From a bacterium (GTDB lineage Bacteria > UBA8248): a DNA stretch of 64,000 nt. The position numbers and the translations under genes were made by a program. This document shows positions 1 to 64,000 of the stretch, in pieces. Under the pieces are notes generated by a model, which was given only the letters and a program-made list of their open reading frames with translations, was not told the DNA's origin and did no database searches. The stretch spans positions 1,408,001-1,472,000 of the forward strand of contig OZ241326.1 in the NCBI GenBank assembly GCA_965199855.1, read 5' to 3'. Within the stretch, counting starts at the first letter, position 1. Each line of letters opens with the position of its first letter.

Positions 1-242
1 GATCGCCCCCCGGCGGGGAAGGGGGAAATCCCGTGAGCAGCGGGAAGAAAGCGACCTCGCTTCCCGCTTCATCGCAAAAGAGCGGGACTCCCGCCGGGAT
101 TTTGACTTGAAAATCCGTTTTTGCAAGAATGGGGCGATCTCGGAGCGGGCCCCGGGCGGAGCGGAGGGTTCCGCGGGCTTGGCATGGGATGAAGCGGCGC
201 GTCGAAGCGCTTTGAATTTCGCGGGAGCTGGGAGGCTGGCTG

Positions 243-1112
243 ATGGCCACGGCGACGGATGAAATCAGAAGGGACGACGTAAAACTGCCCACGGAATACA
301 CCGCCCAGGAAAGAATCTGGATGTGGATACGGGACAACGTCCCGAGTTTCATCGCGGTGCTCGTGATCTGGGAGGGCATCGCCTGGTTCGTGGGCGAGCC
401 CGCGCTGTTTCCGCGCGTCTTCCCCATTCTGCACCGCTTCTACGAGGTCACCTTCCTGAAGTCCGGCGATACCGCGTGCGTTCTCTGCGTGCACTCCTAC
501 CACACCGCCTGGCGGATTCTGGTGGGCATGGTCATCGCCGGCTTCGTGGGCATCGCCATCGGCATCGCCATGGGCCGCGTCGGCTGGTTCGAGAAGTTCA
601 TGATTCCCATCCTGAGCATGCTCCTGCCCATCCCGGCGCTGGCCTGGAGTCCGATTCTCGTGCTGTGGTTCGGCCTCGGCAACACCACCATGATTTTCAT
701 CACCGCGTTCGCCGCGGCGCTTCCCGCCATCTCCTCCACCTGGACGGGGGTGAAGACCATCAATCCGGTCTGGATACGGGCGGCGAAGTCGATGAACGCC
801 GAGGGGATGACCCTGTTCTGGAAGGTCATTTTTCCGGGTTCGCTGCCCTTCATCCTCTCGGGTATCCGCATCGGCCTGGCGCGCGCCTGGCGCGCCGGCA
901 TCGCCGGCGAGATGGTCGCCGCGAGCGACTGGGGGCTGGGCTACGCCATCTTCGACAGCCGGGAGGATCTCGATACGGCCTTCATGCTGGTGGGAATCGC
1001 GGCCATCGCCCTGGTCGGGTTCGTGATGGAGAAGTTCATCTTCGAGAAATTCGAGAAGGTGACCGTCGTGAAGTGGGGCATGATGGAGGAGGTGGGCGGT
1101 CAGCGGAAATAG
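243..1112 (+). CDS. ABC transporter permease, nitrate/sulfonate/taurine (TauC/SsuC-like) family
   Basis: 289 aa multi-TM protein; PIPALAWSP and RAAKSMNA...FWKVIFPGSLPFILSGIRIG (EAA-loop region). Confidence 0.9.
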   Translation: MATATDEIRRDDVKLPTEYTAQERIWMWIRDNVPSFIAVLVIWEGIAWFVGEPALFPRVFPILHRFYEVTFLKSGDTACVLCVHSYHTAWRILVGMVIAGFVGIAIGIAMGRVGWFEKFMIPILSMLLPIPALAWSPILVLWFGLGNTTMIFITAFAAALPAISSTWTGVKTINPVWIRAAKSMNAEGMTLFWKVIFPGSLPFILSGIRIGLARAWRAGIAGEMVAASDWGLGYAIFDSREDLDTAFMLVGIAAIALVGFVMEKFIFEKFEKVTVVKWGMMEEVGGQRK

Positions 1113-1142
1113 TCGATAAAGTCCCGGCGCAAGCGGACGACG

Positions 1143-1180
1143 AAAGGCCGGCCCCGAGCGGGGCCGGCCTTTTCGTTTTC
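1143..1180 (+). terminator. Rho-independent terminator (possibly bidirectional)
   Basis: 13-bp stem AAAGGCCGGCCCC-gagc-GGGGCCGGCCTTT followed by TCGTTTTC, 30 nt after the permease stop. Confidence 0.8.
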
Positions 1181-1201
1181 GGGACGGCGCGTTTCGCGCC
1201 G

Positions 1202-1272
1202 CGTCATTCCGGCGGAGGCCGGAATCCGGCGTTTTTCGCCGGTACTGGCGCGCGGCTTTCGCCGCGACGACG
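1202..1272. repeat. CGTC-tagged bipartite palindromic (REP-like) element
   Basis: CGTCATTCCGGCGGAGGCCGGAATCC ... CGCGGCTTTCGCCGCGACGACG; near-identical left arm at 22595-22620. Confidence 0.7.
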
Positions 1273-1355
1273 ATGAAGACCGGCGAATTTTTCAACGGGC
1301 TTCAGGATCAGGGAATGCCGTCGCTTTCGTGGATTTTCGAGGCGCGGGCGGCGCG

Positions 1356-2108
1356 CTAGTTGCCGCGCACCGCCTCGGTCGCCTGGTGTTCGAGGTCCAC
1401 CACCTTGGGGTCGAACGGGTCCCTGGGCCGGGGGATATCCACCCGGATCTCCTTGTGAACCTGTCCCGGCTGGCCCGCGAGAACGATGATTCGGTCGGCG
1501 AGATAGACCGCCTCGCTGAGGTTGTGCGTGACGTAGAAGATGGTTTTCTTCGTCTTCTCCCACACCTCGACCGTCAGCGACTGGAGGTTCTCCCGCGTCT
1601 GCGCGTCGAGGGCGCCGAAGGGCTCGTCCATCAGCATGAACTGCGGCTCGTAGGCGTAGGCCCGCGCCACGGCGACGCGCTGCTTCATGCCGCCCGAGAG
1701 GTTGTGGGGGTAGAGATGGGTGAATTTCTCGAGGTGGACGAGCGACAGATACTCCTGCGCCTTTTTCGCGCGCTCCGCTTTGCTCAGGCCCTTCATCTCC
1801 AGGCCGAACTCGACGTTTCTGAGCGCCGTGCGCCACGGAAAAAGGGCGTATTCCTGAAAAACGACGCCCCGGTTCATGCGGCCTTCCTCCGAGATGGGCT
1901 TGCCGTCCAGCAGGATGGAGCCGGCCGTGTGCTCCAGGAAGCCGGCCAGGATGTTCAGCAGGGTGGTCTTGCCGCAGCCGGAAAGCCCGACGACGCAGAG
2001 GAACTCGCCGTCCTGGATGTCGAGGTTGATGTTCTCGAGGGCGTGCACCCTCCTGTCCTTCAGATAGTATTCCATGTGCAGGTTCTTGATGCTCACTTTT
2101 ACTGGCAT
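1356..2108 (-). CDS. ABC transporter ATP-binding protein, nitrate/sulfonate family (TauB/SsuB-like)
   Basis: Walker A GLSGCGKT, signature LSGGMKQR, Walker B MLMDEPF, H-loop VTHN. Confidence 0.93.
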   Translation of the reverse strand: MPVKVSIKNLHMEYYLKDRRVHALENINLDIQDGEFLCVVGLSGCGKTTLLNILAGFLEHTAGSILLDGKPISEEGRMNRGVVFQEYALFPWRTALRNVEFGLEMKGLSKAERAKKAQEYLSLVHLEKFTHLYPHNLSGGMKQRVAVARAYAYEPQFMLMDEPFGALDAQTRENLQSLTVEVWEKTKKTIFYVTHNLSEAVYLADRIIVLAGQPGQVHKEIRVDIPRPRDPFDPKVVDLEHQATEAVRGN

Positions 2109-2235
2109 GTCGTCCGGTCCTTCTGATAATGCCCGATGACGGCTTCGGCGCCGGCCCTCCGCTGTGAGAGGGGAAGATACCGCAGATGCTTCGCCCGCGT
2201 CAATTCCGCCGCGCGCTTCGGTTCGCTTCGGCGGC

Positions 2236-2994
2236 TCAATGGAAAACGGCGAGCGCCTTCGCGTTCATCGAGACGAGGACGACGCCCATGACGAACAGAG
2301 CCGCCGTGACGATTCGGAAGAACGCCTTGTCCGTGAATGCGCCGTATATCCTCGTGCCGACGAAGAAGCCGAGCAGCACGGGCGCCGTCAGCGCGAGGAT
2401 GAGCCAGAGCGCCGTCGGGCCGATGAAGCCCGCGGCCCAGATGGAGGCGATCGCCGCGACGCGAAGAACGACCTGGCTGGCACTCAGCACGAACAGATAG
2501 CGCTCCTTGGAGACGTTCATGCCCGTGAGGTAGGCGGCGATGACGTGGGAGGGGATGTTGATGGTTCCCAGCATCAGACCGGCGACCGCGCCCATGCCCA
2601 GGGAGCGCCTGAGAGAAGCCTCGGGCGCCTTCTTTTCGGGACGCAGCCATTGCCAGAGGAGCTGGCAGATGAGAAAGGCCCCCAGAATGAACTTCATCAG
2701 CCGGGGGTCGGCGTTCAGAAGCGCGGCGAGGCCGACGGCCAGGCCCGCCAGACTCGTCACGAAGAAGGGAAGGAAGGGGCGAAGCCCTTCTCGGACGGCG
2801 CCTCGCGTTCGCCAGGCGTTCATGAGGCTCGTGCAGAGGGTGGGGATGGAGATGACGGCGATGGCCGTGGGCACGTCCCAGAAGAGGGCGACGGCGGGCG
2901 TCGTCAGGGTGGCGAAGCCGAAGCCGCCCACCGCCTTCAGCCCCGAGCCGACGAAGGCGGCGCAGAAAACGAAGAGGAAGGCCAGGGAAGTCAA
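2236..2994 (-). CDS. Sulfite exporter TauE/SafE family membrane protein
   Basis: Hydrophobic ~252 aa; AVGGFGFATLTTP motif; TTG start preceded by GGAG (ORF-track start is over-extended). Confidence 0.8.
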   Translation of the reverse strand: MTSLAFLFVFCAAFVGSGLKAVGGFGFATLTTPAVALFWDVPTAIAVISIPTLCTSLMNAWRTRGAVREGLRPFLPFFVTSLAGLAVGLAALLNADPRLMKFILGAFLICQLLWQWLRPEKKAPEASLRRSLGMGAVAGLMLGTINIPSHVIAAYLTGMNVSKERYLFVLSASQVVLRVAAIASIWAAGFIGPTALWLILALTAPVLLGFFVGTRIYGAFTDKAFFRIVTAALFVMGVVLVSMNAKALAVFH

Positions 2995-3283
2995 GGCGGC
3001 TCCGTTGAGGTGAATTTCACGCGCCGCCCGAACGCGCGCTCGAAGGGCGCCTTGCGGGACGCGGGGAAATCCATAAATACGGCGCCCGTCTTGACGCCGC
3101 CGCGATGATGTCGGCATTATAGCGGCCAATCCTGGCCGCGGGAAACTTGGAAGGCTCTTTTGCCGCTCTGGCCGCTGAGCCGGGTTGCTCGCGCGTCCGG
3201 TATGCCGGGCGCCGCTTCTCGCGGGTCGGCGTGGCGCCCGACCCCCCGCTCGCCTGCGAATCGGGAGGCGCTTTTTCGTGGGA

Positions 3284-4258
3284 ATGACCTTCAGCCTGCA
3301 TCTGGTGCCGGACGACGTCCGGCTCCTGGCGGAGCGCGCGAAATACGCCGAGGACAACGGCTTCGCCCAGGTATGGATAGCGGAGAGCCACCTCACCTGC
3401 CGGGATCACAACGTCGCGCTCGCCCTGGCCATCGAGCGGACGGAGAGGGTGAAAATCGGCCCGGGCGTGACGAATCCGGTGCTGCACGACGACAGCGTGG
3501 CGGCGAGCGCCATCGCCACGCTGGACGAACTCTCGGGAGGCCGCGTCCTCTTCGGCATCGGCTCGGGGGATACGCCCGTCTATACGCTGGGGAAGAAGAT
3601 GGCGAGGCTCGCCCGGATGCGTCAGTCCATCGCGGACATTCGCGCCTTCACGCGCGGCGAGACGGTGGAATACGCCGAGGGCGTCCGCGTGAAAATGTGG
3701 TGCGCGCGGGAGATTCCCATCTACACCTCCGCCGAAGGCCCCAGGACGCTGGCCATGTCCGGCGAGATCGCCGACGGCGTTCTCGTGGGCTCGGGCGTCT
3801 ATAAAGAGACCGTGGAATGGGTCTTGAGGCATCTGAACGAGGGGGTGGCGAACCGGGACGCCTCCCTGGGCGATCCGGACGTCGTTTTCTGCGCCGTCGC
3901 CTCCGTGGACAGGGACGGCGCGCGCGCGCGGGAGAAGGTGCGGGCGCGGGTGGCGAACCGCGCGCACCACAACTTCCGCATGACGCTCGACTCGGTTCCC
4001 GAGGCGTTCAAGCCCGAAATCCGGAACCTCCTGGCCAACTTCGACGTGAGCAACTGGCGCGACCCGAAGCACGTCCCCCTCATCACCGACTACATTCTGG
4101 ATCGCTTCACCATCACGGGAACGCCCGAGGCGTGCGTGGAGCGCATCAAGGAGATTGAATCCTGCGGGGTGAGGAGCATCATGATCGATCCCCCGGTGCA
4201 GGATTTCGACGAGTCGCTCAGAATGTTCGCCGAGGAGGTTTTGCCCAGGTGCGTATGA
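3284..4258 (+). CDS. LLM-class flavin/F420-dependent oxidoreductase (Mer-like)
   Basis: VWIAESH, IGPGVTNP, ELSGGRVLFGIGSGD, AEGPRTLAMSGEIADG motifs; start could be GTG at 3278. Confidence 0.88.
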   Translation: MTFSLHLVPDDVRLLAERAKYAEDNGFAQVWIAESHLTCRDHNVALALAIERTERVKIGPGVTNPVLHDDSVAASAIATLDELSGGRVLFGIGSGDTPVYTLGKKMARLARMRQSIADIRAFTRGETVEYAEGVRVKMWCAREIPIYTSAEGPRTLAMSGEIADGVLVGSGVYKETVEWVLRHLNEGVANRDASLGDPDVVFCAVASVDRDGARAREKVRARVANRAHHNFRMTLDSVPEAFKPEIRNLLANFDVSNWRDPKHVPLITDYILDRFTITGTPEACVERIKEIESCGVRSIMIDPPVQDFDESLRMFAEEVLPRCV

Positions 4259-4316
4259 GCGCGCCGCCGGCGATCGCTTCGCTCACGCTCCCGTCTCTCG
4301 CATAAAGGATTCCAGA

Positions 4317-4715
4317 ATGGCGCAGATACCCGATTCCCACGCCGGCATTCTCGACACCAAGGCGCTTCTGCATCTGGGCACGCAGAACAAGGACGGATCG
4401 CCCCAGGTTTCTCCCGTCTGGTTCGGCATGAACGGCGATCTCATCGAGATCAATTCGGCCAGGGGGCGCCTGAAGGACGTCAACATGCGCGCCCGCCCCC
4501 GGGTGTCGATGGCCGTCGTCGATCCGGAGAATCCCTATCGATGGCTGGGCATTCAGGGCGTGGTGGTCGAAATCACCGAAAACGGGGCGGAGGAGCACAT
4601 CGACGCCCTGGCGAAGAAGTATCTGAACGTGGACTCCTACCCCAACCGCCAGCCTGGCCAGACGCGCGTCATCTACCGCATACGGGCGAACAAGGTGTTC
4701 ACCATGGGAGCGTAG
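4317..4715 (+). CDS. PPOX-class F420-dependent oxidoreductase (split beta-barrel)
   Basis: LGTQNKDGSPQVSPVW, RLKDVNMRARPRVS, DPENPYRW, IDALAKKY. Confidence 0.88.
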   Translation: MAQIPDSHAGILDTKALLHLGTQNKDGSPQVSPVWFGMNGDLIEINSARGRLKDVNMRARPRVSMAVVDPENPYRWLGIQGVVVEITENGAEEHIDALAKKYLNVDSYPNRQPGQTRVIYRIRANKVFTMGA

Positions 4716-4768
4716 GCCGCCCCCCCGGGGGCCCGAGGCTTTCACAATACGGGATGGAGACCTGAAGG

Positions 4769-5824
4769 ATGAAGTTTTCGCTTTTCTATATTCCGGCGTG
4801 CCAGGAGGGCGAAGCCTACCAGCGCGAGTTCGAGCGGCTGATCGAGCAGTGCGAGGCCGCGGACGAGCTCGGCTACGAGGCCGTGTTCCTCGCCGAGCAC
4901 CACTTCTCCCGCGTGGGGATGTGCCCGGACGCGCTCATGGTCGCCCTCGCCATCGCGCAGAGGACGAAGAAAATCAGAATCGGCACCGCCATCTGCATCA
5001 TGCCCTTTCACAATCCGGTGCGCCTCGCCGAGCAGGCCGCCCTCGTGGACGTGCTGAGCGGCGGGCGCCTGGAGCTCGGCGTCGGCCGGGGGTCCCAGCC
5101 CAGGGAGTTCCAGGGCTTCGACGTTTCCCCCACCGACAGCAGAGAGAAGATGCAGGAAGGCCTCGAGGTGCTCACCCGCCTCCTGGAGGGGCAGCGCCTC
5201 ACCTTCCGGGGCAGGCACTACAGCTGCGTCGACGCGGAGATTTTCCCCAAGCCCATCCAGGAGCCGCGCCCCCCCGTCTGGCTGGCGGGTACCAGCCCCG
5301 AAACCTACGTCTTCGCCGGCCGGAAGGGGTTCAACATCATGGCCTCGGGCACCTTCAAGGGGCCGGAAGCCTATCTGGAGAAAATGGCGCTGTTTCGGGA
5401 GGCCGTGAGGAACCGGGGAGGCGACCCGGATGCGTATCCCTCCATCATGGCGCATCACGTTCACGTCTGCGACGACCCCGAGCGCGCCTGGAGCCAGATC
5501 GAGCCGTCGGAGTCCTGGTATCTCTCCTACCGCAGCGCGGTGAACTCCATCGAGATGTCCCTCGAGGAGAAGGAGGCTCTCAGGCGCAACTGGAGCTACG
5601 ACGTCAACATCCGCGAGGTCATCGAGGGCGGCGGCGTCATCGGCCCGCCGGAGAAGGTGATCGCCGACCTCAAGCGGCTCCGGTCGGAATTCAGGGTGAA
5701 CCACGTCATGATTTTCGCGCTGCGGGGCATCGCCCAGGACGAGGCGATTCTCTCCATCGAGAGGTTCGCCAGAGAGGTGATGCCCGCGTTCCGGGAGGAG
5801 CGCGCGGCGGCGGCGAGTGAATAG
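4769..5824 (+). CDS. LLM-class flavin-dependent oxidoreductase (luciferase-like monooxygenase)
   Basis: LAEHHFS, HNPVRLAEQAALVDVLSGGRLELGVGRG motifs. Confidence 0.9.
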   Translation: MKFSLFYIPACQEGEAYQREFERLIEQCEAADELGYEAVFLAEHHFSRVGMCPDALMVALAIAQRTKKIRIGTAICIMPFHNPVRLAEQAALVDVLSGGRLELGVGRGSQPREFQGFDVSPTDSREKMQEGLEVLTRLLEGQRLTFRGRHYSCVDAEIFPKPIQEPRPPVWLAGTSPETYVFAGRKGFNIMASGTFKGPEAYLEKMALFREAVRNRGGDPDAYPSIMAHHVHVCDDPERAWSQIEPSESWYLSYRSAVNSIEMSLEEKEALRRNWSYDVNIREVIEGGGVIGPPEKVIADLKRLRSEFRVNHVMIFALRGIAQDEAILSIERFAREVMPAFREERAAAASE

Positions 5825-5848
5825 CATCCGCGTGGAGGAGAACGGAGA

Positions 5849-6448
5849 ATGTGGATATCCCCTTTGAGGCCGAGCGAGGCGGAGGAGCCCGCGAAAGGGA
5901 TACTCGAGGGCGTCCGGGAGAAGAGAGGCGCCGTGCCCAAGCTGCTGCTCACCATGGCGCGCCGCCCCGGGGTGCTGAACGGGCGCCAGACGATGAACGC
6001 GGCCGTCCACGGCGGCAATTCGACCCTGGGGAGAAGGCGCGAGGAGCTGCTCTCCTACTACGTCGCCACCATCGGGGGCTGCTACGGCTGAACGATGAAC
6101 CACGGCCAGGCTTTCCGTGCTGAAAGCGGCGACGACGTTACGCTGGCCGACGTGGCCGGCGCGGTGACGGACGCGGAGAATTCTCCGGCGCTGGACGACG
6201 CCGACAGGGCGATGCTCGCCTTCGCCGAGAAGCTCACGTTCGATCACCACTCGATGAGCGAGGCGGATCTGGACGCCCTGCGCGAGGCGGGCTTCAGCGA
6301 GGAGAACGCGCTGGACATCATCGCCTCCGTGTCCTATCGAAACATGAGCAACCGGCTGAATCTGGCCCTCGGCATGGACGCCGTGGAGCCCGAAGGCCCC
6401 GACGAGCTGATGGAGGCCGTTCGCTTCGCCCGCGCCGCGCGCGCCTGA
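5849..6448 (+). CDS. AhpD/CMD-family peroxidase-related protein, putative selenoprotein (CxxU; UGA at 6089-6091)
   Basis: ORFs 5849-6091 and 6095-6448 share a frame; read-through gives GGC-Y-G-U-TMNHG, matching the AhpD CxxCxxxH motif; hairpin follows the UGA. Confidence 0.85.
6105..6130 (+). promoter_or_regulatory. Putative bacterial SECIS element
   Basis: GCC-ag-GCTTTC-cgtgct-GAAAGC-GGC bulged hairpin starting 13 nt after the in-frame UGA. Confidence 0.6.
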
Positions 6449-6568
6449 ACGCCGCATTTTCCGCCGCCGGCCCGGCGCGCCCGGGCCGGCGATTCCCGGG
6501 CGATAATCGCCGCCGTTCGCTCGCCGGGCTTTCCCGCGAAGCGAACCCAGCCAGAAAGGACGCGCTCC

Positions 6569-7339
6569 ATGCCAGACCTCGCCATCCGGCCGCTGAACTG
6601 CGGCACCATCCACACGGACTACTCCAACATGGTGTATTGGACGAATTTCGGGACGAAGCTGGCGATTCCCTCGTTCATCTACATGATCGAGGGGGCGAAG
6701 GATCGCGACGGCAGGGACGTGAAAGTCGTGGTGGACACCAGCTTCCTCGACCCCGAGCGCGGCGGCGCCCCCTGGCCCGCCAGCCGGGAGCCGGGCCAGG
6801 GCGTGCGGGAGCAGCTCGAGGGGGCGGGCTGGAAGCCCGAGGAGGTGGACGTCCTCATTCTCACCCACCTGCACTGGGATCATTCCCAGAACTGCGATCT
6901 GTTCACCAACGCGGTCAAATACGTGTGGGCGGAGGAGCTGCAGTATTCCGTCTGTCCCGTCGCGCTCCAGGCGAAGCCCTACGACGCGCCGATTCACCCC
7001 AACACGCGCTGGCCGATGGTCGCGCAGCAGGGCATCATCTTCGAGCCGATCTGGACGGACGATTTCGAGATCGTGCCGGGCGTCACCTATTTCCACACGC
7101 CGGGACACACGCCGGGGCACTGCTCCGTCGCCGTGGAGACGCGCGTGGGCACCTACGTGATCGCCGCCGACGTGATTCAGATTCAGGAGGGGCTCGAGCG
7201 CCGCGTCCCCGCCGGCCAGATGTCGAGCATGAGGGACGCGATGGACTCCATCTGGAAGTGCATCAACCGGGCGACGAAGGAGGAATACATCCTGCCCGGG
7301 CACGAGGCGTCCGTCCTGGAGAAGGAAGTGTATCCCTGA
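6569..7339 (+). CDS. Metallo-beta-lactamase fold hydrolase, AHL-lactonase-like
   Basis: THLHWDH motif, TPGHTPGH, IAAD, LPGHE. Confidence 0.88.
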   Translation: MPDLAIRPLNCGTIHTDYSNMVYWTNFGTKLAIPSFIYMIEGAKDRDGRDVKVVVDTSFLDPERGGAPWPASREPGQGVREQLEGAGWKPEEVDVLILTHLHWDHSQNCDLFTNAVKYVWAEELQYSVCPVALQAKPYDAPIHPNTRWPMVAQQGIIFEPIWTDDFEIVPGVTYFHTPGHTPGHCSVAVETRVGTYVIAADVIQIQEGLERRVPAGQMSSMRDAMDSIWKCINRATKEEYILPGHEASVLEKEVYP

Positions 7340-7383
7340 CCGGCCCGAGGGCGCGGGCCGGGCCGCTTTGGAGGAGATTCCCG

Positions 7384-7761
7384 ATGGCGATGAGCGAGCG
7401 GGGCAGGGCGCTGTATGAGCGGATGAAGGCGGCGCGCGGGTTTATCTATCCGGCGTATGAGCTTCTGTGCGAGGTGGACCCCGACCTTCTGGAGAACTAC
7501 GAAAATCTGAAGAACCACATCATGAAGAAGCGGGGGCCGTTTCACGAGAAATACAAGGAGCTCTTCATCGCCGTGGCGAGCGCCTCGCGCGACCCCTCCG
7601 ACGCGGAAGGCATCAAGAACCATCTCAAGAGGGCCCTGCAGCTCGGGGCGACCGTGGAGGAGGCGACCGAGGCGCTCGAGTGCATGCTGCCCCCGTGCGG
7701 GATGACGGCGCTGGTGGCCGGATGCGCGCAGCTCAAGGAAGTGATAGACGAGGGGTATTGA
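7384..7761 (+). CDS. Carboxymuconolactone decarboxylase (CMD) family protein
   Basis: MAMSERGRAL...KYKELFIAVASA...IKNHLKRALQLGATVEE; GGAGGAG RBS upstream. Confidence 0.8.
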   Translation: MAMSERGRALYERMKAARGFIYPAYELLCEVDPDLLENYENLKNHIMKKRGPFHEKYKELFIAVASASRDPSDAEGIKNHLKRALQLGATVEEATEALECMLPPCGMTALVAGCAQLKEVIDEGY

Positions 7762-7826
7762 GGCGCGCCCGTTCTTTCTCCTCTCTCGCCCGCCGGGGCT
7801 TCCGGACGACGGAGCCTCCCCGCCCT

Positions 7827-9032
7827 TTACGCGCCGCAGTGCGCCCTGGCGGCGGTCGCGAACATGCCGGCGGCGTCGATGAGGTTCTGCGCCGGCACGC
7901 GCTCGTTCGGAAGATGCGCCTCCGAGATGAACTCGCCGGGGCCGAAGAAGACGCCCGGAATCCCGTTTTCGATGAAGAGCCGGAGCGCGCCGGGGGATTC
8001 GATGCCGGGCAGAAACTCGTTCGGCCTGCCCCGCACGGCGGGGACGACCCGCCGCATGAGCCGCACGACGGGCGCGTCCTCGGGGATTTCCGTCACCTCG
8101 CGCGCGCCGCTGGGCATGATTTCGAGGGACGCCTCGAACTCGGGGTCTTCCCGGGCGAGCTCCGCCAGGATCTCCTCGAGCTTCTCCTTGACGCCCGCCG
8201 AGGTCTGCCCCGGCAGCATCCGCACGTCGAAGGTGGCGCGGCATCGCCCGCCCACCACGTTGACCGCCGAGCCTCCCTCGATGGTGGAGAAGGCGAGGGT
8301 GGCGGGGCCCAGGAAGGGGTGCGGTTCCGGCGCGATGCGCTCCGCCCGGAAGGCGCCGATGATTGCGGCCATCTTCTCGATGGCGTTGACGCCCTTCTCC
8401 GGCACGCTTACGTGCGCCGAGCGGCCGCGCGCCCTGACCTCGAAGAACACCCGCCCCTTGAATGAGCGGATGACGTTGTTCCCCGTCGATTCGGTGTAGA
8501 GAACCATGTCGCCCGCCAGCTCCTTCAGGACGCCGCCGTCCGCCAGGGACTGCGCGCCGAAGCGGTCGCCCTTCTCGCCGTCGGAGAGCAGAACCCAGGT
8601 GAGCGCGCCCTTCAGGGGGACTTTCTCGTCCCGCAGCGCCTTGAGCGCGCCGAGGGTGGAGGCCAGGGCGCCTTTCATGTCGGCGGCGCCGCGGCCCCAG
8701 ACTTCTCCCTCCCGGAGCTCGCCGCTGAAGGGAGGAGCCCGCCAGGCTTCCGCCTCTTCGGGATGAACGGGGACGGTGTCCATGTGCCCGCCGATGACGA
8801 GGTGACCGCCCGCGCCTCCTCCGCCCGCGCGGATGATGAAGTTGGGCATTCCCGCCTCGTATTCATGGGTGATGATCTCGTCCGCCCCGATGGTCTTGAG
8901 CTCCGCCAGAATCCGCTCCGCCACGGCGGAGCAGTCCCCCGGCGGGTTCTCCGAGGGGATGCGTATCAGCTCCCGCGCGAGCCTCACTACGTAGTCCCCG
9001 TCCACCGGAACGGGGGTGATGGCGCTGTTCAC
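7827..9032 (-). CDS. M20 family metallopeptidase/deacylase (ArgE/DapE-like)
   Basis: LIRIPSENPPG, GHMDTVP, GRGAADMKG, GRSAHVS, AHLPNERV; GTG start with GAGGAG RBS. Confidence 0.88.
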   Translation of the reverse strand: MNSAITPVPVDGDYVVRLARELIRIPSENPPGDCSAVAERILAELKTIGADEIITHEYEAGMPNFIIRAGGGGAGGHLVIGGHMDTVPVHPEEAEAWRAPPFSGELREGEVWGRGAADMKGALASTLGALKALRDEKVPLKGALTWVLLSDGEKGDRFGAQSLADGGVLKELAGDMVLYTESTGNNVIRSFKGRVFFEVRARGRSAHVSVPEKGVNAIEKMAAIIGAFRAERIAPEPHPFLGPATLAFSTIEGGSAVNVVGGRCRATFDVRMLPGQTSAGVKEKLEEILAELAREDPEFEASLEIMPSGAREVTEIPEDAPVVRLMRRVVPAVRGRPNEFLPGIESPGALRLFIENGIPGVFFGPGEFISEAHLPNERVPAQNLIDAAGMFATAARAHCGA

Positions 9033-9261
9033 GAAAAAACTCCTCTCAGAATGGGAACGTCCGCCTCCCCCGCCCGCGGCGGAGGCCGGCCCCGGGCGGG
9101 CCGCTCGCGGCGTCTCCGAGCCTCCGCAAGACTTCCGCCCGCGTCGGCTTTTCACTCCGCGCTTCAGCCGGCTCCCGATGAAGAAGGGTTGCCGCCTCCT
9201 CCCGGGGAACCGCGCCGGGAATGACGCCGCCGATGCCTTGGGTTCTGTCGAATGCCTCGGG

Positions 9262-10095
9262 TCACTTTGAAGACCCCTCGCTCGACTCATCCCGTTTGGC
9301 CCACCAATCTTTGATTGCGGCGTCCTGAAAAGTCTCAATCCCGTGTTTTCTGTTTTTGCGGAAATAGCGCCTGCCCTCGTCTGCTTTATTCTTGCGCGCC
9401 ACATCTTCGGCTGAAGGGCAGCAACCGTCGCGGAGCGTCGGACGCGTCGCAGTTGCCAGCAAGGCATCGAAATTCAGGCCCGGGCTGTCCGCCGGCGTCG
9501 GCCACGGGATTTTCAGGAAGCCGCGCCGATTGACGACGAGTTCCTCGCCGTATGCGGAGATTATCTTCTTTCCATAGAGCGACTTCTCTCCATCGCGGCG
9601 CGACTCCTCGGATACGCGCTTGGCCCAGCATTCGCGCGGATCATCGGGGACTGAGCCGTTCGGGTTCTCAAGGAGCGCGACGCATCCCCACCCACAGGCG
9701 GCCGAAATGCGGTTGCGCTTCTCGCCTTTGCTAGTCTCGGCAGTCCATAGGCGCGCCGCTTCCTGGACGAGGTCTTCGCCGGTAGTTATGTCTCGCGCGC
9801 ACGGGACGACAATAGCTTGCCCGAATTGCGCGCGGTCAAGAGCGGGGGAAAAGACCATCGTGTACGAATCTCCACGAGAGCGAGAAAGGCGCCCATAGCG
9901 AATCGGGACCTTTACATATTGCCTGTTGTCCACGTGGAGACGGTCGCGCCGCCATTCTTCTCTATGAGGCTTGTCGTCCCAATACAACGATCCGATTATC
10001 AATACGCCGATCCTGAATTTCCGTCTCACCGACGTCGTCTTCCCGTTTTTCGCGCTCTTCGCCTCGCGGCGAGAATCCGTCAGGCGCTCATCCAT
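9262..10095 (-). CDS. Hypothetical protein, lower GC than its neighbours
   Basis: Open frame with globular-looking sequence (IGVLIIGSLYWD...VPIRYGRLS...YTMVFS); start overlaps the upstream stop; start position uncertain. Confidence 0.6.
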   Translation of the reverse strand: MDERLTDSRREAKSAKNGKTTSVRRKFRIGVLIIGSLYWDDKPHREEWRRDRLHVDNRQYVKVPIRYGRLSRSRGDSYTMVFSPALDRAQFGQAIVVPCARDITTGEDLVQEAARLWTAETSKGEKRNRISAACGWGCVALLENPNGSVPDDPRECWAKRVSEESRRDGEKSLYGKKIISAYGEELVVNRRGFLKIPWPTPADSPGLNFDALLATATRPTLRDGCCPSAEDVARKNKADEGRRYFRKNRKHGIETFQDAAIKDWWAKRDESSEGSSK

Positions 10096-11213
10096 CCCTC
10101 TATCCTGTCGGCGGCCTTCAAGCCGTGGCCCGTCGCCGGAACGACGACCGTCTCCGACGCCCTGATCTTTCCCGCCTCCGCGAGCAGGGCGGCGGCCGCG
10201 AAGGCGACCGCGCTCGTCGGCTCCATGAGAATCCCCTCGCGCGCGAACGCCCGGAGGACGGGGGGCAGGCGCGCGTCTTCCACCGCGAGAAAGCCGCCCC
10301 CGCTCTCGCGGGCGGCCGCGAGCATCCGCCTCCACCGGATGGGTTTCGAGATGGAAATGCCCTCGGCGAGCGTGGGCTTCGCGCGCAGAGCGGGCGGGGC
10401 CTCGAGATTCTCCTCCCACGTCCGCGCCATCGGCGCGCAGTTCGCCGCCTGCGCCGCGAAGATTCTCGGTAGCCTCTCGATGAGGCCGGCGCGCAGGAGC
10501 TCGGAAAACCCCCGGTGCGCGCCGATGAGCGTCGAGCCGTGGCCCGCGGGGACGACGACGGCGTCGGGGGCGCGGAAGCCGAGCTGCTCCCACGCCTCGA
10601 ACGCCCAGGTCTTGGTTCCGTGGTTGAACCAGTCGTTCCAGAAGTGCGAGGCGTAGAAGCGCTCCCCGGCCGCGGCGGCCGCCGCGGCCGAGGCGGCTTC
10701 CCGGGGGCCGGGCACTTCATGGAGAACGGCGCCGTAGGCGGCGATCTGCGCGCGCTTGGCCGCGGAGGTGGAGGCGGGGACGTAGATGTCGCACGCCACG
10801 CCCGCGCGCGCGGCGTAGGCGGCGATGGCGGCGGCCGCGTTGCCGGAGGAATCGGCCAGTATCTCTTCGATTCCCCACTCCTTGATCTTGGAGATGAGCG
10901 CGGCCGCGCCGCGATCCTTGAACGAGCCGGTGGGGAGGAGAAAATCGAGCTTGCAGAGGATTTCCATGCCTGCGAAGGGAACGGGGGCGAGCGGCGTCAT
11001 GCCCTCGCCCATGCTGACGACGCGCGCGTCGTCCGCTATCGGAATCGCCTCGCGGTAGCGCCAGAGGCCGGCGGGCCGCCCGGCGAGGGATTCGCGCGCG
11101 AACATGCCGCTCCATTCCACCTCCAGCGGCCCGCCGCAGCCGCATCGCCAGCGGGGGACGTCCGGGGGGTGCGCTTCGCCGCATTCGATGCAGGTGAGAC
11201 TCGCGTCGCCCAT
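10080..11213 (-). CDS. thrC: Threonine synthase-like PLP-dependent enzyme
   Basis: N-terminal Zn ribbon CIECG...CGCG, GLWRY, GEGMTPL, PTGSFKDRG (PLP lysine), SSGNAA, EPTSA, TGHGLK. Confidence 0.85.
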   Translation of the reverse strand: MGDASLTCIECGEAHPPDVPRWRCGCGGPLEVEWSGMFARESLAGRPAGLWRYREAIPIADDARVVSMGEGMTPLAPVPFAGMEILCKLDFLLPTGSFKDRGAAALISKIKEWGIEEILADSSGNAAAAIAAYAARAGVACDIYVPASTSAAKRAQIAAYGAVLHEVPGPREAASAAAAAAAGERFYASHFWNDWFNHGTKTWAFEAWEQLGFRAPDAVVVPAGHGSTLIGAHRGFSELLRAGLIERLPRIFAAQAANCAPMARTWEENLEAPPALRAKPTLAEGISISKPIRWRRMLAAARESGGGFLAVEDARLPPVLRAFAREGILMEPTSAVAFAAAALLAEAGKIRASETVVVPATGHGLKAADRIEGWMSA

Positions 11214-11357
11214 TTTTCGCCGTCCGCGCGTTCGCTTATAGTGCGGGTGATTCGAGGGCTTCAGGCTAAATGATTCCGCGCGCCCGCGTCCAGCCGCGCG
11301 GGAGCGGCTCGCCTCGGGGCGAGGGGTGCCCCGGGCCGCGGGAAAGGAGGGAGGAAG

Positions 11358-12659
11358 ATGGCGACCGACCCGAGGTTTTTTCCCGAAGACGGCCGCCTGG
11401 GCGGCGCCGCGGCTTCTTTCTCCGCCGCCGAGCGCGACAGGAGGTGGAACGCGGTTCGCGCCGCCATGGACGCGCGGGGGCTGGACTGCCTCCTCATCGT
11501 GGGGCGGGGGTCGAACGGCAACGGCAGCGTCCGCTGGCTCGACGGGGGCGACTACGGGGAGCGCAGCATGGTCTTCCCCCGCGAGGGCGCGCCCGTCACC
11601 TTCTGGCTCCTGCAGAACTGGGGCAAGTGGTACGCCGGCTCGTGCTTCGAGGGGGTGCGCTACCGGGGACACGAGGGCAAGGTGAGCATCGTGGCCGCCG
11701 ACGCCGTCCGGGAGCTGGGCTATGAGCGGGGGCGAATCGGCATCGTCGGCCTCATCGGAGGGGGCTACGGCGCGGAGGGCGCGATTCCCTACATGACCTA
11801 TCAGAACCTCAGACGCCTGCTGCCGGACGCGGCGTTTTCCGACGCCTCGGACGTCCTCGCGCGCCTTCGCATGGTGAAGAGCGCCGAGGAGGTCGCCATG
11901 ATGGAGAAGGCGGCGGAGATGGCGAACGTGGAGATAGACGCCGTGCTCGCGCATTGCCGCCCGGGCGTCCGCGAAAGCGAGATATACGCGGCGCTTTTCG
12001 ACGCCAGCCTGCGGGCGGGAGCGGAGGAGGGCCGCGACAACTGGCTGATTCTCTGCTCGGGCAAGGGCTTTCCGGTGAACCGCAGGCCCACGGACAGGAT
12101 TCTCCGCGCGGGGGACATGCTGTGCATCGGCTACTACGCGCGCTACGGGGGCTACTGGAGCCACCCGCACACCTCGATGTCGCTCGGCCCGATTGACGAG
12201 GAATACAGGCCGCTGCGCGACGCCGTGCGGGAGAGCCTCCACGCTGCGCTCGAGGCGCTCAGGCCCGGGACGCCCTGGTCGGAGGTGGACCGCGCCTCCG
12301 GCGAGGCGGTTCTGAGGGCGGGGTATTATCACGAAATTCCCCAGGTGCACGGCGTGGGGATAGACGGCATCGAGCCGCCCATGACGACGATATGCGCCGG
12401 CGAGATTCCCCGGAGCGCCCCCTGGCGGGAGCCCTTCGTGGAGGGGAGCCTGGCGGAGAACCCCGAATGGCGCGCCCTCGCGGGAGATCGCTACGGCTTT
12501 CTGGAGGATTTCGAGGTCGAGGCGGGCATGACGCTCGCCGTCGAGGTGAAGGCGGCCCACGAGGACAGGATGTTCCTGGTGTTCGGCCCCCAGGTGATCG
12601 TCGAGGCGGAGGGCGCCCGCGTCCTGAACCCCGACGCGATGGACGTAATCGAACTCTAG
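11358..12659 (+). CDS. M24 family (Xaa-Pro peptidase/creatinase-like) protein with atypical metal ligands
   Basis: Creatinase-type N-domain, RMVKSAEE, HGVGID, GMTLAVE. Confidence 0.8.
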   Translation: MATDPRFFPEDGRLGGAAASFSAAERDRRWNAVRAAMDARGLDCLLIVGRGSNGNGSVRWLDGGDYGERSMVFPREGAPVTFWLLQNWGKWYAGSCFEGVRYRGHEGKVSIVAADAVRELGYERGRIGIVGLIGGGYGAEGAIPYMTYQNLRRLLPDAAFSDASDVLARLRMVKSAEEVAMMEKAAEMANVEIDAVLAHCRPGVRESEIYAALFDASLRAGAEEGRDNWLILCSGKGFPVNRRPTDRILRAGDMLCIGYYARYGGYWSHPHTSMSLGPIDEEYRPLRDAVRESLHAALEALRPGTPWSEVDRASGEAVLRAGYYHEIPQVHGVGIDGIEPPMTTICAGEIPRSAPWREPFVEGSLAENPEWRALAGDRYGFLEDFEVEAGMTLAVEVKAAHEDRMFLVFGPQVIVEAEGARVLNPDAMDVIEL

Positions 12660-12739
12660 GGACGAAAAGAGAGGCGAACGGGGGAGCCGCCCGGCGCTCC
12701 CGAAGGGCTTCTCACGGGCGAGCCGCGCCGCCGGCGGCG

Positions 12740-14080
12740 CTATTTTCCGTAGCGCGTCTCGTAGAAGTCGAGCATCTTCTGAATCTGCTCCCTGCTCACC
12801 CCCTTGCGCCAGGCGTGGTGCTTCCCCTTCACGAACTCCTCGCTCACGCCGGGCATCAGCTCCTCCGCCTCCGGCAGGAACTTGAAGTAGAAGTGCTTGG
12901 CGACCTCGTAGAACCCGTGCCACTGCGTGAAGTCCGGCCCCTGCATGGAGGCGCCCATCCGCGCGCGGCGGCCCTCGTGGTGCCACAGCTCGAAGAAGGT
13001 CCACTCGATCTTCTCGTCGAACGGGGCGACGGTGAGCTTCCCCTCCTTTCTGAGGGCGTTCATGACGTTCTGCGCCGGAATCGCGAACTTCTCGTTGTAG
13101 AGCTCGATGACGTTGTCGTATTGCGTATAGAAGGCGTTCACGAACGCCGGGCTGTGGCAGGCGCCGCACACGATCTTCATGTCCGCCCGCTTCCGCTCCC
13201 AGTCGGGGAGCTTCTTCGAGACGACGGGCCGCAGCGTCCAGCTGATGCGCTTGCCCACGTCGTGGGTGGTGGGCAGCTTCGGCGCCGCGCTCATGTGGCA
13301 CGTCGCGCAGGTGGGCGCCGCCGTGTAGTCCTTCCCGACCACCCAGCTCCGGCTCTCCAGGTTCATCTCCTTCTCGCGGGCGTGGAAGATGATGCCGTGC
13401 TTCGACTCCTCGTAGATCTCGATTTGGGGATGATCCGGCCCCATGTGGCACTTCCCGCAGTTCTCGGGCCGGCGCGACTGCGCGGGGGAGAACTGGTGCC
13501 GCGCGTGGCAGGCCGAGCAGGTGCCGTTGCTGCCGTCGGGGTTGATGCGCCCCATGCCCGTGTTGGGCCAGGTGGCGGGGTCGAGCCGCCCGCTGGCGAG
13601 CACCCGCACCGTCGAGCCGTGGCACTTCTGGCATCCGCCCACCGCCGCGGGCACGCCCTCGACGACGACGCCCAGGAAGTTGTCCAGGCTGCCGATGAAG
13701 CGCGCCGCCTTGGCGTGGTGGCTCGCCGTGAATTCCCTGGCCTGCTGGGCGTGGCACTTCGAGCAGTCCCTGGGCGAGACGATGACGGCGACCAGGGAGC
13801 CCTCGTGCTGCCAGGCGTCGCTGTCTTCCTTCTGCGCCTGGTGGCAGTCCAGGCAGCCCACCCCGAGCTGCGCGTGGCGGCTGTCGCGCCACTGGGCGAC
13901 GATGCCCGGCGATTTTTCCGTATGGCAGTTCACGCACCCCTCGTTTCTGGCGGTGACGATGGACTTCCTCTTGCGCTCGGGAACGAGGCGCTCGCTCTCG
14001 ATGAGGCCGACGATGAGGAGGGAGCCCAGGAAGAACAGGCTCAGGACGGCGACTATCCACTGCTTGGTTCGGAGCTGCAC
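12740..14080 (-). CDS. Membrane-anchored octaheme cytochrome c, hydroxylamine oxidoreductase (HAO)-like
   Basis: Eight CxxCH motifs counted; CHMGPDHPQIEIYEESKHG; GPDFTQWHG; N-terminal TM helix. Confidence 0.88.
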   Translation of the reverse strand: MQLRTKQWIVAVLSLFFLGSLLIVGLIESERLVPERKRKSIVTARNEGCVNCHTEKSPGIVAQWRDSRHAQLGVGCLDCHQAQKEDSDAWQHEGSLVAVIVSPRDCSKCHAQQAREFTASHHAKAARFIGSLDNFLGVVVEGVPAAVGGCQKCHGSTVRVLASGRLDPATWPNTGMGRINPDGSNGTCSACHARHQFSPAQSRRPENCGKCHMGPDHPQIEIYEESKHGIIFHAREKEMNLESRSWVVGKDYTAAPTCATCHMSAAPKLPTTHDVGKRISWTLRPVVSKKLPDWERKRADMKIVCGACHSPAFVNAFYTQYDNVIELYNEKFAIPAQNVMNALRKEGKLTVAPFDEKIEWTFFELWHHEGRRARMGASMQGPDFTQWHGFYEVAKHFYFKFLPEAEELMPGVSEEFVKGKHHAWRKGVSREQIQKMLDFYETRYGK

Positions 14081-14098
14081 GGGCTTCCTCCTTTCTTC

Positions 14099-15154
14099 CT
14101 AGTGTCCCGAAAGACCCTCGATGACGAGGAATATCGTCATCGTGACGACGGCGAGAACGCCCGCGTAGACGCTGATCTCCCGGCCGGGGGCGAGGCGCTC
14201 GAGGGCGGCGTCCACCCACGGCCAGGCGAACATGAGGAGGACGGCGAGAATCGCGCCGATGATGCCCGCCTCGAAGGAGAACAGCTTGAGCCAGCGGAAG
14301 ACGGGGTAGAAATACCACTCGGGCTTGATGTGCTCGGGCGTTACGGCCGGGTTCGCCGGCTCGCCCATCTGGACGGGGAAGATGATGGCCAGCTGGCTGA
14401 CCAGGAAGATGAGAAAGACGCCCAGCGCCGCTTCGGTGAGGAAGTGATCCGGGAAGAACGGGAAGAAGCGGTCCTTCTTCGCCGCTTCGTCCCGGGGGTC
14501 GATGAACTCGCTCACCCCGTGAATGCGGATGAAGAAGACGTGCAGCGCCAGCAGGGCGAAGGCGGTCGTCGGCAGGATGCCGATGTGGAGCACGTAGAAG
14601 CGCGTGAGCGTGTTCGCGCCGACGACGGGGCCGCCGCGCATGAAGCCCGCGAGGTAGGGGCCGGCCACCGGCACGGCCGCCGCGATGTTCGCGCCCACGA
14701 CGGCGGCCCAGTAGGAGACCTGGTTGTAGATGAGGGAGTAGCCCGTGAAGCCGAACGTGAAGACGGTGATCAGAAGCCCCATGCCGATGAGCCAGTTGAG
14801 CTCGCGCGGCTTGCGGTACGCGCCGGTGAAGAACACCCGCATCATGTGGAGGATGACGGCCACCACCATCAGCTCCGCCGACCAGCGGTGTATCCCCCGA
14901 ATCCACCAGCCGAAGGGGACGGCCTCGGTGATGTGGCGCACCGACTCGTACGCCTTGCCCGGCTCCGGCACGTAGTAGAAGGCGAGGGCGATGCCCGTGA
15001 CGATTTGAATGAAGAACAGATACAGCGGCGTGCCGCCCACGCAGAACCACCATTTCTTGAGGTGGCGCGGAATGGGCTCGCTCGTGAGGTGTCTGAGGTG
15101 GCTCCAGTCGAAGGGAACCCGCTCTCCGAGCCAGGCTGCAATGCGGCCGTTCAC
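14099..15154 (-). CDS. Cytochrome b of a Rieske/cyt b complex (unsplit b6 + subunit IV type)
   Basis: IRGIHRWSA, LHMMRVFFTGAYRKPRELNW, TRFYVLH, PEHIKPEWYF. Confidence 0.93.
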   Translation of the reverse strand: MNGRIAAWLGERVPFDWSHLRHLTSEPIPRHLKKWWFCVGGTPLYLFFIQIVTGIALAFYYVPEPGKAYESVRHITEAVPFGWWIRGIHRWSAELMVVAVILHMMRVFFTGAYRKPRELNWLIGMGLLITVFTFGFTGYSLIYNQVSYWAAVVGANIAAAVPVAGPYLAGFMRGGPVVGANTLTRFYVLHIGILPTTAFALLALHVFFIRIHGVSEFIDPRDEAAKKDRFFPFFPDHFLTEAALGVFLIFLVSQLAIIFPVQMGEPANPAVTPEHIKPEWYFYPVFRWLKLFSFEAGIIGAILAVLLMFAWPWVDAALERLAPGREISVYAGVLAVVTMTIFLVIEGLSGH

Positions 15155-15157
15155 GGC

Positions 15158-15613
15158 TCACGCCTCCGGCATGGTGACGAAAACGCTCGCCCCGCGCACT
15201 TCCACGGGGTATTGGGCGAGGGGGGTGGGCGGAGGGCCCGACGCGGGACGCCCGTCGGCGTCGAAGTAGCCGTTGTGGCAGGGGCAGAAGAAGACCTTTT
15301 TCTCTCCCTGCCAGTACACCTGGCACCCCAGGTGCGTGCAGGCGGTGGAGAACGCGCGCGCCGTCCCGCCCGCGCGCACGAGCAGGAATTTTCTGCCCGT
15401 GAGGTCGCGGGCGAGAAGGCTTCCGCCCTCGGGGATGTCGTCGAGGGAGCCTGCGAGCACCTGCGTGGTTCGAGGCGGGCGCTGCCTGCCGAAGAGATAG
15501 CGCAGCCCGTAGAGGGCGGCCGCGCCGTAGCTGACGATGAGGCCGCCGAGCATGAAGATCGTGGCGAGAAAGCCCCGCCGCTCGATGCCGCCGCCCGTCT
15601 CGGAAGACGCCAT
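15158..15613 (-). CDS. Rieske [2Fe-2S] subunit with Tat signal/anchor
   Basis: ERRGFL Tat motif; CTHLGC and CPCH boxes. Confidence 0.92.
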   Translation of the reverse strand: MASSETGGGIERRGFLATIFMLGGLIVSYGAAALYGLRYLFGRQRPPRTTQVLAGSLDDIPEGGSLLARDLTGRKFLLVRAGGTARAFSTACTHLGCQVYWQGEKKVFFCPCHNGYFDADGRPASGPPPTPLAQYPVEVRGASVFVTMPEA

Positions 15614-15829
15614 TCGCCTCCCCCCAAAGACGAAAGCCGCGCGCCGGAACCCGAGGCGCCCAAGCGCGATTATAGCGGAAAACCCGCCCGCCGCAAGGGA
15701 AAATCACCGGAGGCGGCGGGGCTTCGCCGCGCGAGGGCCGGGACCGCGCAAAGCGGGGCGGAATCTGATACGATGCGCCCCTATCGATGACGACGGCGGA
15801 ATGCGGATTTCCCGCTTGGAGGAAAAGGC

Positions 15830-17725
15830 ATGGGCTACGCGGAGGTTCACGGCCGCTCCCTCTCCGACCCGCGGGCGTTCTGGGCGGAGGCGGCGGAGGA
15901 TATTCACTGGTACAGGAAGTGGGACGAGGTGCTCGACGACTCCAACCCGCCCTTCTATCGCTGGTTCGCCGGAGGCGAGGTCAACACCTGCTACAACGCG
16001 CTGGATCGCCACGTCGAGGCGGGGCGGGGGGATCAGCTCGCTCTGATATACGACACCCCCATCACGGGCGAGCCCGCCCGGAAGTTCACCTATCGGGAGC
16101 TGCTGCGCGAGGTGGCGCGTTTCGCGGGCGCGCTCCGGGCGCAGGGGGTGGAGAAGGGCGACCGCGTCATCATCTACATGCCGATGGTGCCCGAGGCCGC
16201 CGTCGCCATGCTCGCCTGCGCGCGCATCGGCGCGGTGCACTCGGTCGTCTTCGGGGGGTTCGCCCCGAACGAGCTGGCCACGCGCATCGACGACGCCAGG
16301 CCGAAGGTCATGGTCTCCGCCTCGTGCGGGGTCGAGCCCTCGGGCGTCATCGCCTACAAGCCGCTGCTCGACGCGGCCATCGACCTCTCGGGGGCGAAGC
16401 CGGAGAAGTGCGTCATTCTCCAGCGCCCCCAGGTCGAGGCGGAGCTCGTCGAGGGGCGCGACGTCGAATGGGGCGCCGCGCTCGCGGGGGCGGAGCCCGC
16501 GGACTGCGTCCCCCTCGCCGCCACGGACCCGCTCTACGTCCTCTACACCTCGGGCACGACGGGCGAGCCGAAGGGGGTGGTGCGCGACAACGGCGGCCAC
16601 ATGGTGGCGCTCAAGTGGTCGATGAGGAACGTCTATGGCGTGGAGCCGGGCGAGGTGTTCTGGGCGGCGTCCGACGTGGGCTGGGTGGTGGGGCATTCCT
16701 ACATCGTGTATGGGCCGCTCGTTCACGGCTGCGCCACCATCCTCTTCGAGGGCAAGCCCGTGGGGACGCCGGACGCCGGCGTCTTCTGGCGCGTCATCTC
16801 CGAGCACGGCGTCCGGGTGTTCTTCACGGCGCCCACGGCGTTTCGCGCCATCAAGCGCGATGATCCGGACGCCGAGCTCATGAAGCGCCATGATCTCTCC
16901 GGCTTCCGCACCCTCTTTCTGGCGGGGGAGCGCTCGGACCCGGACACCGTGCAGTGGGCGGAGAAGCACCTCGGGGTTCCCGTCATCGATCACTACTGGC
17001 AGACGGAGACGGGCTGGCCGATGCTGGCGAACCCCGTCGGCATCGAGAGCCTGCCCGTCAAATACGGCTCCCCCACGAAGCCCGTGCCGGGCTACGACTT
17101 CGAGGTTCTCGACGGCGAGTGCCGCCCGCTGGGCGCGGGCGAGATGGGCGCGCTGTGCGTGCGGCTCCCCCTGCCGCCCGGCTGCCTGCCGACGCTCTGG
17201 AACGCGGACGCGCGCTTCGTGGACTCCTACCTGAGCGAATACCCGGGCTTCTACAAGACGGGCGACGCCGGCTACGTGGACGAGGACGGCTACGTCTTCG
17301 TCATGTCGCGGACGGACGACATCATCAACGTGGCAGGGCACAGGCTCTCCACGGGCGCGATGGAGGAGGTGCTGACCTCCCACCCCGACGTGGCCGAGTG
17401 CGCCGTCATCGGCGTGAAGGACGAGCTCAAGGGCCAGCTCCCGCTCGGCTTTCTGGTGCTCAAGGCGGGCGTCGAGAGAGAGGACGCGGAGATCGTGGGC
17501 GAGGTGGTGGGGCTCGTCCGCAGCCGGATCGGCGCGGTGGCCGCCTTCCGGCGGGCGGCGGTGGTGAAGCGCCTGCCCAAGACGCGCTCGGGCAAGATTC
17601 TGCGGGGAACGATGTCGCGCATCGCCGACGGCGAGGAATACAAAACGCCCGCCACCATCGACGACCCCGCCATTCTGCCCGAAATCACCGAGGCGCTCGC
17701 CGCGCTGGGCTATCCGGGGGAGTAG
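15830..17725 (+). CDS. prpE: Propionyl-CoA/short-chain acyl-CoA synthetase
   Basis: YTSGTTGEPKG, ASDVGWVVGHSY, DHYWQTE, RTDDIINVAGHRLS, LPKTRSGK. Confidence 0.85.
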   Translation: MGYAEVHGRSLSDPRAFWAEAAEDIHWYRKWDEVLDDSNPPFYRWFAGGEVNTCYNALDRHVEAGRGDQLALIYDTPITGEPARKFTYRELLREVARFAGALRAQGVEKGDRVIIYMPMVPEAAVAMLACARIGAVHSVVFGGFAPNELATRIDDARPKVMVSASCGVEPSGVIAYKPLLDAAIDLSGAKPEKCVILQRPQVEAELVEGRDVEWGAALAGAEPADCVPLAATDPLYVLYTSGTTGEPKGVVRDNGGHMVALKWSMRNVYGVEPGEVFWAASDVGWVVGHSYIVYGPLVHGCATILFEGKPVGTPDAGVFWRVISEHGVRVFFTAPTAFRAIKRDDPDAELMKRHDLSGFRTLFLAGERSDPDTVQWAEKHLGVPVIDHYWQTETGWPMLANPVGIESLPVKYGSPTKPVPGYDFEVLDGECRPLGAGEMGALCVRLPLPPGCLPTLWNADARFVDSYLSEYPGFYKTGDAGYVDEDGYVFVMSRTDDIINVAGHRLSTGAMEEVLTSHPDVAECAVIGVKDELKGQLPLGFLVLKAGVEREDAEIVGEVVGLVRSRIGAVAAFRRAAVVKRLPKTRSGKILRGTMSRIADGEEYKTPATIDDPAILPEITEALAALGYPGE

Positions 17726-17820
17726 AGGGAAACCCTGTCGCCGTCCGTATTCCCGAAGGAGAAAGCGCGCGCGCCGGGGAGCGCCCCTTGACTTCCCTGC
17801 GGGGCGGGAAGCGCGCCCCG

Positions 17821-18339
17821 TCAGAGGTTGCGGAGCCGGCGGGCGCGGGCGCGCTCCTTCTTGGAGGCGCGCCTGGGGTTTCCCTTCTTTTTCGTTCCGC
17901 GCCGGGGCGCCGGGGGCGGCGCGTCGCCTTCCCCCGCGTCTTCCTCCATGAGCGAAGCCTGCCGGAGGCGATCCCGAAATTCTCCCGTCCGCACGACCTC
18001 CGCCGCCCAGGGCGCCGCGGCCTCCCCGAGCGCCCTGTCCGAGGTGACGAGAACCGCGCCCCTGTGGGCGCCCTTCAGAAGGCGTAGAATGAGCGCGTCG
18101 GCGATTTCGTTTCTCGAGAAAAGCACCTCGATTCCGCCCGCCCCCGCGCTTCCGCCCCGGTCGTGATGGGATTTGCCGTCGAACACGACGGTGATTCGGG
18201 GGCCGCCCCCCGCGCTCCGGCGGTAGGCGCGGAGCGTCTCGACCAGGCCCTCGCGCCCGGCTTCGAGGTCCCGGCGAAGGACGCGCCTGAGCTCCGGAAT
18301 CGCCGGAATGAGGTTGTAGCCGTCAATCAGGAGGCGCAT
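17821..18339 (-). CDS. NYN (YacP/Rae1-like PIN-fold) domain protein
   Basis: LLIDGYNL, VVFDG, ADALI, VTSDR acidic motifs. Confidence 0.85.
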   Translation of the reverse strand: MRLLIDGYNLIPAIPELRRVLRRDLEAGREGLVETLRAYRRSAGGGPRITVVFDGKSHHDRGGSAGAGGIEVLFSRNEIADALILRLLKGAHRGAVLVTSDRALGEAAAPWAAEVVRTGEFRDRLRQASLMEEDAGEGDAPPPAPRRGTKKKGNPRRASKKERARARRLRNL

Positions 18340-18434
18340 GGATTCTCTCCGGGGCCGGGCGCGCGGGCGGTGAATCGGGGACGCTGCTCAAGGGCGACGC
18401 GGTGAGGGGAGGAAGCCGGGCGCGCGGGATTCGC

Positions 18435-19307
18435 TCAGCCGGCGGAGGCGCGCTCCAGAGCCTTCGAGACGGCGCGCGCGGCATAGACGCCCGCCAGATG
18501 TCGCCTGAAATCCGCGCTCGCGTAGAAGTCGTCGAGCGGCTCGACGCCTTCGCCCGCCTTCTTCGCCGCCGCGCGAATCTCCTCCGCGTCCGGGGCGGTT
18601 CCGGCGAGGGCGCTCTCTACGCCCGAGGCGCGGTAGGCGGGGGCGGCCACGCCCGTCACGCCGACCCGGATGGAGGCGATGGCGCCGCCCTCGTCCAGGG
18701 CGAGCTGCGCCGCCGCGCCGCAGACGGCGAAGCCGCTCGCCTGCTGCGCCGCCTTGAGATACGCGCCTCCGCTCCGCGCGGGGGGCGCCGGGAGGCGGAC
18801 GGCGGTGAGAATCTCGCCGGGGGCGAGCGCCGTCTCGTAGGCGCCTGTGAAGAAGGCGTCAATCCCGATGGCGCGCTCGCCTTCCGCGCCCGCGGCGAGG
18901 ACTTCCGCTCCCGCCGCCAGCATGGCGGCCGGATAGTCGGCGGCGGGGTCGGCGTGGGCGAGGGAGCCGCCCAGGGCGCCCCGGTTCCGCACCTGCGCGT
19001 CGCCGATGGCCCCCGCCGCCTCGGCGAGGGCGGGGCATTTCTCCCGAACCAGCGCGGAGCGCTCGATTTCGGCGTGGGTGGTGAGCGCGCCGACGCGAAG
19101 CCCGCCCTCCGATTCGGAAATTCCCGAAAGTCCCTCGACGCGGGAGATGTCGATGAGGAGGTCCGGCCGGGCGAGCCGCGCCTTCAGAACGGGCAGAAGG
19201 CTGTGGCCGCCCGCGAGGAGCTTCGCGTCCTCGCCGCGCTCTTCGAGGAGCGCGATGGCTTCCGCGAGCGTCGCCGGGCGCGCGTAGTCGAAGGGCGCCG
19301 GAATCAT
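18435..19307 (-). CDS. coxM: FAD-binding medium subunit of a CODH/xanthine dehydrogenase family enzyme
   Basis: MIPAPFDYARP, LAGGHSLLP, IGDAQVRNRGALGGSLAHADP. Confidence 0.9.
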   Translation of the reverse strand: MIPAPFDYARPATLAEAIALLEERGEDAKLLAGGHSLLPVLKARLARPDLLIDISRVEGLSGISESEGGLRVGALTTHAEIERSALVREKCPALAEAAGAIGDAQVRNRGALGGSLAHADPAADYPAAMLAAGAEVLAAGAEGERAIGIDAFFTGAYETALAPGEILTAVRLPAPPARSGGAYLKAAQQASGFAVCGAAAQLALDEGGAIASIRVGVTGVAAPAYRASGVESALAGTAPDAEEIRAAAKKAGEGVEPLDDFYASADFRRHLAGVYAARAVSKALERASAG

Positions 19308-21642
19308 GCCGGCGTCCCCTTGCCCGACGCGGCGCGCCAGACCCGCTCGGGGCGCAGCGGCATGTCCACGTGCCTGACGCCGAAGGGCGAAAGGGCGTCG
19401 ATTACGGCGTTCACCACGGCGGGCGTCGAGCCGATGGTGCCGGCCTCGCCCACCCCCTTCGCCCCCAGGGGGTTCACGTCCGTCGGCGTGGTGGTGTGGA
19501 GCAGCTCGAAGCGCGGGAGCCGGTTCGCCTTGGGCAGGGCGTAGTGCATGAGCGAGGCGTTGAGCGGCTGGCCGCCCTCGCCGTAGATCATCTCCTCCTC
19601 GAGCGCCTGGCCCATCCCCTGGGCGATGCCGCCGTGAATCTGCCCGCGCACGAGCAGGGGGTTGATCATGTTGCCCACGTCGTCCACCGCCACGTAGCGG
19701 AGAATCTCCACCTCGCCCGTTTCCGGGTCCACCTCGGCCAGGACTACGTGCGCGCCGAAGGGGAAGGTGAAGTTGCCCGGCTCGAAGAAGTGCGTCTCCT
19801 CGAGCCCCGGCTCGGTGTCCTCGGGAAGCTCGATTGCGCTGTAGGCCATCTGCGCGACGTCGGCGAAGCTCGCCGATTTCTCGGGCGCGCTCCGCACGAA
19901 CACCCGGCCGCCCTCGAAGTCGATGTCGTTCGCGTCCGCCTCGAGTTTGAGCGCCGCGAATTTCGCCATCTTGCCGCGCACCTTGTCGCGCGCATAGACG
20001 ACCGCCGAGCCGCCCACCACCGTCCCCCGGCTGCCGAAGGTGCCGACCCCGTAGGGCACCACGTCGGTGTCGCCGTGGATGACGGTCACGTCCCCGGGGT
20101 CGATGCCCAGCCCGTCGGCCACGATTTGGGCGAAGGAGGTCTGCTGGCCCTGGCCGTGGGGCGAGGCGCCCGAGAAGACGGTGGCCTTGCCCGTGGGCTC
20201 CACGCGCACGCGCGCGCTCTCCCAGCCCTGGCCGCCCAGGGCGGCGGAGGGGCCCATGCCGCAAATCTCGACGTAGGTGGAAAGCCCGATTCCGAGACAG
20301 CGGCCCTCTTTTCGCGCCTCCTCCTGCCGCGCGCGCATGGCGGGGTAGTCGGCGGCCTCGAGGGCGCGATCCAGCGCGGCGTGATAGTCCCCGCTGTCGT
20401 AGGTGAGGCCGGCGGAGGTGGCGAAGGGGAACTCGGACTTGTCGGGAAAATTCCTGCGGCGGATTTCCACCGGGTCCATGCCCAGCTCGCGCGCCGCCAC
20501 GTCCATCATCCGCTCGAGGATGTAGGTGGCCTCGGGCCGGCCCGCGCCCCGGTAGGCGTCCGTGGCTATCTTGTTGGTGAACACGCCGGTGGCGCTCATC
20601 TCGATGTTCTTGATCCTGTAGGGGCCGGGCAGCATGAGGCCCGTCAGCGTGAAGATGGCCACGGTGAGCAGCTGGTAGTAGGCGCCGCAGTCGGCGAGAA
20701 CCTCGTAGCGGAACGCGGTGATGGAGCCGTCCTTTTTCAGCCCCATCTCCACCTCGCCCACCTGGCCGCGCCCGTGAATGGTGGTCATGAAGTTCTCGGA
20801 GCGGCTCTCGATCCATTTGATCGGAAGGCCCAGCTCGCGCGAGACGTAGGCGGCGAGCGCCTCCTCCCGGTAGATGTTGAGCTTGCTGCCGAAGCCGCCG
20901 CCCACCTCGGGGGCGATGACGCGCATACGGTTCTCCGGCATCCCGATCTGGCCCGCCACCAGCGTGCGCACCTTGTGGGGCACCTGGGTGGAGGTCCAGA
21001 GCGTCATCCTGTCCTCGCCCGGCAGGTAGTGCGCCAGAACGCCCCGGGGCTCGAGCGCCAGGGGCGCCACGCGCGCGTTCGTGATGCGCTCCTTCACGAT
21101 GACGTCGGCCTCTTTGAAGCCGCCTCCACGTCCCCGCCGGAGATGCCCCACTTGAACGCCTCGTTGCTCTCATACGCCTCGTGGACTTTCGGCGCGTCCG
21201 CCTCCAGGGCGCGCTCGATGTCCACCACGGCGTCGAGCGGCTCGTAATCGACCTCCACCAGATCCGCCGCGTCCCGCGCCCCGTAGCGCGTCCGCGCGAT
21301 CACCACGGCGACGGGCTCGCCCGCGAAGAGCGCCTTCCTGTCCGCCAGCGCGGGCTGTTCGGGAACCTTGGCGTCGGGAACGAGGCCGCCCACCGGAACG
21401 GGGCCGATGGCTTTCGTATCCTCATGCGTATAGACGGCGACGACGCCCTCCGCCGCCTTCGCTTTGGAGACGTCGACCGAGCGGATGGCGGCGTGGCCGT
21501 AGGGGCTCCGCGCCACCGCCATGTGCAGGGTTCCGGGCGGGCTGAAGTCGTCCACGTAGTGGGCGAGGCCCTGGATGAGGCGCGGGTCGTCCCGCCTCTT
21601 GATGGGCGCGCCGATGAACTTCGGGGCCGGTGCCTGGGCCAT
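19304..21642 (-). CDS. coxL: Molybdopterin large subunit (form II CoxL/CutA-like), with a 1-nt frameshift near 21118
   Basis: ORFs 21094-21642 and 19304-21151 join at GDVEAA/FKEAD; VGGGFGSK, AYRGAGR, QIHGGIAQG, GAKGVGEAG. Confidence 0.85.
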
Positions 21643-21645
21643 CCC

Positions 21646-22110
21646 TTATTCCCTCATCTGGTCCGCGGCGGCCGAGATGGCGTCCACGATGTTCTGGTAG
21701 CCCGTGCAGCGGCAGATGTTCCCCTCGATGCCGCGCCGTATCTCCGCCTCCGAGGGCGCGGGGTTCGACCCGATGAGCTCGTGCGCCGTGAGAATCATGC
21801 CCGGCGTGCAGTAGCCGCACTGGAGGCCGTGCTTCTCCCAGAACTGCTCCTGGAGGGGGTGGAGCCGCTCGCCGTCGGCCAGCCCCTCGATGGTCGTGAC
21901 CTCGCAACCCTCCGCCTGGACGGCGAGGGCGGTGCAGCTCTTCACCGCCTTGCCGTCGAGCAGGACGGTGCAGGCGCCGCATATCGAGGTTTCGCAGGCG
22001 ACGTGCGCGCCCGTGAGCCCGGCCTCGTCGCGCAGAAGATGCACCAGGAGGGTTCTCGGCTCCACGTCGAAGGTTCGACTCTCGCCGTTGATCTTGAGGC
22101 TGACTTCCAA
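21646..22110 (-). CDS. coxS: [2Fe-2S] small subunit of a CODH/xanthine dehydrogenase family enzyme
   Basis: [26 protein letters not shown]. Confidence 0.92.
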
Positions 22111-22392
22111 GGCTTTCCCCTCGCCTTGAAGAATGGCCGAAGCGCGCCGCAGAGCGGAGCGTCTCCCGCGTCCTCCAGTTTCCTCCCGAACGGTCCATGC
22201 TGGATGATTACCCCGTAATATGGACTACGCGGCGCGAAATGTCAAGGGGAGAATTTCGGGCGGCGGAAGACCCCCGTTGTGCGCGCCGCATCCGCATTCC
22301 GCCGACGCGCGAACGCCCGCAGGTGGCGGCCGAATGAGTCCCTCGCCGCGTTCGCGTCCCGAACCGCGGCCCCATCGCCCATGCCGAACGAC

Positions 22393-22870
22393 GGGCGGGG
22401 CGCATATATGCGCCCCCTACGAAGGCGGGATCGCCGCCCGCCCCCGGCGGCGAAACGCGCGCGATCCGCGACGGTGTCGGGGCTGCGGTTCCGTAGGTGA
22501 AGCGCGAGAGCGCGTCCATTCATGCGTCCCGTTTGCGGGTGGAGACGCGCGGCCGGTTCGCGAACCCCCCTACGGAACCGTCGCCATCTCCCGTCGTCAT
22601 TCCGGCGAAGGCCGGAATCCAGAGGATTGTGATCGTTCCCCGTCGTCAATGAAGGACAACCACAGAGGGGTTGTCCCTGCGAAATGATGAAACCCGCGCC
22701 CCTACGGGAACCGGCACCCATGGGCGACCACCCCGAACGGGCGGTTCCCGAATTGTGGGGCGACCCCGGGGAGGGGGCGTCCCTACGTAACCATCGTCGC
22801 CCCCCGCCCGCCCGTCCGCCGCCGGAGAACCGGTTGCCTCGCCCGTAGGGGACGCATTCATGCGTCCCGT
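22393..22870. repeat. Cluster of GTAG/CTAC-tagged and CGTC-tagged REP-like palindromes
   Basis: GGGGCGCATATATGCGCCCCCTAC, GGTTCGCGAACCCCCCTAC, CGTCATTCCGGCGAAGGCCGGAATCC, GTAGGGGACGCATTCATGCGTCCC. Confidence 0.7.
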
Positions 22871-22958
22871 CCCGCGCCGGAGAATTCGCCGGGCGGAGGC
22901 GTTTCCCCGGGCGTTTGGAGAAGAACCGCCCGCGCCGGAAAGCGGCGCGTGAATGTCT

Positions 22959-23184
22959 GCGAATTTCGACAAAATCAGACAAATTCACGGCCTTATCCCG
23001 CAAATAGGGAGCTGTTTTCCACCTTTTAGAGACCCCTTTGACGACCCTTTGACCATCCCGCCCGGCTCCCGATTCTTCCGCCTTCCCCCCTTCCGGAGGC
23101 GAACTCCCCCACGCCGGAAATATAACCCGACCCGGCCGCCCCCGCGGAAGCGCAGATGCGCGCAAATGCGGGCAGGCGCGCGCG
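22959..23184 (+). repeat. Dispersed intergenic element, copy A
   Basis: GCGAATTTC...CAAATTCACGGCC...CCCTTTGACGACC...CCGGAAATATAACCCG...GCAAATGCGGGCAGG, collinear with the reverse complement of 53975-54203. Confidence 0.7.
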
Positions 23185-23186
23185 AT

Positions 23187-23202
23187 TGTTCCACGTGGAA
23201 CA
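23187..23202. promoter_or_regulatory. parS: parS (ParB-binding centromere site)
   Basis: Perfect palindrome TGTTCCACGTGGAACA, extended to 20 bp at 23185-23204, matching the canonical chromosomal parS consensus; intergenic. Confidence 0.85.
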
Positions 23203-23265
23203 ATTCGGACGCGGAATTTTCGGGGAAAACGTCTTGCGCGCGCCGCGCTTGTTTCGTAGGCTCGG

Positions 23266-23372
23266 CGTCCTCACCCCTGCGAAGGGCGGAATCCGGGGTT
23301 TTTGATCGCTCCCCGTCATCAACGAAGGACGACCACGGGGGGTCGTCCCTGCGAAATCATCGCACCCGCGCC
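23266..23372 (+). repeat. Second, diverged copy of the ~105-bp composite REP unit at 22595-22700
   Basis: GATCGCTCCCCGTCATCAACGAAGGACGACCACGGGGGGTCGTCCCTGCGAAAT vs GATCGTTCCCCGTCGTCAATGAAGGACAACCACAGAGGGGTTGTCCCTGCGAAAT. Confidence 0.75.
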
Positions 23373-23412
23373 GAACGACGGGCGGAGCGCGCGGGACGAG
23401 GAGGAGGCGCGA

Positions 23413-24534
23413 ATGGCCCATGCGGGCTTCGCCACGACCGAGGGCACGAGAGGCTACGCCGAGGCGCATTCGCCGCCCTGCCATCCGGCGCATTTCAGGG
23501 AATCGGGCGGGCTCTGGCTCTCCTCCATCGGAATCGGCACCTATCTCGGCGAGGCGGACGCGGCGACCGACGCCGCCTATCGGGCGTCCGTGGCCGCCGC
23601 CGTCCGGCGCGGGTGCAACGTCATCGACGCGGCGGTCAACTACCGCTTCCAGCGCAGCGAGCGCAGCGTCGGCGCGGCGCTGGACGATTTGTTCCGCGCC
23701 GGCGCGGCGCGCCGGGAGAAGCTGGTCGTCTCCTCCAAGGGGGGATTCATCCCCTTCGACGGGCGCGCCCCGGGGAGTCCGGAGGAGTTCGCCGCCTATA
23801 TGCGGGATGCGTATTTCGACGCCGGCGTCTGCGCGCCGGAGGATATTGCGGCGAACTGCCACTGCATGACGCCCGCGTATCTGCGGCACGAGCTCGAGGC
23901 GAGCCTCGCCAACCTGGGGCTTGAGACCCTCGACATCTACTACGTCCACAACCCCGAGACGCAGCTTCAGGAGGTCTCGCGGGAGGCTTTCCGGGCGCGG
24001 CTGCGGGACGCCTTCGAGGCGCTGGAGGGCGCGGCGGCGGAAGGGAAGATCAGGAGCTACGGCGCGGCGACCTGGAGCGGATTCCGGCTCGCGCCGGAGG
24101 AGGGGGAGTATCTCTCGCTCGGGGAGATGCTGGAGGCGGCGCGGGCGGCGGGCGGGGAGAATCATCGCTTTCGCGCCGTTCAGCTGCCCCTGAACCTGGG
24201 GATGCCCGAGGCTTTCTCGCGCGCGAACCAGCCGCTGGGCGGGGAGACGCGGAGCCTGCTCGCCGCGGCGGCCGAAAGCGGCCTCACCGTGATGACGAGC
24301 GGCTCCATCCTCCAGGGACGCGCCGCGCGGGGGCTTCCTCCGGTGGTCGCCGAGGCGTTTCCGGGCTTTTCCACCGACGCCCAGCGCGCGATTCAGTTCA
24401 CGCGCAGCGCGCCCGGCGTGGCCGTCGCCCTCGTGGGGATGCGCCAGGAGGCGCACGCGCTGGAGAACATGGAGGCGGCGCGGATCCCTCCCGCGCCTCT
24501 GGAGGACTTCATGCGCCTGTTCCGGGAGGAATAG
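23413..24534 (+). CDS. Aldo/keto reductase
   Basis: SSIGIGTY, NVIDAAVNYR, SSKGG, DIYYVHNP; GAGGAGG RBS. Confidence 0.88.
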   Translation: MAHAGFATTEGTRGYAEAHSPPCHPAHFRESGGLWLSSIGIGTYLGEADAATDAAYRASVAAAVRRGCNVIDAAVNYRFQRSERSVGAALDDLFRAGAARREKLVVSSKGGFIPFDGRAPGSPEEFAAYMRDAYFDAGVCAPEDIAANCHCMTPAYLRHELEASLANLGLETLDIYYVHNPETQLQEVSREAFRARLRDAFEALEGAAAEGKIRSYGAATWSGFRLAPEEGEYLSLGEMLEAARAAGGENHRFRAVQLPLNLGMPEAFSRANQPLGGETRSLLAAAAESGLTVMTSGSILQGRAARGLPPVVAEAFPGFSTDAQRAIQFTRSAPGVAVALVGMRQEAHALENMEAARIPPAPLEDFMRLFREE

Positions 24535-24665
24535 CGCGGCGGTCGGCGATTGCGGCTGGCGGAGCCGCGCCGGCGCTTTCCCGCTCCCGCGTTCTCCCCT
24601 AGAATGCGCGCGAATTTCCCTGAACCGGCTTCGTTCGCCATCGTCCATTCTCGCGCGGAGGAATC

Positions 24666-25940
24666 ATGTCCAGACCCTGGTATCACCCGAACCCCATTCG
24701 CGGCGGCGGAGGCGACGCCTACGAGGGCGTGGAGCACGTCCTCGCCGAACCCTGGGAGGAGGAGGCGCGCAACGTCCGCCTCGTCGCCCATTCCGACCTG
24801 AACGGCTGGGGCGACGCCTTTCAGATTCAGGTGGGCGGCGGCATCTGCTACGTCGCCGCCTCGGGCGTGAACGGCCACGACGGCATGACGATTCTCGACG
24901 TCAAGGACCCGGCGAACCCCCGCATCGTGAACCAGATCGTGGACAGCCCGGCGGCGCGCACGCACAAGGTGCTCCGCATCGATGAGGAGGTGCTCATCAC
25001 CAACTCGGAGCTCAGGCCCTCCCTGCGGGAGCGGTATCCCGACGCCGTGGGCGGCCTGCGCGTCTTCGACAACCGGGACCCGTTCCGCCCCCGGTTCGTG
25101 AACTACGTGGAGACGGACGGCTTCGGCGTCCACCGGCCCATCTACGACAGAAAGCGCCGGCTTCTCTACAGCTCGGGCTTCAAGGACGGCTACCGGGGCA
25201 AGGTGCTCCTCGTCCACGACATGAAGGACCCCTGGGCGCCGGAGTTCATCGGCATGGGCGCCATACCCGGCCAGAAGGAGGGGGAGGATCCTTCCTGGGA
25301 CCCCGAAATCGTGGGCGACGGCGCCTGGATTCACGAGGGAAATCCCTGGGGCGACTGCGTCACCGCGGGCTACTGGGACGCGGGCGTCGCCCTCTTCGAC
25401 CTGACCGACCCGACGAAGCCCGAACTCATGTGGCGGCACAATCCCCACGAGACGCACGGCTGGGCGGGCTGCTACCACACCTTCCTGGTGCCGGAAGGCT
25501 CCGCGTTCGGCATCGTCACGCAGGAGACGACCACGGTGAACTGCGATCATCCGCCCGCGTTCGTCACCTTCTACGACCTCAGAAACCCGCTCGCGCCCCT
25601 GCCCGTGAGCACCTTCATGCCCTACGAGATCGACCCCGTCGAGATGCGCCCCCTCGACAGGAAATGGAGCGAGACGGGCTCGCGCCACGGCGCGCACAAC
25701 GTCTGGCTCGACATGACGAAGGACGACCTCATGTACATCTGCTGGTTCAACGCGGGGCTTCGCGTGGTGGACTGGTCGAATCCCTTCCGGCCGAAGGAGG
25801 TGGGCCACTACATCCCCGCCGGGACGAAGGAGCGCTGCTGCCCGCAGAGCAACGACGTTCAGGTGGACAGGGACACGGGCCTCATCTACATGGCCGACCG
25901 CTGGGGGCTGGGTCTCCACATCCTGGAATACACGGGCTAG
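24666..25940 (+). CDS. LVIVD-repeat beta-propeller protein
   Basis: Repeated GMTILDVKDP, GLRVFDNRDP, GVALFDLTDP, GLRVVDWSNP units. Confidence 0.8.
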   Translation: MSRPWYHPNPIRGGGGDAYEGVEHVLAEPWEEEARNVRLVAHSDLNGWGDAFQIQVGGGICYVAASGVNGHDGMTILDVKDPANPRIVNQIVDSPAARTHKVLRIDEEVLITNSELRPSLRERYPDAVGGLRVFDNRDPFRPRFVNYVETDGFGVHRPIYDRKRRLLYSSGFKDGYRGKVLLVHDMKDPWAPEFIGMGAIPGQKEGEDPSWDPEIVGDGAWIHEGNPWGDCVTAGYWDAGVALFDLTDPTKPELMWRHNPHETHGWAGCYHTFLVPEGSAFGIVTQETTTVNCDHPPAFVTFYDLRNPLAPLPVSTFMPYEIDPVEMRPLDRKWSETGSRHGAHNVWLDMTKDDLMYICWFNAGLRVVDWSNPFRPKEVGHYIPAGTKERCCPQSNDVQVDRDTGLIYMADRWGLGLHILEYTG

Positions 25941-26098
25941 GCGCTTCGGGCTTTTCGCTTCTCGCCGGATGGGAGAGGGGGCCGCGGCGGCCGAAGAGCT
26001 GGCGGCCCCCTCTCTATCGCTTCGGGACGCGCGCCCGCCGCTCCTCCCCGGGGGGGAACTGGCGAGCCTCCCGCCGCTGGAGTATTCTCCCCTCGCGC

Positions 26099-26185
26099 GC
26101 CCGGGTGGTGGAATGGCAGACACCGGGGACTTAAAATCCCTTGGCCGACGCGGCCATGCCGGTTCGAGTCCGGCCCCGGGCACCA
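26099..26185 (+). tRNA. tRNA-Leu (anticodon TAA)
   Basis: GCCCGGG/CCCGGGC acceptor stem plus ACCA, D-loop TGGCAGAC, anticodon loop CT-TAA-AA, long variable arm, GGTTCGAGTCC T-arm. Confidence 0.96.
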
Positions 26186-26268
26186 GGGAGCCTTTTGAGC
26201 CGGGCGCCGAGGCGCGGCGAAGGGAATGAACGGCGGCTGTTGGCCTTCAACGAGAAAAGTTTTCGCTG

Positions 26269-26954
26269 CTACTCCTCAACCACCGGAAAGTAGGGTTTTC
26301 CCCAGAGGCTTTCATGCGGTTTGTCCATCATGAGGTCCACGAAGAGCGGAACGAGAACGGCCATGACGTGCGCGCCGTTCTCTACCTGATCCCGGTTGAC
26401 GCTGCTTTTCCATGTCGCCGATCCGTGGACAATCTGGTTGCGCAGGACGTTGAGGCGGTCGAACAGGATGTTGAGAGCTTTCCGGGTCTCCCCCCCCTCG
26501 CCAGTGCCGCGTGGGCAGCCTCCTTATCCTTGTTGAACGAACTCTCCCAGTGCGCGGAGCCGGAACTGTTCCGGGAATGCCAGAACTCCGCGTAAATATA
26601 TTTATTGTCCAGCAAACCCTTCACGGGCTCGGACAGTTCGTTCGAGAGCGCATCGTGGGCGCGTTTGGAGTCGACCTTGAGGATCTTGCCAAAGAATTCG
26701 TCGTATTTGTCGCGCTCCCCCTTTCGCGGTTCTTCTTCTCTCCTTCAGTCCCGCTTGCCGGCATCCACCGCATAGGCGGCGTTGAAGGCGATCCAGTAGA
26801 ACAGGATAGCCGCGTCATCATCCCCGGCGCACGTCCCGGCGCGTTCAATCCAGCTCAGCGACCGGTGAATGCGCAGCGAGACGTTGTCTGGAAATCCGTC
26901 GCGCAGTTTCTGTTGCTTGTCTTTCAGGGATTTGAAATCGAGTCCGTTCGGCAT
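26269..26954 (-). pseudogene. HEPN-domain protein, disrupted
   Basis: LRIHRSLSW...FYWIAFNAAY...LRNQIVHG (RxxxxH)...WGKPYFPVVEE; in-frame TGA at 26745-26747 and a frameshift in the G8 run at 26490-26497. Confidence 0.78.
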
Positions 26955-27088
26955 GTCGCGCTCCCGTTCCATCCGTATCCGCCCGCTTAACAAGGCGGCT
27001 CGCAATATACTACAATACGGCTTGAATTCTCTGCGCCGCTTCATCACGACCTCGCCGCGGCGATGATTCCGTCCTGCGAGGGAGCGCC

Positions 27089-28294
27089 ATGCCGGAACCG
27101 GAGACCGCCGCGCCGCTGAGCGGGTTTCGGGCGCTGGCCTTCACCCAGGTCATCGCGGGGCCCTACTGCGCCGCCATGCTCGCCGACATGGGCGCGGAGG
27201 TGGTGAAAATCGAGCGTCCGGGCCTGGGGGACGACACGCGCCGCATCACCCGCTACGAGGGCAGGGAGGCGCACGAGGACTACTTCTACGCCAACAACCG
27301 CTCGAAGAAGAGCGCGGCCATCAACCTGACGACGCGCGCGGGCGGAGAGGCCGCGCGGGAGCTGGCGCGCCGGGCGGACGTCCTGATCGAGAATCTGGCG
27401 CCGGGCAAGATGGCGGCGCTCGGCCTCGGCTGGGAGGAGGCGCGCGCCCTGAACCCGAAGCTCGTCTATTGTTCGCTGTCGGGCTTCGGGCAGAGCGGGC
27501 CCTATCGGGATCGCGTCGGCCTCGACCCGATTCTCCAGGCCGTCTCGGGCGTGATGAGCGTCACGGGAAGCGGGGAGCCGACCCAGATCGGCGCGCCCCT
27601 GGCGGACGTGCTGGCGGGGATGTTCTCCGCCTACGCGGTGGTGAGCGCCCTCCACGCGGCGGGGCGCGAGGGGCGGGGCCGCTTCATCGACGTGAGCATA
27701 CAGGACGCCATGGTGGCCGCGCTGGGCCCCAGGATGGGGGAGACCCTCCAGGCGGGCGTCTCCCCCGGCCGGTACGGAAACGCGAACCCCATGCGGGTTC
27801 CGGCGAACGCCTACCGGACGAGCGACGGGGAATACGTCGCCGTCATCGTCCAGCACGACGGCTTCTGGCCGGGCTTCTGCCGCGCCCTGGGGCTGGAGGA
27901 ATGGCTGGAGGACGCGCGCTACGCGACCGCGCGGTCGCGGGTGGCGCATCGGGAGGAGATAGACGCCCGCGTCTCCGCGGTTTTCGCCTCCCGCCCGATG
28001 GCGGAGTGGGAGGAGCGGCTGGGGGCCGAGCGCGTGGGCTTCTCCGTGGTGAACGACTACGCGCGCGCCCTGGACGACCCGCAAATCAGGCATCGCGGCC
28101 TCGTCCGGGAGGTCGAGCATCCCTTTTCCGGCAAAATCCGCGTCGTCGGCCCCCCGTGGCGCATGAGCGGGGCGCAGGCCGCCCTCCGCCCTCCGCCGAT
28201 GCTGGGCGAGCACACGGGGGAGGTGCTGCGGGAGTGGCTCGGCTGGACGGAGGGCGAGGTCTCGCGCTTCCTGGCGGGGGAGGGCGCGCGATAG
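27089..28294 (+). CDS. Family III CoA transferase (CaiB/BaiF)
   Basis: IAGPYCAAMLADMGAEVVKIERP, NRSKKS, SLSGFGQSGP, PPMLGEHT. Confidence 0.93.
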   Translation: MPEPETAAPLSGFRALAFTQVIAGPYCAAMLADMGAEVVKIERPGLGDDTRRITRYEGREAHEDYFYANNRSKKSAAINLTTRAGGEAARELARRADVLIENLAPGKMAALGLGWEEARALNPKLVYCSLSGFGQSGPYRDRVGLDPILQAVSGVMSVTGSGEPTQIGAPLADVLAGMFSAYAVVSALHAAGREGRGRFIDVSIQDAMVAALGPRMGETLQAGVSPGRYGNANPMRVPANAYRTSDGEYVAVIVQHDGFWPGFCRALGLEEWLEDARYATARSRVAHREEIDARVSAVFASRPMAEWEERLGAERVGFSVVNDYARALDDPQIRHRGLVREVEHPFSGKIRVVGPPWRMSGAQAALRPPPMLGEHTGEVLREWLGWTEGEVSRFLAGEGAR

Positions 28295-28383
28295 GCGCAG
28301 CGGCGCTGAATCGCCCGGAGAATGCGCTTTTGGATGAATCCCCCTGGCTTCACGCCGGCCCGAAGGCCAGAAAGGATGACGCG

Positions 28384-29442
28384 ATGCCTCTCACGCTGAA
28401 ATTCTCTCCACCGACCGCGCCGGGGTTCAGGGCGCTCGCCGCGGCGGCCTCGATGCTCCTCCTCGCGCCCGCCTCCCCCGTCTTCGCCGGGGAGCGGACG
28501 GCCTGCGCGGACGAGGGGCGCGTCCTGAAACTCGGCTTCTACGCCTTCTTCAGGCCCATCAGCTACAGCGCGGGGGAGGATCCGAAGTCCCCCGCCTTCA
28601 ACGAGCATCGGGGCTACGAGGCGGACCTGCTGAGCGCCCTCGAGGCCATGAAGGGCGTGGGGCTCTCGTTCGCCCGGCGGGGCATCGGGGCGTGGAAGAA
28701 CATCTGGCTGCGCCCGGCCGCCGGGGAATACGACCTGGTGGGCGGGGGCATCACCATTCTCGAATCCCGAACGCGCGACGCGGCGGGCGGGAAAGCCGTC
28801 GTCTTCACCTCGGGCCACGTAGCCTTCCGCCAGTCCCTTCTCGCGCGCGCGAAGGACGCTGGGCGGTTCGCCTCCCACAAGGATTTGGGCTCCGACGCGC
28901 GCGTGGGCGTCCTGGCGGGAACGACGGGAGAGGCGCGGCTGCTCCGGCTGACGAGCCTGACCGACGCCGCGGGCGCCCTGGCCGCCGGCGCCCGCGTTCA
29001 GACGCCGCGCGGCGAGGTGGTCGCCGACGGGAGCGCGAACTTCGTCATCACTTCCGGCAGGGCGTCGCCAAGCCTCGCCGGGAGGCGGTCGATCGCCCCG
29101 CCCGCCGAAACCATGCCCCGGGTCGTCTATCTCGGCTCCGAGAGCGGCGAGGCGGAGCTTCTCGCGGCGCTTCGGGAGCGCCGGGTGGACGCGGTGGCGC
29201 GGGGCGAAATCGGCAACCGGGACGCGGCCCACGCCTCCGGCGGGGCGTTCGCCGTCACGGCGCTCGACCCCGCCAGCGAGTATGGCGGCTTCTCGCTCGC
29301 CGCGAAGGACGCGGGGCTGGCCGCCTGCATCAGCGAGAAGATCGACTGGCTCACGGACGGCCGCCGCATCGGCTACCGGGAATGGCGCGCGGACGCTTCC
29401 GTCTTCATGCGCCGCGCCCGGGCGTGGAAGGGCGGAAAGTAA
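28384..29442 (+). CDS. Periplasmic substrate-binding protein (family 3, amino-acid type)
   Basis: Signal peptide; GYEADLL, YDLVGGGITILESR, VGVLAGTTGE. Confidence 0.75.
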   Translation: MPLTLKFSPPTAPGFRALAAAASMLLLAPASPVFAGERTACADEGRVLKLGFYAFFRPISYSAGEDPKSPAFNEHRGYEADLLSALEAMKGVGLSFARRGIGAWKNIWLRPAAGEYDLVGGGITILESRTRDAAGGKAVVFTSGHVAFRQSLLARAKDAGRFASHKDLGSDARVGVLAGTTGEARLLRLTSLTDAAGALAAGARVQTPRGEVVADGSANFVITSGRASPSLAGRRSIAPPAETMPRVVYLGSESGEAELLAALRERRVDAVARGEIGNRDAAHASGGAFAVTALDPASEYGGFSLAAKDAGLAACISEKIDWLTDGRRIGYREWRADASVFMRRARAWKGGK

Positions 29443-29506
29443 GAGGGGCGGCCTGTCGCCCTCAGCCGCCTCTTCGGCGCGTTCGTTCGACTGAAAGGAG
29501 GACGCC

Positions 29507-29881
29507 GTGATCTTCCAGCGATGGGACGAGATTCCCCGGGTGCGCGTCACCCACGCGAACATTCCCCCCGAGAGCGTCATCGAGCTCCAGATGATCGTGG
29601 GCGAGAACCAGACGCTCGCGCTGTGGACTTTCTCCGAAGGCTCCGAGGTCGCCGCCCACAGGCATCCCCACGAGCAGATGTCCTTCGTCCAGCGCGGCCG
29701 CTTTCTCTTTCGCGTCGAGGGGGAGGGGGAGCGCGAGGTGGGCGCGGGCGAGGTGGTGGTCTGCAAGTCGAACGTCGAACACTGGCTGAAGGCCCTGGAG
29801 GACGGCTCCCAGGATCTCCAGATTTTCAGCCCCCGCCGGGAGGATCTGCTCGAATACGAAGGCGCGTATATTCCGGCTTGA
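29507..29881 (+). CDS. Cupin domain protein
   Basis: HRHPHEQMSFV and SNVEHW cupin motifs, FSPRRED; AGGAGG RBS. Confidence 0.88.
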   Translation: MIFQRWDEIPRVRVTHANIPPESVIELQMIVGENQTLALWTFSEGSEVAAHRHPHEQMSFVQRGRFLFRVEGEGEREVGAGEVVVCKSNVEHWLKALEDGSQDLQIFSPRREDLLEYEGAYIPA

Positions 29882-30000
29882 AGGCGGCGCCTGTCGCCCT
29901 TTTCAGCATTCTTACCGCCGATTTCCATGTTGCTCGGATGGGGGAGGGCATTCCGGCCGCTCCGCGCGCGCCGGTGGTTCGCAAAAATATAGCGTTCCGT

Positions 30001-30028
30001 TTGACAGCGAATAATGCTAGCATATCTT
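30001..30028 (+). promoter_or_regulatory. Putative sigma70 promoter with palindromic operator for the TA operon
   Basis: TTGACA-16 nt-TATCTT, with the palindrome ATGCTAGCAT at 30014-30023 in the spacer. Confidence 0.55.
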
Positions 30029-30071
30029 TTGTTTGGCATGACGCTCGAACGCCGGGAGAGGAGATCATGCG

Positions 30072-30329
30072 ATGAGCACTACGGTTACAGTCCGCAAGGT
30101 GGATAAAGAGGACAAGGCCTGGCTTGAGCGCGAGGCGAGGCGTCTTGGCGTCTCGATGGAGGAGTTCGTCCGGCGCCTCATCCGGGAAAAGCGCGAAAAG
30201 GCGAAGGAGCGCGCGAAGCCCTCCGAGATATTCAAACGGCATTTCGGGCCTGAGGGCGGGATTGATTTGCCGCCCCGCGCCGGCTATGGCTATCAGCCGC
30301 TCGACCTGACCAGCGGGAAAGAGAGGTGA
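30072..30329 (+). CDS. Ribbon-helix-helix antitoxin (FitA/VapB-like)
   Basis: TVTVRKVD...LEREARRLGVSMEEFVRRLI; GTGA overlap with the PIN toxin gene. Confidence 0.82.
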   Translation: MSTTVTVRKVDKEDKAWLEREARRLGVSMEEFVRRLIREKREKAKERAKPSEIFKRHFGPEGGIDLPPRAGYGYQPLDLTSGKER

Positions 30330-30772
30330 GAGAAGCCCTCGCCTATCTCCTCGACGCCAATGTCGTATCGGAAATGATGCGGCGGAAACCGGAGCCCAGG
30401 GTCGCGGCGTTTCTCGACGCCGTTGTCGGAGAGGGACTCGCCCTCGCCTCCGTCACTGTTTGGGAGATACTCGACGGCATCGGGCGTCTCCCGCCAGGCC
30501 GACGGCGCGAGACTCTTGCCGGGCGATTTCAGGGCGTTCTCGAAGATTTGTTCGAGGATCGCGTGCTTGACTGGACTCTCGCCGACGCCCGGGCGTGCGC
30601 CCGCGTGATGGAGGGGAAGCGACGCAGGGGCGAACCTCTTGACGACCACCTGCTGGACGCCATGCTCGCCGGCGCGGCCCTCTCCCGGGGACTCGCCCTG
30701 CTCACGCGAAACCGGAGAGAGTTCCGCAACACCGGCGTCTCCGTCATCGACCCGTGGACGCGCGAACCATGA
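30326..30772 (+). CDS. vapC: PIN-domain toxin (VapC/FitB-like)
   Basis: YLLDANVVSE, DAMLAGAAL, LLTRN, VIDPW. Confidence 0.9.
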   Translation: MREALAYLLDANVVSEMMRRKPEPRVAAFLDAVVGEGLALASVTVWEILDGIGRLPPGRRRETLAGRFQGVLEDLFEDRVLDWTLADARACARVMEGKRRRGEPLDDHLLDAMLAGAALSRGLALLTRNRREFRNTGVSVIDPWTREP

Positions 30773-30942
30773 GGCGCCGAGCCGGGATATGGCAGAGGAG
30801 GAAATAAGGGAGGGCGACGGGCCTCTGCCAGGGTGGCGGGAACCGCTCCGCCGGGAAAGCGGCGCTTGCGCCCTCCTCCGCCGGGCGGTATTCTCCCCGG
30901 AAGCCGTAGTTCCATGAGGGATTTCCACAGGGAGGATTCGGG

Positions 30943-31383
30943 ATGAGCGGATGGAGAATCCGGCGGCTCCGCGCCGCCCTGCTTCTGGCGCTTCCGTGTT
31001 TTCTCGCCCTTGCCGGATATGAAGGGCGCGCGGAAGGCGCGGAGGCGAGGGTGTTCTTCATCGAGCCGAAGGACGGGGCGGTCGTCAAGGGCGCGGTGAA
31101 GGTCGTGATGGGCCTGGAGGGCATGACCATCAAGCCTTCGGGCAAGGTGGTGAAGGGCACGGGGCATCATCACGTTCTCGTCAACAGGGGCGCCATGCGG
31201 AAGGGCAAGGTGATTCCGACCGACAAGACGCACCTGCACTACGGCAAGGGGCAGACGGAAGCCTCCATCAAGCTCGCCCCCGGCGACTACAGGCTCACCA
31301 TGCAGTTCGCCGACGGCCTCCACCGCTCCTACGGGCCCCGGCTCTCGGCCACCATCCGGGTGAAGGTGCTGCCCGGCGAGTGA
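30943..31383 (+). CDS. DUF4399-type secreted protein
   Basis: Signal peptide; VFFIEPKDG, GHHHVLV, HLHYGKGQTE, LTMQFADGLH. Confidence 0.8.
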   Translation: MSGWRIRRLRAALLLALPCFLALAGYEGRAEGAEARVFFIEPKDGAVVKGAVKVVMGLEGMTIKPSGKVVKGTGHHHVLVNRGAMRKGKVIPTDKTHLHYGKGQTEASIKLAPGDYRLTMQFADGLHRSYGPRLSATIRVKVLPGE

Positions 31384-32625
31384 GGGGGCGCGGCGGGCGG
31401 CTCGGGGCCCTTCTTTCTCCGCAGGGCGTGGGCGGCTTCTCCCATCAAGATTGGCCATGTCAACACGTTCAGCGGCCCCCTCGCCGCCCTCGGAAAGCAG
31501 GGGCGCTGGGGGCTGATGGTCGCGGTCAACCGAATCAACAAGGCCGGCGGAATCAACGGCCGCAAGGTCGAGGTCGTCGAGCGCGATGACGCCTTCAAAC
31601 CCGCGCAGGCCGCGCGCGAGGTGGAAAAGCTGATCCTGAAAGAAAGAATCGACGCGCTGACGGGCACTTCCAGCAGCGGAATCTGCGTTCAGCTGGCGCC
31701 GGTGGTGAAGCGCTACAAGACCCTGTACGTGCTGGGCACCGGTTGCGAGACTACCAACCTGACGGGCGGCAAGGCGCCCGCCTGCCCGAAATACGCGTTC
31801 CGCCCCTACAACACGACGAAGAGCCAGGCGATCGCCATGGCGCCGTGGGCGATCAAGAACGGGATCAAGACCGCGACCGCCCTGTATATGGACTTCGCCT
31901 GGGGGCAGTCCGTCGCGTTCGACTTCCGCGACGAGTTCAAGCGGCTGGGCGGCAAGTGGATCGATCCCGTGCCCGTCCCCCTCAATACGGCGGACTACAT
32001 CGCCTACGTGAACCGGCTCTCGCGCGACGCCGACGCGATCGTGATGGGGATGTCGGGCGGGGCGGCGATCAAGTCGATGCTCGCCTTGGGCGATACGGGC
32101 CTCAACAGGAAGTCCAAAATCGTCGGGCCGGCGTCCGTGTGCGACGTGAACACCATCACCCAGCAGGGCAAAAGCGCCGTCGGCGGGTTCTATCTCCATC
32201 GCTATTCGCCGGTCCACGACCTCAAGGGGTCGCCGTTCGACAACGCCCCGAACCGTGCGTTCCGCAGGGAATTCATGGCGCTGAGCAAGGGCGCGCTGCC
32301 GAGCGGGTTCGCCCAGGCGCAGTTCACCGGGATGAACGTGATCAAACGGGCGATGGGGGCCGTCAAGGACCAGAGCAAGAAGGAGGACACGGTCCGGATG
32401 ATTCAGTGGCTCGAGGGCGGCGACACGCCCATGGGCCGGGGGCGGCTGTTCTCCCAGGGCGGCGATTTTCCGCAGGGCGATATCTACCTGCGCGGCTCCG
32501 ATCATCAGGGCTTCGTCGATTTCTACATGACGACCGTGGACGAGAATCTTCACTTCAGGATCATCGGCGGCAAGGTGCCGATGAAGACGACGCTCTACGA
32601 CCCCAAATTCAGCAGCTGCGCTTGA
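31384..32625 (+). pseudogene. Branched-chain amino acid ABC substrate-binding protein (LivK-like) lacking its start and most of its signal peptide
   Basis: Frame is open from 31384 (GGAAGGSGPFFLRRAWAASPIKIGHVNTFSGPLA); first ATG at 31516 lies inside the mature domain. Confidence 0.65.
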
Positions 32626-32651
32626 TCTTGCCGCGCGGGGAAGGGCTTCGC

Positions 32652-33407
32652 GTGTCCGGGTGCATTCTTGAAACGAAGTCTCTGACCAAGGCGTTCGGCG
32701 CGCTGGTCGCCGTTGACCACGTGGATTTTCGGTTGCCGAAAGGCCAGTTGCGCGCCGTCATCGGCCCGAACGGCGCGGGCAAGAGCGCGTTTTTCAGCAT
32801 GTTGATGGGCGCGCAGCGCCCGTCGAGCGGCGAGATACGCATTAACGGGGTCGAGACGTCCCGCATGAGGCCCCATAGAATCAGCCGGCTGGGCGTCAGC
32901 CTGGCCTTTCAGATCACCAACATATTTCCGAACCTTACGGTGAGGGACAATCTGCGCCTCGCCGCGCAGAACCGCGCCATGAGCTTCAATCCGTTCCGCA
33001 ATGCCGTCAGCCGTCGAAGCGTCGAGAAGAAGGTGGACGAGCCGCTCCATGAAATCGGGCTGGCCGGGAAGGGGGAGGAGCCGGCCTCCAGCCTCGCGCA
33101 TGGAGAGCAGAAATATCTGGAAATCGGCCTCGCGCTCGCCCTCTCGCCCGAACTGCTGCTCCTCGATGAGCCCACCGCCGGAATGAGCGCTGTCGAAACC
33201 GAGCGGACGGCCGGCCTGATCAAGCGGCTGTCCGAGAAGCTCAGCATCGTTCTCGTCGAGCACGACATGGAGGTGGTCATGGCCATCGCCGAGAAGATCA
33301 GCGTGTTTCACCAAGGCCGAATCATCGCGGAGGGGACTCCGGACGAGATAAAGAACGACGATGACGCGCAGCGCGTCTATCTGAGAACCTCCGATGCTGC
33401 GTCTTGA
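32652..33407 (+). CDS. livG: Branched-chain amino acid ABC transporter ATP-binding protein
   Basis: IGPNGAGKS, LAHGEQK, LLLDEPTAGMS, LVEHDM. Confidence 0.88.
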   Translation: MSGCILETKSLTKAFGALVAVDHVDFRLPKGQLRAVIGPNGAGKSAFFSMLMGAQRPSSGEIRINGVETSRMRPHRISRLGVSLAFQITNIFPNLTVRDNLRLAAQNRAMSFNPFRNAVSRRSVEKKVDEPLHEIGLAGKGEEPASSLAHGEQKYLEIGLALALSPELLLLDEPTAGMSAVETERTAGLIKRLSEKLSIVLVEHDMEVVMAIAEKISVFHQGRIIAEGTPDEIKNDDDAQRVYLRTSDAAS

Positions 33408-34106
33408 GGCCGTCCACTCGTATTACGACAAGAGCCACGTCCTGCAGGGGGTAAGCCTTGCGGTCGGAAAGGGCGAGACGGTCTCTCTGCTCGGGCGGAA
33501 CGGCGTGGGCAAATCGACCACCATGCGGACGATCATGGGCCTCACGCCGCCGCGCCGCGGTCAGGTCTTTTTCGAGGAGTGCGACGTCACCGGCGTCCCG
33601 CCCTACAGGGCGGCGGCCCTCGGCATCGGCTACGTGCCGAAAACCGACAGGTGTTCCCGAGGCTGTCCGTCGTGCAGAATCTGCGCATCGGCCTCGACCT
33701 GCTGAAATTGAGCGAGGGGGAGAAGCGGAGGAATCTGGACTCCGTATATGAATCGTTTCCCCGCTTGAGGGAGCGGGCGAATCAGGTCGGCTCGACCCTT
33801 TCGGGCGGAGAGCAGCAGATGCTCGCTCTGGCGCGGGCGATTGTCACCAAGCCGAAGCTCATCCTGCTTGATGAGCCGACCGAGGGCCTGATGCCGGCCA
33901 TGGTCGGCGAGATCGAGCAGATTATCCGGTGGATGAGCGAGGAGCTCGGCATCGCCATCCTCCTCGTCGAGCAGGATTATCGCCTCGCTCTGCGGGCGAG
34001 CGCGCGGTGCTACATCATGGCCAAGGGGCGGATCGTCCACAGCGGCGATTCGGGCGGCGTCCTGGCCGGCGCGGGGATTCTCCGCGAGTATCTGGGAGTC
34101 TCGTGA
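33394..34106 (+). pseudogene. livF: LivF-like ATP-binding protein with a 1-nt deletion near 33639
   Basis: LGRNGVGKST...IGYVP/ENRQVFP...LSGGEQQMLA split across two frames. Confidence 0.8.
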
Positions 34107-34990
34107 TGGAGCAGTTTCTCGAGCGCCTGATCATCGAATCCGTCATGGGACTCCAGAACGGCCTCGTGCTGGCGCTGGTCGCCGCGGGCTTCACCCTCAT
34201 CCTCGGCGTGATGAACATCGTCAATTTCGCGCACGGGGAGTTCTACATGGCCGGCGCGTTCGCCGGCTGGCTCGCGCTGAAGTTCGGAGGCGACGCGGTC
34301 GGCTTCTGGGGCGCGGCGGCTATCGCGGGAGTCGTCGTCGCCGCCTTCGGGTTCGCCGTCGAACGCAGCCTGTTCAGGACGACGCACGGGGGAAATCCGT
34401 TTATTCCGCTGCTGGTGTCGTTCGGGCTGGCGCTCGTGCCGCAGCAGGCGGCCCTGACCATTTTCGGCACCATCGGGAAGTTCATGCCCGCGCCGATCCG
34501 GGCCTCGATTCCTTTTTTCGACCTGGAATTCCCCCTGTACCGAATCGTCATCATGGGCGTCGCCGCGCTCATCATGCTCCTGCTCTGGCTGTTCATCACG
34601 CGGTCGAAATGGGGGGTGTGGATTCAGGCGACCACCCAGAACCGGGAAATGGCCGCCTGCATGGGCGTGCCGGTGCCCAGGGTGTAGCAGCTGGTCTTTT
34701 CGGTGGGGTGCGGGCTGGCCGCGATGAGCGGCGTCCTCGTCGCTCCGATATTCAGCGTCTCTTATTCCATGGGGGCGGACATCATCGTCGCCGCCTTCAT
34801 CGTCGTCGTCGTGGGCGGCCTCGGCAGCCTGCCGGGGACGATGCTCGCCGCCCTCCTGATCGGCGAGCTGGAGGCGATCGGCTCGATCTTCCTGTCCGGC
34901 TCCCAGCCGCAGATTCTCAGTCTCGTCGTCCTCATGGTGTTCCTGGTTTTCCGGCCCAACGGATTGATGGGCGAGAGAGGGCTTGAATGA
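34106..34990 (+). pseudogene. livH: LivH-like permease with an internal TAG at 34685-34687
   Basis: GVMNIVNFAHGEFYM...PVPRV*QLVFSVG...VVVVGGLGSLPG in one frame. Confidence 0.8.
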
Positions 34991-36120
34991 TCGCCCTCGC
35001 GCTTCGGGTGGGGGTTCCGGTCGCCGCCCTGATCGGGGTGGCCTTCTGGCTTCTGCCCGCGTCGGCGGCGTCGCGGCTGCTCGCCGCGCTCGCTTCGCTG
35101 CCGCTCATCGTATGGGGTCTGGCGAGGATGCCCGACCGGATGAAGATCGCCGTTCAGCCGTTCTTCGGCGTCCGGTATGCCGCCCCCGCCGTCTTCGCCG
35201 TCGGGCTGAGCCTGCCTCTTTGGGCCGGCGACTTCGAGCAGCGGTTTTTCAGCGAGATGCTCATCCTGGGCCTGCTGGCCATGAGCCTCGACGTCATGAT
35301 GGGCTTCGTCGGGCTCGCCAGCTTCGCCCACGCCGCCCTGGCGGGCGTGGCGGCCTACGCCGCCGCGATCATGCTGACCCGGTTCGGATGGAGCCCCTGG
35401 GCGGCGATTGCGTTCGCCCTCGCCGCGGGGACGGCGCTCACGACCTGCATAGGGGCGTTCTCCGTCCGCGCGCGAGACATCTACTTCGGCATCATCACGC
35501 TGGTTTTCGGCAGCGTCGCCTTCATCGTGGCGAACTCTTGGGTCTCCGTGACCAACGGCGAGGACGGCATGACGATCGAGCCTCCCGCGCTCGATTTCTT
35601 CGGCCTGTTCGCGGTCGATAGCGGCTCGTTCGCTCATTTCTGGTATCTGACTTTCGGCGTCGTGTTCCTTTCCTACCTGTGTCTGCGGGTTTTTCTCCGC
35701 TCGCCCGTCGGTCTCGTGTTCCGGGGCATTCGGGAAAACGAGCGGCGCGCCGCCTATCTGGGCTACAGCGTCAACGCCTACAAGATATTCAACACGGCCG
35801 TTTCCGGCTTCTTCACCTCGATGGCGGGGGCGCTGCTGTTGCTGAAGAACGGCATCATCGGCACGGAGCAGATGGACGTCATCCACTCCGGCGAGGTGGT
35901 GATCTGGTCGGTCGTCGGCGGGCTGGGAACCCTTGTCGGCCCCTTCATCGGCGCGAGCTTCGTCCACGTCCTCAACGATTTTCTGGGCGAGCATACCGAG
36001 CGGGCAATTCTGATCATCGGCCTGTTTTTCATCATCACGATACTACTGGCTCCGAGGGGCATCGTCGGCTCGATCATCCAGGTGTGGCGGATTCGGAAAT
36101 CGACCGGGGAGGGGCGGTGA
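34987..36120 (+). CDS. livM: Branched-chain amino acid ABC permease
   Basis: GLASFAHAAL, YFGIITL, GIRENERRA, VVGGLGTLVGP. Confidence 0.88.
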   Translation: MIALALRVGVPVAALIGVAFWLLPASAASRLLAALASLPLIVWGLARMPDRMKIAVQPFFGVRYAAPAVFAVGLSLPLWAGDFEQRFFSEMLILGLLAMSLDVMMGFVGLASFAHAALAGVAAYAAAIMLTRFGWSPWAAIAFALAAGTALTTCIGAFSVRARDIYFGIITLVFGSVAFIVANSWVSVTNGEDGMTIEPPALDFFGLFAVDSGSFAHFWYLTFGVVFLSYLCLRVFLRSPVGLVFRGIRENERRAAYLGYSVNAYKIFNTAVSGFFTSMAGALLLLKNGIIGTEQMDVIHSGEVVIWSVVGGLGTLVGPFIGASFVHVLNDFLGEHTERAILIIGLFFIITILLAPRGIVGSIIQVWRIRKSTGEGR

Positions 36121-36225
36121 CCGTGCGGCTCGCCCACGCCCTTCTCCGCCCCGCAGACGAAGCCTCTCGACCATCGCCGGGCGAAGGCGCCGCCCAGGCG
36201 GCCCTCTCCCCTGGCTTTTCCCGAC

Positions 36226-36515
36226 CCGCGCATTTGCCCGCATTTGCGCCTGGGCGAGACGCGCGGGAGAAGTTATATTCCGGGCGTCGTTCGTTCGGCG
36301 CTTGATTCCGTTGGCGCTTCCTTCTTGAAGGGGTGGAAAAGATGACGCGGCTTCTTCGGGGCATGGAGGCGTTCGGGGCGGGCGTCCGGCGCGCCTCACG
36401 CCCCGGGGGAGCGGGAAATTCGATAAATATATGCAAAAGATGAACATGCGCAAAAACCGACAAATTCAAAGCTTTTTCCAACAAATTCCCAACCTTTTCC
36501 GACCCTTTTTAAGAC
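36226..36515. repeat. Dispersed intergenic element, copy C (halves in opposite orientation)
   Basis: Minus-strand CCGGAATATAAC...GCAAATGCGGGCAAATGCGC (36226-36283) and plus-strand ACAAATTCCCAACCTTTTCCGACCCTTTT tract (~36455-36515). Confidence 0.55.
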
Positions 36516-36698
36516 CGATACGCCTTGTTTTCACGACGGGAAAGTCGCCGTCCGGAGCCGCTCTCTCCTCCGCGCAGTTTCATAACTCATTGTTTTGTAT
36601 GGAAAAATAACGGCTCTCCCTCGCCTCCGGGCGTCCCGCCCCGGCGCGTTCGACCTGTGATAGACTCTCTGAACGTTTTTTCGGAGGATCGCGCCGTG

Positions 36699-37508
36699 AT
36701 GCTCGAGGGCAGGAAGATCATCGTGACGGGAGGGGGCAGCGGCATCGGCCGCGCCGCGTGCGTCCTGGCCGCCGCCGAAGGCACCGACGTCGCCGTGGCC
36801 GACATCGACCCGGAAACCGCCGCCTCAACGGCCGCCATGGTGGAGGAGAAAGGCGCGAGGGCGATCCCGATAGAGATGGACGCCTCGAAGAAGGCCGACG
36901 CCGGGCGCATGGCGGCGGAGGCGGTCCGCGCCTTCGGGACGATAGACGGCCTCGTTTGCTGCGCGATCAAGCTCGTGCCGGGGAGACTGGAAGATTTGCC
37001 CGAAGCGGACTGGGACATGGTGATGGACACCGGGCTGAAGGGCTATTTCCTCTGCGCCCAGGCGGCGGGGCGGGTGATGCTGGAGAAGGGAGCGGGCTCC
37101 ATCGTCTTCGTATCCTCGATAGGCGGGATGCAGACCTACCCCCTGGCGGGTGCCTACAGCGTCTGCAAGGCGGGGGCCATCATGCTGGCCAGGCTCTTCG
37201 GCGTGGAATGGGGCGGGCGCGGCGTTCGCGCGAACGCCGTCTCCCCGGGCCAGACGCGCACCCCGATGACGGAAGCCATGTTTCAGGACCCCGAGATCGC
37301 GGCGGGGCGCGCCGCCGTGGTGCCGATGGGCCGCGTGGCGGCGCCCGAGGATATCGCGCAGGGCTGCGTGTTTCTGCTCTCGGACAGGGCGGGATACATC
37401 ACGGCGGCGAACCTGCCCATCGACGGCGGACAGGTGGAGAGCAAGATGATCCACACCCCCGGGCGGAGCTGGGGCGGCAGGGAGATAGCCTACAGGGGGG
37501 CTTCATAG
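36699..37508 (+). CDS. Short-chain dehydrogenase/reductase
   Basis: TGGGSGIG, YSVCK (YxxxK), NAVSPG. Confidence 0.92.
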   Translation: MLEGRKIIVTGGGSGIGRAACVLAAAEGTDVAVADIDPETAASTAAMVEEKGARAIPIEMDASKKADAGRMAAEAVRAFGTIDGLVCCAIKLVPGRLEDLPEADWDMVMDTGLKGYFLCAQAAGRVMLEKGAGSIVFVSSIGGMQTYPLAGAYSVCKAGAIMLARLFGVEWGGRGVRANAVSPGQTRTPMTEAMFQDPEIAAGRAAVVPMGRVAAPEDIAQGCVFLLSDRAGYITAANLPIDGGQVESKMIHTPGRSWGGREIAYRGAS

Positions 37509-37573
37509 GGCGAGGACGCGCGAGGGCGGAACCCGGCCCGCGAGAGGGCTGGACGGGGAGAAGGAGAGCGGGC

Positions 37574-38353
37574 ATGGGCCGTTTCGATGGCGCCGTCTGC
37601 ATCGTGGCGGGAGGCGCCCGGGGCATCGGCGCCAAGACGTGTGAAATGTACGTGGAGCAGGGAGGCCGCGTCCTCATCGGGGACGTGAACGAGGCGCTGG
37701 GCGTCGAGCTGGAGGACAGGCTCGGCAAGGAGAGAGCGGCGTTTCAGAGACTCGACGTGACGGATGAGGCGTCCTGCCGGGCGGCGGTGGAGCGCGCGGC
37801 GGGCGAGTTCGGCGGCCTGGACCATCTGGTGAACTGCGCCGTCAGGATGCAGCCCGCCCCCTTGGTCGATTTGCCTCTGGCGAGCTGGAAGCTGGTGCTG
37901 GACGTTGGTCTTACGGGCATGTTTCTGATGTGTCAGGCGGCGGGCCGCTGGCTGATGGAGAACGGGAGGCCGGGCGTCATCGTGAACCTGTCCTCGAACG
38001 CGGGCGTTCAGCCCTACGGCATGTCGGGGGCCTACAGCACGGCGAAGGCGGGCATCATCATGCTCTCCAAGCAGCTGGGCATCGAATGGGCGCGCAAGGG
38101 AATTCGCGTGAACGCCGTGTGTCCCGGCCACACGGAGACGCCGCTGACGGCCTATCTGCAGGATCCCGAAATCAAGAAGGGCAGAAGCGACGTGACGCCT
38201 CTGGGCCGCGTGGGCCAGCCGGTGGATGTAGCGCGCGGCGTCCTGTTTCTGCTCTCGGAGGAATCCGACTGGATTACGGCTTCGCGCCTCGACATCGACG
38301 GCGGCATCCTGAGCAGCGTCTATAATCACATGCCGGGCAGGAAGTGGGACTGA
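37574..38353 (+). CDS. Short-chain dehydrogenase/reductase
   Basis: AGGARGIG, YSTAK, NAVCPG; AAGGAG RBS. Confidence 0.92.
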   Translation: MGRFDGAVCIVAGGARGIGAKTCEMYVEQGGRVLIGDVNEALGVELEDRLGKERAAFQRLDVTDEASCRAAVERAAGEFGGLDHLVNCAVRMQPAPLVDLPLASWKLVLDVGLTGMFLMCQAAGRWLMENGRPGVIVNLSSNAGVQPYGMSGAYSTAKAGIIMLSKQLGIEWARKGIRVNAVCPGHTETPLTAYLQDPEIKKGRSDVTPLGRVGQPVDVARGVLFLLSEESDWITASRLDIDGGILSSVYNHMPGRKWD

Positions 38354-38628
38354 AGCGGGCGATTGAGAAACGGGGCGCGCCCTGCTAGGCTTTTTCCATT
38401 GCTTCGACCGCCCGAGGCGAGGCCGCGCGTGAAAACGGCGCCGCATCCGGTTCGCTCCCTCCCCCGTCTCCCGCTTGCCGCCGGGGGCCGCGGCCCCTGG
38501 CCTCTCGGGCGCGGAGGCGGGCCGCTTCGATCTTCTCGGCCCGGGGCGGATGCCGAGCCTCCCGCTCTTTCTTCCGGGGATGGCGTCCCGTCGCCGGGTT
38601 CTCCCTCATCTCACAAGGAGTTTCTCGC

Positions 38629-38910
38629 ATGAAAAAATTCGCCTTTCTCGCCGCTTCGATTCTGATGACGCCCGCCATGGCCTTCGCGAACGGGGAGCCT
38701 CGCATGGGAATCGGCGCGGGCCTCGTTCTCTCCGTCGTCTATGGCCTGGTCGGCATCGTTCTGCTGATGATCGGCTACAAGATTTTCGAGTGGATCACGC
38801 CGTTCTCGGTGAACGACGCGCTCTCCAAGGATCAGAACCGGGCGGTGGGAATCGTGGTGGGGGCGATATTCCTCGGCGTGGCGCTCATCGTGGCGGCGGC
38901 GCTGGGATAG
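38629..38910 (+). CDS. DUF350-type small membrane protein
   Basis: IFEWITPFSVNDALSKDQNRAVGIVVGAIFLG pattern; AAGGAG RBS. Confidence 0.75.
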   Translation: MKKFAFLAASILMTPAMAFANGEPRMGIGAGLVLSVVYGLVGIVLLMIGYKIFEWITPFSVNDALSKDQNRAVGIVVGAIFLGVALIVAAALG

Positions 38911-38986
38911 TGAACCCGCGCCTCGCCGCTCTTCTCGCCTCCCGAACCGGAAGCATGCGGACGAGCGGCCGCGGGGCGGACGCGGC

Positions 38987-39691
38987 ATGATGACGCGAAC
39001 GGCGGAAACGGCGGATATGGCGATACCGCTTGCGGATCCGCTTTTCTTCTCCCTGCAGGGAGAAGGCGCCTCCATCGGCCGCCCGTCCGTATTCGTTCGC
39101 CTCATGGGCTGCTCGGTGGGCTGCGCGTGGTGCGACACGAAGTATTCCTGGTCGGGTCCTCCGGTCGCGGAGGAGACGATTTCCGGGATTCTGGATTTTT
39201 GCGGGCGTCACGACGGCGCCCAGGTGGTGGTGACGGGGGGAGAGCCTCTCGAATCCCCGAAATTCGCGGCGCTCGTCGAGTCGCTTCATCGCGCCGGCCT
39301 GCGGGTGGAGGTAGAGACGGCCGGCCACGTTCCGCCGTCCGAAGACGCTCTCGAACGGGTGGACCAGTGGAACGTCTCGCCCAAACTCAGGTCGGCGCGG
39401 ATTTCGGAGGAAAAGCGGCCCGAAACCCTTGACTGGTTGCGCCGGGCCAGCGAGCCTCACCTCAAATTCGTGGCGCATCAGGCGGAAGAAATCGCTGAGG
39501 TCGAGGCTTTTCTGGAAGAATACGGCCTTGACGACTTTCCGCGAAGCCGCGTCATCATTTCCCCGGGGGGCAAAACGAGCGAGCAGGCGCAAGGCAGGCT
39601 GCTGCCCCTGGCGGAGGCCGCCATGAATCGCGGCTTCCGGTTCACCCCCAGGCTTCACGTTCTCCTGTGGGGGGACAAGCGGGGGGCATAG
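38987..39691 (+). CDS. queE: 7-carboxy-7-deazaguanine synthase (radical SAM)
   Basis: FSLQGEG, FVRLMGCSVGCAWCDT, VTGGEP, ETAG, VSPKL, PRLH. Confidence 0.9.
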   Translation: MMTRTAETADMAIPLADPLFFSLQGEGASIGRPSVFVRLMGCSVGCAWCDTKYSWSGPPVAEETISGILDFCGRHDGAQVVVTGGEPLESPKFAALVESLHRAGLRVEVETAGHVPPSEDALERVDQWNVSPKLRSARISEEKRPETLDWLRRASEPHLKFVAHQAEEIAEVEAFLEEYGLDDFPRSRVIISPGGKTSEQAQGRLLPLAEAAMNRGFRFTPRLHVLLWGDKRGA

Positions 39692-39864
39692 GGTTTTCCG
39701 CCTGAAAATGTTCGCGGCGGTTCGTTCAAGGAATGCCGGCGCGCGAGCGATTTCCTCCGCTTCGGCGGCGCATGGCGCAGGGAGCGCCCGATAATCGTCG
39801 AAACCAGGCGCGGGGCGGGCGGAAAAGCGCCCTCTCTCAAGGGCTTGGTCGGATTTGATGACAT

Positions 39865-39905
39865 AAGAACGCCCCGCCGGGAAGCGCCGACGGGGCGTCT
39901 TTTCG
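39865..39905. terminator. Terminator-like hairpin between convergent genes
   Basis: ACGCCCCG...CGGGGCGT stem followed by CTTTTC, with AAGA on the other side. Confidence 0.55.
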
Positions 39906-39920
39906 TTCGGCTGCCCGCGC

Positions 39921-41789
39921 TCAGGCGGGAAGGGCGATGCCCTCCTCCTCCGTGAGCCTGTCCCAGTTCGCCTCGGTTCGCTTCTTGAGCTCGTCCATGA
40001 ACTCGCGCGTGATGAAGCTGGGCATCTTCACGTTTTCGTTCGCCGCCTCATACACGCGGGCGGGCACGTCGTATTCCTCGTCCGTGTAGCCCACTTTCTT
40101 CTCCAGCAGGCGTCCCCGCAGGTAGGAGCGCCTGATGGCCTGGTTCACGGCCTCTTCCGTCAGCGAGAGGCCGAACATGTCGTTCAGGCTGGCGACGACG
40201 TTCTCGTTCGGCGCTCCCGCGAATTTGCAGGTTCCGATGAGGTCGTCCCGCGTATAGTAGATGCCGTTCAGGATGGCGTTTTCCCAATAGTCGATGTCCG
40301 TTTGCTGGCCGTCCAGGATGAGGAGCAGGAACGTGCGCATGCTCATGTGGCCGCCGGCCAGCGCCCAGGGGTAGCCCGGGTTCGTTTCCGGCAGATAGGC
40401 CGGGTATTCAAGGCCCTTGCCCTGCATGGCGAAGGAGAGGTCGCCGCACTGCTGGGCGAGGCGCATGGTGCCCTGCGCCAGCTCCTCGCACTCGCCCGCC
40501 GCCGCCCTGCGAATGAGCTCCCCCATCTTTTGGGCGTCGCCGAAGCGGATGCCCTCCAGCACGGGCTTGTCCGGGTTTCTTTCGTTCCACTCCATGGCGT
40601 AGCTGATGGTGGCGCCCAGGCTGATGGCGTCGTAGCCCATGCGGTCGCCCAGTTCGACGAGATCGAGGGACTCCTCCGGATCATAGACGCCGCAGTTCGC
40701 CGTGATGAGGTCGAGCGGCTCGTAGTCGAACTTGACCCTGAACTTCCCTTTTTTCGCCTTCCTGCCCTCGGCAGTTTCTCCCTCGGGGCGGTCGTAGATG
40801 TTCTTGTGGCACGCGATGCCGCATTTGAAGCAGGACTCGTCCTTGATCACGTAGGGCTCTTCAAAGCTGCCGCGGTAGAGCTGAACGGCTTCGTCGCTTC
40901 CCGGCGCCCAGAAGTTTCTCTCGGGCAGGCATCCCAGAGGGTGCAGACCCGCGATGTTTCTCCACGTGCCGCCGCCGCCGTCGGCCTTGTGGGCGTCGCG
41001 GTAATTTTTGGAGCCGGCGCCCCGGGAGATGACCTTGTTCGCCTCCTTGACGACGCTTGTGACGGCCGCTTTGTCGTCGGGCGCCTGCGCGACGATGGCG
41101 ATAAGGTTTTTCGACCCCATCACGCCGCCGAAGCCGCCGCGCCCGCAGAATCTCGGCTTGCACTCCCTCGTCTTGAGCTGGTTCTCGGTGCTGAGGACGA
41201 TGGAGGCCATCCGGTTCGTCTCGTAGTTCTCCCCTGGCGGGCCGACGACGGCGAAGTGCGCGTCTTCGTATTCCTCGGCGAGCGCCATGATTTTCTCGTG
41301 CGAGTCCCTGCCCAGCAGGGGCGAGGCGTCCACGAGCTCCATGCGCGCCGGCCCGCCGAGAGCGTCGCTTCGGATCACGAGCGTGACGGGCTTCTCGCTT
41401 CTGCCCGTAAAGATGATCTCGTCGATGCCCGCGCAGGCCACCTTGGTGCCGAATTTGCCCGAGCCCGCCGAATACATGGCCGAGGGCGCGCCCGCGCGCG
41501 TGCTCTTGAGGGGGCTGTAGCCGCCGAAGAAAGTTCTCAGGCCCGTCATCAGGTTCGTGCCCGAAAAGCAGCCGAGCTCCATGACGAGCGGAGCGCGGGG
41601 GTCATAGGGGTCGGATACGTCATGGTGTGAGAGGATTTTGAAAATCCTGCCGATGCCGCCAAGAAAATCCTCCAGATCCTCGCAGGGCCTGTCCTCGACC
41701 GTGATGTCGCCGCTGCCGAGATCGACGGCGGCGCTTCTGTATCTGTAGTCGGTGACCGCGTTGTTTCCGTTCCTGGCGTCCGTCCACAT
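39921..41789 (-). CDS. Aldehyde ferredoxin oxidoreductase (tungsten AOR) family protein
   Basis: YSPLK, GRGGFGGVMGSKNL, CFKCGIAC, DRMGYDAIS, KGLEYPAY, GTCKF; AGGAGG RBS. Confidence 0.88.
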   Translation of the reverse strand: MWTDARNGNNAVTDYRYRSAAVDLGSGDITVEDRPCEDLEDFLGGIGRIFKILSHHDVSDPYDPRAPLVMELGCFSGTNLMTGLRTFFGGYSPLKSTRAGAPSAMYSAGSGKFGTKVACAGIDEIIFTGRSEKPVTLVIRSDALGGPARMELVDASPLLGRDSHEKIMALAEEYEDAHFAVVGPPGENYETNRMASIVLSTENQLKTRECKPRFCGRGGFGGVMGSKNLIAIVAQAPDDKAAVTSVVKEANKVISRGAGSKNYRDAHKADGGGGTWRNIAGLHPLGCLPERNFWAPGSDEAVQLYRGSFEEPYVIKDESCFKCGIACHKNIYDRPEGETAEGRKAKKGKFRVKFDYEPLDLITANCGVYDPEESLDLVELGDRMGYDAISLGATISYAMEWNERNPDKPVLEGIRFGDAQKMGELIRRAAAGECEELAQGTMRLAQQCGDLSFAMQGKGLEYPAYLPETNPGYPWALAGGHMSMRTFLLLILDGQQTDIDYWENAILNGIYYTRDDLIGTCKFAGAPNENVVASLNDMFGLSLTEEAVNQAIRRSYLRGRLLEKKVGYTDEEYDVPARVYEAANENVKMPSFITREFMDELKKRTEANWDRLTEEEGIALPA

Positions 41790-41910
41790 TTTTATGCCCG
41801 CCTCCTGTGAATATGTCGTATGCGATTTCAGGCTTCTATTGTTTTCCCGCGCTCTCGACCGGGAATTATTCCGTTTTTCGCCCGGCCGGGCAAGGGGCGA
41901 GCGTGCCCCG

Positions 41911-43497
41911 CTAGAAAGCCACGGGCTCCTGAAATTCTCCAAAAACGCGGCGGAGCGCGTTCGTCACCTCCCCGATGGTGGCGTAGGCTTCCAGGGCTTC
42001 GGAGATCGGCTCCATGAGATTCTCATCGCCCTTGGCGGCGTCTTCCAGACGCGCGAGGCCGTGCGCGGCCCGGGCGGGGTCCCTCTCTTCTTTCACCTTC
42101 GCCAGCCGCTTCTTCTGGCGCTCTTCGAGTTCGGGGGCGATGGCGAATATCTCTTGCGAAGGAGGCTCCGCCCGCGCGTATTTGTTGACGCCGACGATGG
42201 TCCGCGCCTTCGCCTCCACCTCTTTTTGCCAGCGGAAGGCGCTCTCCGCTATCCATCTTTGCGCCGCGCCCCGCTGGATGCACTCGACCATGCCGCCGCG
42301 CTCCTCCACGTCTTCGATGATTTTCTCCATCTCCTCCTCCATGCGGCTTGTCAGGTTTTCGAGAAAATACGAGCCGCCGAAGGGATCCGCCACGTCGGGC
42401 GCGCCGCTTTCGTGGGCGATGATCTGCTGGGTGCGCAGGGCGAGCAGGGCGCTTTCCTCGGTGGGTAGCGCGAGGGCCTCGTCATACGCGCAGGTGAAAA
42501 TGGTCTGCGCGCCGCCCAGAACGGAGGCCAGCGCCTCGTAGGCGACCCGGACGATGTTGTTCTCCGGCTCCTGCGCGGCGAGGGTGCTGCCGCCGCAGAC
42601 GACGCCGAAGCGGAAAAGCCAGCTTCTCTCGCTTTTGGCCCCGAATCGCTCGCGCATGAGCTTGGCCCAAAGCGTCCGCATGGCGCGGTATTTGGCGATT
42701 TCCTCGAAGAAATCCATGTGGGTGTAAAAATAAAAGCTGATTCGGGGAGCGAAGGCGTCGATGTCGAGGCCGCGCTCCAGGCATCTTTCCACATAGACGA
42801 TGGCGTCTGCGAGGGTGAGGCCGCCTTCCTGGACGGCGGTCGCGCCCGCGTCCCTGAAGTGGGCGCCCGCCGCGCTGATGGTGTTGAACCTCGGGGTGTG
42901 CTTCACGCCGTGTTCGACGGTATCGACGATCAGCCGCAAGGAAGGCTCGGGCGGGAATATCCACGTTCCGCGGGCTACGTATTCCTTCAGAATGTCGTTC
43001 TGGATGGTGCCGGTCAGCCGGGCGGGAGAGACGCCCTGCTTCTTCCCGACGATGATGTACATGGCGTAGAGAATGGCGGCCGTCGAATTGATGGTGAAGG
43101 ACGTGCTGATCGCATCGAGCGGAATGCCCCGGAAGATGGCTTCCATGTCCGCCAGAGAGTCGATGGCCACGCCTACCTTGCCGACTTCGCCCGCCGCTTT
43201 TTCGTCGTCGCTGTCGAGTCCCAGTTGCGTGGGGAGGTCGAGCGCGACGGAAAGCCCCGCGTTCCCCTCGTCGAGCAGGAAGCGGTAGCGCCGGTTCGTT
43301 TCCTCGGCGGTTCCGAAGCCCGAATACTGGCGCATCGTCCACAGGCGCTTTCTATACATCCCGGGGTGGATGCCGCGCGTGAAGGGGTAGGCGCCCGGCT
43401 CGCCCGGTTCGCTGTTCCGGGGAGCGTCCCCGGGCCCGTAGGCGCCTTCGAGGGCGAGGCCCGAGCGTGTTTTCACCTGGGGATGCACGTTTTCCAT
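41911..43497 (-). CDS. B12-dependent acyl-CoA mutase, large (substrate-binding) subunit
   Basis: PGAYPFTRG, WTMRQYSGF, DLPTQLGLDSD, GTIQNDILKEY, YDEALALP; no B12-binding domain. Confidence 0.9.
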   Translation of the reverse strand: MENVHPQVKTRSGLALEGAYGPGDAPRNSEPGEPGAYPFTRGIHPGMYRKRLWTMRQYSGFGTAEETNRRYRFLLDEGNAGLSVALDLPTQLGLDSDDEKAAGEVGKVGVAIDSLADMEAIFRGIPLDAISTSFTINSTAAILYAMYIIVGKKQGVSPARLTGTIQNDILKEYVARGTWIFPPEPSLRLIVDTVEHGVKHTPRFNTISAAGAHFRDAGATAVQEGGLTLADAIVYVERCLERGLDIDAFAPRISFYFYTHMDFFEEIAKYRAMRTLWAKLMRERFGAKSERSWLFRFGVVCGGSTLAAQEPENNIVRVAYEALASVLGGAQTIFTCAYDEALALPTEESALLALRTQQIIAHESGAPDVADPFGGSYFLENLTSRMEEEMEKIIEDVEERGGMVECIQRGAAQRWIAESAFRWQKEVEAKARTIVGVNKYARAEPPSQEIFAIAPELEERQKKRLAKVKEERDPARAAHGLARLEDAAKGDENLMEPISEALEAYATIGEVTNALRRVFGEFQEPVAF

Positions 43498-43504
43498 CGC
43501 GCGG

Positions 43505-44284
43505 TCATCTTCCCTTGAAATCGGGGCTTCGCTTTTCAAAAAACGCTCGAATCGCTTCGTCATGATCTTCGGACGCCCAAAGATCCGCGAACAGCGATGA
43601 TTCCGCGTCCATCGTTTTCTCCATTGTATTTTCCAGGCCGGACGAGAGCAATTCCTTCATGGAGCGAATCGCCCCGGGCGCGCTCCTGAAAATTTCCTCC
43701 GTCATCGACCTGGCGGCGCGCAGGCCCTCTCCTTTGGGGACTGCGGCGTTGGCGAGCCCCATCGACAGCGCGTCTTCCGCGCGCAATTCCCGGCACGTGG
43801 CCAGCAGCTCCATCGCCCGCCCGTAGCCGACGGCGCGGAGGAGCCGCCCCCCGCCTCCCCAGCCTGTCATGAGGCCCACGCGCGCCTGCCTGAAACTCAT
43901 GTAGGCGTGCTCCTCCATGACGCGCATGTCGCAGGCCATGGCGATTTCGGCGCCGCCGCCCAGGGCGCAACCGTTCAAAACGGCGATGACGGGCGCGGGC
44001 AGCGCGGAGAGGCGCTCGAGAATTCCCTGCATCCGCCGGCTCATGCCCATGCCATCTTCCCGGGATTCAAAGGATTGGAGCCACTTCAGGTCGCCGCCCG
44101 AGCAGAACGCCTCCTCTCCCGCGCCCGTGAGGATGACGGCCCGCAGCCCGCGCGACGCTTCAAGGGCGTCGAGGGCGTCGGAGAGTCCCTGCATGATTTC
44201 ATCGTTGACGGCGTTGCGAACGTCTTTTCTGTTGAACTTCAGGATGGAGAGCGCGCCCTCGGCCTCGTGGATGAAATCGGGCAT
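43505..44284 (-). CDS. Enoyl-CoA hydratase/isomerase family protein
   Basis: AFCSGGDL, NGCALGGGAEIAMACD. Confidence 0.9.
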   Translation of the reverse strand: MPDFIHEAEGALSILKFNRKDVRNAVNDEIMQGLSDALDALEASRGLRAVILTGAGEEAFCSGGDLKWLQSFESREDGMGMSRRMQGILERLSALPAPVIAVLNGCALGGGAEIAMACDMRVMEEHAYMSFRQARVGLMTGWGGGGRLLRAVGYGRAMELLATCRELRAEDALSMGLANAAVPKGEGLRAARSMTEEIFRSAPGAIRSMKELLSSGLENTMEKTMDAESSLFADLWASEDHDEAIRAFFEKRSPDFKGR

Positions 44285-44338
44285 GGACTCTCCTGCGGGT
44301 TCCGCCCGCCGCCGGGGCGGCGGGCGAAGCGCGGGGCA

Positions 44339-45283
44339 TTACCAGTATTTCTCGTAATGAATGTTGCCCTTCGTTCGGCCGTAGTCCATCGTGAAGCCCC
44401 GCTCCTCCATGATCCTGATGACGCCGGGCGGGCCTTCCGGCCATACCTTCTCGCCGTCGCGAACCTTGGGAATGCCGATCATGGCGGGATTTCCGCACAG
44501 GAACAGGTGCGTGTCCTCGGGGTCCATCCCGCGATTGATGCTTTCCTCGAACGCGCCCGATGCCAAGTAGTCCTGAACGTACACCTTGTTGTCGATGGTA
44601 TCCGCCTCGCGCGTGGTAAGCGCGTGGTAGGAGAGGTTCGGATATTTCTCCTCGAGCGTTCGATAGATGGACTCGTAGGCGAGGTCTTTCTTGTATCGCA
44701 CGACGTTGATGCTGGCGATCCGGCCCTTGTAGCCCGTGCGAAGGAGCTCCCATATCATGTGGTTGTGCGGGCCTTCCCCCGTTCCCGTGCCGGCGAAGAC
44801 GACGAGAGAGTTCTCTTTCTCCCGGATGCCGGTCATGCAGTCGAGCGTGTATTCACCGGTGAATTTCCGGCCCATGTGCACCCGATCGCCGACTTGCAGG
44901 AGAAAGAGCCTGGGCGTCAGGAGAGGCGCCGGTTCGCCTTCCGCGCCGGCGACCATGACGATGTAGAATTCCAGGAAATCCAGCGTCTCCGCCGGGTAGA
45001 GTTCTCCCGCTTCGTTGAGCACGGGATGGGACACGGAATAGGCGCGCCTGCCCAGCCGCCGGATTTTTTTCTCGTCGAGTTCCTTTTCGCGGACGGCGTC
45101 CTCGTGCCGGGGCTCCCAGTTGCCGAGGCCCAGCGTCGTATATTGCCCTGATTTGTATTCGGGAAAATCGAAGTCGGGCTTTACGCGAAAGCACGCCAGC
45201 GTTTCATGCTGCCACGCGATATCCACGAGCGTGGCGTTGTAGTGCTTTTCCCTTAATTCTTTTTTCTCCGCTTCATCAAGCAT
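44339..45283 (-). CDS. Ferredoxin-NADP+ reductase family protein
   Basis: GQYTTLG, RRAYSVS, GTGTGEGP, LCGNPAMI, EKYW C-terminus. Confidence 0.88.
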   Translation of the reverse strand: MLDEAEKKELREKHYNATLVDIAWQHETLACFRVKPDFDFPEYKSGQYTTLGLGNWEPRHEDAVREKELDEKKIRRLGRRAYSVSHPVLNEAGELYPAETLDFLEFYIVMVAGAEGEPAPLLTPRLFLLQVGDRVHMGRKFTGEYTLDCMTGIREKENSLVVFAGTGTGEGPHNHMIWELLRTGYKGRIASINVVRYKKDLAYESIYRTLEEKYPNLSYHALTTREADTIDNKVYVQDYLASGAFEESINRGMDPEDTHLFLCGNPAMIGIPKVRDGEKVWPEGPPGVIRIMEERGFTMDYGRTKGNIHYEKYW

Positions 45284-45400
45284 TCATTTCCTCGCCGGAT
45301 GGATAATCAACAGGACAAAACAGCAGCGTGGAGCCTCATCGAGGCCGAATACTACCCAATTCGGTTTGGAATAGGTAGCCTCGGGCGTCGTTTTTGAAGT

Positions 45401-46126
45401 TCATATCGAAATGACCTCGAATGACACGGCGTAGCGGCATCCGGCGCGTTCGCCCGCCTCAACGGCCGCCCGGGTGAGAAAATCGACGGGGTCGAACCCT
45501 TGCGCGAGGTTGTCAATATAGAGTTCGTGCTCCCGGAGGGATGCGATTCCCTTGTCCAGGTGCTCGCTTACGTCCACCGCGTGGGTAGGCTTTGGAGAGC
45601 CGCTCAGCAGAATCATGCGAACGCCCGCCCAGGGCTCCAGACCCTCGGCCAGCAACTCCGGAAAAATCCAGCGGTTGCCCGCGTCCCGCGCCGCATCCAT
45701 CACGCCGCAGGCGAGCCACCGGTGATCCGCCATGTTCAACACGCCGCCCGGCCAGGTGAGATGGTGGGAGAGGGTGAGCAGGATATCGGGTCTGTAGGCC
45801 CTGATGCTGCGGGAAAGGTCGCGCCTCAGGTCCAGACTGTATTCTATCACTCCGTCCGTATAGCCGAGGAAGTCCACTCTCTCGACGCCGACCGCGGCCG
45901 CGCTTCCGCGCTGTTCCTCTTCCCGGGCCGGGCCCGCCTCCTCCGGCGACATGCCGTCGATGCCCGCCTCCCCGCTCGTCATCAGGAGATAGGAGACCTC
46001 CTTGCCTTGCGCCGTCCATCTGGCGACCGCGCTTGATGCGCCGAATTCCATGTCGTCCGGGTGCGCCACGATGGCCAGGGCGCGCCGCCAGTCCTCATCC
46101 AGAGCGGGGAGTTCGTCTGCCGTCAT
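45401..46126 (-). CDS. PIG-L/LmbE family deacetylase
   Basis: VAHPDDMEFG, TSGEAG, REEEQR, ADHR. Confidence 0.9.
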   Translation of the reverse strand: MTADELPALDEDWRRALAIVAHPDDMEFGASSAVARWTAQGKEVSYLLMTSGEAGIDGMSPEEAGPAREEEQRGSAAAVGVERVDFLGYTDGVIEYSLDLRRDLSRSIRAYRPDILLTLSHHLTWPGGVLNMADHRWLACGVMDAARDAGNRWIFPELLAEGLEPWAGVRMILLSGSPKPTHAVDVSEHLDKGIASLREHELYIDNLAQGFDPVDFLTRAAVEAGERAGCRYAVSFEVISI

Positions 46127-48348
46127 TTCCTATCCTTTCTCACGAAAATCGGACTGCTCCAGGCCATGGCTCCGTCCTCCTGCATCAGCCTGATGAAATA
46201 GGGGTTCCAGCCGTCGTGGAAGTCGCTTTCCTCGACCTCGAACGAGACCTCCGCCTCGGGGGAGCCGGGGGCCGGGCTGACGCGCTGGACTTCCACCTTC
46301 TGGCGAACGCCGCCCGCGTCCACGACGTAGGGCGCGGCGCCGATATCCTCCAGCTTCGTCTCGAAGGAAACGACGTCGGTTTCAAAAAAGAGCGTCGCGC
46401 CCGCGCCTCCCGAAAGGCGGAATTCGACGCCGTCCGCGTCGCCGGTCGTGCGGCTCAGCCATTGGATGCTCCGCTCATCGGACGCCTGGATGCCTTCCTC
46501 CAGATTGTCCACCTGCCAGTTTCTCGGCTCCTCGATTCTTCCCTTGTCGATTCTCAGTCCGCCGCGCCAGTGGGTCTGGCGGTTTCGCTGATGGATTCGG
46601 GCGCCGCTCCAGGAGACGCGAAACCAGTCCGAATTCCGGGCGGCCGCGTCTTTCGGGCGGCGGGAGGCGATGGTTCTGGAGGCCCGCTTCAGTTCTATCG
46701 ACTCTATGCCGCATTCGCCCATCGCCCGCGCGTGAAAAACGGGAGGAGCGGAGGATTTGAATTCCTCTCCCATGAAATACTCCCCGGACGAGAAGGCGAG
46801 ATGGATTTTCTTGCCCGTCGTCGCATAGACGCGCCGCGCCTGAATCGCCTCCCACAGGCTCTCCCGGGTGAGTTCTTCCGCGTAGATGCAGACATAGCCT
46901 CCATAGACGCCGAAAATGGCCGCGCCGGGATAACTGGCGCCGGGTCGCCCCTTGTGTCCGTCGCTGCCCGCCGTGATGCCCACCCGCCAGCCTTTTTCCA
47001 GGGCCTCTTCGACGAACCACTCGAATCGTCCCCAGGAGGAATATATCTCCATGACGCGCTCGAGTTCCGCGTGATGATAGTCCAGGCTCGCCCGCCGGCC
47101 CCCGATGTGGGGGATGAGGGTGACGTCCCGCCTTTCTTCCATGGTCTCGTAGAGCGCATCCAGAGGGTATCTGTCCGCGTGCTGGTCGCGCCAGTCGTCT
47201 ATCTGCCAGTGGCTGGTTCGGTGGAGGGGGCCGTCGTCGCCGAGATACATGACGTTCCTGTCCCCGCCCATACCTGTTACGGCCGACCATTCGACCCCCA
47301 GAAACGTGACGAAGCGCCCCGGCTCGTTGTATTTTCGAGTGGCCGAGCGAATCGCGCCCCAAGTGTTCTCTGTGACCTGAAAGTCGTTCCCCTGATGACA
47401 GGAAAACTGCGCTCCGGCCATGTCGCGGGCGAACGCGAAGTAGTCGTCCACGGTATTCGTGCCTACCGTCTCTCCGCTCTGGCCGTGCAGATCGCCCCAG
47501 AATGGCCTCCATCGGTGCTTCTTTTCCACGGCGCGCATGTAGTTGCTGTATGCGGGCGGGATGCCGCCGCCCGTGTCGCCCCGTATGCGCCCGCAACTTC
47601 CGGGCGTCCAGCGCAGATTTTCCAGGCGAACGACGGCGGGCTCGCCGCGCTTGAATCGAACGGAGCCGGGCAGCCCCCGGCAGACGCCTCCCTCCGCGGC
47701 GAGGGATATTTCCGCGTTTATGTCGTGACAGGGGTTGCCCCAGACGTCTTCGAGCTTCACCAGCATCCAGGAGGTCTCGCCCGGCGCCTGTTCGGTCGCG
47801 CCGTGGAGGACGAGGCGGGCGGGCGCGCCCGGCGCGATGGAGACGGCGGGCGTATCTGCCGCTTCGATGAAGCGGTTCGAGCCGAAGCAATCGACGAAGA
47901 GACGGAAGCGAAAATTTTTCTCGCAAAAAGTCTGAGCGCGGGTTCCCGCGCCGCCGCCGGTTCTGTCCCCCAGGACGATGGCGACCGTATCGCCCTCCGC
48001 CAGATAGCTGTCGAACACGTCAACGGCCAGTCCCTGCTGCCAGGGCCTGACGTTCGATTTCGGATCCCATCGCAGTTTGAGGGAGGCGCTTCCGCTCGTG
48101 GCCGCGCTCGCGTAGTGCGCCTCGCCGGGGGCTTCCGTCTGCGGCCTGGCCCAGTCGCTGGCGAAGCGGCGCGAGAGGACGATGGTTCCCCCGTCGTCCA
48201 CGCCGTATCTGCCTACGTGGTAGGTGAGCGTCCACGTGCCCCACGCGCCCGCCTCCACGTTTCCGCCGGGGCTGAGTTCGCTCCAGCCCACCCATTCCCG
48301 AGCCCAGGCTTCGCTCTTGCCGCGCCTGCCGTCAGGCGTCGTGTCCAT
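46123..48348 (-). CDS. DUF3604-type protein with a PHP-like metal-binding domain
   Basis: FWGDLHGQSGET, HQGNDF, IPHIGG, GSDGHKGRPG, RRVYATTG, AWSSPIF. Confidence 0.75.
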   Translation of the reverse strand: MDTTPDGRRGKSEAWAREWVGWSELSPGGNVEAGAWGTWTLTYHVGRYGVDDGGTIVLSRRFASDWARPQTEAPGEAHYASAATSGSASLKLRWDPKSNVRPWQQGLAVDVFDSYLAEGDTVAIVLGDRTGGGAGTRAQTFCEKNFRFRLFVDCFGSNRFIEAADTPAVSIAPGAPARLVLHGATEQAPGETSWMLVKLEDVWGNPCHDINAEISLAAEGGVCRGLPGSVRFKRGEPAVVRLENLRWTPGSCGRIRGDTGGGIPPAYSNYMRAVEKKHRWRPFWGDLHGQSGETVGTNTVDDYFAFARDMAGAQFSCHQGNDFQVTENTWGAIRSATRKYNEPGRFVTFLGVEWSAVTGMGGDRNVMYLGDDGPLHRTSHWQIDDWRDQHADRYPLDALYETMEERRDVTLIPHIGGRRASLDYHHAELERVMEIYSSWGRFEWFVEEALEKGWRVGITAGSDGHKGRPGASYPGAAIFGVYGGYVCIYAEELTRESLWEAIQARRVYATTGKKIHLAFSSGEYFMGEEFKSSAPPVFHARAMGECGIESIELKRASRTIASRRPKDAAARNSDWFRVSWSGARIHQRNRQTHWRGGLRIDKGRIEEPRNWQVDNLEEGIQASDERSIQWLSRTTGDADGVEFRLSGGAGATLFFETDVVSFETKLEDIGAAPYVVDAGGVRQKVEVQRVSPAPGSPEAEVSFEVEESDFHDGWNPYFIRLMQEDGAMAWSSPIFVRKDRK

Positions 48349-48355
48349 GATGTGG

Positions 48356-49367
48356 TCAGCCGTCCTGTTTTTCGCCCCGGGGGGAAAGATCCGCGCGCCT
48401 TGCGCCCGCGTCGCGCGCCTTGCGCCGCTCCCGATTTCGGGACAGGCGGCTTTTGAGGAAAAGCAGCGCGCGTCGAATCGAATCCTCTCGTTCCCGGCGC
48501 GTTTTTCTTCTGATCACGAAGTTGTGGCCCACGCCCTCGTAAAGCATCAGTTCGGCGGCGCCGGATTTTCTCGCCCGCAGCCTTTTCATCATCGTGAGCG
48601 ACTGCCGCGCGGGAATCAGCCCGTCCGACGCGCCGTGAAACATCAGGGCGGAGGCTTTCGTGCTCCGTATTTTGTTCGTGGGGCTGTGCAGTTCCAGATA
48701 TCTTTTCCACCGAAGCAGGTTCGGGGTCGCAAGGGCGAGAACCACGGGGCTGACCCGCCTTTTGATGAGTGCGGCGTAATCATAGGGGCCATAGTATGCT
48801 ACGATGGCTTTGATCGCAGGAAGCGCCGCAGCCGTCCGAAAGGCCTTGTCCGCGCCGAGGGAGAATCCGATGAGGCCGATTTCGCCTTCCACGCAGTGCG
48901 CGCTTTTCGCAAAGGCGGACGCGGCGCGCCTGATGTCCTCGTTCTGGCCCTCGAAGTTCAGCTTTCGCCGGGCGAACGGCGTCCTCAGCCCCTCGAAGTC
49001 CACCTGATGCACCGAATAGTAATTGACGATCAAAGAGGAAAACCCATGGCTCGCGAGCTTTCGGGCGTAGCGGATGTATCCTTGCCACCAGCCGCCTTTC
49101 CCGTGCAACAGCATGACGCATGGGTGTCTTCCGTCGCCCGAAGGACGCACCAGGTGTCCCGCCATCGAGGCGCTTGCGACGCTTGACGGCAGTTCGACGC
49201 GGCTTTCCCTGTAGCCATGGCTGCCGGCGGGGGCGGGAGCGAGCCCCTGGGTGCGGGGCCGGGCGCAGCTCGTCGCCATCGCCATGGCGAGGATGAGCAG
49301 GGCGAGGCGCTTTACGCTGATGATCCCGAAAAAGCGGCGAGCGGCGCCGGGAGCGAATCGAATCATG
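48356..49367 (-). CDS. Dienelactone hydrolase-like alpha/beta hydrolase (probable lipoprotein)
   Basis: GFSLG nucleophile elbow, FHGASD, YEGVGHNF; lipobox-like ATSC; start uncertain. Confidence 0.75.
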
Positions 49368-49487
49368 CGAAATCCACTTTTGCGCGGCACGGGAAGAATT
49401 CGGCTGTGCGCCCCATGTATGAGAATAATCCGACGGAATCATTTCGGCAACATCCCGGCCCATCAGGCTGGCGCAAGGGAGGGCTGA

Positions 49488-50828
49488 ATGTCCACGGTGA
49501 TTGATTTTCTGCGATCGAGAAGAGAGCGGAGCCTGGCGGAACTCGTCGAATATCTGCGAAAACCCGCCATCAGCACGCTGGGCGTCGGCGTCGAGGCGTC
49601 GGCGGAGCATCTGGCGGGTCTGATGAGGGACGCCGGGATCGAGGCGCGGATTCTGCCGACCGGGGGCATCCCCCTCGTATATGGAGAAATGAGGGGGCCT
49701 GCGGACGCTCCGACCATGCTGATTTACGGCCACTACGACGTTCAGCCGGCCGATATGGCCGAGGGCTGGAGCTCCGAGCCGTTCGAGCCTGAAGCGCGCG
49801 AGGGCCGTCTTTACGCGCGCGGGGCGGGGGACAACAGGGGCCAGCACTTCGCCCGGATCAAGGCGGCGGAAGCCTACCACCGGACGAACACGACCCTGCC
49901 CGTCAGCCTCAAATTCCTGATAGAGGGCGAGGAGGAAATGGGGTCTCCTCACTTGAGAGAATTTATCCGGGGCAACAAGGAGCTGCTGAAGGCGGATATC
50001 GCCTGCTCGTCGGACGGCTCCCTGCATCCGTCGGGAAGGCCGACGATCGCGCTGGGCTGCAGGGGTTTGCTCTATATCGAGCTCGCGGCGCGCGGAGCCG
50101 GCAAGGATCTCCACTCCGGGACGTATGGCGGGCCTGTCCCGAACCCGTTTTGGCGGCTGATGGAGGCGGTGCAGCGTCTGCGCGACGGCGAGGGGAAGGT
50201 GCGCGTGCCCGGATTTTACGACGCCGCGCTTCCGGTCGGCGACGCGGATCGGGAAGCGCTGGCGGGAATCCCCGACCCGGAGGCGGAACTTCGCGCCGTT
50301 CTGGGAGACGGGGCGGAGCGGATTCCGGATATGTCCGCCTTCTACGCCAAATCCCTCACGCAGCCGAACCTGAACGTTTGCGGCTTTCAGGGGGGATATT
50401 CCGGGGATGGGATGAAGACGGTCATCCCGGGCTCCGCGCGCGCCAAGCTGGATTTTCGCCTGGTGGTGGAGCAGGACCCCGACGCGCTTTTCGATGACGT
50501 TTGTTCGTTCCTGAAGACGGAGGGCTTTGCGGACGTCGAAGTTCGGAAGATGGCCGCGTTCGACGCCAGCAAGACGCCGGCGGATGATCCCTGGGTGCGG
50601 AAGGTGAGCCGGGCCGTCGCCGGCTGCGGCGTCGAGCCCGTCATCTACCCGAACTTCGGCGGCAGCGTTCCCGACAGCCTGTTCACGAGAGATTTGGGGC
50701 TTCCGTCCGTCTGGCTTCCCCTCGCCAATGCGGATTCCGGCGCGCACGCTCCGGATGAGAACATCGACGTGGAGATTTTTCATCGCGGGTGCGAGATTGC
50801 GGCCGCGCTCATGGAGGGGCTCGCTTGA
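49488..50828 (+). CDS. M20/M25/M40 family dipeptidase
   Basis: YGHYDVQP, ARGAGDNRG, EGEEEMGS, DLHSG, HAPDEN. Confidence 0.9.
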   Translation: MSTVIDFLRSRRERSLAELVEYLRKPAISTLGVGVEASAEHLAGLMRDAGIEARILPTGGIPLVYGEMRGPADAPTMLIYGHYDVQPADMAEGWSSEPFEPEAREGRLYARGAGDNRGQHFARIKAAEAYHRTNTTLPVSLKFLIEGEEEMGSPHLREFIRGNKELLKADIACSSDGSLHPSGRPTIALGCRGLLYIELAARGAGKDLHSGTYGGPVPNPFWRLMEAVQRLRDGEGKVRVPGFYDAALPVGDADREALAGIPDPEAELRAVLGDGAERIPDMSAFYAKSLTQPNLNVCGFQGGYSGDGMKTVIPGSARAKLDFRLVVEQDPDALFDDVCSFLKTEGFADVEVRKMAAFDASKTPADDPWVRKVSRAVAGCGVEPVIYPNFGGSVPDSLFTRDLGLPSVWLPLANADSGAHAPDENIDVEIFHRGCEIAAALMEGLA

Positions 50829-51087
50829 AGCGTCCGCTCCGGACGATAGGCCACGGCGGCCATGACGCGGAGAAGCTCCTGTGCCTGCCGGGCCGTCGCC
50901 TCGTTGCGCGCGCGGCGTTCCCTGCAGTGGGAGGCATCCGCGCCATGAAGCGCCTGAAAACGCGGGCGGAGGAAGGGCCTGCCGCGGTTTTCGGTAGCCG
51001 GATTCGTTCCGTCGCGCGCCGTCCCGCGGCGCATAGGCGGGCGTTTTTTCATGGCGGGCGCTTCCTGCCCGCTCTCTTGAGGGATTC

Positions 51088-53160
51088 ATGAATCGGCCGC
51101 GGCGGAAGAACCGTCTCGCGCAAGAGACGAGTCCATACCTTCTCCAGCACCAGAGCAATCCGGTGGATTGGCATCCCTGGGGGGAGGACGCGCTCCGCAA
51201 ATCCAGAGAGGAAAACAAGCCCATTTTCCTCTCCGTCGGCTACTCGGCGTGCCATTGGTGCCACGTGATGGAGCACGAGAGCTTCGAGAACGAGGAAATC
51301 GCCGGAATCCTGAACGAGCATTTCGTCTCCATCAAGGTGGATCGGGAGGAGCGTCCGGATATCGACGGCATCTACATGGAGGCGGTTCAGATGATGACGG
51401 GGCAGGGCGGCTGGCCCATGAGCGTCTTTCTGTTGCCGGATTTGAGGCCCTTCTTCGGGGGCACGTATTTCCCGCCCGACGACAAGTGGGGCAGGCCCGG
51501 CTTCAGGAACGTGCTCCTGAAGCTGGCCGAGGTCTATCGGACGAGACAGGAGGATTTGCGGGACAACGCGGAGAACATCACGGCGAACTTGCGGCGGATG
51601 GGGGCCGTTGCGCCCGCGTCGGGCGATTTGAAGGCGGACTGGCTGGAGCAGGCCGCGCGGGAGTTGAGGGAGCGATTTGATTCCTCCTGGGGCGGCTTCG
51701 GGCGCGCGCCGAAATTTCCGCCCTCCATGGCGCTGATGCTGCTTTTGAGAAAGTGGAGGCGAGGCCGGGATCAGGAATCGATGAAGATGGTCGAGGTGAC
51801 GCTTCAACGGATGGCGCTGGGCGGAATGTATGATCAACTGGGCGGCGGGTTTCACCGATACAGCGTGGATAACTACTGGCTTATCCCGCACTTCGAGAAG
51901 ATGCTTTATGACAACGCGCTGTTGTCGCGGGTCTATATCGAAGCCTTCCAGGCGACGGGAAGCTCGTTTTACCGCTCCGTGGCCGCCGATACCCTTGATT
52001 ACGTCCTGCGCGAGATGACGAGCCCCGGCGGCGGATTCTACGCGGCGCAGGACGCGGACAGCGAGGGAGAGGAGGGCAGATACTTCGTATGGCGGCCGGA
52101 GCAGATAGAGGAGATTCTCGGCAAGGACGAGGCGGACGTATTCTGCCGGTTCTACGGCGTGACGGAGGAGGGGAATTTCGAGGGGAAAGCCTCCGCCTTG
52201 TTCATTCAGAGGCCGCCCCGCGTTTTCGCCGAGGAGGAAGTAATCGAGGAAAGGGAGCTCCTGGGCATCCTGCAGAGGGGGCGCGCGAAACTCTTCGACG
52301 CGCGGGAGCGGCGCGTGAAGCCCGGCCTGGACGACAAGATTCTCACGAGCTGGAACGGACTCATGATCGGCTCGATGGCCCTGGCGGGCCGGGTTCTCGA
52401 ACATTCTCCCTACGTCGAGGAGGCGCGCAAGGCGGCGAATTTCATTCTCGGCAACGTGCGCGATGAGCGGGGCCTGCTGAGGAGCCATCGGCAGGGCGTG
52501 AGCAAATTCAACGGATATCTGGACGATTACGCCTTTTTGATAGCGGGCCTGGTGGATTTATACGAGGCGACCTTCGAACCCGGCTGGATTCGCGCGGCCT
52601 CGGGCCTGGCGCGGGAGATGATAGCGCGGTATTGGGATGAGGAGGGAGGCGCGTTCTTCTTTACCGCTCATGATCACGAGCGGCTCATCGTCAGGAAGAA
52701 GATGACGCAGGACGGCGCCGTCCCGAGCGGGAATTCCATGGCGGCGCTCGGCTTGCTGAAACTGGCTCGCCTGTCGGGGGAGGCGGAGTTCGCTGAGCGC
52801 GGCGAGGGCGTTTTGCGCTCGTTCGGCGAGTATCTGGGCCGCGCGCCGGCCGCCTTTCACATGATGCTTGTGGCGCTCGACTTCCATCTCGCTGCGCCCA
52901 TGGAGGTGGCGATTGTCGGCGATCGGGGCGCGGAGGACACGCGCGCGGTGCTCCGGGCCGTCGCCTCCAGCTTCCTTCCCAACGCGGTTCTGGCCCTGAA
53001 GCCGGAATCGGCGGCCGGGGAGGCGGACGCCGCGGTGCCCCTGTTGCGCGGCAAATCCATGGTGGGCGGCCGGGCCGCCGCGTATCTATGCGAGAATTTC
53101 GCGTGCAAGGAGCCGCTCACGGACATGAGCGCGCTTGCGGAGGCGCTCCGGGGAAGCTGA
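51088..53160 (+). CDS. YyaL/SSP411-type thioredoxin-domain protein (DUF255)
   Basis: [47 protein letters not shown]. Confidence 0.93.
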
Positions 53161-53165
53161 GCCGC

Positions 53166-53819
53166 TCACTTCGTCCGCACGACGAACGCCCCGTATCCGT
53201 TGCGCCGCAGCTCTTTCGCCAGCCTCCTGGCTTCTCCCTCCTCGCCCATGTCTCTGATCTGCACGTGGTAGTGCGCGTGGTTTCCGTGCCAGCCGGTCCG
53301 GATGCGCGCGGCCGCTCCGTTGCGGTCGAAGTAGTCGGCGAACTCCTGCGCCTCTGTTTTTCGCGTGAAGCCGCCCGCCAGGATCATCCACTTCGGGTCG
53401 GGCGCCCGGGGAACGCGGAGCGGTTCGAGCGAGACGCGCGCCGTGCCGCTGCGCAGGATGCCGATTCTCCGGGCGGCCTCTCTCGAGAGATCGATGACGC
53501 GGTTCGAGACGAAGGGGCCGCGATCGTTGATTCGCACCTCGACCTCCCGCCCGTCGTCGCTTCTGCGCACCCGCACCATGGACTGAAAGGGCAGCGTGCG
53601 GTGCGCGGCCGTGAGCGCATGCATATCGTAGATTTCGCCGTTCGCCGTTTTGCGTCCGTGGTAGGGGTTTCCATACCAGGAGGCGACGCCGCGCAGGTCC
53701 TCATGCGGAAGATGGCGTCCCATCGGCGCGGGCTGGAAGGCGCAGCCGCCCGAAAGAGCGAGCCAGGCGAGAAGAGCGAGGGCTTTCGATGCCGGGAAGC
53801 GGGCGTTTCTCGTATTCAT
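53166..53819 (-). CDS. rlpA: Septal ring lytic transglycosylase RlpA with SPOR domain
   Basis: Lipobox LSGGC; ASWYG, TANGEIYD, TAAHRTLP, RINDRGPF, IDLS. Confidence 0.92.
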   Translation of the reverse strand: MNTRNARFPASKALALLAWLALSGGCAFQPAPMGRHLPHEDLRGVASWYGNPYHGRKTANGEIYDMHALTAAHRTLPFQSMVRVRRSDDGREVEVRINDRGPFVSNRVIDLSREAARRIGILRSGTARVSLEPLRVPRAPDPKWMILAGGFTRKTEAQEFADYFDRNGAAARIRTGWHGNHAHYHVQIRDMGEEGEARRLAKELRRNGYGAFVVRTK

Positions 53820-53974
53820 TCAGGATATATCCGGGGCGGAGCCTCTGAATCCGGCAAGCATTATACCATCTCCCTCCGGCGGCGCCAGGCGGAGCAAGCC
53901 GCGCGCCTCCGGGGTTTTTCGCCGGCCTCTTGACGCCCCGAAAACGGAGATTTCTCCTGAAAATCGCACGATGC

Positions 53975-54203
53975 GCGCGTTTGCGCGCACCTGCCCGCAT
54001 TTTCGGTCGCGCCGGAGCGTCCCGGGCGGGTTATATTCCGGGTGCGGGAAGGACGCGCGCCCGGACGGAGGGAACCAGAACGAATCGGGGGGCTGGAAAG
54101 TGATCGTCAAAATGATCGTCAAAATGGTCGGAAAATGGTCGTCAAAAGGGCTGGAAATGGTCGGGAATTTGTCGATATTGGCCGTGAATTTGCGGAAATT
54201 CGC
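53975..54203 (-). repeat. Dispersed intergenic element, copy B, with a tandem 11-12-nt array at 54101-54170
   Basis: Reverse complement shares the exact 13-mer CAAATTCACGGCC, plus CCGGAATATAACCCG and AAATGCGGGCAGG, with copy A in the same order. Confidence 0.7.
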
Positions 54204-54249
54204 CCGATTGGCCCGGCGTCCGCAGGAAGCGGCAAGCCGCGGCTTCGGG

Positions 54250-54891
54250 CTAGCCCCGGTATTTCGCAAAAGTCTCGCCGATGCTCGCGCCTTTTTCGAG
54301 TTCCGAGGTGATTTTCTCTTCGATTTCGGCCAGTTCATCCATTTTTTCGATGACTTCCCCGAGTCGTTCCCTGGGAATTACGACCACGCCGTTGACGTCT
54401 CCCAGAATGAAGTCGCCCTGCCGCACCGCGGCGCCTCCGCAGTTGATGGGCTCTCCCACGCTGCCGGGAACCGTGTATCCGCCGCTGCCGTGAACCGATA
54501 CGCCCCTGGCGAACACGGGGAAGCCCATGCGCCGGTGCTCCTCGATGTCTCTGGCTCTCCCGTCCAGCGCGACGCCGCCCAGCTTCATCGCCCGCGCCCG
54601 CGCGCTCATCATGCCGCCCCAGTTGGCCGTCGTCGCGCCGGAGGGGACGCTGATGACGACGACGCTCCCCTCGGCGGCCGCGTCGATGTGGTGCGTCCCG
54701 CGCCTGGGCAGGGGGCCGCCGCCGGCGGGAATCATCTGAACCGTATGGGCCTCTCCAGCCATCCGGCAATCGTCATCCGGCGACAGCAGGGCGATGTCGG
54801 GCATGTGCCCCCGGATGTTCAGCTTGTCGAAAGCGTCCGCCGCCTGGCAGGTGGAATAGCGCTTCAGGCGCTTCGTCAAATCGTTGCTCAC
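54250..54891 (-). CDS. RraA/HMG aldolase family protein
   Basis: ANWGGMMS, DGRARDIEE, GDFILGDVNGVVVIP. Confidence 0.88.
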   Translation of the reverse strand: MSNDLTKRLKRYSTCQAADAFDKLNIRGHMPDIALLSPDDDCRMAGEAHTVQMIPAGGGPLPRRGTHHIDAAAEGSVVVISVPSGATTANWGGMMSARARAMKLGGVALDGRARDIEEHRRMGFPVFARGVSVHGSGGYTVPGSVGEPINCGGAAVRQGDFILGDVNGVVVIPRERLGEVIEKMDELAEIEEKITSELEKGASIGETFAKYRG

Positions 54892-54969
54892 GGGTTTCTC
54901 CTGAATCCTCGCGCGAAGAGCCCCCGGCGGGAGGCGCGCATGAGGCGATTGCGGGAAGGCCGCGGGCGC

Positions 54970-55726
54970 CTATGCGCGAAATTCCAAAAAGCGCGCGCCC
55001 TCCGGGTCGAGTTCCTCCAGAGCCTTCAAGCTCGTCCGCGCTCGGCGGAGGGGTTTGCGCCACGACGCCCGGGCGATGCAGGTCGAAGCCTGTTTTCTCG
55101 ATCACCTCGTCCATCGAATGGCCGGCGTGAACGCTGGCGACTTCAAGCCCCGTCGGTTTTTTCTCGAACACGGCGATGGGCGTCACCACGTGGCTCAGGC
55201 TCCCGGATTGCGTCGAAAAATCGACTTTGGGCACGAGAAATCGCCTGTCGTGCGTCGTTCGCGCGATGATGGTTCGCTTTACTCGCGGCATGATGACGGC
55301 GCCTCCCCCTCCGCCGGGAAGCCTCACCTTCGGCCGGAGCGGGTCGCCGATGTAGCTCATGTTGGCCCGTCCCTGCTTGTCGAGCTGGGCCGCGCCCAGA
55401 AAGGCCGCGTCCGCCTCGCCGCGCGCGAAAAGATCGTAGATGTCCGGGTTCGAGAACAGCGCGGCGGCGCCATGGCAGAGCTCGGAGTCCACCGTGCTGG
55501 CCGGCATGAAGCGGGGCTTCGGGTCCACGGAGCCCGCGACTTCCATGAGCGCGCAGTTGGGCGCGTGAAGCTTCTTCGCCAGGAAAATCGCGACCATGGG
55601 GAGCGCGCAGTTGGCCCCGTGGAACACCTTTTCGCCGTCTTCGATGAGGCGAGCCAGCGTGACGGCCATCTGGTTGCCGGCGCGAACCACGCGCTCGGGC
55701 GGCGATGCGCGGCGGGCGCCCATCAT
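54970..55726 (-). CDS. Family I CoA-transferase beta subunit (GctB-like), with a 1-nt insertion near 55028
   Basis: HAPNCALMEV, FLGAAQLDKQGRAN, RLPGGGG, TGFDL; natural C-terminus KALEELDPEGARFLEFRA* lies in the shifted frame. Confidence 0.82.
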
Positions 55727-56550
55727 CCCCGGGCCGCGCCCCGCGCGGGCGCTTTCCCGGCGCTCGCGAGATATTCCCGAAGCCCGCTCTCGCTCCGCGT
55801 CAAAGCCATGTAGCGGCGCATCTCCTCTTTGTCCACCCCGTAGTATGGGTGGCAGCTGCAGGGAGACGCGCCGCCCGGCGCTTCGACGACCGCCTTGACG
55901 AGAAAGCCGGGGATGCTCGTTCTCTCGGGTTCCGACGCGATTTCCCCGGGCGCGGCGATTCGCTCCGCCGTGAGAATCACCCCTTTTCGCGCCGCGCGCG
56001 TCATCTCGACGTCATAATGCCTGTTTCCCAGAATCCGGGCGTTGCCCTGCGCGTCCGACATCTGGACGTGGATCAGCGCCCAGTCCGGCTTCAGGGCGGG
56101 GATCGCGTGGAGCTCCTCGTTCGTGTAGGGGTCCCGGATCGTGAAGATGCCGCTTTGCTCCGGAATGTCGCTCCCCTCGAAGCCGCGGATGGGCTGGAAG
56201 GGAACGCCGTAGGCTGCGGCCCGCAGCCCGGCGAGAACGCTGGCTCAGGCGTGCTCGGTGAGGCCGGTCATCCCTTTCTCTATCGCCTTGCGATAGTTGG
56301 GCGCCAGCCCGAATTCCGCCTCGAAGGTGACGATGCCGCTGACGACCCTCCCGAGCGCGCCCGCGGCGCAAAGAAGGTCGGCGTCGTAGCCCGGCGAGGG
56401 CTTGATGAGCGTCAGGCGCCGAAGCCCCGCGCGCGCGATTTCCCGCGCGAGCGCGGCGGGCGTTCTGTGCAGAAGGGTGCCGCCGACGCTGATGGCGTCT
56501 CCGTCCTCGATGAGGGAGACGGCCTGCCGCAGGGAGGTTTGCTTGTTCAC
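55723..56550 (-). CDS. Family I CoA-transferase alpha subunit (GctA-like), putative selenoprotein (UGA at 56245-56247)
   Basis: One frame: VNKQTSL...IEDGDAISVGG...EHA-U-ASVLAGLRAAAYGVPFQPIRG...IPALKPDWALIHVQMSDAQGNA...PGGASPCSC; AGGAG RBS. Confidence 0.82.
56205..56233 (-). promoter_or_regulatory. Putative bacterial SECIS element
   Basis: 11 nt after the UGA: CGCCG-GGCTGCG-ggc-CGCAGCC-ta-CGGCG bulged hairpin with G-first apical loop. Confidence 0.65.
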
Positions 56551-56778
56551 GGTCGCTCCTCGTCCGGTCGTTCGAGGCTCATGCGGCGCGTTGAAAAATC
56601 CACGATGCCGCAGTCTAGCACAAGAAGGCGCTTCGCGCCTCCCGTCTTTCACGTTCGCCGCCGGGCGGCTTCGCGGGGTTCATTGACCGCGAACGTCGGG
56701 ATGGCGTAAATATCGCTGAAGCGAAGAGTTTTTATGGGCGGCATGTCCATCCGCGTGAATCCATCGAAAGGGCGTGAA

Positions 56779-57291
56779 ATGGCGCGAATTTCCCAGGTTG
56801 AGCCGGAACGGGCCGAAGCGGCCGCGAAGCGCATCATGGAGAATCTGCAAAAGCAGTTCGGCGTGGTCATTCCCCCGGTGAAGGCGCTGGCCCACAAGCC
56901 GGATTTTTTGCGCTCCCTGCTGAGCCTGACCACGGTGGCGGACGGCCCGGGGGAAATCTCCGTCGGCTTCAAGGAAGTCCTGAACATTCGCGCGTCGGTG
57001 CTCAACGGGTGTCATTTCTGCGTGAACATGCACTCGAACATGGCGAGAATGCGCGAGGTGGACGACGAGAGGACGAAAGCGGCGCGGGAGGGCTCCGCCA
57101 GCGATCTCTTCGATGAGAAGGAAAAGGCGGCACTTCGCCTTTGCGAGGAAAGCACGCGGGGGGTGCGCGTTTCGGACGAGACGTTCGAGGCGCTGAAGGC
57201 GCACTATTCGGAAGCGCAGATTGTGGAGCTTCTCGGCGCCGTCGCGCTCATCAACGCCTGGAATCGCCTCATCGTGGGAATGGGCTTTTAG
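56779..57291 (+). CDS. AhpD/CMD family protein (CxxC)
   Basis: KEVLNIRASVLNGCHFCVNMH, LFDEKEKAAL, INAWNR. Confidence 0.88.
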   Translation: MARISQVEPERAEAAAKRIMENLQKQFGVVIPPVKALAHKPDFLRSLLSLTTVADGPGEISVGFKEVLNIRASVLNGCHFCVNMHSNMARMREVDDERTKAAREGSASDLFDEKEKAALRLCEESTRGVRVSDETFEALKAHYSEAQIVELLGAVALINAWNRLIVGMGF

Positions 57292-57324
57292 GCGGGCCCG
57301 TCCGCGCATGGCTTCGGGGGAGGC

Positions 57325-58503
57325 TTAGAGGCTCAGCGCCGCCCGGCTCACCGTGAGCTCCGTTTCTCCCAGAATCTCGGATGAGGTGAGTTTTCCGCTC
57401 ATCACGTCGATCAGTTCCTTTTCGAGCAAGTCCCGCGCCTCGCGGACGCGCATGGCGCCTTCCATGACGCCGCTGATGTCCACGTCGATGTTCTCGGCCA
57501 TCGTCCGGGCGGTTCGGGGGTTTCCGGTCACCTTGACGGTGGGAGAGATGGGGTGTCCGATGGGGTTTCCGATGCCCGTCGAGAAGAGGATCGCCTGCGC
57601 GCCGCTCGCCGCGAGGGAGGTGAGGTTCTCCACGCCGGCGCAGGGGGCGTCGGCGAAGATGACGCCTCGCTTCGAGGGGCGCTCGCCCACGCCGACGACC
57701 TCGACGATGGGGTGGCGGCCCGCCTTCTTGACGGCGCCCAGGCTTTTTTCCTCGATGGAGGAGAGCCCGCCCCGGATGTTGTCCGGCGCCGGATTCGAGC
57801 CGATGAAATCGACGCCGAGGCTTTCGGCGTAATCGACGGCGCGCTTCGCCGAGGCGACGATTCTGCGGGCCGTTTTTCTGTCCGCGGCCCTGCGCGCGAG
57901 AAGGTGCTCGGCGCCCACGATTTCCAGCGTCTCGGAAAAGATGACCGAGCCGCCCGCTTCCACGACCCTGTCGGCGACCATCCCCGTCACGGGATTCGAG
58001 ATGACGCCGCTGGTGGCGTCCGACCCTCCGCATTCGGCGCCGATGGTGAGTTCGCCCAGCTCGCAGCGAACGCGCCTGGCGGACGCGATGTGCCGCGATA
58101 GCCCGGCGGCGAGCTCGACGACGCGGGAGGCGGCGCCGAGCGTGCCCCCGGTTTGCTGGATGTTCACGGACTCGATCGGCATCCAGGGAGAGGCCCTCGC
58201 CGCCGCTTCGGCGATGGCGTCCGCGCTCCTGGGTTCGAGGCTGACGACGATGGCGGCCCCTACGTTCGGGTGGGCGGCGGTGTGCCCCATCACCCGCCAG
58301 TGCTGCGCCTCGTCCTCGCCCATCAGCGCGCGTCCGAACGACGTGTTGACGGGGGTGGCGCCGCGCGCCAGCGCGCCGATTCTGCGGACGATGGGGTTTG
58401 AATTGTCCATCCCGCTGACGATGGCGAGATGATTCCGGCCGCCCGGCGGGCCCTGGGGTCTCCTGTAGCCCCAGAAGACGGGCGTCCCCCTTTTCCCCGG
58501 CAC
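57325..58503 (-). CDS. UxaA-family dehydratase/lyase large subunit (altronate dehydratase or SuyB-like)
   Basis: FWGYRRP, GRNH, HPNVG, ECGGSDATSG, SLGAVKKAG, FSTGIG. Confidence 0.85.
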   Translation of the reverse strand: MPGKRGTPVFWGYRRPQGPPGGRNHLAIVSGMDNSNPIVRRIGALARGATPVNTSFGRALMGEDEAQHWRVMGHTAAHPNVGAAIVVSLEPRSADAIAEAAARASPWMPIESVNIQQTGGTLGAASRVVELAAGLSRHIASARRVRCELGELTIGAECGGSDATSGVISNPVTGMVADRVVEAGGSVIFSETLEIVGAEHLLARRAADRKTARRIVASAKRAVDYAESLGVDFIGSNPAPDNIRGGLSSIEEKSLGAVKKAGRHPIVEVVGVGERPSKRGVIFADAPCAGVENLTSLAASGAQAILFSTGIGNPIGHPISPTVKVTGNPRTARTMAENIDVDISGVMEGAMRVREARDLLEKELIDVMSGKLTSSEILGETELTVSRAALSL

Positions 58504-58505
58504 GC

Positions 58506-58799
58506 TCAGCCTCTGGCGCTCTTGATGTTGTGGACGTGAACATGGGCGCCTTTGGGGATGTTCCGCGTGGCGGAGCCGATGACCTCGCCGTATTTCCGCA
58601 CTTTCGCGTTGGCGGGTATTTTTTTCAGCGCGATCTTATGCCCGAAGGGAACGGCTTCCGCCGCCCGGATCGTCCAGGTTTCCTCGCCGCCTTCGATTTC
58701 CACGCCGCGCCCGGGCGCGACGTCCGCGAGCGCCGTGGCCACGTTGTCCTTCGGGTGCATCGCCAGCGCGCGGCTTACCGGGGCGGCCTCCTCGCTCAT
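58506..58799 (-). CDS. UxaA-family SAF-domain small subunit (SuyA-like)
   Basis: HPKDNVATAL, VPFGHKIAL, KYGEVIG, GAHVHVHNIKS. Confidence 0.88.
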   Translation of the reverse strand: MSEEAAPVSRALAMHPKDNVATALADVAPGRGVEIEGGEETWTIRAAEAVPFGHKIALKKIPANAKVRKYGEVIGSATRNIPKGAHVHVHNIKSARG

Positions 58800-59140
58800 T
58801 CCGCCCCGCCGCTCTCGACGTTTCCGGGCAGCCTGAGCCGCAGCCGCTCGACGGGGCGTCCGTTTTTCAGGTGCTCCTCCACGAGTTCGGGAACGTCCTC
58901 CACCTTGACGCCCGTGTACCAGACGCCCTCTGGATAGACGACCAGCGTCGGGCCCATCGTGCAGGGACCCAGGCAGGTGGCGCCCGCCATGGCGGTATCG
59001 GCCGAGAGGTCGCCGGAGCCGATCGCCTCCGTGATGGCCTGCGCGACTTCGATGCTGCCCTTGCTCTGGCAGCAGCCCATCGGGTGAGTCGGCGGACGCT
59101 GGTTGATGCAGACGAAAACGTGCCTTTTGATGTGTTCCAC
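58796..59140 (-). CDS. Thioredoxin-like [2Fe-2S] ferredoxin
   Basis: HVFVCINQR...CC, CLGPCTMGP, VYPEGVWY, EHLKNGRPVERL. Confidence 0.9.
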   Translation of the reverse strand: MEHIKRHVFVCINQRPPTHPMGCCQSKGSIEVAQAITEAIGSGDLSADTAMAGATCLGPCTMGPTLVVYPEGVWYTGVKVEDVPELVEEHLKNGRPVERLRLRLPGNVESGGAE

Positions 59141-59317
59141 GGCTCACCCTCTTTTCGGACGCGGGACGCTCTCTCACGGGGTTTTCGCGGGCAAGGCGCG
59201 CCCGCCTGCCCGACGCCGCCTCTCGATGACTTTGACGAAGGGGGATGATACGCTCCACCCGCCGGAAGTCAAGCGATTCGCCTCCTCCTCGCCGGTTCGG
59301 GAAAAATTCAGGGCGAT

Positions 59318-62032
59318 ATGGCCGGACAGTTCACGAAAGACGCCAAGCCTCTCGTCTCCCGAACGAGGGGCGGCCCAACCTGCCTTTTTCTGCCGGACGC
59401 CGCGGCCCCCGCCGTGAGCGCGCAGGCCTGGTTTCCCGTCGGCAGCCTCACGGAAACGGACGCGCTGGAGGGCGTCTCCCACTTCCTGGAGCACATGATA
59501 TTCAAGGGTTCGCGGAATCTGGGAGTCGGGGAGCTCGCGTCGCTGGCGGAGTCCTCCGGCGGAGACGTCAACGCCTACACGGCGAGCGAATCCACCCATT
59601 ACGATCTGATATCGACGCCGGATGCGTTTGAAGCGTGCCTGGAGGCCCTCCTCGACGCGCTTTGGCGGCCGCGGTTCGACGAGAGCGAAATTCGCCGGGA
59701 AAGACGGGTGATTCTCTCCGAGATCAATCGCGCATACGAGCAGCCGGACCAGCAGCTTCAGCATCACCTCCATCGGGAAGCCTACGGCCGCGGGCACCCT
59801 TTCGGGCGTCCCGTCCTGGGCACGCGGCGGACGGTGAAGGGCCTGGGCGCGCGGGAGCTGAGGAAATATCACGAGAAATTCTATTCCCCCTCGTCCGCCG
59901 TCCTGGTGTTCGCCGGAGCGTTCGACCTCCGGAGAATCAAATCCGTTCTGGGAAAAGAGCGAAAAGCCTGGCTCGCCCGATGGCCGGCCCCCCGGCGCGG
60001 GAAGAAGAGGGTTCCCGCGCCTGCGCCTCCGCGGGCGGGGCCGCGCGTCGTCGTGCGGCGGGGCCGCGCGGGGGTGGCGCATCTGGACCTCGCGTTCGGG
60101 ATTCCTTCCCTGACCCACCGGGACGCTCCCGCGCTGGAGGCGCTCGCCATGGTTCTCGGGGCGGGCGCGAGCTCCCGCCTGTATGAGCGTTTGCGCATGG
60201 GCGAGCCGCTGATGTTCGACGTTTCCGCGGAAGCCTGCCTCTCCGGCGGACCGGGGCTGTTCTTCATAGGCGGATGCGCGGCGCCGGAAAACGTGGAGAA
60301 GGCCGTCGAGGGAATCCTCCGCGAGGCGAGGCGAATCATCCGGGACGCGCCGGCGACCCCGGAGGAACTGGAAAAGATGCGCATGAATTATCGGGCGGGC
60401 ATGGAGTTCCGGCGCGAGAGCATGAGGGGGCGCGCCCGCGCGGCGGGCTACTCCGAGCTGATCGCCGGGGACGCCGGCTTCTATCTCGAATACATGAAAA
60501 GGGTGATGGCGGCGGGGGCGAGCGACCTCTCGGACGCGGCGCGGCGGTATTTGAAGCCCTCGCGGCTGACCGCGGGCGCGTTCTTCCCCAAGGGAGAGGG
60601 AGCGGGCGTCGGCGCGGGGAGGATTCGCGCGGCGATACGGGAGGGCCTCGGAAATGGCGCGCGGGGAAAGGCCGGCGGCGCGCGCCGAAGCCGGAGCGAG
60701 GCGGAAAATCCCGCGCTCCCCGCCGGCTCCGCCTCGAAAGCCGTCGGCTCTTGGAAAAATCCGGCGGTGGCGAAGGAGGGGAGCAGGCCGGTGCGGAGGA
60801 AGCTTCCGGGCGGCGGACGGCTGATCATGCTGCCCGGAGGCGGCCCCGCCGTCTTCTCGCTGCGCGCCGTATTCCCGGGCGGTCAAAGAAGCGAAACCGC
60901 CCGCCGGAGCGGACTGCACGCCCTGATGGCCTCCGCGGCTCCCCTGGCGACCGGGAGCAGCCCGTCGCGCGTCCACGCGAAGGAGGTCGAGGGCCTGGGC
61001 GCCGTCATTGACGGATTTGCGGGAAAAAATACTTTCGGGCTGACGGCCGCGGGCCTCGGCGCGGCGCTGCCCGAGGTGGCGGAGAAGTTCGTGGAGGTCC
61101 TGACCGATCCCGCTTTCGACGAGGAAGACGTCGAATTCGTCAAGGCGGAGATCGAGGCGGAGCGGGAGAGCGAATTCGACGATCCGGGACGATACTGCCG
61201 GCTCATGGGGCATCGGCTTTTATACGGAAGCCATCCGCTGGGCCGCCATCCGCTTGGAACCCCCGGGACGATGGCCGCCCTGAACCGGCGCGTCCTGAGG
61301 CGCGAATGGCGCGGGAGGGCGTCCCCCCCGAGCCTCATCGTCGCGGCGGCCGGCAATTTCGACGCCGATCGTCTGGCGGAGCGGCTCTCGAAAATGCTCG
61401 CTCCCTGGGCGAGAGGCGCTCCGCGGGAAGCCCCGCTCCTCCAGCCGGCCCCGCCCCGAAGTTTCGCGAGGAGGCGCCTTCGCTCCTACGCGATCGAGGG
61501 CGCGTCGCAGGGCCATATTCACATGTCCTTTCTGGGGGCGACCTTTCGCGAACCCGCGAGGCGCGCGCTCGCCGTCGTCGCGGCGATCCTGGGAAGCCAG
61601 GGGGGCGGGCTCTTCTGGGAGTTGCGGGAAAGGCGCGGTCTCGCCTACGACGTGAGCGTCTCCTCCCAGGAATCTCTCGACCCGGGGGCGATCTCGATTT
61701 ACGCGGCCACGCTTCCGGGCGAGGAAAGACTGGCGGTCGAGCTGATTCGCCGGGAAATCGCCCGCCTGAGCCGAAAGGGGCCGGGCGAGGAGGAGCTGCG
61801 CCGGGCGAAGTCGTATATCATCGGCGGGATGTCCCGCGCGCATCAGCGAGCCTCCGCGAGAGCGTCCGATCTGGCGTTCGGACTCGCCTACGGCCTGCGG
61901 TGGGAAACGCTCGGGGAGGCATCGGGGCGAATCGAGCGGGTGAGCGGGGGCGCCGTCAAAAGAGCCGCGCGCCGCTTCATGAGCCCGGAGAAGGAATGCC
62001 TCGTGACGGTATCGGATGGCTCCGCGAAATAG
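59318..62032 (+). CDS. M16 family zinc protease (pitrilysin/PqqL-like, two fused halves)
   Basis: HFLEHMIFKGS (HxxEH), NAYT, SRLYERLR, ELRERRGLAY. Confidence 0.9.
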   Translation: MAGQFTKDAKPLVSRTRGGPTCLFLPDAAAPAVSAQAWFPVGSLTETDALEGVSHFLEHMIFKGSRNLGVGELASLAESSGGDVNAYTASESTHYDLISTPDAFEACLEALLDALWRPRFDESEIRRERRVILSEINRAYEQPDQQLQHHLHREAYGRGHPFGRPVLGTRRTVKGLGARELRKYHEKFYSPSSAVLVFAGAFDLRRIKSVLGKERKAWLARWPAPRRGKKRVPAPAPPRAGPRVVVRRGRAGVAHLDLAFGIPSLTHRDAPALEALAMVLGAGASSRLYERLRMGEPLMFDVSAEACLSGGPGLFFIGGCAAPENVEKAVEGILREARRIIRDAPATPEELEKMRMNYRAGMEFRRESMRGRARAAGYSELIAGDAGFYLEYMKRVMAAGASDLSDAARRYLKPSRLTAGAFFPKGEGAGVGAGRIRAAIREGLGNGARGKAGGARRSRSEAENPALPAGSASKAVGSWKNPAVAKEGSRPVRRKLPGGGRLIMLPGGGPAVFSLRAVFPGGQRSETARRSGLHALMASAAPLATGSSPSRVHAKEVEGLGAVIDGFAGKNTFGLTAAGLGAALPEVAEKFVEVLTDPAFDEEDVEFVKAEIEAERESEFDDPGRYCRLMGHRLLYGSHPLGRHPLGTPGTMAALNRRVLRREWRGRASPPSLIVAAAGNFDADRLAERLSKMLAPWARGAPREAPLLQPAPPRSFARRRLRSYAIEGASQGHIHMSFLGATFREPARRALAVVAAILGSQGGGLFWELRERRGLAYDVSVSSQESLDPGAISIYAATLPGEERLAVELIRREIARLSRKGPGEEELRRAKSYIIGGMSRAHQRASARASDLAFGLAYGLRWETLGEASGRIERVSGGAVKRAARRFMSPEKECLVTVSDGSAK

Positions 62033-62041
62033 CCCGGCTCT

Positions 62042-62728
62042 CTAGCGGTCGGCTCGCTGAATCTCGAGCAGGTCCTTTTGCAGCTCTCGCAGCCTCTCGC
62101 GCAGCTGCTCCATTTCCTGGATGATTTTTTCTTCTTTCCGGGATTTGCGCAGCATTCGCTCAAGACGCCTGCGCTCCTGCGCCAGCCTGCGCCTTCTGGA
62201 AGCGCGCCTCGCCCGCCTTTCCTCCTGCTTTACCTCATGAATGCGCTGGCGCAGCGCCTCGGGGTCCAAGAGCGCGCCGGGCGTCAGGGACGCCTCCCGC
62301 GGGCCTTCGCCGCGCGCGGTTCTCCCGCCGGTTCCCCGGGCCTCTCCGGGATTGAGGTCTTCTTCTTTCGGAGAATGCCCCCTGGACGGAAAGCGATCCT
62401 GAAAAGGCGCGCTCTTCGCTCGCGCCGCATTCCGGGGAGGACGCTTTCTGGATGGAAGCGGCTCCTGAAAGCGGCGCGCGGCGGCGGGCCTTGCGGCGGC
62501 TTTCGCTTCGCTCGCGCCCGGCTTCTCCGCGCTCTCGCGCTGGTATTTCGATATGGATACCAGCGTATCCGAAACGGTTTTTTTGGTGTTCTCCCAGATG
62601 TTTTTCGCCGCGGCGCCGGCTCCGCCGCACCCGGCGGCCAAGAGGAGCAGCGACGCGGCGGGCGCGAGAAGAAGCCTTCCCGGAGGGGAAAAATCAGTTC
62701 GCGGCTCGCCAGTATTCTTTTCTCTCAT
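62042..62728 (-). CDS. Hypothetical lipoprotein with C-terminal coiled coil
   Basis: LLLAAGC lipobox; E/R/L-rich heptads; overlaps the hflX stop. Confidence 0.55.
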   Translation of the reverse strand: MREKNTGEPRTDFSPPGRLLLAPAASLLLLAAGCGGAGAAAKNIWENTKKTVSDTLVSISKYQRESAEKPGASEAKAAARPAAARRFQEPLPSRKRPPRNAARAKSAPFQDRFPSRGHSPKEEDLNPGEARGTGGRTARGEGPREASLTPGALLDPEALRQRIHEVKQEERRARRASRRRRLAQERRRLERMLRKSRKEEKIIQEMEQLRERLRELQKDLLEIQRADR

Positions 62729-63998
62729 CTTGCGCGTCCATGTCCGATAGGCGGCGGGATGCCTCCTCCACCAGGGGAACGAGGCTTTTGGGGTCCATGC
62801 CGCTCACGGCGACGCCGTTGAACCGGCGGCACAGATTCGCCAGACGAATGTCGTCCGTCTTGTCCATTTTGTTGAAAACGCGAACGAGGGGCGTGTCCCG
62901 CAGCCCGATCTCGCCCAGGGTCTTCTCCACCGAAGCGAGGTTTTCCTCGCAATGCGGGGATGCGGCGTCAATCACGTGAAGAAGGAGGTCCGCCTCGCTC
63001 AATTCCTCCAGCGTGGAGCGAAACGCCCCGATCAGCTCCTGCGGGAGGTCGTGAATGAAGCCGACGGTGTCCGTGATGACGACTTCGCGCTCGCGGGGGA
63101 GCCTGAGCCTTCGGCTCGACGTGTCCAGGGTGGCGAAAAGGCGATCCTCGGCCAAGACCTCGCTGTTCGTCAGGGCGTTCAGCAGGGTGGACTTGCCCGC
63201 GTTGGCGTAGCCCACGAGGGAGAGAACCGGCACTTCCCGGCGGCGGCGGAGCTGGCGGCCCCGGGCGCGCTTCCTCCGGAGGCTTTCGAGCTCCTTCTCC
63301 ACCCTGCGGATGCGCTCGAACGCGCGGCGGCGGTGAATCTCCAGTTTCGTCTCGCCGGGCCCCCTGCCGCCGATTCCGCCGGCGAGCCTGCTCAGCGCCG
63401 TGTGCCGCGACGAGATGCGCGGCAGCGCGTAGCGCAGCAGGGCGAGTTCCACCTGAAGCTTGCCGACGCGGCTTTTGGCCCTCTGGGCGAAGATGTCGAG
63501 AATGATTTGCGTCCGATCCAGAATTTTCAGATCGGTGAATTCCGATAAATTCTTGATTTGCGAGGGCGTCAGCTCGCTGGAGAAGAAAAGCGCCTCCGCG
63601 CCTACTCGCATGGAGTTCATCAGGACGTCCGCCAGACGGCCTCTGCCGATGACGAAGCGCGGGTCCGGCCTTTTGCGGCGCTGGAGAATCCTTCCGCAGG
63701 GAATGAAGCCCGCCTCGCGCGTGAGGAGGGAGAGTTCCTCGAGCTCGGTCTCGGCCGGGCGGTTCGCCGCCCGCCCGGCGTCCAGATGCACCAGCAGGGC
63801 GCGCTCTCCCTCTTCGAGCTGGATCGACGCCCGCTGAACGCGGGCGAATTCATCCTCGAGGGAATCGACGAGGGCTTCGATGTCGATGCGGCCCGACTCC
63901 AGGTTCGGGAAGGAGCGGATTTCCCAGGGCGCCCGATTCTCCGCGAACGAGGAGCCGCCGTCCGGCTCGCCTTCATCGGGAAGCCCGGGCGTGATGTG
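62694..63998 (-). CDS. hflX: GTPase HflX, long N-terminal form, 5'-truncated by the window edge
   Basis: DRTQIILDIFAQRA, RGPGETKLE, GYANAGKST, LFATLD, DTVGFI, NKMD; frame open to the window end. Confidence 0.93.
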   Translation of the reverse strand, partial: HITPGLPDEGEPDGGSSFAENRAPWEIRSFPNLESGRIDIEALVDSLEDEFARVQRASIQLEEGERALLVHLDAGRAANRPAETELEELSLLTREAGFIPCGRILQRRKRPDPRFVIGRGRLADVLMNSMRVGAEALFFSSELTPSQIKNLSEFTDLKILDRTQIILDIFAQRAKSRVGKLQVELALLRYALPRISSRHTALSRLAGGIGGRGPGETKLEIHRRRAFERIRRVEKELESLRRKRARGRQLRRRREVPVLSLVGYANAGKSTLLNALTNSEVLAEDRLFATLDTSSRRLRLPREREVVITDTVGFIHDLPQELIGAFRSTLEELSEADLLLHVIDAASPHCEENLASVEKTLGEIGLRDTPLVRVFNKMDKTDDIRLANLCRRFNGVAVSGMDPKSLVPLVEEASRRLSDMDAQDERKEYWRAAN

Positions 63999-64000
63999 GG

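Follow-up and report, generated by a model that had tools for sequence, protein, structure and literature searches.

In the window, the whole stretch of 64,000 nucleotides of bacterial DNA that was analysed, the gene for the alpha subunit of an enzyme with a CoA-transferase fold carries an in-frame TGA at codon 102 that is very probably a selenocysteine (Sec) codon. We consider it highly likely that this TGA encodes Sec and that the product is a CoA-transferase-fold enzyme, probably similar to IpdAB or AibAB, in which Sec, or Cys in its homologs, has a catalytic role. An earlier note on this DNA had proposed a Sec-containing enzyme of this fold, and the proposal is supported by a conserved TGA, homologs with Cys, a covarying RNA helix and the presence of the Sec machinery.

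Organization of the alpha and beta genes

The genes of the locus and the position of the TGA are as follows.

55723..56550, minus strand: alpha subunit gene, CoA-transferase fold; 275 codons read through one UGA (PF01144, E 1.4e-20)
56245..56247, minus strand: in-frame TGA, codon 102, very probably read as selenocysteine; TGA at the same column in orthologs and in contigs of four runs
54970..55726, minus strand: beta subunit gene (PF01144, E 1.5e-17); its start overlaps the alpha stop
54250..54891, minus strand: RraA-like or HMG/CHA-aldolase-like gene, third in the operon (PF03737, E 3.6e-32)
56734..57291, plus strand: divergent CMD/AhpD-like gene with a CHFC motif (PF02627, E 2.9e-16)

Translation of the minus strand bore out the previous description of 56550..55723 as a single frame with one TGA. 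The frame begins at a GTG start with a GAGGAG ribosome-binding site ahead of it, its sole internal TGA is codon 102 (56247..56245, context TEHA-U-ASVLAGLRAAAYGVPFQP), and it ends in a TGA that shares bases with the ATG start of beta (ATGA). Both subunits matched Pfam PF01144 well above the cut-off of 23, with 74.1 bits for alpha and 64.2 bits for beta. No curated 3-oxoacid or acetate CoA-transferase equivalog or subfamily model matched above its cut-off; TIGR02429 reached 38.8 bits against 128.5 and TIGR02428 reached 27 against 243.55. The best solved relatives of alpha were AibA (5mzw_A, E 8.9e-32), IpdA (6con_A, E 2.6e-30) and GctA (1poi_A, E 1.2e-28), and the best solved match of beta was AibB (E 4.3e-29). 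The gene order given before, with alpha, beta and an RraA/HMG aldolase in one operon and a CxxC AhpD gene divergent from it, was recovered by Pfam and by the CHFC motif.

Comparison of the active site with known systems

The active site was placed by sequence alignment to solved relatives, at about 25–30% identity. The pair is like GctAB of Acidaminococcus fermentans (PDB 1POI) and other family I enzymes in having PF01144 in both subunits and the alpha-then-beta order, and its alpha matches GctA. In true family I transferases, the beta Glu forms acyl-anhydride and CoA-thioester intermediates. Unlike GctAB, in which this residue is Glu54 (vESG), the beta subunit here has Val at the canonical catalytic position, within LMEVAGS, and GctA has Gln at the Sec column of alpha. 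The GctB Glu, AibB Cys56 and two canonical betas (FEGG, TEGG) align with this Val without gaps, and the alignments are anchored on both sides, the Val lying between a conserved HAP and Gly. Among the betas listed, all those of the Sec/Cys clade have Val or Ile at this position. PMC5380842 describes Glu54-beta of Gct as catalytically essential, places Gly57-beta at the same position in IpdAB, and states that IpdAB transfers no CoA. Of the family I features, the CoA-transferase domain is present in both subunits (PF01144), but the beta Glu that the earlier note had named is absent at its canonical position. A Gct-like pair, whose alpha has His and whose beta has FEGG, is encoded by this genome as well.

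IpdAB of Mycobacterium tuberculosis and Rhodococcus jostii (PDB 6CO6, 6CO9, 6COJ, 6CON), a hydrolase that opens the ring of COCHEA-CoA, is likewise heteromeric with an alpha/beta CoA-transferase fold, and its candidate catalytic residue also lies in alpha, at the same alignment column. A MAFFT alignment put the Glu of IpdA-like proteins in the Sec column, and chains 6co6_A and 6coj_A differ (E versus A) exactly there. The residue mutated in the IpdA variant 6COJ is presumably the catalytic base Glu105. IpdA (6co6_A) thus has Glu where Sec or Cys is found here, and the Glu-type, IpdA-like proteins form the sister group of the Sec/Cys clade in the tree, outside the clade. The beta subunits of both systems are without the canonical Glu, with Val here and Gly57-beta in IpdB, the latter as given in PMC5380842. 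Unlike IpdAB, the pair has no steroid-catabolic gene context; no such genes were found around the window locus or the relatives examined.

AibA/AibB, the 3-methylglutaconyl-CoA decarboxylase of Myxococcus xanthus (PDB 5MZW to 5N03), is the closest solved match for both subunits and has the CoA-transferase fold without transferase chemistry. It differs from the present pair in having Cys56 of AibB at the beta Glu position, a site that is variable among chains 5n00–5n03, where Val is found here, and in having Gly in AibA at the Sec/Cys column. In PMC7756340, a thiol is discussed as a general acid in AibAB.

Since its beta subunit is without the canonical Glu, the enzyme resembles the non-transferases IpdAB and AibAB more than classical family I, and with Val or Ile replacing the transferase Glu it probably does not transfer CoA by a ping-pong mechanism. 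More likely it is of the IpdAB or AibAB kind and acts on a bound acyl-CoA thioester, and from the alignments we infer that Sec or Cys is the catalytic residue of a non-canonical CoA-thioester enzyme.

A true selenoprotein could still be an ordinary CoA transferase, with beta Glu61 as the nucleophile and Sec102 as an accessory residue, for example a redox switch that the CxxC AhpD-like protein encoded next to it would reset. A Glu directly preceding the canonical position, which might serve as a transferase nucleophile, is present in 43 of the 44 top beta rows, the ortholog group of the window, and a CMD/AhpD-like CxxC gene is divergent from alpha in the loci of genera g1, g19 and g22. However, the remaining row (L059, 66% identity) has Ser at that position, and in the betas of all the other Sec/Cys sub-families this residue is Asn, Ser, Thr or Ala. 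The CMD neighbour recurs in just one of the 80 metagenome loci, Val and not Glu occupies the catalytic position in three ungapped alignments with anchors on either side, and the Sec/Cys residue of alpha is invariant in the clade (156/156 members). We consider an ordinary transferase improbable on these grounds.

For the IpdAB/AibAB-like selenoenzyme that we prefer, the following mechanism is proposed. As far as sequence data can establish it, UGA 102 is decoded by SelA/SelB/SelC/SelD of the same genome, aided by an 8-bp stem-loop, and alpha is made in full, with 275 residues, as one subunit of an alpha/beta heteromer with the CoA-transferase fold. The Sec or Cys would lie in the active site, at the IpdAB column mutated for 6COJ, and the alpha selenolate or thiolate may act as a nucleophile or a proton shuttle on the bound acyl-CoA thioester. 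A tentative extension, which we regard as possible but less likely than not, is that the selenolate or thiolate attacks the acyl-CoA thioester or an activated acyl carbon to form a covalent seleno- or thio-ester or adduct. If this were true, it would be a third catalytic solution in the fold, beside transfer by the beta Glu and base catalysis by the alpha Glu of IpdA. It would also be a rare instance of selenocysteine serving outside redox reactions, in acyl or C-C chemistry on CoA esters, with Cys and Sec exchanged at least five times in environmental bacteria.

Conservation of TGA and Cys at the codon 102 column

The earlier note had left room for a non-Cys residue in homologs, for a TGA confined to this genome and for a sense codon in the reads, and it had mentioned a subgroup of homologs with Cys. 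The TGA was found to be retained by 35 loci in 34 of the 51 genomes of the phylum, at 64–100% identity, and all 38 fetched ortholog loci, from five genera, have a stop at alignment column 102. None of the rows at 53% identity or less in the phylum survey has a stop, and the paralogs of 49–53% identity that were inspected have Cys at this column in 5/5 cases; a scan of genome contigs gave only five loci. An apparent second TGA in three rows of genus g17 was the alpha gene's own terminal stop, and a second Sec in these rows was rejected.

Beyond the phylum survey, the 80 metagenome loci divide into 43 with TGA and 37 with Cys (TGC or TGT), the TGA loci representing about 10 Sec sub-families at 44–70% identity. 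The column in 92 database homologs has Cys in 52, Glu in 10, His in 9, Gly in 3, Ala in 1 and Ser in 1; all 52 full-length homologs of at least 43% identity have Cys, so the Cys subgroup is real. The remaining 16 of the 92 are fragments beginning at query residues 105–124, as expected if gene callers stop at the TGA. The tree gave a Sec/Cys clade with support 98, composed of 67 U and 89 C members and no other residue, and at least five switches between U and C are required within it. In the contigs assembled from four sequencing runs, each of a different study, codon 102 is TGA throughout and not a sense codon.

Conserved hairpin 3' of the TGA

Two nested hairpin features were delimited downstream of the TGA.

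56211..56229, minus strand: conserved bSECIS-like hairpin, 8-bp helix; covariation and synonymous-codon minimum
56205..56233, minus strand: extended hairpin with outer stem CGCCG/CGGCG and UA bulge; minimum-energy fold here, not conserved in the family

In the extended hairpin, which lies 11 nt past the TGA, a lower stem CGCCG/CGGCG (56233..56229 with 56209..56205) and an upper stem GGCUGCG/CGCAGCC are joined through the UA bulge and closed by a GGC loop (-22.9 kcal/mol). The structure is thus present as drawn in the earlier note, but only its upper 8-bp helix is conserved: in the 67 sequences compared, no more than 62.7% of the cells of the outer helix are paired, and the outer stem was rejected as a conserved family element. 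In the 8-bp helix, GGGCUGCG (56229..56222) pairs with CGCAGCCU (56218..56211) around the GGC loop (56221..56219), beginning 18 nt from the U of UGA. This arrangement is like that of known bacterial SECIS elements, which PMC1088965 describes as stem-loops that follow the UGA directly on its 3' side and have a G in the small apical loop.

The 8-bp helix is paired in 96.1% of 536 cells in the TGA genes, a value reached by 0 of 500 shuffles, and moving the 3' partners by 1 to 3 columns lowered pairing to 35–53%. Four of the eight pairs have changes on both sides; as compensatory changes, C-G became A-U in 12 sequences, G-C became A-U in 2 plus 2, and G-C became C-G in 1. In the control with Cys genes, the helix was 51.9% paired versus 53.8% when shuffled, and Cys genes with the same encoded peptide are without the helix. 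The seven-codon stretch of the helix has the lowest synonymous-codon entropy of the gene (0.13 bits versus a mean of 1.03), and a genus of 36% G+C retains the G+C-rich hairpin. These patterns argue that the helix is under selection as RNA, and the RNA helix visibly constrains the protein sequence, with Leu/Met paired with Ala/Ser. The folding energy is unremarkable for a sequence this rich in G+C (z = -0.94; 33 of 200 shuffles were at least as stable), so by energy alone the hairpin is not beyond chance, whereas its conservation and covariation are. An Rfam scan of 56150..56300 gave no real match, with three unrelated families at E > 4.

If the TGA were a real stop, the locus would be a pseudogene or an assembly error, or would encode two polypeptides, residues 1–101 and a C-terminal part made by re-initiation. 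Alpha is indeed split in public gene calls, where the fragments P0012 and P0032 (166–167 residues) begin at residue 105. The adjoining beta gene is also frameshifted in the source assembly: alignment with relatives shows an additional base at about 55028 that puts the last ~19 codons out of frame, and without this base the gene would end at TAG 54972..54970. The frameshift noted before is therefore real in the window; however, the extra base is present in the source assembly only and absent from three near-identical strains, which answers the accompanying suspicion of decay. Against a real stop, the TGA recurs at the same column in the phylum genomes and in the metagenome sub-families, both halves of alpha remain in frame around it, the TGA-free clade members hold only Cys there, the covarying helix is confined to the TGA genes, and the contigs of the four studies agree. 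A real stop is thus very improbable, and selenocysteine remains the preferred reading of the codon.

Sec machinery and genetic code

A genome without Sec machinery had been considered in the earlier note as a point against Sec. The genome was found to encode selB (371.9 bits), selA (548.3 bits) and selD (344 bits), all above the curated cut-offs, together with a tRNA-SeC with anticodon tca. The selD gene itself contains one TGA. Because selA is present in 49 of the 51 genomes of the phylum, co-occurrence with the Sec machinery does not discriminate and was dropped as evidence of that kind. An altered genetic code in which UGA is read as Trp or Gly found no support and has a negligible probability, since 12 of the 18 long high-GC3 ORFs listed end in TGA, alpha itself ends in a TGA overlapping the beta start, the homologous column has Cys and not Trp or Gly, and a dedicated tRNA-SeC, selA and selB are present.

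Novelty and significance

To our knowledge, catalogued bacterial selenoproteins are almost all thiol-type redox proteins or metal-centre enzymes. The alpha gene is like known bacterial selenoprotein genes (the Sec/Cys-pair families of the Sargasso Sea and GOS data) in its UGA, its Cys homologs and a genome with SelA/B/C/D, and unlike them its product is neither a thioredoxin-fold nor a metal-centre redox protein. Neither PF01144 nor any CoA transferase is present in a table of 119 selenoprotein families (PMC13188914). No paper on a Sec-containing CoA transferase was found by full-text searches; the candidates listed in BSepDB and deep-Sep, and those of the groundwater MAG study by Deng et al. 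2026, lay outside the scope of these searches and might include the family.

A CoA-thioester enzyme with Sec at its probable catalytic column would broaden the known metabolic roles of selenium. The clade, of which at least 156 different members with Sec or Cys were sampled here, is probably mis-named as a whole as 'CoA transferases'; its beta subunits are without the transferase glutamate. The annotation of the Sec-type alpha genes, which public gene calls cut into fragments, is also corrected by reading through the UGA. The exchanges between Cys and Sec, together with the helix, provide a natural experiment on why Sec is chosen over Cys.

Gene neighbourhood

In the lineage of the window, alpha and beta are predicted to be co-transcribed with the RraA-like aldolase/decarboxylase gene, which is found downstream of beta in two genera, g1 and g22, and at a single one of the 80 metagenome loci. 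Among ten Sec-type loci, Pfam on 37 of 66 called ORFs, a set free of alpha and beta pieces and of one ORF that overlaps alpha, gave no common partner. The neighbourhood was accordingly rejected as a clue to the substrate, with RraA and CMD homologs in 1/80 metagenome loci and no shared partner; neighbourhoods differ among sub-families and give no common pathway. Pfam analysis of 35 ORFs of five relatives showed two differing contexts, and PF06684 was detected upstream in two loci of one sub-family.

An in-frame TGA in a CoA-transferase-fold alpha gene

The earlier note had proposed a hidden Sec-containing CoA-transferase alpha subunit, read as a single frame with one in-frame TGA, in an operon with beta and RraA-like genes divergent from a CxxC AhpD gene. 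Both the frame and the gene order were borne out, with the following features:

56550..55723, minus strand: alpha gene, GTG start with a GAGGAG site before it, 275 codons, one internal TGA
54970..55726, minus strand: beta gene
54250..54891, minus strand: third gene, RraA-like
56734..57291, divergent from alpha: CMD/AhpD-like gene with a CHFC motif

The only internal TGA of alpha is codon 102 (56247..56245; context TEHA-U-ASVLAGLRAAAYGVPFQP), hereafter the Sec column, and the closing TGA of alpha overlaps the ATG of beta. By Pfam, the alpha read-through product and the beta product both match PF01144 (CoA_trans; E 1.4e-20 and 1.5e-17) and the third product matches PF03737 (RraA-like; E 3.6e-32); the 3-oxoacid CoA-transferase models of NCBIfam gave sub-threshold matches only. 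Beyond the CMD gene lies a UxaA/altronate-dehydratase-like gene (GD_AH_second + GD_AH_C; 57325..58503, minus strand), which is found in the same place in two genus g1 relatives (loci L016 and L057).

Logan contigs from four runs (X1, X3, X7 and X8) of four studies span the whole stretch and do not differ from the window at 56245..56247, so a TGA, rather than a sense codon, is present in the contigs of all four. They differ from the window at 0, 6, 16 and 14 other positions; X1, being identical, may be the source of the assembly, and independent support for the TGA therefore comes from X3, X7 and X8. The frameshift near the 3' end of beta, which had been raised as a possible sign of decay or error, is real in the window, where an extra base at 55028 shifts the last ~19 codons, but it occurs in X1 only and is left out in X3, X7 and X8. 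Without it, beta ends ...ADELKALEELDPEGARFLEFRA, like its relatives. Either a read error or a mutation private to one source, the extra base has no bearing on decay of the operon. The X8 contig lacks one base at 55813 (in alpha, near codon 246), seen in this run only, which would be either a shifted C-terminal alpha tail in that strain or a contig error. DNA nearly identical to 54700..56600 (0.73–0.90 of sampled words) was found in runs labelled as sponge metagenomes from two studies, including X3 and X7, which span the whole stretch.

The Sec machinery that the proposal presupposed was found in the genome, a single contig of 3.04 Mb: selB (371.9 bits vs a cut-off of 242.25), an adjoining selA (548.3 vs 267.9), selD (344 bits) and a tRNA-SeC of 96 nt with anticodon tca. 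Outside the window, selD has one in-frame TGA of its own (G000:C1:2985603-2986568, G000 being this genome), indicating that SelD is itself a selenoprotein here. Elsewhere TGA serves as an ordinary stop, terminating 12 of the 18 long ORFs listed. The recoding is standard, but the family to which this protein belongs is not among the recognised selenoprotein families. A full-text literature search turned up no report of a CoA transferase containing Sec, neither CoA transferase nor PF01144 is among the 119 prokaryotic selenoprotein families in Table 1 of a 2026 review (PMC13188914), and a term search of the articles on deep-Sep and BSepDB (main texts) found neither the word CoA nor the word transferase.

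Conservation of the TGA and the Cys/Sec column

A whole-genome search allowing stop read-through, performed with the read-through protein on 51 genomes of the phylum, gave 35 loci in 34 genomes (64–100% identity), all 35 with the internal TGA, and no internal stop in rows of 53% identity or less. The 34 genomes come from a single family, in which they represent five genera and 34 of 42 genomes, vs 0 of 9 genomes outside it. A second TGA counted in three rows proved to be not another Sec codon but the terminal stop of the gene, which overlaps the start of beta. In tblastn, the stop fell at aligned position 102 in all 38 fetched loci, which represent 35 distinct coding sequences. Paralogs of 49–53% identity have Cys at this column in all five inspected (EHAC or ENAC), and a Gct-like paralog (36% identical) has His. 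A weak match in another genome (G001:C1:504153-504860; E 3.9e-4, 28% identity), a CoA_trans-like frame with one TGA within an 880-residue open frame, could represent either another recoded gene or a pair of adjacent genes.

A search of a 5.8-billion-protein collection returned 92 proteins, with Cys (52), Glu (10), His (9), Gly (3), Ala (1) or Ser (1) at the column and 16 fragments. Every full-length match of at least 43% identity has Cys (n=52), in line with the Cys homologs mentioned in the earlier note. The fragments (153–225 residues) start at query residues 105–124, consistent with gene callers having treated the TGA as a stop; one is annotated in its source as a hypothetical protein from a Candidatus Tectomicrobia bacterium. 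A metagenome scan, biased towards Sec forms because its query was an alignment of alpha with 14 of the 16 fragments, retained 80 loci, 43 with TGA and 37 with Cys (24 TGC, 13 TGT). The TGA genes form about ten sub-families of 44–70% identity (e.g., TENS-U-PVIYAGMRAAS, REFS-U-VGVMTGLRAAS and VEGS-U-TAIINALRAG). In a FastTree phylogeny of 182 distinct sequences out of 194 rows, with fragments and HSPs not spanning residues 20–240 left out, a Sec/Cys clade (support 98) holds 67 U and 89 C and nothing else at the column, with at least five U/C switches; its sister group comprises Glu-type proteins, including IpdA-like ones.

A co-varying helix downstream of the UGA

The SECIS-like hairpin described 3' of the UGA is present, and part of it is conserved. 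Folding the 53 nt that follow the UGA gives it as the minimum-energy structure, but its energy is ordinary for G+C-rich sequence (z = -0.94; 33 of 200 shuffles fold as well), so stability alone proves nothing. Its outer stem (CGCCG/CGGCG) is paired in 62.7% of cells across TGA genes and would at most be a feature of this lineage. The conserved part is:

56229..56222 with 56218..56211, minus strand: 8-bp helix, loop GGC, starting 18 nt from the U of the UGA

HSPs over the column (n=127; 81 TGA, 45 Cys, 1 neither) were reduced to ungapped alignments of 67 distinct TGA stretches and 39 distinct Cys stretches. In the TGA genes, the helix is paired in 96.1% of 536 cells and four of the eight pairs show changes on both sides (12 sequences with C-G to A-U, 2 and 2 with G-C to A-U, 1 with G-C to C-G), values reached by 0 of 500 shuffles. 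Sliding the 3' partners by 1–3 columns lowers pairing to 35–53%. The corresponding columns of Cys genes, whose encoded peptide is the same, are 51.9% paired vs 53.8% when shuffled. Codons 108–114 (GLRAAAY), which form the hairpin, are the gene-wide minimum of synonymous-codon entropy (0.13 bits vs a gene mean of 1.03; 35 ortholog sequences), and the G+C-rich hairpin is kept in a genus with 36% G+C DNA. The loop and spacing fit the bacterial SECIS as described in PMC1088965, a stem-loop directly 3' of the UGA whose small apical loop carries a guanosine; Rfam gave nothing matching the hairpin.

At columns 28 and 40 of the TGA alignment (window 56226 and 56214), 12 Sec genes in which C-G has become A-U show two coupled amino-acid changes, Leu to Met and Ala to Ser, and 10 further Sec genes have the Ser change alone, hence a C-U mismatch. 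At the helix, the RNA structure seems to influence which amino acids are encoded.

Active site and proposed function

Sequence comparison establishes that the UGA is conserved and accompanied by a co-varying helix of its own, that the genome is Sec-competent and that the Cys/Sec column of the CoA-transferase-fold alpha subunit is invariant. The TGA is very probably a selenocysteine codon. The best matches of alpha among solved structures are AibA (5mzw_A, E 8.9e-32), IpdA (6con_A, E 2.6e-30) and GctA (1poi_A, E 1.2e-28); AibA has Gly and GctA has Gln where alpha has Sec. Over the aligned stretch, the only difference between 6co6_A and 6coj_A, two IpdA chains from Rhodococcus, is E vs A at the residue aligned with Sec, and MAFFT also places the IpdA-like Glu in this column. 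We take 6COJ to be the Glu105Ala variant and Glu105-alpha to be the proposed catalytic base of IpdAB. The catalytic residue of this family is probably non-canonical, and residue 102 (Sec or Cys) would be the candidate.

In beta, the Val of LMEVAGS aligns ungapped with the catalytic Glu of Gct (vESG), with AibB Cys56 and with the corresponding Glu in two canonical betas (FEGG, this genome; TEGG, locus L130); a conserved HAP seven residues before this position and a Gly two residues after it serve as anchors. This canonical position is Val or Ile in every Sec/Cys-clade beta listed. The preceding residue is Glu in 43 of 44 rows of this ortholog group (Ser in L059) and Asn, Ser, Thr or Ala elsewhere; that the group is a classical transferase using beta Glu61 seems to us unlikely. 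According to PMC5380842, Gct depends for catalysis on Glu54-beta, which forms the anhydride, and IpdAB, with Gly57-beta at that position, carries out no CoA transfer; in AibB, Cys56 replaces the catalytic Glu and the enzyme acts as a decarboxylase (PMC7756340). Because the beta Glu is missing, the enzyme studied here would not perform ping-pong CoA transfer. Like IpdAB and AibAB, it more likely acts on a bound acyl-CoA, with the selenolate or thiolate as a nucleophile or proton shuttle.

An ELCHG motif (Cys-His; 55470..55484, beta residues about 81–85) is common to the betas of this ortholog group and is missing from the Cys-paralog beta inspected.

Gene neighbourhoods

In genera g1 and g22 the order is CMD(divergent)-alpha-beta-RraA-like, and in g2 it is RidA-alphaSec-beta-alphaCys-CoA_binding, beside hydantoinase A/B and three SDRs; other sub-families have different neighbours. 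The g2 operon (L055:3977-6873, L050 and L035), in which the second alpha is of 47–53% identity and is joined by a CoA_binding_2 protein, thus has two alpha genes per one beta. The gene immediately upstream of alpha in the REFS-U sub-family belongs to PF06684 (AA_synth; L102:2424-2993 and L089:1104-1673) and is accompanied in L102 by an amidohydrolase and a molybdopterin-binding subunit.
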